From positions 870,001 to 902,000 of the forward strand of contig NZ_LNTB01000001.1 of the NCBI RefSeq assembly GCF_001462395.1: DNA of 32,000 nt, in the 5' to 3' direction. Under the pieces are notes generated by a model, which saw only the letters and a list, made by a program, of their open reading frames with translations, was not told where the DNA came from and made no database searches. Below are positions 1 to 32,000 of this stretch, one piece after another; position 1 is the first letter of the stretch, and every line of letters starts with the position of its first letter. The stretch comes from Pyrodictium occultum. Its GTDB lineage: Archaea > Thermoproteota > Thermoprotei_A > Sulfolobales > Pyrodictiaceae. The position numbers and the translations under genes were made by a program.

Positions 1-586
1 GCATGCCCATATCGCCGAGCCGCGTGAATGAGAGTGCCCGGAGCCCGCTATGAGTTGGCGTGAACCACATGGGCACCCCGAGCCTGGAGCGGCCGGGGTC
101 GCCCACCCACGCCTCCTCCCGGTCGTCGTGGTAGAAGCTTATGAGGGCCCAGCTGGAGAGCCCGGTGCCCTCCCAGCCTATGAACATTACAACAAGGTCG
201 TCGGCGTAGACGAGCAGCAGCATGCTAGCCACGAAGAAGCTGTAGAACAGCCAGTACCTGGCCGCCCCCCACTCTCCTATGTAGTCGACGCTGTAGAGGG
301 CTATCAGCAGGCTGAGGGTGGAGACGACCACCCCCACTATCCCGGAGAGCGCATCCACCCGGAGCGCCAGGTCGACGCCGAGCCCGGGCACCCAGGGATA
401 GCTGAGCCTCCCCTCCCCCGCGGCGAGCGCGAGCCAGGAGAACACGGTGGCCGCTGCGGCGCCCGCCACCCCGGTCCAGGCAATCCTCCTCCAGCCGGAG
501 CCGAGCACGGCGAGCAGCACCACGGCTAGGGCCGCCAGGTACTCGGACGCCACCGCCGCCAGCGCCAGCAGCCCGGGCGAGGCCAT
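1..586 (-). CDS. nuoL: NADH-quinone oxidoreductase antiporter-like subunit L (NuoL/ND5-type), N-terminal part; the 3' end runs off the window
   Basis: My own translation of the minus strand from the ATG at 584-586 gives MASPGLLALAAVASEYLAALAVVLL...DDLVVMFIGWEGTGLSSWALISFYHDD..., open down to position 1. The FIGWEGxGLxS motif is characteristic of NuoL/MnhA. It is absent from the ORF track because it is open at the window edge. It lies immediately downstream of the other nuo genes. Confidence 0.7.
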   Translation of the reverse strand, partial: MASPGLLALAAVASEYLAALAVVLLAVLGSGWRRIAWTGVAGAAAATVFSWLALAAGEGRLSYPWVPGLGVDLALRVDALSGIVGVVVSTLSLLIALYSVDYIGEWGAARYWLFYSFFVASMLLLVYADDLVVMFIGWEGTGLSSWALISFYHDDREEAWVGDPGRSRLGVPMWFTPTHSGLRALSFTRLGDMGM

Positions 587-608
587 CCAGCCCACCTCTC
601 GCCGGGGA

Positions 609-2129
609 TCAGCCGTAGACCTGCCTCAGCAGGGAGAGCACCGGGCCGGCAACCAGGTTGACGAGTATGAAGAGGGCTACGCCGAGCACCGCCAGGGCCA
701 CGAGGGGCGCGAGCAGGCCCCGCACGCCCTCCTCCCCAGCCCTCTCGTACGCCCTCCCCGGCCTGCCGAGGAACATGTTCCTGAAGGCGAGGAAGCTGTA
801 GACAGCAGTGAGCGTCATTGCCGCCGCGACGCCTGCCGCGAGGACCACGAAGGCGCCGGGCCCGTAGCCGCTGGCCCACCTGGCGAATCCGAAGACCAGG
901 TAGACCTCGCTCCACATGCCCAGCGTCGGGGGTATACCGGATATCATCATGAAGCCGAGGAGGGCTACGGCAGCCGTGTAGGGCATGCGCTGCAGCAGCC
1001 CACCCAGCTCCCCGAGGTCGCGGGTGCCCAGACCCACTATGAAGACGCCGGCGACGCCGAAGAGTATTGCCTTGCCCAGCGCGTGGGCCATATAGTGGAG
1101 CACCGTCCCGGTCTCACCCACCGGGTTTGCGGCCGCGAGCCCCAGCATAAGGTAGCCCATCTGCGATATGCTGCTATAGGCTAACAGCCTCTTCACATCC
1201 CTCTGGGCGAGCACCAGGAAGCCCCCGTAGAGCATGGTGGCCAGGGCCCAGAGGAGGAGGATGGGGCTAACGGAGCCCCAGAGGCGGGGGAAGAACCCGA
1301 CACCGGCCCGGAGCATGGCGTAGGCCCCTATCCCTATCAACAGCGGCGAGAGCAGCGCCGAGACCGGGGTAGGGGCCTCAGCGTGCGCGTAGGGGAGCCA
1401 GAGGTGGAGCCCAGACATGGCCATCTTGACCGCGAGCCCCACGACTATGAGCGCGAGCGCCAGCGCGTGGCCCCCGCCGGCCCCGGTTACGTAGCCGGAG
1501 CCAGGCAGGTAGAAGTCGTAGGAGTGGATGAGGAAGAGGCCCAGGAGGTAGAGGAGCGCGCCCAGGTGGGTCCAGACGAGGTAGATGAGGCCCACGCGCA
1601 CCCGGTCACCGTAGCCGTAGAGGACTATGAGGAGCGCGCTCGGGATCAGCGTGAGCTCGAGGAAGAGGTAGAAGAGTATACCGTTGCCAGCCATGACAGC
1701 GCCCAGCATCCCCGCGGTGAATAGCTGGTAGAGCAGGTAGTAGACGCCCCAGTGCCTCTCATCCAGCCCCATCTCCTCGAAGCGGTGCTCCATGTAGGGG
1801 CTGGAGTAGAGGGCCACAAGCAGGCTCACAACCGCGATGGTGAGGGCCATCGCAGCCCCCACGGCGTCGAGGAAGAGGCTGAACACCCCGACGCCGGGCA
1901 CCCTCGCCCAGAGAGGGTCTAGGACAACCCTGCCTCCCAGCGCGGCCGCGGCCGGGGGCAGGAGGAGGAGCAGGGAGATCAGCCAGCTGCCCGAGTTGAG
2001 CAGCACGTGGCCCCTCCGCCCGATCCTCGAGGCGTAGAGCCCGCTGACAGTACCCGCTATGGCCGGGGCGGCCACGCTGGCCCAGAGCAGAGGGAGGCCG
2101 AGCCCAGTCTCCTCCATCAGCCCCTTCAC
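609..2129 (-). CDS. nuoM: NADH-quinone oxidoreductase antiporter-like subunit (NuoM/ND4-type; NuoN not excluded)
   Basis: 506-aa polytopic membrane ORF. FYLFLELTLIPSALLIVLYG and GLHLWLPYAHAEAPTPVSALLSPLL match Proton_antipo_M family signatures. Its length fits NuoM. It has a 4-nt overlap with the nuoK stop. Confidence 0.75.
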   Translation of the reverse strand: MKGLMEETGLGLPLLWASVAAPAIAGTVSGLYASRIGRRGHVLLNSGSWLISLLLLLPPAAAALGGRVVLDPLWARVPGVGVFSLFLDAVGAAMALTIAVVSLLVALYSSPYMEHRFEEMGLDERHWGVYYLLYQLFTAGMLGAVMAGNGILFYLFLELTLIPSALLIVLYGYGDRVRVGLIYLVWTHLGALLYLLGLFLIHSYDFYLPGSGYVTGAGGGHALALALIVVGLAVKMAMSGLHLWLPYAHAEAPTPVSALLSPLLIGIGAYAMLRAGVGFFPRLWGSVSPILLLWALATMLYGGFLVLAQRDVKRLLAYSSISQMGYLMLGLAAANPVGETGTVLHYMAHALGKAILFGVAGVFIVGLGTRDLGELGGLLQRMPYTAAVALLGFMMISGIPPTLGMWSEVYLVFGFARWASGYGPGAFVVLAAGVAAAMTLTAVYSFLAFRNMFLGRPGRAYERAGEEGVRGLLAPLVALAVLGVALFILVNLVAGPVLSLLRQVYG

Positions 2130-2440
2130 CCCCGGGTCTCCTTCAGCAGGTCGACGCTCATGCTCCTCTTCTTACGGTACACGAGTATGAGGAGTGCAGC
2201 GACCACCGCGATCTCGGCTATAGTGAGCATTATGGTTGCGAGGAGGACACTGTAGAACCCTGGGCGGGCCCCTGCAACGAGGCCCGTGTAGGCGGCGGTA
2301 AGCACCACAGAGTTGAAGAATACTTCCACCGATATGAAGAGCTTCACGAGACTACGCGCTGTCATAACCCCGTAGAGCCCGGACATGCCGGCCACCAGCG
2401 CGGTCAGGTAGACGAGCAGCGTAAGGGCCTCGCCGTTCAC
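2126..2440 (-). CDS. nuoK: NADH-quinone oxidoreductase subunit K (NuoK/ND4L)
   Basis: 104-aa protein with three hydrophobic helices, including LFISVEVFFNSVVLT (an NuoK-like E-containing helix). GTG start. Its position between nuoJ and nuoM fits. Confidence 0.8.
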   Translation of the reverse strand: MNGEALTLLVYLTALVAGMSGLYGVMTARSLVKLFISVEVFFNSVVLTAAYTGLVAGARPGFYSVLLATIMLTIAEIAVVAALLILVYRKKRSMSVDLLKETRG

Positions 2441-2543
2441 AGCCCCGCCATCCTCCCAAGGGCTGTGCCAGCCCGGCTCGGGGACCAGCTGGGAAAAAGT
2501 TCTACTCTGCCTCCACGCCGCGGCGTCGGCGCGCCGGCCCCCT

Positions 2544-3080
2544 CTACTCCCCCCGGGGGGCGGCGGAGCCCCGCGCCATGGAGAGGGCCTCTATCAGCAC
2601 CGCTGCAACCGTCACCACCATTAGGAGGGTGCAGAGCCAGCAGTCCATCAGCACCCGGGCTGCCTGGGTGAAGCTGAGGCTCCTGGAGGCCAGCTCGCTG
2701 CTTGACACGGGGTGGCTGAGCGCATACATCGCCAGCGGCGCCTCGAGCGCGGCCGCGGCGAAGAAGGCTAGCACAAGCCTGCCAGGGTTCAGAGTCCTCG
2801 GCTCCACGCCGCAACCCAGCATCATAACCACTATGGCTAGGAGCATGATGCCCGCCCCCGTGTAGACGACTATGTGGAAGACCGAGAGGTAGCCGTAGCC
2901 CGTCAGCGCGAGAACCGCGGCAACCCCGAGCGAGGCAATGACAAGCCAGGCTATACTATGCACCGTCTTCCTAGCCATAATGGCTCCTACAGAGCCCGAG
3001 GCCGCTGCTAGCAGCGACACAACTATAGCCGCATCGAGGAGGCTAGCTTGCACGCTCATAGCGGAGCCCCGCCTTCTCAT
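2544..3080 (-). CDS. nuoJ: NADH-quinone oxidoreductase subunit J (NuoJ/ND6)
   Basis: Hydrophobic protein of about 178 aa lying between nuoI and nuoK. The track start at 3083 is TTG, immediately followed by ATG at 3078-3080. An alternative ATG at 3059 would shorten the overlap with nuoI. Confidence 0.65.
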   Translation of the reverse strand: MRRRGSAMSVQASLLDAAIVVSLLAAASGSVGAIMARKTVHSIAWLVIASLGVAAVLALTGYGYLSVFHIVVYTGAGIMLLAIVVMMLGCGVEPRTLNPGRLVLAFFAAAALEAPLAMYALSHPVSSSELASRSLSFTQAARVLMDCWLCTLLMVVTVAAVLIEALSMARGSAAPRGE

Positions 3081-3576
3081 CAACTCTGGCCCTAACCCGG
3101 GGCCTTGAGGGCTTCTTTATCTCCTCCCGCAGCTTCCTGGAGTATATAGCCCAGTCCACGGGGTCCAGGTCCATGGTCTCAAGCTTCTCGAACACCTTGT
3201 CATGCACTATGCTCGTCTCAAGCGCGTCAGTCGGGCATATGTCCGCGCAGAGCCCGCAGAAGATGCAGCGACCGATATCGTAGCCGGGCCTCATCCTCTT
3301 ATCGCCCGGCACCCTGAACATCTTGATCGCCCTGGAGGGGCAGACCTGGGCGCATAGCGTGCAGCCTATGCACTTGTTATAGTCGAAGAGTATTATGCCG
3401 TGGTAGTACTCCGGCTTCTCCTCCTCCACGTCGGGGTACTGGAGCGTCATAGGCGGGTGGAGCATCCGCCTAGCCACAGTGAGTATGGCGTCCAGGTGGC
3501 CCTTAACCGGGTTCACGCGCGGCGGCCTACGGCCAGCCCGACCCTTATCCCTCCTCTCGCTGAGGCCCGGAGCCAA
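3043..3576 (-). CDS. nuoI: NADH-quinone oxidoreductase subunit I (NuoI, 2x[4Fe-4S] ferredoxin-type)
   Basis: Two CxxCxxCxxxCP motifs are present: CIGCTLCAQVCP and CIFCGLCADICP. TLQYPDVE matches the conserved NuoI N-terminal block. TTG start at 3576. Confidence 0.9.
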   Translation of the reverse strand: MAPGLSERRDKGRAGRRPPRVNPVKGHLDAILTVARRMLHPPMTLQYPDVEEEKPEYYHGIILFDYNKCIGCTLCAQVCPSRAIKMFRVPGDKRMRPGYDIGRCIFCGLCADICPTDALETSIVHDKVFEKLETMDLDPVDWAIYSRKLREEIKKPSRPRVRARVDEKAGLRYERAS

Positions 3577-3582
3577 GATGGC

Positions 3583-4611
3583 TCACCCCGTGTAGATGTA
3601 GCGCACGAGAGCCGAGACGGCGAAGGCCAGGAGGGCCAGGGGGAAGAGACGCGACCAGAACATGTCGGCCGTCTGGTCCAGCCGCATCCTCCCATATACT
3701 GCGCGGAGGAACACCGTGAATAGCATTAGGGCGACCGTCTTGGCCAGCACGGCGATGCTGCCGAGCAGCGGGCTCGTGAAGGGCATCCAGCCCCCCAGGA
3801 AGAGGAGTGTGAACATGAGCATCAGCACGTAGAGCTTGGCGTAGTCCAGGGCCATTACCAGCGCGTAGAGGAGCCCGCTATACTCGGTGTAGGGGCCCTG
3901 CACTATCTCCTGCTCCCCCAGCACCAGGTCGAACGGCACCCTGTCGGTGACCAGGAGCGCGGCTATGAAGAAGAGCAGCGCCGCTATAGGGTTGGCCACG
4001 AGCCCTATAACCCCTGTAGCCATCTGCTTCTCGACAGCCTCGCTGAAGTCCAGAACACCATACATCATTGTGGTCGCTAGGAGGGAGGCGAGTAGGGTAG
4101 CCTCCCCCGTCACCGAGACCAGGGCCTCACGGCTGGCCCCGATGAAGGCGAACTTGTTGGAGGCCGCCCAGCCCATTATGACCGCTAGTATCGGGGTTAG
4201 GCCAATAATGGCTGTGGCGATGAGTATGCTGAAGGGCGTCCTGAACCCGTAGATCCCGGGGCCGCCAGGCACTACGGTGAATGCGAGCGCCACTATGGTG
4301 AAGGCGAGTACCGGGGCGAAGAGGAAGCTCCACTTCTCTGCCTCGACCGGCACTATTATCTCCTGGAAGGCGAACTTCACGCCATCCGCCAGCATCTGCA
4401 GCGCGCCCTGGAGCCTCGGCGAGACATAGTAGGGCCCCACCCTCATCTGGGCCCTGGCAGCGATCTTCCTCTCAGCCCAGATTATGAAGAGGGCCAGGAG
4501 GGTGAATGTGAGGAGCCCCGGGTAGACGAGGGGCGCGAACACCGCCCTCACAGCCCACTCGGGCACGCCTAGGCGGGCTGCGAGCCAGCCGAGCAGCATG
4601 GAAGCCTTCAC
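3583..4611 (-). CDS. nuoH: NADH-quinone oxidoreductase subunit H (NuoH/ND1)
   Basis: 342-aa polytopic membrane protein. ERKIAARAQMRVGPYYV, DGVKF and VPFDLVLGEQEIVQGPYTEYSG are classic ND1/NuoH blocks. Confidence 0.9.
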   Translation of the reverse strand: MKASMLLGWLAARLGVPEWAVRAVFAPLVYPGLLTFTLLALFIIWAERKIAARAQMRVGPYYVSPRLQGALQMLADGVKFAFQEIIVPVEAEKWSFLFAPVLAFTIVALAFTVVPGGPGIYGFRTPFSILIATAIIGLTPILAVIMGWAASNKFAFIGASREALVSVTGEATLLASLLATTMMYGVLDFSEAVEKQMATGVIGLVANPIAALLFFIAALLVTDRVPFDLVLGEQEIVQGPYTEYSGLLYALVMALDYAKLYVLMLMFTLLFLGGWMPFTSPLLGSIAVLAKTVALMLFTVFLRAVYGRMRLDQTADMFWSRLFPLALLAFAVSALVRYIYTG

Positions 4612-4620
4612 CCCCTCCTT

Positions 4621-5829
4621 CTACCGGTCAGCCTCCGGGGGGAAGTAGTCGATGCTCGCGTATATAGCGGGCACATCCATTAGCGTGTGGCCCCTGGCCA
4701 GGGCGTCGAAGAGCACCACGTTCCTAGCGCTCGGCGTCACCACGCGGAGCCGGTAGGGCTTCGTATCCCCGCTGCTGACCAGGTAGTAGGTCACCTCACC
4801 CCTCCCCATCTCTCCCCGGCCCACCACCTCGCCGGGCTTGGCCTTCAGCCTCACATAGCCCCCGGGGAGCTTGACGCGGCCCCGCTCGAACCACTTCCTC
4901 ATGGCCGGGGGCACCTGGCGGATGAACCGCTCGCTCATGAACGGGCCCTCGGGGAGCTGGCGGAGCGCCCTCTCTATCAGCTCGAGGCTGGCCTCTATCT
5001 CGCGGAGCCGGACCCATATCCTCTCGAGCGCGTCGCCCTCGCTCCCGACCACGGGCTCGAAGTCGAGCTCGCCGTAGGCGGCGTAGCCCAGGAGCCTGGC
5101 GTCGTAGCGGACGCCGCTAGCCCTCAGGTTAGGCCCAGTGGCTCCGAGGGCCACGGCACGGCTGCGGGGGAGGACCCCGACTCCCTCGAGCCTCCCCCTT
5201 ATCACCGGGTTGTTGAGGAACACCTTGTCGTACTCGCGGAGCCTGCGCAGCATGTAGCGCTTCGCCTTCTCGAACTCCTCGCGGAACACTTGGGGGAGGT
5301 CGAGACGGACCCCGCCGGGTATCGGGTAGGTGTGGGTAAGCCTCGTGCCCGTGAGCAGCGAGGCTAGGTGGACGAATACCTCGCGGTCGCCGAAGGCCCA
5401 CATGTACATGGTAGAGTGGTTGAGGAATATCCCGCCTATCCCGAGGCCGTAGAGGTGGCTCGCTATCCTGTTCACCTCGCAGAGGATGGTGCGCAGGTAC
5501 CTGGCCCTGGGCGGGGGCTCAACGCCCAGCAGCTTCTCCACAGCCTCGACGTAGGGGAGGGTAATGTTACAGGCGTCGATTATTGTCATGCGCTCCAGGA
5601 GGCTTATGATACGGACGTACTCTCTTACCTCGGAGAGCTTCTCCATAGTGCGGTGCACATACCCTATATCCGGGTCGACCCGTACAACCCTGTCACCGTC
5701 AAGATAGACGATAAGCCTCATATGCCCCGAGGCGGGGTGCTGGGGCCCTATGTAGAGCTCGACCACCCGGTAGCCCTCCCGGGTCCCGAGCTCCCGGCCC
5801 ATCATCCCCGGAAGCTCCACCGCGGCCAT
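4621..5829 (-). CDS. nuoD: NADH-quinone oxidoreductase subunit D (NuoD, 49-kDa/NiFe-hydrogenase large-subunit-like)
   Basis: LYIGPQHPASGHMRL, ERMTIIDACN and the C-terminal IDYFPPEADR are typical NuoD blocks. The track start at 5853 is GTG. I prefer the ATG at 5827-5829 (MAAVELPG...). Confidence 0.9.
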   Translation of the reverse strand: MAAVELPGMMGRELGTREGYRVVELYIGPQHPASGHMRLIVYLDGDRVVRVDPDIGYVHRTMEKLSEVREYVRIISLLERMTIIDACNITLPYVEAVEKLLGVEPPPRARYLRTILCEVNRIASHLYGLGIGGIFLNHSTMYMWAFGDREVFVHLASLLTGTRLTHTYPIPGGVRLDLPQVFREEFEKAKRYMLRRLREYDKVFLNNPVIRGRLEGVGVLPRSRAVALGATGPNLRASGVRYDARLLGYAAYGELDFEPVVGSEGDALERIWVRLREIEASLELIERALRQLPEGPFMSERFIRQVPPAMRKWFERGRVKLPGGYVRLKAKPGEVVGRGEMGRGEVTYYLVSSGDTKPYRLRVVTPSARNVVLFDALARGHTLMDVPAIYASIDYFPPEADR

Positions 5830-5948
5830 AGCGTCAGCCACCCCGCGCAGCACGGCGGACGGCTGAGACCATGAAGACCTGGGTTCGACTACTGACGCGT
5901 AATGCTAGGCGCCCCCGGCCCGAAGCACCGGCCAAGGCGTCAAGCACC

Positions 5949-5958
5949 CTAAAATACT
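5949..5958. promoter_or_regulatory. TATA-like AT island (ctaaaatact) in the nuoD/nuoC divergent spacer
   Basis: This is the most AT-rich patch of the 254-nt spacer between the divergent nuoD (minus) and nuoC (plus). It reads TATTTTAG on the minus strand. Its distance to either start codon is long (about 95-150 nt), so the assignment is weak. Confidence 0.25.
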
Positions 5959-6107
5959 GAGCCCCAGACGGAATAGCCATTGTACAGCATCGGTCAATAG
6001 GACCCCGCACACCCAGCGGGCCAGCGGCTAAGAAGGGGCCCGGGGGAGGGCTTCACAGCGCTTCCGGGAGGCTCCTCCGGCCCCTAGGCGGGAGGTGCAG
6101 GAGACCC

Positions 6108-6644
6108 TTGCAGGAGCTAGAGGAGCTCCTAGCGGGCCTAGCTCAGCGTGTCGAGGAGCGCCAGGGAGTGAAGGTGGCTATCGTGGAGCCTAGCCGGCTC
6201 CGCGAGGCTGCGGAGAGGCTGCGGGAGGCCGGCTACGACTACCTCCTCATGGTCAGCGGGGTGGATGAGCCAAAGCAGGGGAGGATGAGAATAGTCTACC
6301 ATATAACGAGGAGCAGCAACCCCTCCGAGCTAGTCGCCCTCGAGGTCATGGTGCCGCGTGACGACCCCCGCGTGCCCTCGGTATACGACATCTACCCGGC
6401 GGCGCAGATCCAGGAGAGGGAGGAGCACGAGATGCTGGGCATAGTGTTCGAGGGCAACCCGGACCTCCGCCACCTGCTCCTCCCCGAGGACTGGCCCGAG
6501 GGTGTCTACCCGCTCCGCAAGGACTTCCACGTGGCCGAGGAGCCCTACATATCCTCCAAGCCGAGCAAGCCGATATGGGTGCTGAAGCCCGAGCTGAAGC
6601 CCGGCGGCGAAGCCGGGGCTGGAGAGGGAGGCGGAAAAGGCTGA
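6108..6644 (+). CDS. nuoC: NADH-quinone oxidoreductase subunit C (NuoC, 30-kDa subunit), encoded on the opposite strand to the rest of the nuo cluster
   Basis: EREEHEMLGIVFEGNPDLRHLLLPEDWPEGVYPLRKDF is the Complex1_30kDa signature (ERE..GI.F.GHPDLR..L....W.G.PLRKD). TTG start. The stop lies 14 nt from the convergent nuoB stop. Confidence 0.85.
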   Translation: MQELEELLAGLAQRVEERQGVKVAIVEPSRLREAAERLREAGYDYLLMVSGVDEPKQGRMRIVYHITRSSNPSELVALEVMVPRDDPRVPSVYDIYPAAQIQEREEHEMLGIVFEGNPDLRHLLLPEDWPEGVYPLRKDFHVAEEPYISSKPSKPIWVLKPELKPGGEAGAGEGGGKG

Positions 6645-6658
6645 GGGGAGCCCTCCCT

Positions 6659-7303
6659 CTACCCCTCCGCCAGGAGCCGCTGCTCGGCGACAACACGCTG
6701 GTACTCCTCAGCCCTCCTGTACATGGGCTCCATGAGCTCCTTCAGCTTGCTCTTGTCCTCGACGTCCCTGGGCCTCCACTTGCCCTGCCTGACCTTCTGC
6801 TGCAGCTTCACCAGCGCGTGGGCGACGGCCTCGGGCGGCGGCGGGCAGCCCGGCACGTAGTAGTCGACGGGGAGCACCTCGTGGGCCAACACTACATTGT
6901 AGCTGTTGTAGAATAGGCCGCCGGTGAGCGCGCACGCCCCCATAGCTATCACGAACTTGGGCCAGGGCATCTGCTCCCAGGTTATCCTTGCAACCCTGGC
7001 CATCTTCCTGGTGAGCGTCCCCTCTATAATCACCAGGTTGGTGTTCCGCGCGTGGGTGAAGGGCAGGCTACCCAGCCTCTCAGCGTCGTACTTGGGCGCG
7101 TAGAGGGCGGCGAACTCGGCGCCGCAGCAGCTGGTGGTGAGGTGCACCGGCCAGAGGCTGAAGCTGGTAGCCCAGTCCCGGAGAGTCTTGATAGGGGTCT
7201 TCTCCACCAGCCAGCGCGCCGCCTTCTCAGCAGCCTCCTCGAGGTTCCCCACCAGTATGAGGCCGCGCCTCCAATCCCGGTACTGGTACATGCGGCTCTC
7301 CAC
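6659..7303 (-). CDS. nuoB: NADH-quinone oxidoreductase subunit B (NuoB, 20-kDa, N2 [4Fe-4S])
   Basis: SCCGAEF, GACALTGG and VPGCPPPPEA supply the four N2-cluster cysteine positions of NuoB/PSST. Confidence 0.9.
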   Translation of the reverse strand: MESRMYQYRDWRRGLILVGNLEEAAEKAARWLVEKTPIKTLRDWATSFSLWPVHLTTSCCGAEFAALYAPKYDAERLGSLPFTHARNTNLVIIEGTLTRKMARVARITWEQMPWPKFVIAMGACALTGGLFYNSYNVVLAHEVLPVDYYVPGCPPPPEAVAHALVKLQQKVRQGKWRPRDVEDKSKLKELMEPMYRRAEEYQRVVAEQRLLAEG

Positions 7304-7306
7304 CCC

Positions 7307-7684
7307 CTAGGGCAGGCCCCAGTACTCCCGCCTCCTGGCATATCTTACGGCGTACACTATGGGCGGGAGTATTGCCGCCACCGAGGCTAGGACGAGGAAA
7401 GCCACCTGGTACCTCCTCCCCCCTGCCGCCGGGAGGACGAAGAGCAGCATGAACACGGGGTCAAGCGCTATGAATATGAGTATGTAGCCCAGGTACTGGT
7501 AGAGCGTCGGAACCCTAGCCTCCCCGCCGGGCGGGTTGCCGGCCTCGAAACGGAGCCTCTTGAAGACGTGCTCCGGGCCCCGCGTGGCCCGGGAGAGGAG
7601 CAGGTAGGCGAGGATAATGCTGGCGGGTACGAGCACGAGGACAGCTGCTATAGACACTATAGCGTCGGCATAGCCCGCGGCCAA
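7307..7684 (-). CDS. nuoA: NADH-quinone oxidoreductase subunit A (NuoA/ND3)
   Basis: 125-aa protein with three hydrophobic helices. RFEAGNPP is in the position of the NuoA YECG loop, and FIALDPVFMLLF matches the F..FD.E block. It lies directly upstream of nuoB. TTG start; a GTG nine codons downstream is also possible. Confidence 0.7.
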   Translation of the reverse strand: MAAGYADAIVSIAAVLVLVPASIILAYLLLSRATRGPEHVFKRLRFEAGNPPGGEARVPTLYQYLGYILIFIALDPVFMLLFVLPAAGGRRYQVAFLVLASVAAILPPIVYAVRYARRREYWGLP

Positions 7685-7843
7685 CCCTATCCACGCCCCT
7701 CCAGCTCCCCCGCTCGGCCCCGCGGCGCCGGCCCCTCTAGGGCGGCGGGGGCAGCGTTATAGCCCTGCCCCCGGGGCCAGGGCCCTCTTTATCCTCCCCA
7801 GGCTGGGCATTGCCTGGAGCGCGGCCACGCGAGGTGCCCCGGC

Positions 7844-8266
7844 TTGGCCGAGGAGATACGTGTGGGCAACTACATAGTGCTCCGGGACAGGCTCTACACG
7901 AGGACCGATGAGTGGGCTAAGAGGGAGGACGGCGTTGTAGTGGTAGGGATAACCGACTATGCGCAGAAGAAGCTGCGCGACATAGTGGGCGTGGAGCTGC
8001 CGGAGCCGGGCTCCAGGGTGAAGGCGGGCGAGGCGGTGGGGAGCATAGAGTCGGTGAAGGCCGCCGCCGACATCTACGCCCCCGTCTCCGGGGAGGTTGT
8101 CGAGGTTAACGAGAGGCTCTACGACGAGCCCGAGCTTGTCAACAAGGATCCCTACGGGGAGGGCTGGATGTTCAAGATAAGGATAAGCGATGAGAGCGAG
8201 CTCGAGAAGCTGCTTACGCCGGAGCAGTACGCGGAAAAGATACGCAGGGAGGAGGAGGGCCACTAG
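7844..8266 (+). CDS. gcvH: Glycine cleavage system H protein / lipoyl carrier protein
   Basis: YTRTDEWAK and [24 protein letters not shown] (lipoyl-lysine motif ESVKA) are present, followed by [16 protein letters not shown] start. Confidence 0.9.
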
Positions 8267-8274
8267 GCCCTCTC

Positions 8275-9339
8275 CTACTGCTCCTTCCTCTTCTTGAGGC
8301 CCACGCGGAGCTGTACCTTCGGCTTAACGCGGCCGGTTTTCTTCCAGTCGCCCTTTATCTCCACGTTCCTGCCCCGCCTCTTCTGCAGATAGTTGAACGC
8401 GGCCAGCGCGGCCTTGGCTCCATCGCCCGCCGAGATCACGGCCTGCTTGAAGGGTATATGGGTCACGTCGCCGGCCGCGAAGAGGCCCGGCGTCCTGGTT
8501 GCCCCCATGCAGTCGGTGACTATCTCCCCGTTCTCGTTAAGGTCTACTAGGTGCTTCACGAACTCCGTCTTGGCCTCGTAGCCCAGCTCCACGAACACGC
8601 CCTCCACCTCCAGGGTCTTCTCCTCGCCGGTCTCCTTGTCCCGCACCACGAGCCCGGCGACCCTCCTGCCGTCGCCTAGGACGCGGACAGGCTCATGCTT
8701 CTCCAGTATGGTCACGTTCTCGGCGCTGCGCACCCTGGCCACCAGGTCGGGGTCGCCGAAGAGCTTGGTGGGGGTCACGTAGTATACGCGGGGGCAGAGC
8801 CCGGCGAGGAGCGCCACGGCCTCGAGCCCCTGGTCGCCTATCCCCACCACCGCCGTGTTCTTGCCCCGGTAGAGGGGCCCGTCGCAGATAGTGCAGTAGC
8901 TCACCCCGCGGCCATCGTACTCGTCCTCCCCGGGGACGTTCATCCTCTTCGGGGTCTTGCCGAAGGCTAGGATGACCGCCTCGGCCTGGTAGCGGCTGCC
9001 CCTAGCGCTCTCGAGGAGGAAGCTGCCGTCCTCAAGCCTCTCTATCCTAGTTATAAGCTCCCCGTACCTGAACTTGGCCCCAAAGGTCCTGGCCTGCTTC
9101 TCCACCTTCATGGCCAGGTCTACGCCCTTTATAGCCTCAATACCCGGGTAGTTCTCTATGACCGTGGCCTGGAGCAGCTGGCCCCCGAGGTCCTTGCTGA
9201 CCACGAGCACGTCGACACCCTGCCTAGCCAGGTAGAGGGCGGCCGTGAGCCCAGCCATGCCCGCCCCTATCACTATTATGTCGTGCCTCTCCGGCTCCGG
9301 GGACCCGGAGCCCTCCCTTCCCCCAGTACTCTGCGCCAT
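8275..9339 (-). CDS. trxB: Thioredoxin reductase-like FAD/NAD(P)-dependent pyridine nucleotide-disulfide oxidoreductase with a basic C-terminal tail
   Basis: DIIVIGAGMAGLTAALYLARQG is an FAD GxGxxG motif, CTICDG is the redox CxxC, VVGIGDQGLEAV is the second dinucleotide fold, and FAAGDV is present. The track ORF starts at 9561, but I trimmed it to the ATG at 9337-9339 (MAQSTGG...) because the extension overlaps pheA and is P/G/R-rich. Confidence 0.8.
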   Translation of the reverse strand: MAQSTGGREGSGSPEPERHDIIVIGAGMAGLTAALYLARQGVDVLVVSKDLGGQLLQATVIENYPGIEAIKGVDLAMKVEKQARTFGAKFRYGELITRIERLEDGSFLLESARGSRYQAEAVILAFGKTPKRMNVPGEDEYDGRGVSYCTICDGPLYRGKNTAVVGIGDQGLEAVALLAGLCPRVYYVTPTKLFGDPDLVARVRSAENVTILEKHEPVRVLGDGRRVAGLVVRDKETGEEKTLEVEGVFVELGYEAKTEFVKHLVDLNENGEIVTDCMGATRTPGLFAAGDVTHIPFKQAVISAGDGAKAALAAFNYLQKRRGRNVEIKGDWKKTGRVKPKVQLRVGLKKRKEQ

Positions 9340-9439
9340 AGCCTCCCCCGGGGCTTGCTGGAGGACGCCGTCTCGCTGGCTAAACGGCTTCCGACGGCCC
9401 GGGCCCCGCGCCGTCAGGAGTATAACCTCCCCGGGGCCC

Positions 9440-10258
9440 GTGGTGGGCCCCCGGTGGGGCGCTATTGTTCGCGTCGCCTTCCTAGGCCCGGAGCACAGCT
9501 TCACCCACATGGCTGCCGAGAGGCTCTTCCCCGGCGCCGAGTACATTGCGTGCAGGAGCATAACCGAGGTCTTCAGGGCTGTAGAGGGCTACGAGGCCGA
9601 CTACGGCGTCGTCCCCGTGGAGAACAGCCTCGAGGGGCCCGTGGGCGAGACGCTCGACAACCTGGCCTCCACGATGCTCCACGTCTACGCCGCGCTCGAG
9701 GCCAGGATAAGCCTCGTCCTAGCCGGCCGGCGGGGCGCTCCGAGGCTCTACGGGCACCCTCACGCGCTGCGGGAGGCGGCCAGGAGCCTCGACAGGCTCG
9801 CCCCCGGCGTGGAGAGGGTGGCGGTCTCGAGCACCTCCGAGGCCGCCCGCCGCGCCGCGGAGGAGGGGGCGCTGTGCGTCTGCAGCCACCGGGCAGCGGC
9901 GGCCCACGGCCTGGAGGTGCTCGCCGAGAGCGTCGAGGACGGCCCCAACTACACCAGGTTCATAGCGCTGGCGTGGAGGGACCAGCCGGAGAGGGGGGAG
10001 AGGACGAGCATCATAACAGCGGTGCCGGATGAGCCTGGCAGCCTCTACAGGCTGCTCGAGCCCTTCGCCAGCCACGGGGTGAACCTGAAGATGATCTACT
10101 CCAGGCCCATCCACGGCAAGCCTTGGCACTACAACTTCTACATAGACATGGAGGGCAGCAGGCTCGATGAGAGGGTGGCGGAGGCCCTGGAGGAGGCCCG
10201 GGAGAGGAGCCTCTTCCTCCGCGTCCTGGGCAGCTACCCGGTGCTCCGCGGCCCCTAG
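9440..10258 (+). CDS. pheA: Prephenate dehydratase (PDT catalytic domain plus ACT regulatory domain)
   Basis: RVAFLGPEHSFTH is the PDT N-terminal motif, with VPVENSLEGPV and TRFIAL also present. The ACT domain reads TSIITAVPDEPGSLYRLLEPFASHGVNLKMIYSRP...NFYIDMEG. The start is trimmed to the GTG at 9440 or 9443; the track start at 9245 overlaps trxB. Confidence 0.8.
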   Translation: MVGPRWGAIVRVAFLGPEHSFTHMAAERLFPGAEYIACRSITEVFRAVEGYEADYGVVPVENSLEGPVGETLDNLASTMLHVYAALEARISLVLAGRRGAPRLYGHPHALREAARSLDRLAPGVERVAVSSTSEAARRAAEEGALCVCSHRAAAAHGLEVLAESVEDGPNYTRFIALAWRDQPERGERTSIITAVPDEPGSLYRLLEPFASHGVNLKMIYSRPIHGKPWHYNFYIDMEGSRLDERVAEALEEARERSLFLRVLGSYPVLRGP

Positions 10259-10968
10259 CGGAGGCCTAGGAGAAGGTGGAGCCGTGGGCTGAAGTTGAAC
10301 CCGCTGCCGAGGGCCAGCCCGGCCACCCGGCGGTGGGCCTCCAGCAGCTCCTCCGGCCCCATGTCCTCGGACGTCAGGGGCATCAGGTAGACCCTCTCCC
10401 GGGGGATGCCGTTCTCCTCGACGTACCTCTCCACAGCCTTCACGTGCTCCTCGCCGGAGACGAGGAACTTGAACCAGGCCCTGCCAGTCTCCCTGGCGTA
10501 GCTCACCCAGCTAGGGTGCGTCCTGGCCCCCGGCACCGCCACGGGCACGTCCTTCGGGGAGACCACGTGGTAGGCCCTGTAGAGGGGCTCCCCCGCCTCC
10601 GGGGCCGGCAGCGTCCCGTTGGTCTCAAGCTGCAGCGTGTAGCCCCGCTCGTGGAGCCGCTCCGCCAGCGCGTTGAGAGCCCGGCGCTGGAGCAGCGGCT
10701 CCCCTCCCGTCGCGACCACCAGGCTGGGCTTCAGCTCCTCCACCCTAGCCAGCACCTCCTCCAGCTCCACCGGCCTGCCGGCCCTGGGGTCGAGGCTGTA
10801 CTTGGTGTCGCAGAAGGGGCAGCGGAGATTGCAGCCGGCGAGCCTTATGAAGAGGGCCCTCATGCCCGTGAAGGGGCCCTCCCCCTGGAGGCTCAGGAAG
10901 AGCTCGGAGACGCGGAGCCTAGGGCTGGTAGCTTGCGCAGAGATCCTCTGTCTCGCAGACCTCGACAA
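10255..10968 (-). CDS. queE: 7-carboxy-7-deazaguanine synthase (radical SAM, QueE)
   Basis: ELFLSLQGEGPFTGMRALFIRLAGCNLRCPFCDTKYS is the QueE N-terminal block with its CxxxCxxC-type cluster motif, and it follows queD. The TTG start at 10968 overlaps the queD 3' end by 50 nt, so the start is uncertain. Confidence 0.8.
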   Translation of the reverse strand: MSRSARQRISAQATSPRLRVSELFLSLQGEGPFTGMRALFIRLAGCNLRCPFCDTKYSLDPRAGRPVELEEVLARVEELKPSLVVATGGEPLLQRRALNALAERLHERGYTLQLETNGTLPAPEAGEPLYRAYHVVSPKDVPVAVPGARTHPSWVSYARETGRAWFKFLVSGEEHVKAVERYVEENGIPRERVYLMPLTSEDMGPEELLEAHRRVAGLALGSGFNFSPRLHLLLGLR

Positions 10969-11287
10969 GCTCCACCCTCCCGGGGAACCTCTCCTCTAGG
11001 CCGCGGGCCACCAGGACGGCGAGATCCTCGCTGGTCACCACCGGCAGCTCCCCGCCGCCCTCGGCGAGAACACTGTTGAGGTACCGGTGGTCGAACTTGC
11101 TGTAGACGTTCTCGCGCAGCCACTTCTCCAGCTCGTCCAGGTCTATCCCCATGGGCCTGTCCTCCCGGAGCACTATGCAGACCCTATAGTTGTGCCCATG
11201 CACCCGCCCGCAGCGGGGGTGGCCCTCTATCCGGTGGGCCGCTGAGAACATCGTGCACGCCTTAACCCTGAACACCAAGCCGGGCAC
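10919..11287 (-). CDS. queD: 6-carboxy-5,6,7,8-tetrahydropterin synthase (QueD/PTPS family)
   Basis: FSAAHRIEGHPRCGRVHGHNYRV matches the PTPS/QueD Zn-binding His block (AAH...C...HGHNY). The size, about 120 aa, fits. Confidence 0.8.
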   Translation of the reverse strand: MPGLVFRVKACTMFSAAHRIEGHPRCGRVHGHNYRVCIVLREDRPMGIDLDELEKWLRENVYSKFDHRYLNSVLAEGGGELPVVTSEDLAVLVARGLEERFPGRVELVEVCETEDLCASYQP

Positions 11288-11649
11288 CCCGCAGCTGCCT
11301 GCCAGGCCTCCGCGTTGGCCCCGGTTCCTCGCGGGGGAGGGGCGCCGCGCCCCCGGTTGATAAGCCCGGCGCCTGGAGGGGCCCCGGCCGGGTCGCCCCC
11401 GAGGTTCTCCCCGGCATCGGCCCCGGGCCTGCCCGGGCTGGTAGCCCGCTCTTCACTCCCGGCCCCTAGGGCCCTCCCTGACGACTCTTAGGCCCCTGGC
11501 CCCCCTTGTATGCCGCTCGCTCGGGCTCCCGGGGCTCCGGGGCTAGTAGCCCTCCAGCCGCCGCGGGCTCCGGCCCCGGAGGGCCTACAGGCCAGGCGAG
11601 GCGCCCCCGGGATCTCGTGTAGACTCCCTCTCCTCGGCCCCCTCAGGGG

Positions 11650-12705
11650 CTAGCGGCGGGCGTAGAGCCAGCACGCGACATAGTGGCCCTTCTCGGCCTC
11701 GACCAGCGGCGGCTCCTCGCGGCTGCAGTGGTCGAGGCGCTTCCAGCACCTGGGGTGGAACCTGCAGCCCGGCGGCGGGTTGATGGGGCTCGGCGGCTCC
11801 CCCTCGATCCTCACCCGCTTCCTGCTCCTAGCCCTCTCCGGGTCAGGGACAGGTATGGCGGAGAGCAGCATCTCCGTGTAGGGGTGCAGGGGCTTCTCGA
11901 ACACCTCCTCCGCCGGCCCCAGCTCAACGATCTTGCCCAGGTACATGACGGCTATGTAGTTGCTCATGTAGCGTATAACCCCCAGGTCGTGGCTTATGAA
12001 GAGGTAGGTCAGCCCGTACTTCGCCTGCAGCTCCTTCAGCATGTTGAGTATCTGGGCCTGCACCGAGACGTCGAGCGCGCTGGTGGGCTCATCGAGCACT
12101 ATGAACTTGGGCTTGAGCACCATCACCCTGGCTATTGCTATCCTCTGGCGCTGCCCGCCGCTGAACTCGTGGGGGTAGCGGTAGACGTGGCTCTCGTTCA
12201 GCCCCACCTCCTCGAGCAGCTTCACCACGTAGCTGTATGTGTCGTCAACCTCTATACCGTGGACCCGGAGGGGCTCGGTGAGGATATCGTAGACGGTCAT
12301 CCGGGGGTTGAGGCTGCTATAGGGGTCCTGGAACACTATCTGCGCCTGCCTGCGGAACCACTTCAGCTCCCTCCCCTTCAGCTTGAACACGTCGCGGCCC
12401 TCGAAGAACACGGTGCCCCTCGTAGGCTCTATCAGCCTGAGCACCAGCCGGCCCGTGGTGGTCTTCCCGCTCCCGCTCTCCCCCACAAGGCCCATCGTCT
12501 TGCCGCGGGGCACTATGAAGGATACATCGTCTACCGCCCTCACCCAGCCCCTGGTGAAGAAGAGCCCCTTCACGGGGAAGTACTTGGCCAGGTGATGGGC
12601 TACCACCAGCGGCTCCTCGCCGGGGAACAGCCTGCCCAGCTCCCGTAGGGCCTCCCTATAGCCCGGGTCCTCCCTGGCCGCGAGCCCTGCCTCGCCGGCG
12701 CTCAC
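11650..12705 (-). CDS. oppF: Oligopeptide/dipeptide ABC transporter ATP-binding protein (OppF/DppF type)
   Basis: Walker A is GESGSGKTT, the signature is FSGGQRQRIAIA and Walker B is FIVLDEPTSALD. The C-terminal oligo_HPY block reads PLHPYTEMLLSAIP...PPGCRFHPRC. I prefer the GTG at 12703-12705, which forms a GTGA overlap with the oppD stop. The track start is 12750. Confidence 0.85.
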   Translation of the reverse strand: MSAGEAGLAAREDPGYREALRELGRLFPGEEPLVVAHHLAKYFPVKGLFFTRGWVRAVDDVSFIVPRGKTMGLVGESGSGKTTTGRLVLRLIEPTRGTVFFEGRDVFKLKGRELKWFRRQAQIVFQDPYSSLNPRMTVYDILTEPLRVHGIEVDDTYSYVVKLLEEVGLNESHVYRYPHEFSGGQRQRIAIARVMVLKPKFIVLDEPTSALDVSVQAQILNMLKELQAKYGLTYLFISHDLGVIRYMSNYIAVMYLGKIVELGPAEEVFEKPLHPYTEMLLSAIPVPDPERARSRKRVRIEGEPPSPINPPPGCRFHPRCWKRLDHCSREEPPLVEAEKGHYVACWLYARR

Positions 12706-13745
12706 GCCCCGCCACCCCCGCTCCTGCCCTTGCCCGCGTAGAGCCAGCATGCCACGTAGTGGCGGTCCCCCATCCTGAGCACGGGGGGCCGCCGCGTGCA
12801 GACCGGCATAGCCTCGGGGCAGCGTGGGTGGAACCTGCAGCCCGGAGGCGGGTTCACCAGGTTGGGCACGGTGCCGGGTATCGACTCGAGCTTCTCAACG
12901 CTCCTAGAGGGGTCTGGTATGGCCCTCAGCAGCGCCCTGGTGTAGGGGTGCAGCGGGTTCTTGAATATCTCGTCGACGGGGGCCTCCTCCACTATCTGGC
13001 CCGCGTACATTACCGCTACACGGTCGCACATCTCCGCCACTAGGCCCATGTTGTGGGTTATTAGGAGGAGCGTCAGCCCCTCCTCCTTCTTGAGTCTGCG
13101 GAGCAGGTCCATTATCTCCGCCTGCACCGTCGTGTCGAGGGCCGTTGTGGGCTCGTCCGCCACTAGGAGCTTCGGCTTAGTGGAGAGGCTTATGCTTATC
13201 ACGCTCCTCTGCTTCATGCCGCCGCTGAGCTCGTGGGGGTAGGACCGGACCCTCTTCTCCGGGTCGGTGATCAGCGTCTTCCTCAGCAGCTCCACGGCCC
13301 TCTGGAACCCGTCCTTTATCCTCCTAATTATGCCGTGGACTAGCATGGTCTCGGAGACCTGGTAGCCGACCGTGTAGAGAGGGTCAAGCGCGGCGCCAGG
13401 GTCCTGGAACACGTAGGCTATCTCCCTGCCCCTTATCCTCTGCAGCTCCTCCTCGCCTAGCTCCATGATGTTCACGGGCTTGCCGGGCTCGGGGTAGTAG
13501 ATTATCTCGCCCCCCTCTATCCTCCCCGGCGGCTTTATGAGCCTGGTGAGGGCGCGGCTGGTCACGCTCTTACCGCAGCCGGTCTCCCCGACCAGGCAGT
13601 AGGTCTCACCCCTCTCTATGCAGAAGCTCACCCCGTCGATAGCCTTAACTACGCCGGCGTAGGTGTAGAAGTTGACGCGGAGCCCCCTCACCAGTATAAT
13701 CGGGTCCCTGCAGTCGAGCCTCCTCCGCTCAGCCACCCTCCTCAC
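12702..13745 (-). CDS. oppD: Oligopeptide/dipeptide ABC transporter ATP-binding protein (OppD/DppD type)
   Basis: Walker A is GETGCGKSV, the signature is LSGGMKQRSVIS and Walker B is LLVADEPTTALD. The C-terminal block reads NPLHPYTRALLRAIP...PPGCRFHPRCP. Confidence 0.85.
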   Translation of the reverse strand: MRRVAERRRLDCRDPIILVRGLRVNFYTYAGVVKAIDGVSFCIERGETYCLVGETGCGKSVTSRALTRLIKPPGRIEGGEIIYYPEPGKPVNIMELGEEELQRIRGREIAYVFQDPGAALDPLYTVGYQVSETMLVHGIIRRIKDGFQRAVELLRKTLITDPEKRVRSYPHELSGGMKQRSVISISLSTKPKLLVADEPTTALDTTVQAEIMDLLRRLKKEEGLTLLLITHNMGLVAEMCDRVAVMYAGQIVEEAPVDEIFKNPLHPYTRALLRAIPDPSRSVEKLESIPGTVPNLVNPPPGCRFHPRCPEAMPVCTRRPPVLRMGDRHYVACWLYAGKGRSGGGGA

Positions 13746-14967
13746 CTCGGGTCCACTCCTCGGCTACGGCCTCCGCCTCCCCGACCGGGCTCGCGGCCCC
13801 AGCCCTCCTCTTCACCTTGAACTCTATGCTCCGCCTCACCCTCGGGTCCATTATGTCCCGTAGAGCGTCGCCCAGCAGGTTGAAGCCGAACACCGTGAGG
13901 AATATCATCAGGCCCGGGAAGAACACCAGCCACCAGCTGTCGGGGAAGTACTGGGAGCCGTCGTAGATTATCCTGCCCCAGTCCGCCAGCGGCGGCACCG
14001 CGCCGAGGCCCAGGAAGCTGAGCCCGGCCTCCGTCAGTATCACGCCGCCGAAGTCTATCGTTAGGAACACCAGCAGGGGCCCGGCTATGTTGGGGAGTAT
14101 GTGGCTGAAGAGTATCCTCCTAGTCGGCACGCCCAGCGCCCTAGCCGCCTCGACGTACGTGTTCTCCTTCGTGCTCAGCACCATGCCCCTGGCGAGCCTC
14201 GCGTAGCCGGGCCACCAGACCAGCCAGAGCGCGATTATCACCGAGAGCAGGCTGGCCAGAGCCGGCTCGTCCTTGGGCTTGACCGCGAAGAGCATGCGGA
14301 GGAAGTCCGCCAGGTGCGGGTGGGCCTGGAGCAGGTCCTGGATCCTGTAGGGCAGCACGGCGGAGAACGCTATAGCCAGTATCATGCCGGGGAACGCGAG
14401 GAATATGTCGGTGAGCCTCATTACAGCCTCGTCCACCACGCCGCCGTAGTAGCCGGCCACCAGGCCCAGCGCTATCCCTATCCAGGGGCCCACAGCCATG
14501 ACTATGACCGCGACTATGAAGCTGGTGCGGGCGCCGTAGAGGATCCTGCTCCAGAGGTCTCTACCGTAGTCGTCGCCGCCCAGGAGCATGGTGAAGTTGC
14601 CCGGGTGGAGCCCGAGGCTCCGGCAGAACGCGTTATCGGGTATGTGCACCACCGTGCCCGGCGGCGCGAGCCTCGCGTGGCTGTCGCAGAGGAAGAGCTG
14701 GGTGTCATACCCTAGGGGCGCTATGCTGGGGCCGAGCAGGGCGAGCACGACGAATACCGCGGCTAGGAGCAGGCCGAGGAGCCCGAGGGGGGAGCGGTTC
14801 AGCGTGTAGAGCATCAGCCTCCACTCTTCCAGCCTCCCCCGGTTCCTCGTGCTCCAGCCCGGGCGGATCCTGTCGGCCACCGCGGCCAGCCCGGCCAGCA
14901 TCAGGTCGGACATGTGGTCCAGGAGCTTCTTCTCATACACCTCCTCCGCCGCCAAGCCCTGATGCAC
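13729..14967 (-). CDS. oppC: Oligopeptide/dipeptide ABC transporter permease (OppC/DppC type) with an extended N-terminus
   Basis: The BPD_transp_1 core includes YVEAARALGVPTRRILFSHILPN (EAA loop) and the C-terminal LGDALRDIMDPR. About 55 extra residues precede the OppC_N-like first helix. Confidence 0.8.
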   Translation of the reverse strand: MHQGLAAEEVYEKKLLDHMSDLMLAGLAAVADRIRPGWSTRNRGRLEEWRLMLYTLNRSPLGLLGLLLAAVFVVLALLGPSIAPLGYDTQLFLCDSHARLAPPGTVVHIPDNAFCRSLGLHPGNFTMLLGGDDYGRDLWSRILYGARTSFIVAVIVMAVGPWIGIALGLVAGYYGGVVDEAVMRLTDIFLAFPGMILAIAFSAVLPYRIQDLLQAHPHLADFLRMLFAVKPKDEPALASLLSVIIALWLVWWPGYARLARGMVLSTKENTYVEAARALGVPTRRILFSHILPNIAGPLLVFLTIDFGGVILTEAGLSFLGLGAVPPLADWGRIIYDGSQYFPDSWWLVFFPGLMIFLTVFGFNLLGDALRDIMDPRVRRSIEFKVKRRAGAASPVGEAEAVAEEWTRGEEGG

Positions 14968-14988
14968 CCCTCCCGGAGGAGCCCCTCG

Positions 14989-15987
14989 TCAATACCTTAC
15001 CCTCGGGTCTATCACCGCGTAGAGCACGTCCACCACGAGGTTGACCGAGGTGTAGATGAAGGCTACTAGGAGCACGGACGCGGTCAGGGACATGTAGTCG
15101 AAGTTCTCTATAGCCTGGAGCATGTAGAGCCCGAGCCCGGGCAGGCCGAATATCGTCTCGGTTATCGGGGCGCCGGCCAGCAGCCCGCCGAACTGGAGCC
15201 CCAGCACGGTGACTATCGGGGAGAGCGAGTTGCGGAGCACGTGCAGGTACACCCTCCTCCTGGGGAACCCGCGGGCCTCCATGAAGTCCACGTAGTCCCT
15301 GCTATACGCGTCGAGGAAGCTGTTCCGGACAAGCCTTGTTATCACGCCTATACCAGGGTAGGCTAGCATGAACGCTGGCAGCCAGAGCCTCTTCAGCATC
15401 AGCCCCAGGTAGTGGGGGTCGAGCTTCAGCAGCGCGTCCACGAGGGGCACGCCCGTGATACGGTAGCTGGGCGTCGGCATACCCGCCAGGGTCACGAGCC
15501 CGTGGGGGTACAGGACGAATATCATCAAGTAGGCCAGCCAGAAGATCGGCGTAGAGAGCCCGACCAGGGCCAGGCCCCGGATAACCATGTCGACCGCGGT
15601 GTCCCTCTTAATCGCCGCCAACACCCCCAGGGGAACACCAATAACAACTATCAGCACGAAGGCTAGGAGCGTGAGGGGCAGAGTGACCGTGAGGAACCGG
15701 TCCGTGATCTCGCTCCACACGTTGTTGTGGGTCACAGGGCTCACGGGGTTGCCGAAGAACAAGTTCTTCATGAAGTAGTAGTACTGGATGTACCAGGGGT
15801 CGTTCAGATGGTACTCCCGGATAAGCCTCTCCACGACCTCCGGCGAGGCCTTCTGCCCGCCCGCCCACAGCCTCGCAGGGTTAGCCGGTATAACAGCAGC
15901 TATAATGTAGACGAGGAGAGTCACCCCTATAATGGTGGGCACGAAGGTTAGGAACCTACGCGCGATGAACCTCCTTAGGTCCGCCAC
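14989..15987 (-). CDS. oppB: Oligopeptide/dipeptide ABC transporter permease (OppB/DppB type)
   Basis: The N-terminal RRFIARRFLTFVPTIIGVTLLVY, the EAA-type loop DYVDFMEARGFPRRRVYLHVLRNS and the C-terminal DVLYAVIDPRVRY are typical DppB/OppB blocks. GTG start. Confidence 0.85.
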   Translation of the reverse strand: MADLRRFIARRFLTFVPTIIGVTLLVYIIAAVIPANPARLWAGGQKASPEVVERLIREYHLNDPWYIQYYYFMKNLFFGNPVSPVTHNNVWSEITDRFLTVTLPLTLLAFVLIVVIGVPLGVLAAIKRDTAVDMVIRGLALVGLSTPIFWLAYLMIFVLYPHGLVTLAGMPTPSYRITGVPLVDALLKLDPHYLGLMLKRLWLPAFMLAYPGIGVITRLVRNSFLDAYSRDYVDFMEARGFPRRRVYLHVLRNSLSPIVTVLGLQFGGLLAGAPITETIFGLPGLGLYMLQAIENFDYMSLTASVLLVAFIYTSVNLVVDVLYAVIDPRVRY

Positions 15988-16144
15988 AAGAGCCCACCCT
16001 GAGGCTCTTCCTCCAGCCCCCGGGGGCTTCCAGGCCCACTGGCCGCCGCGTCGGCTGCCCCCCGAGCGGGGCCCCGGATAACTCTTTGCGGGAAGCTTAT
16101 CCCACGCGCTATGCTTTGAAGACCCAGTGGAACCTCATGATAGC

Positions 16145-16153
16145 TTTTATAAA
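16145..16153. promoter_or_regulatory. Strong palindromic TATA box (ttttataaa) in the oppB / binding-protein divergent spacer
   Basis: This is the only AT-rich element in the 261-nt spacer. It lies about 95 nt upstream of the ATG at 16249 on the plus strand. It is symmetric, so it could serve either direction. Confidence 0.45.
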
Positions 16154-16248
16154 CACTGCTGATGCGGCCTAGGGCTAACCCAGATAGTGTACTAAAACAA
16201 TGCCCGAACACTTGGCAGCCCTATGCCCACGGGAGAGGTGCACCTGGC

Positions 16249-18477
16249 ATGGCGTCCGGGAAGACCCTAGGCGCTATAGGCGTGTTAATCATAATCCTGG
16301 CCATAATAGCTGCCTACGTGTCCCTCCACAAGGGCGGAGGACCGGTAGCAACTACAACCACCACGGCCGCCACGACCACAGCCGCCTCGACCTCCCCGGC
16401 AACGCAGGCTCCCGGGACCACCACGACCCGCACCGCTACAGCCAGCCCAACGGCCACCGCCACCCAGACAGCGAAGCCTGCTCAGCTGCCCAAGGGAGTC
16501 CACGTGATAGAGACGAGCAAGGCCGTGGTGGTAGTGGCTCCCAAGGGGGTCAGCATACCCCAAATAGAGACCCACGGTAAGAAGCTAGTGGTAGTGAGGT
16601 ACGTTGTAGACGAGAAGCACACCAAGCCCATAAACGAGTCGGTAGCCTTCACAACCATAGACCCCGCCTTCTACAGGAACACAACCATAGACGCGCTGAT
16701 AATCGCTGCCAGGAGGGAGACCAACCCCGAGATACGCGAGATACTCTACGAGGCAATCTACAAGCTGAGCAACTACGAGGTCCCCATACTCTGGCTGGGC
16801 CAGTATAAGCAGGTACGCGTCCAGTGGAGCTGGCTCCACGGCCGCTACTACCACCCGATCCTCGCCGAGCGCTACGACCTCCTCTGGGAGGACAAGAACG
16901 CCCCCAGCGTGGACCTTGGGCTGGGAGGCTACAAGAACGATCCCAGCACCTACGTGATAGTCACCATAGGCTGGCCTGACACCTTCGACCCCGCCGCCGA
17001 CTACGAGACCTTCGGCTGGGCGATATGGCACAACATAGGCGACACCCTGGTAACCTACTGGAAGAACGAGACCAAGGAGGTGAGCCCCGACCTAGCGGTG
17101 GCCTGGGCCCACAGCGAGGACGGCACCGTGTGGTACTTCGTGATAAGGGGCGGCGTGAAGGCCTACGACCCCTGGGACAAGAAGACCTACAATATAACCG
17201 CTGTCGATGCGCTGTTCAGCATATGGCGCATAGCCAGGCTGGGCCTAGACCCCAGCTGGATGATAACCGAGTTCGTCGACGTTAACAACTCCAAGGTGCT
17301 GACCGAGCAGGAGTTCAACCAGCTCCTGCAGAAGGGCGGCATCTACGCCGAGTACCACGGGAAGACCGTGGAGCCGAAGAGCCTGGACGAGCTGCTAAAG
17401 TTCTTCGGCTACAGCGGCGGGACCGCCGGCGTAGTCATGCTGAAGCTGAAGCAGCCCTACGGCGCTATACTAAGCATACTCGCCGACCCCTTCGCCAGCG
17501 TCGTGCCCATGAAGTACTTCTTCGACAACATTGACCAGCTGAAGGGCAAGTACGAGGAGGCGCTCAAGGCCAGCAACTACGGCAAGAACCCCGCCGCCTG
17601 GGCAGCCTACGTGAAGCCCGGCGAGCAGGACCCGACCCACCTGCTGCTCCACAAGAAGCCCGTCGGCACCGGCCCCTACTACGTGAAGGAGTACAAGGAG
17701 AACAGCTACATAGTGCTCGAGTACAACCCCTACTACTGGAACAAGACCCTCTGGACAATGAAGCCCTACGGCGAGAACGGCGTCCCCAGCCACAAGACAG
17801 TGATCTACCTGATAAACAATGACGCGGTCTCCAGGATAGAGATACTGAAGTCCGGCCAGGCCGACACCGGCGCGATACCGCTCGACAGGCTCAAGGACGT
17901 GAAGGACTACCAGATGGAGGGCACCAGCTTCAGGATACAGGTGGAGGAGGGCGGCATAGAGCCCACGATAATCTACATAGTGCTGAACACTATGAAGCCT
18001 CCGTTCAACAACAGGCTGGTAAGGCAGGCGCTGATATACATGATACCCTTCGAGCAGATAAGCAGCGCTGTGTACGCTGGCTACCTGGTGCCGCTGTACG
18101 GCGTGCTACCCGCCGGGTTCCCCGGGCACAACGACGACATAGTGATCAAGTACCACTTCGACCCCGCTAAGGCCACGGAGCTGATAAGGAAGAGCGGCAT
18201 CAACCCATCCGAGTACACGATAGAGATATGGTACAACACTGGTAACAGCCAGCGCGAGAAGATAGCGTCGATACTCCAGCAGACCTGGGGCCAGCTGGGC
18301 TTCAGGGTGACCGTGAAGGCGTTGAACTGGCCAACCCTGCTGAGTAAGACCGAGAAGGGCGACTTCGACGTCTACATCATAGGCTGGGCGCCCGACTACC
18401 TGGACCCCGACGACTACGCCGGCCCACTGCTCTACGGCGGCACCAAGTTCAGCGAGATAACAGTCACAGTGAAGTAA
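16249..18477 (+). CDS. ABC transporter substrate-binding protein, family 5 (OppA/DppA-like), with an N-terminal membrane anchor and a Thr-rich stalk; domain order appears circularly permuted
   Basis: MASGKTLGAIGVLIIILAIIAAYVSL is the anchor, followed by the stalk TTTTTAATTTAASTSPATQAPGTTTTRTATASPTATATQT. Family-5 blocks are VGTGPYYVKEYKENSYIVLEYNPYYW and IIGWAPDYLDPDDY. The track start at 16162 sits too close to the TATA box, so I prefer the ATG at 16249. Confidence 0.85.
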   Translation: MASGKTLGAIGVLIIILAIIAAYVSLHKGGGPVATTTTTAATTTAASTSPATQAPGTTTTRTATASPTATATQTAKPAQLPKGVHVIETSKAVVVVAPKGVSIPQIETHGKKLVVVRYVVDEKHTKPINESVAFTTIDPAFYRNTTIDALIIAARRETNPEIREILYEAIYKLSNYEVPILWLGQYKQVRVQWSWLHGRYYHPILAERYDLLWEDKNAPSVDLGLGGYKNDPSTYVIVTIGWPDTFDPAADYETFGWAIWHNIGDTLVTYWKNETKEVSPDLAVAWAHSEDGTVWYFVIRGGVKAYDPWDKKTYNITAVDALFSIWRIARLGLDPSWMITEFVDVNNSKVLTEQEFNQLLQKGGIYAEYHGKTVEPKSLDELLKFFGYSGGTAGVVMLKLKQPYGAILSILADPFASVVPMKYFFDNIDQLKGKYEEALKASNYGKNPAAWAAYVKPGEQDPTHLLLHKKPVGTGPYYVKEYKENSYIVLEYNPYYWNKTLWTMKPYGENGVPSHKTVIYLINNDAVSRIEILKSGQADTGAIPLDRLKDVKDYQMEGTSFRIQVEEGGIEPTIIYIVLNTMKPPFNNRLVRQALIYMIPFEQISSAVYAGYLVPLYGVLPAGFPGHNDDIVIKYHFDPAKATELIRKSGINPSEYTIEIWYNTGNSQREKIASILQQTWGQLGFRVTVKALNWPTLLSKTEKGDFDVYIIGWAPDYLDPDDYAGPLLYGGTKFSEITVTVK

Positions 18478-18502
18478 CCGGCCAACCCTGTGAACCCGTA
18501 GT

Positions 18503-18510
18503 CTTTTTCC
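18503..18510 (+). terminator. Oligo-T tract (cttttt) downstream of the binding-protein gene
   Basis: A T5 run lies 26 nt after the stop at 18477, in an otherwise GC-rich convergent spacer. Oligo-T tracts are the usual archaeal termination signal. Confidence 0.35.
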
Positions 18511-18576
18511 CCTCTCCCCGTCTCCACCGGGCCCCTTCTCGCGGGCCCCGGCGCGTCCCCCCGGGTTCTACGCTCC

Positions 18577-19365
18577 CTACGCGGTGTCCACCGGCACGGG
18601 CACGCTCCTCCCGGCCACCCGGGCCATCTCCACCCTAACCCCGAACACCTCCTCCAGCAGCCCCGGCTCCAGCACCTCTCCCGGCCCCCCGGCGGCCACC
18701 ACCCGGCCCCGGTGGAGCACTGCCACCCGGTCGGCGTAGAGCCCGGCTAGCACCATGTCGTGGGTCGCGGCCACCACGATGCGTCCCCTTCTCGCCTCCT
18801 CTACGAGCAGCTTGTAGGTGAGCAGTCTCCCGCGCAGGTCGAGGAAGCTAGTGGGCTCGTCGGCGAGCAGCGCCCGGGCGCCCCTGGCGAGAGCGTGGGC
18901 TAGGAGGGCCCGCTGCCTCTCGCCGCTGCTCAGCGCCGCAAGCCTCCTCGCCGCGAGCCCCGCAGCCTCCACCCTGGCAAGCTGCCTCCTAGCCTCCGCG
19001 AGGTCTCTCTCCGAGGGGCCCAGGGCCAGGCTCCGGCGGAGCGGGTAGCGGCTGGCGGCGACGAACTCCTCGACGCTCTGCCCGAGCCCCGGCGCCTCCA
19101 GGAAGGCCGGGATGTAGGCTAGCCGCCTGGCCCTCTCCCTCGGGGGGAGCCGGTGGACCTCCACCCCGTCGAGGAGGACGCGGCCCCTGCTGGGCTCCAG
19201 CAGCCCTGCCACCGTCTTGAGGAGCGTGGTCTTCCCGGCCCCGTTGGGCCCAAGCACCACGGTGACCAGCCCGGGCCTGGCCTCAAGGCTCACCCCGTCC
19301 AGGATGGTGGCGCCGCCCAGCTCCACGCGGATATCGAGGGCCCTCAGCCCCTCAGCCTCCTCCAT
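18577..19365 (-). CDS. ABC transporter ATP-binding protein, iron-siderophore/cobalamin type (FepC/BtuD-like)
   Basis: Walker A is GPNGAGKTT, the signature is LSSGERQRALLA and Walker B is LLADEPTSFLD. It follows a FecCD-type permease and a Peripla_BP_2-type binding protein. Confidence 0.85.
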   Translation of the reverse strand: MEEAEGLRALDIRVELGGATILDGVSLEARPGLVTVVLGPNGAGKTTLLKTVAGLLEPSRGRVLLDGVEVHRLPPRERARRLAYIPAFLEAPGLGQSVEEFVAASRYPLRRSLALGPSERDLAEARRQLARVEAAGLAARRLAALSSGERQRALLAHALARGARALLADEPTSFLDLRGRLLTYKLLVEEARRGRIVVAATHDMVLAGLYADRVAVLHRGRVVAAGGPGEVLEPGLLEEVFGVRVEMARVAGRSVPVPVDTA

Positions 19366-19372
19366 GCCTCAC

Positions 19373-20344
19373 CTAGCCCTCCTCCAGGCCGCCGCGGAGG
19401 AGCATGTAGGCGAGGAAGGCGCCCCCCACGCTGCTGGTTATCAGCCCGGCGGGCACCTCGCCGAGGCCCATGGCCAGGGCGAGCAGCCTACCCGCCAGGT
19501 CGGCGGACAACGCCGTAGCCGCGCCCAGGAGCAGGGAGCCCGGGATGCTGCGGCTCGGGTGGCCGCCGGCCAGCAGCCTTGCAGCGTTAGGGGCTACGAG
19601 GCCAACAAAGCCTATGAGCCCGGCGGCGTAGACGCACACGGAGGTCAGCGCCGCGGCCGCGAGGCTCGCCGCCAGCCTCACCCGGGCCGGGCTATAGCCC
19701 ATGGCCGCGGCGGCCTCGTCGCCGTAGGAGACCGCGTCGAGGCCCCTCGCCAGAGCCGCCCCCAGTAGGGCCGCGGCCGCGGCCGCCCCCAGCGCTGTGT
19801 AGACGTCCCCCGGGACCGCGTAGGCGAAGCTGCCGAGGAGCACCATGGCGGCGGGCATGCCCAGCCTCGCCTCTGCCAGCATGACGAGCATGCTCGAGAG
19901 CCCCGAGAGCAGGCTCGAGACCGCCAGGCCGGCGAGCACCAGCCCGGCCCGGGTGAAGCCCAGCCGGGCTGCGAGCCCGGCGGAGGCCAGGTAGGCGGCG
20001 AACCCGCCCAGGGTTCCGGCGAGGAGAGGCAGGCCGGGCAGGGGCGCCCCGTCCCAGGCGAGCAAGACGAGCACGGAGGCCAGCAGCGCCCCGGGCGAGA
20101 CGCCCAGTATGCTCGGGCTGGCCAGAGGGTTGGAGACGCTGTACTGCATCAGCGCCCCGGCAGCCCCCAGGGCGGCGCCAACCCCTAGGGCTAGGAGGCT
20201 GCGGAGAAGCCGGAGCCGGAGGATCAGCCCCCAGCCGCCCGGATCGAGCGGGTTGTAGACCCCGGCGGGCCCGACTGAGAGCGAGGCCAGGAAGAGCAGC
20301 GCCAGGGCCGCGCCGAGCCAGGGAAAAACACGCGGGCTCCCCAT
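19373..20344 (-). CDS. ABC transporter permease, FecCD/BtuC family
   Basis: 323-aa polytopic protein. GLIGFVGLVAPNAARLLAGGHPSRSIPGSLLLGAATALSADLAGR matches the FecCD signature (GFVGLvvPHiaRll.G.dhr.llp.s.l.Ga..l..aD). Confidence 0.85.
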   Translation of the reverse strand: MGSPRVFPWLGAALALLFLASLSVGPAGVYNPLDPGGWGLILRLRLLRSLLALGVGAALGAAGALMQYSVSNPLASPSILGVSPGALLASVLVLLAWDGAPLPGLPLLAGTLGGFAAYLASAGLAARLGFTRAGLVLAGLAVSSLLSGLSSMLVMLAEARLGMPAAMVLLGSFAYAVPGDVYTALGAAAAAALLGAALARGLDAVSYGDEAAAAMGYSPARVRLAASLAAAALTSVCVYAAGLIGFVGLVAPNAARLLAGGHPSRSIPGSLLLGAATALSADLAGRLLALAMGLGEVPAGLITSSVGGAFLAYMLLRGGLEEG

Positions 20345-20364
20345 GGGAGGCGCCCCGGTCCCCC

Positions 20365-21528
20365 TTAGCCGCTCTGGCCTAGGCAGTGGTAGCTCTCGGC
20401 GAGGCCTGCCGGGGCCTCCACCTTGTCGGGGTGGAGCAAGTGGGCTAGCAGGTAGGCGGCGTCAACCACTCCAGGGCTTGGGCGGTTTAGACGGTTTGCC
20501 GCCTCGCCGTAGAGCACGCAGACGTGGCCCTCCCTGAAGGCCCTCGCGTTCTTCAGCGGCGTGGACTCGAACAGCGCTATGGTGCGGTTGTAGTCGGCGG
20601 GGGACATACCCGTCACCACTATGTAGTCGGGGTTCTTGGAGAGTATCTCCTCGTAGCCGACCATCTGCCACCCGTGGAGGCTGTGGAACACGTTCGTGCC
20701 GCCTGCAAGGTTTACCAGCGTGTCCTGGAATGTGCCGCCGCCGGCCACCCAGGCGCCGTTCTTCTGCAGGTAGACTAGCAGCGCCACGCTGGGCCTGGTC
20801 ATGTTGGCCAGCGCCTCCTCGAGCCTGGCGACCCGCTCCCGCATCCCCTCTATCACCTTATCGGCTGCCTCGGGGCGGCCGAGCAGGGTGGCCACGGCTC
20901 GGAGGTCCCAGTAGATGTCGTTCAGGTCCCTGGCCCGGTCGCAGCGGAGGAAGAACACCCTTATCCCCAGCTGCTCCAGCTGCGGCGCCATCCTCTCCTG
21001 GTAGGGTACGCCGCTGCAGGCGAGCACCAGGTCGGGGTGCAGCGCCGCTATCTTCTCCGGGCTGGGGTTCCAGTAGCCGCCCACCACGGTGGCGTTCGAC
21101 GGCACCCCTTCCACCGTCTTGGAGTAGCTGTCTAGCCCCACTATCCTGCTGCAGAGCCCTAGGCTGCACACATCCTCCGTTATCGAGGGGGCCAGGGTTA
21201 CTATCCTCTCCGCGGGCTTCTCCAGCACAATACTCCTGCCCAGCGCGTCCACGAGCACTATCCTCGTGGCCGTGGCTGTCACGGTGGCCGTGCTCGTCTC
21301 AACGATCGTGTGATTCTCCACCAGGGTCTTTGTCACGGTCTCTGTAGCCGTCACGGTGCTCGGCGGCATGGTCTGCGTCACAGTGGTTGTCACGGTAGTG
21401 GCCACCGTCTCCGTGGCTGTCTTGGAGCCGCTCCTGCCAGCTAGGTAGCCGGCTGCTAGGCCCACTAGGAGGAGGACCACTGCCAGGGCCACAGCTGCTC
21501 CGGTCCTCAAGGCCTGCCGCCGGAGCAC
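20365..21528 (-). CDS. ABC transporter substrate-binding protein, Peripla_BP_2 (BtuF/FepB-like), with an N-terminal anchor and a Thr/Val-rich stalk
   Basis: AAVALAVVLLLVGLAAGYLAG is the anchor, followed by a T/V-rich linker. The core reads RIVTLAPSITEDVCSLGLCSRIVGLDSYS...GGYWNPSPEKIAALHPDLVLA. GTG start at 21528; a TTG at 21510 is also possible. Confidence 0.8.
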   Translation of the reverse strand: MLRRQALRTGAAVALAVVLLLVGLAAGYLAGRSGSKTATETVATTVTTTVTQTMPPSTVTATETVTKTLVENHTIVETSTATVTATATRIVLVDALGRSIVLEKPAERIVTLAPSITEDVCSLGLCSRIVGLDSYSKTVEGVPSNATVVGGYWNPSPEKIAALHPDLVLACSGVPYQERMAPQLEQLGIRVFFLRCDRARDLNDIYWDLRAVATLLGRPEAADKVIEGMRERVARLEEALANMTRPSVALLVYLQKNGAWVAGGGTFQDTLVNLAGGTNVFHSLHGWQMVGYEEILSKNPDYIVVTGMSPADYNRTIALFESTPLKNARAFREGHVCVLYGEAANRLNRPSPGVVDAAYLLAHLLHPDKVEAPAGLAESYHCLGQSG

Positions 21529-22930
21529 TGGCTGGACCCGGGGTCCAATACTTATGCTTATAGCTGTTGAGCTGGCCTTCCTGAGCCCCGGCGCGGAACC
21601 GGCGGCCGGTGGCCCGGCGGTACACGGCCTCCAGCAGGGCCACGGCGGTGTAGACGGTGACCGTGGTGTAGAAGGCGCGTGGGTTGCTCGCCAGCTGGTA
21701 GTAGAGGAGGAGGGCCAGCAGGGCCAGCACCACCGCGAGGCTCAGCAGTATGAGCGGCCTGCTCCCCCGGGTCTCGCCGGCGAGCCGGTAGTGGGACACT
21801 ATGACGGCCATATACACGGCTATGAATGTGGCGCTGCAGACCTCCGCCACCCCGTCCAGGTTGAGCCCGAGGGCGAAGGCGAGGCTCAGGAGCGCGGTTA
21901 TGTAGAGGCCCTCGGGCTCGCTGAGCCAGCTCCTTCTCTCGAACACTCTGGGCAGCTCCCCCTTCTTGGCGAGCGCGTAGGCTATGTTGGCGCCCCCGTA
22001 GAGGCTGGCGTTTATCGCGCTGCTCGTGGAGAGCAGCGCCCCCAGCGAGACCATTGTGAAGCCGAGGCTCCCGAGGAAGGGCCTCGCCGCCTCGGCGAGC
22101 GCGTAGTCCCTGGCCCTTGCCAGCTCCTCCACCGGCAGGTTGCCAACGGCGACAACAGCCACGAGCACGTAGACGAGGCTTGCTATCACCAGGCTCAGGT
22201 AGATTGCCCGGGGCACGTTGCGCTCGGGGTCCTCTATGTCCTCCGAGGCGTTGGTCACCAGCCCGAACCCGGTGTAGCTGAGGAAGAAGACCGAGGCGGC
22301 GTAGAGCGCTCCCCGCAGCCCGCGGGGGCTGAGGTCGGGGGCGAGCAGGCCCGGCTCCACGCTCCAGATGCCGGCGGCTATGAAGAGGCCCAGCACCGCC
22401 AGCTTGGCAGCCACTATGGCGCCCTCGGCCCTGCCCACGGTCTTCGAGCCCCTTATGTCGAGCGCGGTGAAGAAGGCTATGGCCAGCGCCTCGGCGAGGC
22501 CGGCGGCGAGGCCACCGGGCTCCCGGCCGAGGAGGGCGAGGAGGTAGCCGGCAAACGCCTTGGCGAACATGGATATTGAGAGCACGTAGGTGAGCCAGAG
22601 CATGAAGGCCAGGACCCCGGTGGCCAGGCCGTCCCCCAGCCCCCTTATGATGAACTCTATCGGGCCGGCGTTTGAGACGAACCTGGCGCCCAGCTTGGCA
22701 TAGGAGTAGGCCACGAGGCCGGCCGCGAGAGAGTCGAGGACCAGCGCCAGGGGAAGGTCCCTGCCCGCGACCTCGGCCCCCACGCCGACCAGCGCGAATA
22801 TGCTAGCCCCTATGATCATGCCGACGGCTATGGCGGTGGCCTCCCAGAGGCTCAGCTTACCGCCTCCAGGCCTCAGCCCATCCCCACCCCCGGCGGCCCG
22901 GCCCCCGGGGGCCCGCCGGGGTAAAGACAA
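21299..22930 (-). CDS. APC-superfamily amino acid permease; the 3' roughly 95 codons form a doubtful low-complexity tail overlapping the next gene
   Basis: KLSLWEATAIAVGMIIGASIFALVG is the typical APC first helix, followed by about 12 hydrophobic segments ending near AVYRRATGRRF. The start is uncertain: the track start at 23068 is TTG and adds a P/G/R-rich leader, so I chose the TTG at 22928-22930. The frame stays open to 21299. Confidence 0.7.
   Translation of the reverse strand: MSLPRRAPGGRAAGGGDGLRPGGGKLSLWEATAIAVGMIIGASIFALVGVGAEVAGRDLPLALVLDSLAAGLVAYSYAKLGARFVSNAGPIEFIIRGLGDGLATGVLAFMLWLTYVLSISMFAKAFAGYLLALLGREPGGLAAGLAEALAIAFFTALDIRGSKTVGRAEGAIVAAKLAVLGLFIAAGIWSVEPGLLAPDLSPRGLRGALYAASVFFLSYTGFGLVTNASEDIEDPERNVPRAIYLSLVIASLVYVLVAVVAVGNLPVEELARARDYALAEAARPFLGSLGFTMVSLGALLSTSSAINASLYGGANIAYALAKKGELPRVFERRSWLSEPEGLYITALLSLAFALGLNLDGVAEVCSATFIAVYMAVIVSHYRLAGETRGSRPLILLSLAVVLALLALLLYYQLASNPRAFYTTVTVYTAVALLEAVYRRATGRRFRAGAQEGQLNSYKHKYWTPGPASAPAAGLEDRSSCGPGSGPPPSGPSSRLPSWQERLQDSHGDGGHYRDNHCDADHAAEHRDGYRDRDKDPGGESHDR
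21547..21564 (-). promoter_or_regulatory. TATA-like AT island (minus strand GCTATAAGCATAAGTATT) upstream of the BtuF-like gene
   Basis: This low-GC patch lies 20-35 nt upstream of the GTG at 21528, the spacing expected for an archaeal promoter with a short or absent leader. It lies inside the uninterrupted reading frame of the upstream permease ORF. Confidence 0.4.
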
Positions 22931-23074
22931 TAGGCGCCTCGCCAGCCGCCAGCCCGGGGTAGGCGGGAGTGAGGAGATGTAGCAAAGCTGAGGCCCTCCA
23001 CGGCGTCTCCCCCGGGGGCCGTGGGGGCCTAGGTGTGAAGACCAAGGGGCTGCTGGCCGACCCGCCAATCCCCT

Positions 23075-23614
23075 CTAGCCCCTGCATGCAGCCTCCCTGG
23101 CGGCCCTGGCGTAGCCCCTGTCGCGGCGGGCCAGCTCGGAGTAGATCCTCCTCATCCCCTCGTCCACGGGGAGGAGAACGCCATCCCCGCCGCGGGTGAA
23201 GGCGGCGTACCGCGTCTCGCCTAGGGGCTCGAGCCCCTGGAGGCCGCGGGCCAGCGCCAGGGCGTAGGCCTTCTCGGGCACCTCCACTCGGTCCCAGAGG
23301 CCGGCCGCCTCGAGCAGCTTCACGGGTATGAGGAGCCAGGCCAGGCTGCGCCACGCCCTGCCCCTCCGCACCCGGGGCCTGGGGATCCTCTCCCTGGCGA
23401 GGTGCTGGATCTCCTCCACCTGGTCCCGGGCCTCCACCCTCGCGGGGAGCCGGCAGCCGCCGGCCGGGGCGCCGGAGAGACGCTCAGCCGGCTGGACTAG
23501 GAGGACCACCCGGTACCTCTCCTCCAGGCTCGGCCAGAAGTAGGCGTCCATTCCCACCAGCCGGTCGCCGAGCCTGGCGAGGTGGAAGGGTACTAGCACA
23601 ACCTCCATCCCCAA
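23075..23614 (-). CDS. Hypothetical protein (179 aa, soluble, no recognised motif), 12 nt downstream of the pilin-like gene
   Basis: It is the longest ORF in this interval, with a balanced amino-acid composition unlike the P/R/G-rich alternative frames, and it is tightly spaced behind 23627-24415. I could not recognise a family. Confidence 0.45.
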   Translation of the reverse strand: MGMEVVLVPFHLARLGDRLVGMDAYFWPSLEERYRVVLLVQPAERLSGAPAGGCRLPARVEARDQVEEIQHLARERIPRPRVRRGRAWRSLAWLLIPVKLLEAAGLWDRVEVPEKAYALALARGLQGLEPLGETRYAAFTRGGDGVLLPVDEGMRRIYSELARRDRGYARAAREAACRG

Positions 23615-23626
23615 GGCCGCCGCCTC

Positions 23627-24415
23627 CTATGAGGCCCTCTCCACGTAGAGCACGAGCCTCACAGTTACGGGGAACTCCTGGCCGGCTATAGGGTACCAGT
23701 AGCCCGCCACGTAGTTTGGCCCCGCCACGTCCTTGTAGACCACCACCGGGCTGGCGGCCCACATGGGGTGCCGGCCCGTCGAGTTCAAGACCTCGATCAT
23801 GGCGTAGACGAGCCTGTAGCCGCCGGGCACGTCTATCCTATAGTCCACCCGGTATAGGCCGGTGCTGGGGCTTGTCACGGATAGCGTTAGGTTCGCGTCA
23901 CCCGCCTCCAGGGTCCTGCTGTACCCGTCCTGGGCGGGGAGCCTAGCAACTATCGCCCCCATCAGGCTGCATAGGGGGGCTACGGGCGCCACAGCCTCCA
24001 CGCCGCTGCGCGCCACAATCTTGGCGTACACCGGGTTGACCAGGCTGGTGTTCTCGAGGGGTAGCACGATCAGGGCGGTGAAGCCCCCGGGCGGGATACT
24101 CATGCCCCCCGTTATGTTGTAGACCACCGCAGGTATCGCCGAGCCCGTCGAGTCCAGTATGTAGCCGCTAGTCATGTTGTCCAGCTCGGCCGCCGCGAGG
24201 CCCGTGTTGCTCAGCGACACCTTTACCCCGTAGCAGTAGCTCCCATTGCCGCTGTAGAGGGGCGCGGCGTCCTCGATACGCAGCTCGGGCAGCAGCGCCG
24301 GAGTCCCTAGGGAGCCCGAGACCTGGCCGCTGAGCCAGGTGTAGAGGAGGGCGGCTGCCGCGGCAGCTATGAGTATCAGCAGCACCTCCGCCACCACCGG
24401 CGATAAAGCCCTCAA
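23627..24415 (-). CDS. Archaeal type IV pilin-like protein with a class III signal peptide (Pilin_N / DUF1628-type)
   Basis: The N-terminus (M)RALSPVVAEVLLILIAAAAAALLYTWLSG matches the archaeal prepilin motif (basic residue, small residue, then SPV(I/V)..vLLi.I.v..a..ly.w). The remainder is beta-rich and carries seven N-x-S/T sequons (NGS, NTG, NMT, NIT, NTS, NLT, NST). TTG start. Confidence 0.75.
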   Translation of the reverse strand: MRALSPVVAEVLLILIAAAAAALLYTWLSGQVSGSLGTPALLPELRIEDAAPLYSGNGSYCYGVKVSLSNTGLAAAELDNMTSGYILDSTGSAIPAVVYNITGGMSIPPGGFTALIVLPLENTSLVNPVYAKIVARSGVEAVAPVAPLCSLMGAIVARLPAQDGYSRTLEAGDANLTLSVTSPSTGLYRVDYRIDVPGGYRLVYAMIEVLNSTGRHPMWAASPVVVYKDVAGPNYVAGYWYPIAGQEFPVTVRLVLYVERAS

Positions 24416-24463
24416 CCCGCCGCCCTCCTCTACACACCTAGGCTTCCACCCCGGGGTTAGAGG

Positions 24464-24470
24464 CTATATA
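24464..24470. promoter_or_regulatory. TATA box (ctatata) in the pilin / Nudix divergent spacer
   Basis: This is the only AT-rich element in the 107-nt spacer. It lies about 50 nt from both the TTG at 24415 (minus) and the ATG at 24523 (plus). Confidence 0.4.
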
Positions 24471-24522
24471 CCGCCTAGCCCGGTCCCCCTCGGAGCCAGC
24501 CAGGCCCCGGCGGCTCCAGGGG

Positions 24523-25092
24523 ATGCAACCCAGAGCGAGGGGGTCATGGTTGCCGGGGAGCCGTGGAGAGGAGCCAAGGGTGCTAGGCTTCCGGGAGCTG
24601 TGCCGCGGCCGCCGCTTCTCCTTCGGCCAGGTAGAGGCCCTGGTTAACGGGCAGAGGAGGCTGTTCGACACGTTCCAGCACCCGGGCGCGGTGGCCGTGG
24701 TGGCGGTGGACGAGCGGGGCAGGGTGCTTATGGAGCGCCAGTACCGGCCGAGCGTGGGGGAGTGGCTCTACGAGATCCCCGCCGGCACGCTGGAGCCGGG
24801 GGAGGAGCCGGAGGAGACTGCGCGGAGGGAGCTTGTGGAGGAGACCGGCTACGAGCCGGGCTGGCTCAGGCCCCTGGCCAGGTTCTACAGCAGCCCCGGG
24901 GTCTCCACAGAGATGCTCTACATCTACGCGGCGGGCGGGCTCAGGGAGGTGGGGGCCAGGCCGGAGGAGGACGAGGTGATAGAGGTCCGCTGGGTCCCGC
25001 TGGAGGAGGCGCTGGAGATGATCAAGAGGGGGGAGATAAGGGACTGCAAGACCCTGGCCGGGCTCCTGCTATACAAGTTTCTCCTCGGCTAG
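24523..25092 (+). CDS. Nudix hydrolase, ADP-ribose pyrophosphatase-like
   Basis: The Nudix box is GTLEPGEEPEETARRELVEETGY (GX5EX7REUXEEXGU). The surrounding AVAVVAVDERGRVLMERQYRP and SPGVSTEMLYIY resemble NudF-type enzymes. The start is uncertain. Confidence 0.8.
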   Translation: MQPRARGSWLPGSRGEEPRVLGFRELCRGRRFSFGQVEALVNGQRRLFDTFQHPGAVAVVAVDERGRVLMERQYRPSVGEWLYEIPAGTLEPGEEPEETARRELVEETGYEPGWLRPLARFYSSPGVSTEMLYIYAAGGLREVGARPEEDEVIEVRWVPLEEALEMIKRGEIRDCKTLAGLLLYKFLLG

Positions 25093-25767
25093 CATCCTCC
25101 CCAGGCTGCCCTGCACCACCCAGCCCCGGCCCGGGCCGGCGTAGTAGACGAGGCCCTCCTCGCGGAGGAGCCGGAAGAGAGCCTTGTAGCGGCCCATCTG
25201 CGCCTCTGCCTCGTACTCGTCGCTCGCCCGGAGCCCCCTCAGCCTCTCGAGGAACTCGCGGAGCCCCTGCCGCGTCAGCACCACGGTCTCCCCGCCCAGG
25301 CCGGCCACCACTAGGCCCCTCCTCCGGGCCTCCTCCGGGTCGAAGCCCTCCCGGGCCTCCGGCGGCAGCTCGTGGAGCAGCACGTAGCCCCTGCCCCGGA
25401 GCCTCTCGGCCACGGCGCGGAGCCAGGCGGGCTCCTCCCTGGCCCGGCTCCCCTGCGCCTGCCGCAGCGCCTGGGCCACCGCGGCCGATATGGCGCGGGC
25501 CAGCTCCTCCACGTCGCGGCGCGTTAGCCCGCCTCCCCGGCGCTCCAGCGCCTCCAGCCTCCTCTCGATGGCCTCCAGCCTCTCCTCTATCCTCTCAAGC
25601 CTCTCGAGGAGGGCCTTATCGGCCCCCTCCCCGCAGCCCCCGCCGGCCTCCCTGGCGGCCTCCTCCGCCACGCGGCGGATCAGCTCCTCCACGTCTACCT
25701 GCCTGGAGTGGACTGCCGCCCCCAGCTCGCGGAGGTAGTCGTCCAGCCGCCGGTTCCTAGGCATCAC
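25069..25767 (-). CDS. Hypothetical coiled-coil protein with two wHTH-like C-terminal modules; downstream partner of the giant NTPase
   Basis: 232 aa. It has a heptad-like LERLERIEERLEAIERRLEALERR segment (nt 25537-25614), then GYVLLHELPP...GLVVAGLGGETVVLTRQGLREFLERL and YKALFRLLREEGLVYYAGPGRGWVV. The antisense ORF (24762-25760) is P/R/G/A low-complexity. The start is GTG at 25767 followed directly by ATG at 25764. Confidence 0.6.
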   Translation of the reverse strand: MMPRNRRLDDYLRELGAAVHSRQVDVEELIRRVAEEAAREAGGGCGEGADKALLERLERIEERLEAIERRLEALERRGGGLTRRDVEELARAISAAVAQALRQAQGSRAREEPAWLRAVAERLRGRGYVLLHELPPEAREGFDPEEARRRGLVVAGLGGETVVLTRQGLREFLERLRGLRASDEYEAEAQMGRYKALFRLLREEGLVYYAGPGRGWVVQGSLGRMLAEEKLV

Positions 25768-25921
25768 CGCTGCCCCTTCCTGCCCCCCGGGAGGCTCTGG
25801 GAGGAGGGGTTCTCCCGGCCCCTCTTCCCCCTCTCGCTCGTTGCCGGCCGGGCCTCCCTATAGCTCTGCCTGGGGGTGGCCGAAGCTAATCCCGCCGCCC
25901 GGAGGCCGCGGGGAAGAGAGG

Positions 25922-28900
25922 CTAGAGCCTGGGCTCCAGGACCTCCTTCTCGATGAGGGATATCAGTATCCTCCTGGCCTCCTCGAGGCCGATCCCCATC
26001 CTCTCGGCCACTATCTCGGCGGCCTCGCGGAGCAGCAGCTCGCCCCTCCTCCTCCGCTCCAGCGCCACCAGCTTGTAGGCCTCCAGCTCCTCCGGCGAGA
26101 GCAGCCCTGCTCCCTCAGCCATCCTCCTCAGCTCCTCCATGTAGCCGTGCAGCCTGGCCACGGCCTCGAACGGGTCCCCGGCCCTGGGGGGCTCCGGGGC
26201 CCCGGAGCCCGCCCTCTCCAGCGCCTCGCGGAGCGCCTGCGCCTCCGCCTCCAGCGCGCTGCGCAGCCTCTCAGCCTCCGCCACCGCGTCGGCGTGAACC
26301 CTCTTAGCCCTCTCAAGGCTGTCCCGGAGCACCGCCACGGCGCTCTCCACCAGCCCCCTGGCCTCCCTGGCGGCCTCGACCCGGCCCCCGCCCCTCCTCA
26401 GCGCCTCCATCGCATTGCTCCTGAGCGCCCTGGCCTGGTCCAGGGCCAGCGCCAGGTCCTCCACCGCCTCCCCGAGCCTCCTCGAGGAGGGGAGCCCGGC
26501 CTCCCCGGCCCTGGCCCTGGCCTCCTCGAGGCCGTGGAGCCAGCTCTCCGCCTCGGCGGCCAGCTCCTCCATCGCCTCCAGGCTCTGGAGCAGCCGGTCC
26601 ACCTGCTCCTCCAGCTCCAGCAGGGGCCGGCGGCCCTCCTCGAGCTGGCGCCGGGCCTCGGCGAGCAGCTGCTCAGCCTCGTCCAGGCCTATCTCGCCGG
26701 GCGCCTCCAGGCCCTGCAGCACTATCGCCTGGGGCTCCGGGGCCTCGGCGCCCAGCCTCCGCAGCCTCTCGGCCAGCTCCTCCGCCCTCCTCCGGAGCCC
26801 GGCGGTCTCCTCCAGCAGTCTCCGCAGCCTCTCGGCCAGCTCCTCCAGCGCCCTGAGCGTGCTCTGCAGCCACTCGCCCTCCTCTATCCCGCTGGGGGTC
26901 AGCTTGGCCAGCCCCAGCTCCTCGAGCCTCCTCGCTACCAGCCAGAGCTTGTAGTTGAAGTGCAGCGCCGGCCCGGTGCCGGAGACGTAGAAGGGGTTCA
27001 CCCGGCCGGGGTCGCGGGGCCTCCGGCGCCTGGCCTCCTCCCAGAGCCTCCTGGCCTCCTCCTCCAGCTGCGCCTCGCTGATCCTCAGCTCCTCTATCTC
27101 CTCCACTGCGTGGACCGCCTCCCTCAGCCTCTCGAGCCCCTCTATCCTCAGCCTCACCTTCCTGCCGGTGAGCCTCTCCAGCAGCCTCTCGGTCTCCCTG
27201 CGGGCCTCCTCTATCCTGCCGGCGTACTCCTCCAGCCGCGCCCTCAGCCTCCTCGCCTCCGCGGCGGCGGGCTTCACGTGGCCCCGGAGGATCTCGCCTC
27301 TCACGTACTCCGCCGCGTCGAGCACGGTGCGGGCCAGCCGGAGGGACATGAGCAGGTTGCCAGCCTTCAGGGCCTCCTCGGCAGTGGCCAGCAGGCCTCT
27401 CATCTTCCTGGCGAACCCCTCGAGGCTTCCAGCCCTGTAGTCCCTCGCCTTCGCGGAGACTATCAGCCCCCAGCTCCTCGCCTCGGGGTCCCCCTCTATC
27501 TCCTCGACGAGCTCCCGGGCCTCCCGTATCAGCTGCCACGCTGCCTCCTCGCTGTCGCGGAGCCGGAGCCTGGAGCGCTCGGGGTCAACCCTCCTCTCGG
27601 AGGAGGCGGCGACGAGGCCCCGGTAGACGAGGCTCTGGAGCAGCATTCTCCTAGTGCCCGGGTTGCGAGCCTCGACAACCAGCAGCTCCCAAACCCTGGA
27701 CGCCTGGACCTCCTGGCTCCGGGCGCCCAGCTGCTCCAGGGCCCGGAGCACGCTCCTCTCCACGGGGCTGAGCACGTCCACCCTCGCCGAGCCGTTCGTC
27801 TTCTCCAGGAAGCCGTTGGCGGCCAGCAGGAGCATGTACTTCTCCAGGGTCTGGACCTCGCCCCGGTCTATGTCGGGGCTCAGCAGGCCCCGCCCCTCGC
27901 CGCCCGGGCCGCGGTAGAGGTGGTACCTCATAACGTACTCGTAGGCGGCGTGCAGCGCCTCCCTGGCGGAGGCCCTCGTGCTCGGGACCACGAGGAAGTA
28001 GCGGAGCGCGCCGCTCAGCTCCGTCGGCCTCTCGACGTCGTAGCCCAGCTTCGGGTCCCTCACCAGAAGCGGGGCCCCCTCGACGCCCTCCTCTAGCCCC
28101 CGCTCCAGCCTCTCCCTGGGCCTCAGCTCCTCGGCGAGCTCGCGGAGCATGGAGTGGAGGCGGAGGGGGTCCAGCCCGAGCCTCTCGGCGGCCTCCGGGC
28201 TCCCCGCGGCCTCCACGGCGGCGTGCAGCGCCTCCTCCAGCCCGCCCGTCTCGGCGGCCAGCTTCACCCCGAGGGCCTGGAGCCTGACGCGGCTAACCAT
28301 GGACTCTATGGGGGCGTCGACTATCTTCAGGAAGAGCTTGCCCTCGAGGCTTTCGAGCAGCCTCCTGGCCCGCGGCTCCACCCCTCCATGGTGCACCAGC
28401 AGCACGGCGTGGGGCCTCCAGCCGCTCATAACGGCAGCCATCACCTGGCTCTCCAGCCTCCTAGCCTCCTCGGCGGTCACCTCGCCCGGCACCGCGTAGA
28501 CCAGCACCCGGGCCCTCGCGCCCCCCTGGAGCACGGCCTCAGCCCTAGCCACGCCCTCGCCCTGGAGCGCCGGCGGCTCCCTTAGCAGCCCCTCGGCGGC
28601 CAGCACAGCGGCGGCGCCGGCGGCGAGGTGGCTGCGGCCGGCCTCGGTGTAGACGCGGCGTATCACCTGCAGCCTCTCGACACGGTCAGCTATGAAGTCC
28701 AGGTAGCTCAGCTCGGGGCTCACGTAGAGGAGGCGCTGCAGCCTCGGCGACAGCATGTAGGCCCTGGAGCCGCCGGCGCCCAGGAGCCGGGAGAATAGGG
28801 CCTCCCAGAGCAGCTGGGCCAGCCTCTCGGCCTCCGAGCGGCTTAGCTCCAGCGGCGACGCGTCCGCCACCAGGTCCACCGCGGCCCTCTCGTCCGGGGG

Positions 28901-30445
28901 CACGGCCACGACCAGCCTGCCCGTGGGCTCGGTGTAGACGAGGCTGTCGAGCAGCTGCTCCAGCGGGCTCCCCCCATCCATCCCCGCCAGCTGGGGGAGG
29001 AGCTTCACAGCCTCCGGCTCCACCGTGCGGAGAAGCTTGAAGGCATCCTCCACCGCCGGGGTCTCGAGCACTTCGTGGACGAGCCTCTGCACCCCCAGCT
29101 CGCGGCGGGGCCAGGACTGCTCGCCGTAGAGGTTCATCTCCCTAACCATCTCCTCAAGGACGCCGGGCCTGGCCCCGAGCGCGGCGGCGAGGTCCTCCAC
29201 CGGCGCGGCGCCCCTGGCCACGAGCTCCTCGAGCAGCCTCCTGGCGAGCCCCGCGTCGAAGCCCGCCAGCCTCGCCCGGGCCCCCCAGCCCTCAGCCAGC
29301 CTCGAGTAGGCCTCGCTGTTGAGGGCCGGCAGCTCGGCGCCGCCGACGCTCAGCGTGAGGCCCTGGAGGGCCTCCAGCAGCTCCCCGGTATCGAGCACGG
29401 CCACGCCGTCGCCGCAGTCACCGCGGCCCCGCGCCCAGGAGACTAGGTAGCGGAAGGCCGAGACCAGTGCCCCCATGTTGCCCAGCGTGCCTGATACCAC
29501 AGCGTGGGCCAGGCTGTGGTCCCTGAGCAGCCCCTCGAGCCCCCTGCCGAGAGTGTAGCGGGCGAGGCTCTCCAGGAAGGCGAAGGCCTCGCGCCTGGTG
29601 AGCGGCCTTATCCAGATACTCCTCACTCTCCTCCGGAGCCTCGCGGCCACGGTGGCGAAGTCCCTTAGCCCCATCAGCCTGCTGTAGGCCGGGGGAGTGA
29701 GGCTGGCCACCAGGTGGAGGGCGCCCGGCATGCAGCCCTCGCCGCTGCAGCCGGCGGAGACTATCTCCACGTCGCCGTTCAGTATGCCCACGAGCCCTGC
29801 CACGAGCTCCGCCAGCTCCTCCTCCCTCGCCGAGGCGACGAGGTCCTCGAGCTCGTCTATGAACACTACGAGCCTACCGCCCCTGGGCACCAGGCCGCGG
29901 AGCACCCTCTCCACGTAGCCCCGGAGGCTCTCCGCCCCATCGGGGCCGCCGTAGCGGGGGAGGAGCCCCCTCTGCTCCAGCCCCGCGGCGAGGAGCGCGG
30001 CGGCGAGCCGGTAGGCGGGGCCCCTCTCGCTCCTGCCGCGCAGCGAGGAGAGGTGGGCGAGCACCGTGGCGGCCCGGGCCTCGAGGCCCAGCCAGCCCCT
30101 CTCCTCCAGCCAGGGCCTGATCCTAGCGTTGTATACGCTTGTCTTCCCCTCCCCCCACTCCGCCACGAGGAGCACGAGGACGGGGTCCTGGCTCTTCTCC
30201 ATCTCGTTGAGGGCCTCGGCTACCTGCTGGTAGACCCTCTGCCTGCTCGGCAGCGGGGGGAGGTACTCGTCGAGCCTCCTGGCGTCCGTGCCAGTCAGGC
30301 TCGGCAGCCTCGCGGGCGGCGGCCCGCAGCGCCTGGCCACAGTCTCCGGAGGCATAGCCGAAACCCGGGTGTAGAGGCATGAGTAACACTCATACAGCGG
30401 CACCCCTCGGCTCCCGGCGGCCAGCCCGTAGTACACGGGTAGCAC
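25922..30445 (-). CDS. Very large orphan P-loop NTPase (about 1477-1507 aa): STAND/ORC-like ATPase head, helical/wHTH-like middle, long E/R/A/L coiled coil, C-terminal wHTH-like tail
   Basis: Walker A AEWGEGKTS is at nt 30137-30163 and Walker B RLVVFIDELED at 29843-29869, about 100 aa apart. IWIRPLTRREAFAFLESL matches the L.PL...EA..F(L) block of archaeal ATPase/AAA_16/STAND families. The C-terminal 470 aa or so is dominated by E/R/A/L heptad-like sequence, and the last 60 aa (REAAEIVAERMGIGLEEARRILISLIEKEVLE) looks like an HTH. The start is either the GTG at 30445 or the ATG at 30353-30355. Confidence 0.8.
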   Translation of the reverse strand: MLPVYYGLAAGSRGVPLYECYSCLYTRVSAMPPETVARRCGPPPARLPSLTGTDARRLDEYLPPLPSRQRVYQQVAEALNEMEKSQDPVLVLLVAEWGEGKTSVYNARIRPWLEERGWLGLEARAATVLAHLSSLRGRSERGPAYRLAAALLAAGLEQRGLLPRYGGPDGAESLRGYVERVLRGLVPRGGRLVVFIDELEDLVASAREEELAELVAGLVGILNGDVEIVSAGCSGEGCMPGALHLVASLTPPAYSRLMGLRDFATVAARLRRRVRSIWIRPLTRREAFAFLESLARYTLGRGLEGLLRDHSLAHAVVSGTLGNMGALVSAFRYLVSWARGRGDCGDGVAVLDTGELLEALQGLTLSVGGAELPALNSEAYSRLAEGWGARARLAGFDAGLARRLLEELVARGAAPVEDLAAALGARPGVLEEMVREMNLYGEQSWPRRELGVQRLVHEVLETPAVEDAFKLLRTVEPEAVKLLPQLAGMDGGSPLEQLLDSLVYTEPTGRLVVAVPPDERAAVDLVADASPLELSRSEAERLAQLLWEALFSRLLGAGGSRAYMLSPRLQRLLYVSPELSYLDFIADRVERLQVIRRVYTEAGRSHLAAGAAAVLAAEGLLREPPALQGEGVARAEAVLQGGARARVLVYAVPGEVTAEEARRLESQVMAAVMSGWRPHAVLLVHHGGVEPRARRLLESLEGKLFLKIVDAPIESMVSRVRLQALGVKLAAETGGLEEALHAAVEAAGSPEAAERLGLDPLRLHSMLRELAEELRPRERLERGLEEGVEGAPLLVRDPKLGYDVERPTELSGALRYFLVVPSTRASAREALHAAYEYVMRYHLYRGPGGEGRGLLSPDIDRGEVQTLEKYMLLLAANGFLEKTNGSARVDVLSPVERSVLRALEQLGARSQEVQASRVWELLVVEARNPGTRRMLLQSLVYRGLVAASSERRVDPERSRLRLRDSEEAAWQLIREARELVEEIEGDPEARSWGLIVSAKARDYRAGSLEGFARKMRGLLATAEEALKAGNLLMSLRLARTVLDAAEYVRGEILRGHVKPAAAEARRLRARLEEYAGRIEEARRETERLLERLTGRKVRLRIEGLERLREAVHAVEEIEELRISEAQLEEEARRLWEEARRRRPRDPGRVNPFYVSGTGPALHFNYKLWLVARRLEELGLAKLTPSGIEEGEWLQSTLRALEELAERLRRLLEETAGLRRRAEELAERLRRLGAEAPEPQAIVLQGLEAPGEIGLDEAEQLLAEARRQLEEGRRPLLELEEQVDRLLQSLEAMEELAAEAESWLHGLEEARARAGEAGLPSSRRLGEAVEDLALALDQARALRSNAMEALRRGGGRVEAAREARGLVESAVAVLRDSLERAKRVHADAVAEAERLRSALEAEAQALREALERAGSGAPEPPRAGDPFEAVARLHGYMEELRRMAEGAGLLSPEELEAYKLVALERRRRGELLLREAAEIVAERMGIGLEEARRILISLIEKEVLEPRL
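26757..26846 (-). repeat. Intragenic direct repeat: two identical 27-nt copies (ctccgcagcctctcggccagctcctcc) 63 nt apart
   Basis: Copies at 26757-26783 and 26820-26846 are identical on the plus strand. Both encode EELAERLRRL within ...ELAERLRRLLEETAGLRRRAEELAERLRRLGAE..., which is a 21-residue (three-heptad) register. Confidence 0.85.
30379..30393. promoter_or_regulatory. Inverted repeat ATGAGT-AAC-ACTCAT just upstream of the ATG candidate start of the giant NTPase gene
   Basis: 6-bp perfect arms with a 3-nt spacer lie in the least GC-rich patch between acyP and the ATG at 30355, 24-38 nt upstream of it. If the GTG at 30445 is the real start, the repeat is coding instead (..YECYSCLY..). Confidence 0.3.
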
Positions 30446-30477
30446 TATGGCCGCGGCGCCGGAGCCTCCTGGGGCCT

Positions 30478-30792
30478 CTAGCCCTCCTCCTGGAGGGGCG
30501 TGGGCCGGTACGGCTCCAGGTCGTAGCGTATAGTGAAGTCCCGGTACTCGCCCCGGTACGGCTCCCAGACCACCACGACCCTCTCAACCCGGGCCGCCGG
30601 CGGGCCCCGGTGGGCCCAGCGTATCACCTCCTCAACGGCCTCCCGGGGCCCCTCGACAACAGCCTCCACGCTCCCATCAGGCATGTTCCTGACCCAGCCC
30701 GTGACCCCGAGCCTCCGGGCAACCTCCCTCATAGTGGCCCGGAAGAAGACGCCCTGTACCCTGCCGTAGATGCGGAGATAGGCCCTAGCCAT
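30478..30792 (-). CDS. acyP: Acylphosphatase
   Basis: [48 protein letters not shown]...V matches the acylphosphatase signatures (V.G.VQGV.FR and G.V.N..DG.VE). I trimmed the track start from 30843 to the ATG at 30792, giving about 104 aa. Confidence 0.85.
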
Positions 30793-30851
30793 CCCGCCGG
30801 CCATGGGCCCTCCGCCCTGGAGGGTGTAGGGAAGTGCACCCATGTAACAGG

Positions 30852-30860
30852 CTTAATAAT
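30852..30860 (-). promoter_or_regulatory. TATA-like element (minus strand ATTATTAAG) upstream of acyP
   Basis: This is the only AT-rich patch in the 228-nt spacer between the oxidoreductase beta gene and acyP. It lies 45-65 nt upstream of the in-frame ATGs at 30804 and 30792. Confidence 0.35.
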
Positions 30861-31071
30861 GTGGCCCCCGGGGCGGGGGAGGGGCTCCAGGTGCTGGTGG
30901 ACGAGGCTGCCAGGGCCATACCTCCTCGACGCAGCGGAGCTGCCCCTCACCGCCGGGCCGCCGCTGCCAGGGCACCCTGGCGTCAAGGCGGGGGCTCAAG
31001 AGCTCCCCGGGAGAGCGTGGGGGCGCGTGGAAAAGGGTGAGGCGTTCTCCCGATGCTCTAGGCGCCTAGTG

Positions 31072-31992
31072 CTAGAGCTTGTCCTGCTCCTCCAGCTCCT
31101 GGAGCTTGAGCATCGCCCTTATCTCGCGCCAGTTGGCCTCTATCTCCTCGTAGATCTTCTTGATGTCCTCTTCGGTCAGGTGGCGGAACCTGCCCTGGAG
31201 CTTGAGGTACTCCTCCACGGGCTTCCTCTTCGAGGGGTCTAGCAGCCTGTTGCTCGGCGGGTTGAGCCTCAGCCGGCCGTTCTCGTACTCGTAGAGTATC
31301 CACATCCCCGTCTCGACCGCCAGCTGGGCTATCCTCGCGGTCAGGCTTGAGTCGAACCTCCAGCCCACAGGGCAGGGGGCGTGGAGGTGGATGTACTTGA
31401 ACCCTCTTATGCTGGCGGCTTTGCGCAGCTTCGCTATGAAGTCCCAGGGGTAGCCCACGCTTGCGGTAGCCACGTAGGGGACCCTGTGGGCGGCTACTAT
31501 CTGTGGCATGGGCTTCTTGAACTCCTTCTTGCCCCGGTGGGTGGTCGTGGTCCAGGCGCCGTAGGGGGTGAGCCCGCTCCTCTGGATACCCGTGTTCATG
31601 TAGGCCTCGTTGTCGACGCAGATGTAGATTATGTCCTCGCCCCTCTCCGCGGCGGCGCTGAGGGCCTGGAGGCCTATGTCAGCGGTGCCGCCGTCCCCGG
31701 CCCAGACAACCACCTGCGCGTCCACGCCCCTGCGGCGGAGCGCCCTGGCAAGCCCGCTGGCGGCGGAAGCGCCGGCGGCGAACACTATGTTGAGCACCGG
31801 GAGCCCCCAGCCCTGCCGGGGCCACATGCCCTGTATGACGGAGCTGCAGCCAGCGGGGATCACTACCACAGCCTTGTCGCCGAGCGCCATGCCGAGGTAC
31901 CTGAACCCCATGGTCTCCGGGCAGCCCGGGCACGCGGCGTTGCCGGGCATAACGTACTTCTCCTTGGGTAGCTTACGTATGTTTATAGCCAT
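31072..31992 (-). CDS. 2-oxoacid:ferredoxin oxidoreductase beta subunit (pyruvate/2-ketoisovalerate type, PorB/VorB-like, TPP-binding)
   Basis: The N-terminal block is PGNAACPGCPETMGFRYL...PAGCSSV. The TPP motif is WAGDGGTADIGLQALSAAAERGEDIIYICVDNEAYMNTGIQ (GDG...N). ATG start at 31990-31992. The upstream partner gene would lie beyond the window edge. Confidence 0.85.
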   Translation of the reverse strand: MAINIRKLPKEKYVMPGNAACPGCPETMGFRYLGMALGDKAVVVIPAGCSSVIQGMWPRQGWGLPVLNIVFAAGASAASGLARALRRRGVDAQVVVWAGDGGTADIGLQALSAAAERGEDIIYICVDNEAYMNTGIQRSGLTPYGAWTTTTHRGKKEFKKPMPQIVAAHRVPYVATASVGYPWDFIAKLRKAASIRGFKYIHLHAPCPVGWRFDSSLTARIAQLAVETGMWILYEYENGRLRLNPPSNRLLDPSKRKPVEEYLKLQGRFRHLTEEDIKKIYEEIEANWREIRAMLKLQELEEQDKL

Positions 31993-32000
31993 CCCGGGGC

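Follow-up and report, generated by a model that had tools for sequence, protein, structure and literature searches.

What does a protein of about 1500 residues, encoded among housekeeping genes in Pyrodictium and matching no annotated family, do for its host? Growth of Pyrodictiaceae takes place at temperatures close to 100 °C or higher. The gene is the largest in the window (the whole 32-kb stretch of DNA that was analysed), as the original prediction had it and as the ORF list confirms. That prediction described the product as an orphan P-loop NTPase and offered three roles: a STAND/ORC-like sensor or defence ATPase possibly related to BrxC, a MalT-like transcription regulator, or a chromatin or cytoskeletal scaffold. 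In a 21-sequence alignment the homologues begin at Met37 ('MPPET', ATG at 30337), so Met37 is probably the true start and the protein is about 1471 residues long.

25922..30445, minus strand: maximal ORF, 1507 aa from a GTG start (ORF list)
25922..30337, minus strand: probable real coding sequence, about 1471 aa from ATG/Met37 (homologue alignment)

We call this ATPase family, of about 1400–1500 aa, X. The word orphan holds for annotation: the full protein and eight sub-segments, compared with Pfam, NCBIfam and PADLOC, give generic P-loop/AAA matches and coiled-coil noise only. It does not hold for homology, as a profile search finds 221 clusters among 1.84 billion representatives, sharply bounded and mostly with members of 1390–1460 aa. 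A search with the single sequence returns 24 proteins, and an alignment-based, word-indexed search returns the same 24. Homology is collinear over the full length of the alignments, and nearly all of the family is archaeal and associated with thermophiles. More than 24 homologues are full-length single ORFs of 1378–1499 aa, and a natural split variant exists (ORFs of 603 and 890 aa in L021–L023), whose N-terminal half stops at about residue 600; representatives of 581–615 aa are also present in the profile search. The possibility that the ORF is a several-gene fusion or frameshift artefact, raised in the original prediction, is rejected in view of the intact homologues. The window's protein has the family signature R68, EWGEGKT, DExE, N223, H244, T250, R273, E286, F584, H679, K999, F1152 and K1166. 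X is a small family, previously undescribed in the literature searched; papers on NurA/HerA with deazaguanine, DpdA, DUF5591, STAND or TGT yielded no account of the family or of the operon described below.

The N-terminal part of X is the ATPase head.

29426..30268, minus strand: AAA+ core plus lid, Orc1/Cdc6 type (aa ~60–340; AlphaFold2, Foldseek, nSTAND1/AAA_16, invariant residues)
30137..30163, minus strand: Walker A, AEWGEGKTS (aa 95–103; invariant in 24/24 aligned members)
29843..29872, minus strand: Walker B strand, VVFIDELEDL (aa 192–201; D197, E198 and E200 invariant)

The Walker A (E96-W-G-E-G-K-T102) and Walker B (D197-E198-x-E200) motifs are contiguous, a single AAA+ domain holding both at a distance of 96 aa, very near the predicted spacing of about 100 aa, and they are invariant in all 24 members compared, down to ~20% identity. 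Because the motifs are contiguous and the fold is AAA+, the SMC/Rad50/ABC layout is excluded; profile matches to SMC, Rad50, JetC and LmuB are confined to the coil region. The AlphaFold2 model of the head (pLDDT 83) shows an Orc1/Cdc6-type AAA+ fold, and the ORC-like head of the original prediction is thereby supported: the best Foldseek matches in the PDB are 1w5s_B (1.2e-6), 2qby_A and 1fnn_A, which are archaeal Orc1/Cdc6 proteins. Further matches of the N-terminal model include PAB2304, ORC subunits, MuB, RFC and BrxC (9zdx_C). In the head, T250 is the sensor-1 residue, R272/R273 form the Arg finger and G322-N-x-G is the lid motif. Judged by the order of DSSP elements, the second strand of the model is followed by a helix-loop-helix insert, presumably the motif of the initiator clade. 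The structural match to archaeal Orc1/Cdc6 extends over the first ~400 residues of X (AAA+ base, lid and following winged helix); the initiators are ~400 aa long and end in the wHTH, whereas X has ~1100 further residues.

With the Orc1/Cdc6 profile TIGR02928 the score is 14.6 bits, the cut-off being 181. Against PDB sequences the single protein has no match, the N-terminal profile none better than E = 0.019, and the full-length profile retrieves coiled-coil and de novo helical proteins only. Viral structures searched with the N-terminal model (Foldseek) give generic AAA+ matches. X has no hydrophobic stretch resembling a transmembrane segment (highest 19-residue Kyte–Doolittle mean 1.55). Two other candidates were rejected: a KAP P-loop NTPase, which would carry transmembrane helices within its NTPase domain, the match spanning only profile positions 2–42 (Walker A region), and a Zn site formed by C233, C238, H244 and C344, which is not a family feature because its cysteines occur in the Pyrodictiaceae clade only.

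Scanned alone, the head matches AAA_16 and also nSTAND1, the latter with 29.2 bits (Pfam cut-off 27.1) and over profile positions 19–156 of 379 only; nSTAND_NTPase5 is matched by 12 of the 24 members, every time below cut-off. These matches speak for a STAND/MalT-type transcription regulator, in which ATP-dependent oligomerisation would control DNA binding by the C-terminal HTH, and so do the HTH-like tail and the modules of winged-helix type. In the Foldseek search with the N-terminal model, however, solved STAND proteins rank below Orc1/Cdc6, to which the head is nearer. Pfam identifies neither a STAND-type repeat or ligand sensor (TPR/WD40/LRR) nor an N-terminal effector, and the models show winged and long helices. 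Neither sensor repeats nor a ligand-binding domain are present, no LuxR/MalT-type HTH profile matches, and the genes conserved in the operons of X encode a nuclease and a translocase rather than regulated metabolic functions. A regulator of this kind is very improbable, and the MalT-like option of the original prediction gained no support.

The head is followed by a middle region with DNA-binding-type modules on either side of an alpha/beta domain.

28691..29410, minus strand: first winged-helix-like module and helical/beta linker (aa ~346–585; DSSP of model; weak AsnC-type HTH match)
28241..28708, minus strand: alpha/beta domain (aa ~580–735; DSSP of model, pLDDT ~90; conservation)
27425..28213, minus strand: helical linker and further winged-helix-like modules (aa ~745–1007; models; weak HrcA wHTH match; conservation)

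HTH-like stretches had been predicted here, and they are located in winged-helix-like arrangements (aa ~346–470 and ~860–1007, a reading of DSSP element order), with weak Pfam HTH matches (E 0.04–0.08). The winged-helix region is among the better-conserved parts of X; its later modules have an NPGT-initiated helix (aa 928–941) and a beta-hairpin wing with the invariant K999/R1001. In the alpha/beta domain, DSSP gives a two-helix connector and then the order beta-beta-beta-alpha-beta-alpha-beta-alpha; F584 and H679 ('WRPH') are invariant, and Pfam has no match.

The C-terminal part is a long helical arm that is interrupted by a conserved apex and ends in a small bundle.

27026..27424, minus strand: first long-helix arm (aa ~1008–1140, rich in E, R, A and L; model 2)
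26861..27025, minus strand: apex 'knuckle' subdomain (aa ~1141–1195; model 2; conservation at ~20% identity)
26096..26860, minus strand: second long-helix arm (aa ~1196–1450; model 2; heptads)
25925..26095, minus strand: C-terminal small HTH-like helical bundle (aa ~1451–1507; model 2 helices, residues 472–520)

In model 2 (pLDDT 90) residues ~1008–1450 (~440 aa) are helical with breaks, the longest helices having 63, 40, 62, 31 and 57 residues; the first arm has helices of 20, 63, 16 and 18 residues (pLDDT >90) and the second arm helices of 40, 62, 31 and 57 residues. Since a crude heptad test supports four stretches only (aa 1065–1095, 1188–1236, 1275–1313 and 1354–1383), this half of X is better described as a segmented coiled-coil arm; of the ~470-aa coiled coil first proposed, the long helices stand and the single coil does not. 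The non-coil knuckle that had been noticed in it is real: in model 2 it consists of short helices and a two-strand hairpin, and its F1152, N1164 and K1166 are invariant family-wide and the best-conserved residues of the C-terminal half. The tail is a 3–4-helix, HTH-like bundle (weak Xre-like match, E = 0.004) in which L1497 and E1504-P1505 are conserved; there is no space for a wing. Foldseek searches with the C-terminal model give nothing better than E = 0.3, with generic coiled-coil matches only. Overall, the anatomy given in the original prediction is largely borne out.

This domain order is consistent with that published for BrxC, which has an ORC-type AAA+ with Arg finger, a wHTH, an alpha/beta domain, a second wHTH and a coiled coil of 250–500 aa with a small two-strand apex subdomain, and which has been put forward as an oligomer that binds DNA and acts as scaffold to a complex of effectors (PMC12839542, section 16). 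For X the comparison draws on secondary-structure order in two models (pLDDT 83 and 90), not on superposition. BrxC/PglY and related DUF499 ATPases also have a similar size (~1200–1500 aa), the heads of BrxC and X both belong to the ORC/Cdc6 clade (for X by Foldseek), the alpha/beta domain read between the winged-helix-like modules of X would correspond to the BrxC domain of roughly 150–200 aa, and the ~440 aa of long helices with a two-strand knuckle (model 2) agree with the BrxC coiled coil. X differs in having an extra C-terminal HTH and in its conserved middle domains, the region corresponding to its winged-helix region being called hypervariable in BrxC (PMC12839542, section 16). The resemblance in order, and the appearance of BrxC 9zdx_C at rank 27 of the Foldseek list (E = 6e-4), could suggest a degenerate BREX system whose BrxC/PglY has diverged into X. 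However, none of the 24 members matches the BrxC, DUF6079 or DUF499 profiles (Pfam, PADLOC, NCBIfam), and hhalign of the 24-sequence X profile gives a probability of 3.1% against seven diverse BrxC sequences and 0.8% against one. PglZ, PglX/BrxX, BrxA and BrxB are annotated neither in the window nor in any locus with Pfam calls (L001–L007, L040, L041); X is partnered instead by NurA and HerA, along with ArcS-core and TGT-like proteins. This BrxC/PglY reading is already contradicted at the level of sequence and context, and is the least credible of the explanations considered. BrxD and Avs profiles in Pfam, PADLOC and NCBIfam are likewise unmatched. Within the first option of the original prediction, the ORC-like sensor or defence ATPase is favoured by the BrxC-like domain order and by the operons described next, and membership of BrxC, DUF499, BrxD or Avs is not.

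HMM scans of 41 X loci define the gene linkage. Among distant members X belongs to a tight operon that also comprises genes for HerA, NurA, a protein with the ArcS core (DUF5591) and a TGT-like protein, all five genes occurring together in 6 of the 41 loci; HerA (with or without NurA) accompanies X in six more, and X-NurA pairs are found in ~10. Outside the window and its closest relatives, NurA and/or HerA is adjacent in ~22 of ~31 loci. NurA follows X by 11–13 nt in L002, L003 and L005, and gene ends in L041 overlap by 4–8 nt and 4 nt. Judged from their sequences, the linked HerA and NurA are divergent: HerA scores 109 bits against the repair-HerA equivalog cut-off of 800. The NurA proteins retain the invariant GVDG, E117 and DGP motifs. 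The TGT-like proteins fit the general TGT superfamily model only, with DpdA equivalog scores of 35–65 bits (cut-off 200). DUF5591 is the catalytic core of ArcS, and a stand-alone 'ArcS2' with DpdA produces dG+ in DNA (PMC10516641). Distant X relatives resemble these Dpd and phage DpdA-ArcS2 systems in having a TGT-family protein and a stand-alone ArcS-core beside DNA-acting ATPases and nucleases; unlike Dpd, their operons show no DpdB or DpdC and a TGT below the DpdA equivalog score. Alternatively, the TGT/ArcS-core pair could represent a tRNA archaeosine enzyme in split form, with a different reason for the linkage.

A further parallel is found in the BREX-related capture (BRC) and HerA/FtsK 'capture' systems, which combine a BrxC-like or Orc/Cdc6 ATPase with HerA/FtsK and an effector nuclease, sometimes with a TGT homologue, and which their authors read as foreign-DNA interception with deazaguanine marking (PMC12839542, section 36; PMC10853773). 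The X operon shares the Orc/Cdc6-type ATPase, HerA-type translocase, nuclease and TGT. BRC is defined by PglZ, DUF6079, a STAND NTPase and DUF4007, often with GNAT (PMC12839542, section 36; PMC10853773), none of which is seen in the X operon; there the effector is NurA, which neither paper mentions, and an ArcS-core (DUF5591) accompanies the TGT.

Because its relatives mostly adjoin NurA/HerA machinery, X probably serves, in targeting or as a scaffold, as one subunit of a nuclease system that the literature searched does not describe. We favour, at a probability of about 0.5, an ATP-dependent DNA sensor/scaffold that directs NurA (or NurA with HerA), probably derives from a modification-dependent, restriction-like system and is an orphan in the window. 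DNA would be bound by the winged helices of X and by its AAA+ insert, and oligomerisation on DNA would be driven by ATP; the arm and apex would either hold DNA segments together or provide the docking site of the nuclease. X could then license or position NurA, together with the HerA translocase where present, for DNA degradation. The five-gene operon (HerA, X, NurA, ArcS-core, TGT-like) would be the ancestral setting and is best understood as resembling restriction-modification: the TGT/ArcS-core pair may put a 7-deazaguanine-type mark on self DNA and so tell it apart.

The same partners allow a different reading, in which X serves genome maintenance in hyperthermophiles as the AAA+ counterpart of Rad50: it would tether or recognise DNA ends or damage and pass them to HerA-NurA for double-strand break repair. 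The established role of HerA-NurA in archaea is end resection (PMC12977600). X is linked to this machinery in operons, as Mre11-Rad50 is in the archaeal end-resection operon, and shares with Rad50 the logic of an ATPase head, a long antiparallel helical arm and a conserved apex; its winged-helix modules are conserved, not hypervariable, and one locus (L006) has X near Orc1/Cdc6 and HerA-NurA, with no consistent origin context among X loci. Its slow, vertical evolution at a syntenic locus among housekeeping genes in Pyrodictium also suits repair and is atypical of defence genes. Unlike Rad50, X is an AAA+ protein rather than a coil-split ABC ATPase, its apex has no Zn-hook CxxC, and no Mre11 accompanies it. 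Against this reading, the divergent TGT and ArcS-core in operons of at least six distant lineages are hard to fit with repair, X is rare and patchy (the 221 clusters come from all metagenomes), the linked HerA falls far below the repair-HerA cut-off, and several loci have toxin-antitoxin, Dam methylase or AAA_15/21 neighbours. We consider the repair role a possibility with about half the weight of the nuclease-directing scaffold.

The history of the window's gene fits a series of losses. Pyrodictiaceae outside the Pyrodictium/Hyperthermus clade have X-NurA only, and a neighbour-joining tree whose outgroup is a five-gene locus places the Pyrodictium/Hyperthermus clade, which includes the window, inside the X-NurA clade. 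The lone X is thus a derived state in which the adjacent nuclease was lost. HMM scans find no NurA, HerA, TGT or ArcS-core gene in the window, and none of the Dpd/DpdA-ArcS2 genes is there; its closest relatives have no NurA or HerA next to X, and a word-indexed search with the NurA alignment returns eight proteins, with zero from Pyrodictium or Hyperthermus. The neighbours of X in the window are housekeeping genes, and the window has no defence partner. The window's X and its P. abyssi orthologue, at a syntenic locus, share 83% identity, compared with 74–75% for the neighbouring transporters; by this sequence measure X evolves slowly, under purifying selection. After an inferred reduction to X-NurA in Pyrodictiaceae and then to X alone in Pyrodictium/Hyperthermus, the protein would most likely still act with NurA/HerA encoded elsewhere in the genome; alternatively it may now be a stand-alone DNA scaffold.

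Taken further, this alternative makes X in the window's lineage a domesticated DNA/chromatin organiser or cytoskeletal scaffold without a nuclease partner. X stands alone in the window, P. abyssi, L009–L011, Ignicoccus (L030) and L025, the models show a long helical arm with several DNA-binding-type modules, and selection on the protein is strong. Profiles and Foldseek reveal no cytoskeletal or chromatin family, however, and the catalytic ATPase and apex residues that X has in common with its nuclease-linked relatives all remain invariant, which argues for an unchanged core mechanism. Such a scaffold is accordingly unlikely.

A dedicated, conserved partnership of HerA-NurA with a BrxC-like AAA+ scaffold and archaeosine/7-deazaguanine enzymes is unreported in the literature searched. 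Should the five-gene operon prove to be a restriction system that depends on modification, it would add a new type of defence in archaea, and tRNA-modification enzymes would have been recruited to DNA by a second route. The AAA+ head, winged helices and coiled-coil arm would then form a general adaptor, for PglZ in BREX and for NurA here, which would give a handle on how BrxC works. More speculatively, X may define a new machine for DNA surveillance in archaea, its BrxC-like AAA+ arm protein directing the HerA-NurA translocase-nuclease and self DNA carrying an archaeosine-like 7-deazaguanine mark from the ArcS-core/TGT pair; this would resemble restriction-modification but be assembled from parts of repair and tRNA modification. 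In Pyrodictiaceae its sensor would have been domesticated for genome maintenance, as a conserved chromosomal factor that needs no nuclease gene of its own. The Pyrodictium gene is the end of a reduction series from five to two to one genes, and comparison of the stages could reveal the scaffold's lone role at life's upper temperature limit.

One further gene had been proposed to pair with X.

25069..25767, minus strand: 232-aa coiled-coil protein, downstream of X (homologue in P. abyssi only, 70% identity)

The pairing is refuted, homologues of the 232-aa gene occurring in Pyrodictium abyssi only and other members of the window's X clade carrying different downstream genes. A degenerate NurA was considered and rejected, the protein having no NurA signal and only coiled-coil noise in Pfam/PADLOC. 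Its apparent paralogue at 5961..6641 is NuoC (Complex1_30kDa, 4.4e-36), and the likeness between the two is therefore compositional.

The large ATPase encoded at 25922..30445 (minus strand) represents a family of AAA+ coiled-coil proteins, undescribed so far, that is linked to NurA and HerA; the copy in the window is a derived orphan of that family. Its ORF is, as the original prediction had it, the largest gene in the window and the longest ORF by far (1507 aa from a GTG codon, from which residues are numbered here). The long ORFs on the opposite strand, of which 25841..28096 (plus strand, 751 aa) is the longest, are antisense readings, rich in Pro/Gly/Leu/Arg, of a gene with 72% G+C; because the window is 60-75% G+C, we regard them as compositional by-products and not as genes. 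A search of 5.8 billion proteins identified 24 relatives of 1378-1499 aa (39-100% identity), all without annotation, from P. abyssi (83%), Hyperthermus butylicus (65%) and Pyrodictiaceae/Thermoproteota metagenome bins, which rules out that the ORF arose artificially by fusion or frameshift. Met37 ('MPPET') is the position at which almost all homologues start in a 21-sequence alignment, and the ATG at 30337 is probably the real start. The Walker A (E96-W-G-E-G-K-T102) and Walker B (D197-E198-x-E200, 96 residues away) motifs recognized by the original prediction are real, and both are unchanged even in relatives at ~20% identity.

Pfam, NCBIfam and PADLOC place the full-length protein in no family; their matches are limited to KAP (Walker A only), a sub-threshold Orc1/Cdc6 hit and coiled-coil noise against SMC/JetC. 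Scanned by itself, the head scores 29.2 bits with nSTAND1 (threshold 27.1) and 29.2 bits with AAA_16, just under the threshold of 32.6. An AlphaFold2 model of residues 37-1010 (model 1, family alignment as input, mean pLDDT 83) was compared with the PDB by Foldseek. Archaeal Orc1/Cdc6 proteins rank top [1w5s_B (1.2e-6), then 2qby_A and 1fnn_A], followed lower down by PAB2304, eukaryotic ORC subunits, MuB and RFC, with BrxC (9zdx_C) at rank 27; the alignments, of ~400 columns, span the AAA+ base with its lid as well as the next winged helix. By our reading of the DSSP element order in model 1, a helix-loop-helix insert lies behind the second strand of the head, which we take to be the initiator-clade insert. 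T250 (sensor 1) is conserved, as are R272/R273, which sit immediately ahead of strand 5 at the Arg-finger position. The features of the head and middle region are as follows.

Elements of the large ATPase
aa 233, 238, 244 and 344 (about 29414..29749): cysteine/histidine set C-x4-C...H...C, inserted between the Walker B and sensor-1 strands
aa ~346-585: winged-helix-like module plus helical/beta region, first after the head (model 1)
aa ~580-735: alpha/beta domain with a two-helix connector at its front; F584 and H679 invariant
Between the alpha/beta domain and the later winged-helix-like modules: helical linker
aa ~860-1007: later winged-helix-like modules, the wing bearing invariant K999 and R1001

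The cysteine/histidine set is kept in the Pyrodictiaceae clade only, distant relatives having G/K or gaps, and could form a metal site specific to this lineage or serve thermostabilization.

The C-terminal half was modelled separately (model 2, aa 980-1507, pLDDT 90). The ~470-aa coiled coil proposed for this region is borne out in its long helices (63, 40, 62, 31 and 57 residues), but these are separated by breaks and a simple heptad test finds canonical periodicity in just four stretches, so that we describe a segmented, folded-back coiled-coil arm with an apex and not a single coil. The predicted non-coil knuckle appears in model 2 as a compact unit with a two-strand hairpin (aa ~1141-1190) and contains the best conserved residues of this half, F1152, N1164 and K1166. 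The chain terminates, as anticipated, in an HTH-like bundle of three to four helices. Model 2 has no specific match in the PDB, and the protein has no transmembrane segment.

The closest described architecture is that of BrxC/PglY. BrxC combines an ORC/Cdc6 AAA+ head, a wHTH, a ~200-aa alpha+beta domain behind a bi-helical connector, and further wHTH(s), with a C-terminal coiled coil of 250-500 aa that bears a small two-strand subdomain (PMC12839542, 2026), and has been proposed to be an oligomeric DNA-binding scaffold (PMC12839542). By the order of its secondary-structure elements, the large ATPase appears to share this overall design. We do not file it as BrxC proper, because none of 24 members matches DUF6079, DUF499 or BrxC, the family profile aligns with seven diverse BrxC sequences (that of E. 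coli HS and those of six plasmids) at an hhalign probability of 3%, and neither PglZ nor PglX occurs in any annotated locus. The protein thus appears to have the layout of BrxC and probably also its mode of action. The original interpretation is supported in part: a BrxC-related sensor comes nearest, short of membership, while a transcription regulator is unsupported.

When 1.84 billion representative proteins were scored with a profile built on residues 37-1010, only 221 came up at E<=1e-3 (193 at <=1e-10), most of them 1390-1460 aa long; the family is thus small and discrete, well apart from the bulk of AAA+ proteins. Scanning one genome per GTDB species gave 31 loci, in Pyrodictiaceae and other Desulfurococcales (including Ignicoccus pacificus), Archaeoglobales, Thermoplasmata, Hydrothermarchaeota, Aenigmatarchaeota and Methanophagales; two contigs are binned as bacteria. 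One sub-clade has the gene split into ORFs of ~603 and ~890 aa that overlap by a few bases and are followed by NurA (L021:4180-8650, L022:5977-10442 and L023:5977-10433; L numbers denote loci carrying homologues). This natural split near aa 600 marks a module boundary behind the first winged-helix region.

The key finding concerns gene context. Among homologues of the Pyrodictiaceae type, the more distant ones (L002, L003/4, L005) have a partner gene: a NurA-domain gene lies 11-13 nt behind the ATPase gene, and the GVDG, E117 and DGPxVDPP motifs are invariant in the alignment of these linked NurA proteins. HMMs built for NurA, HerA, DUF5591, TGT and the ATPase were run on all 41 loci, and Pfam upholds the identities of the neighbouring genes.

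Gene content of loci in the HMM scan
NurA, HerA, ATPase, DUF5591 and TGT: L024, L027, L031, L034, L040, L041
HerA (+NurA) and ATPase: L026, L032, L033, L035, L037, L038 (some contigs truncated)
ATPase and NurA: L002, L003/4, L005, L014, L016, L017, L018, L021-23
ATPase alone: the window's clade, L025, L030

The five-gene operon is found in distant archaea (L027:3109-11804, L031:2991-12023, L034:3246-11776, L040:1134-10028, L041:527-9621); gene ends overlap in L041, so the operon is tight. No account of this operon turned up in the literature that could be searched. DUF5591 forms the catalytic core of archaeosine synthase, and a stand-alone 'ArcS2' with the TGT homologue DpdA yields 2'-deoxyarchaeosine in DNA (PMC10516641). 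The linked TGT-like proteins pass the general TGT superfamily model alone and do not reach TgtA, DpdA or ArcS; the linked HerA falls far under the cut-offs of both repair and anti-phage HerA. In the 'capture' systems described so far (PMC12839542; PMC10853773), ATPases that are of Orc/Cdc6 type or resemble BrxC occur together with HerA/FtsK, nucleases and in some cases TGT; neither paper mentions NurA. Several loci are flanked by HepT/MNT pairs (L003:5831-6681, L005:6801-7374, L040:345-978), a D12-class Dam methyltransferase (L031:2029-2895) or an AAA_15/AAA_21 ATPase (L024:8884-10119). Such toxin-antitoxin, Dam and AAA_15/21 flanks are typical of defence islands; those of the window are housekeeping. 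In a Thermoproteota bin (L006:500-7298 = L012, with homologue P0012) an Orc1/Cdc6 gene is immediately upstream and a HerA-NurA pair ~4.7 kb upstream on the same strand, which could be a remnant of ancestral linkage or reflect nearness to a replication origin.

Neighbour joining on the head and middle region nests the window's partnerless clade within the ATPase-NurA clade, with the split-gene ATPase-NurA loci and the five-gene locus L041 branching outside it. Since the partnerless clade sits inside, the orphan state in Pyrodictium/Hyperthermus is derived, by reduction from five genes to two to one.

The neighbours in the window are housekeeping genes, in an order syntenic with P. abyssi: acylphosphatase and pyruvate:ferredoxin oxidoreductase upstream, the first three genes listed below and an amino-acid permease downstream, and Nuo-type and Opp transporter genes farther away.

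Window genes and identity to P. abyssi
25069..25767, minus: 232-aa coiled-coil gene, Pyrodictium-restricted; 70%
24523..25092, plus: NUDIX gene, convergent, overlapping the 3' end of the 232-aa gene by ~24 nt; 80%
23627..24415, minus: pilin-like protein, 262 aa; 43% to the syntenic counterpart
Large ATPase: 83% to the orthologue
POR-beta: 91%
Acylphosphatase: 90%
Transporters near the ATPase: 74-75%

The suggestion that the ATPase pairs with the 232-aa gene is refuted: this gene has a homologue in P. abyssi alone and other members of the clade carry unrelated genes downstream, so it is not a conserved partner. An apparent in-window paralogue of it at 5961..6641 is NuoC, and that match is compositional.

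Because its 83% identity falls among the values of its neighbours, the ATPase is under ordinary to strong purifying selection, with no sign of an arms race. Such slow, vertical evolution agrees with the main rival explanation, in which the protein is a Rad50-like end sensor for HerA-NurA in repair; a repair role, however, leaves both the TGT/ArcS-core linkage and the rarity of the family unexplained. In the BrxC-like scaffold that we favour, the protein would bind DNA via its AAA+ insert and winged helices and oligomerize with ATP, and its arm and apex would bridge DNA or dock dimeric NurA and hexameric HerA, thereby governing the site of nuclease action. In the five-gene form, a 7-deazaguanine mark made by the TGT and ArcS-core proteins would separate self from non-self. 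The window's copy, with no local partner, might work with NurA/HerA encoded elsewhere or be an autonomous DNA scaffold. The family matters chiefly for understanding HerA-NurA and BrxC-type scaffolds.

The pilin-like gene evolves by far the fastest in this neighbourhood; the N-terminus of its product (MRALSPVVAEVLLILIAAAAAALLY...) resembles the type IV pilin/class III signal peptides of archaea. Elsewhere in the window, 609..6644 encodes subunits of a Nuo/Mrp-type respiratory complex (Proton_antipo_M, NADHdh, 49-kDa and 30-kDa).
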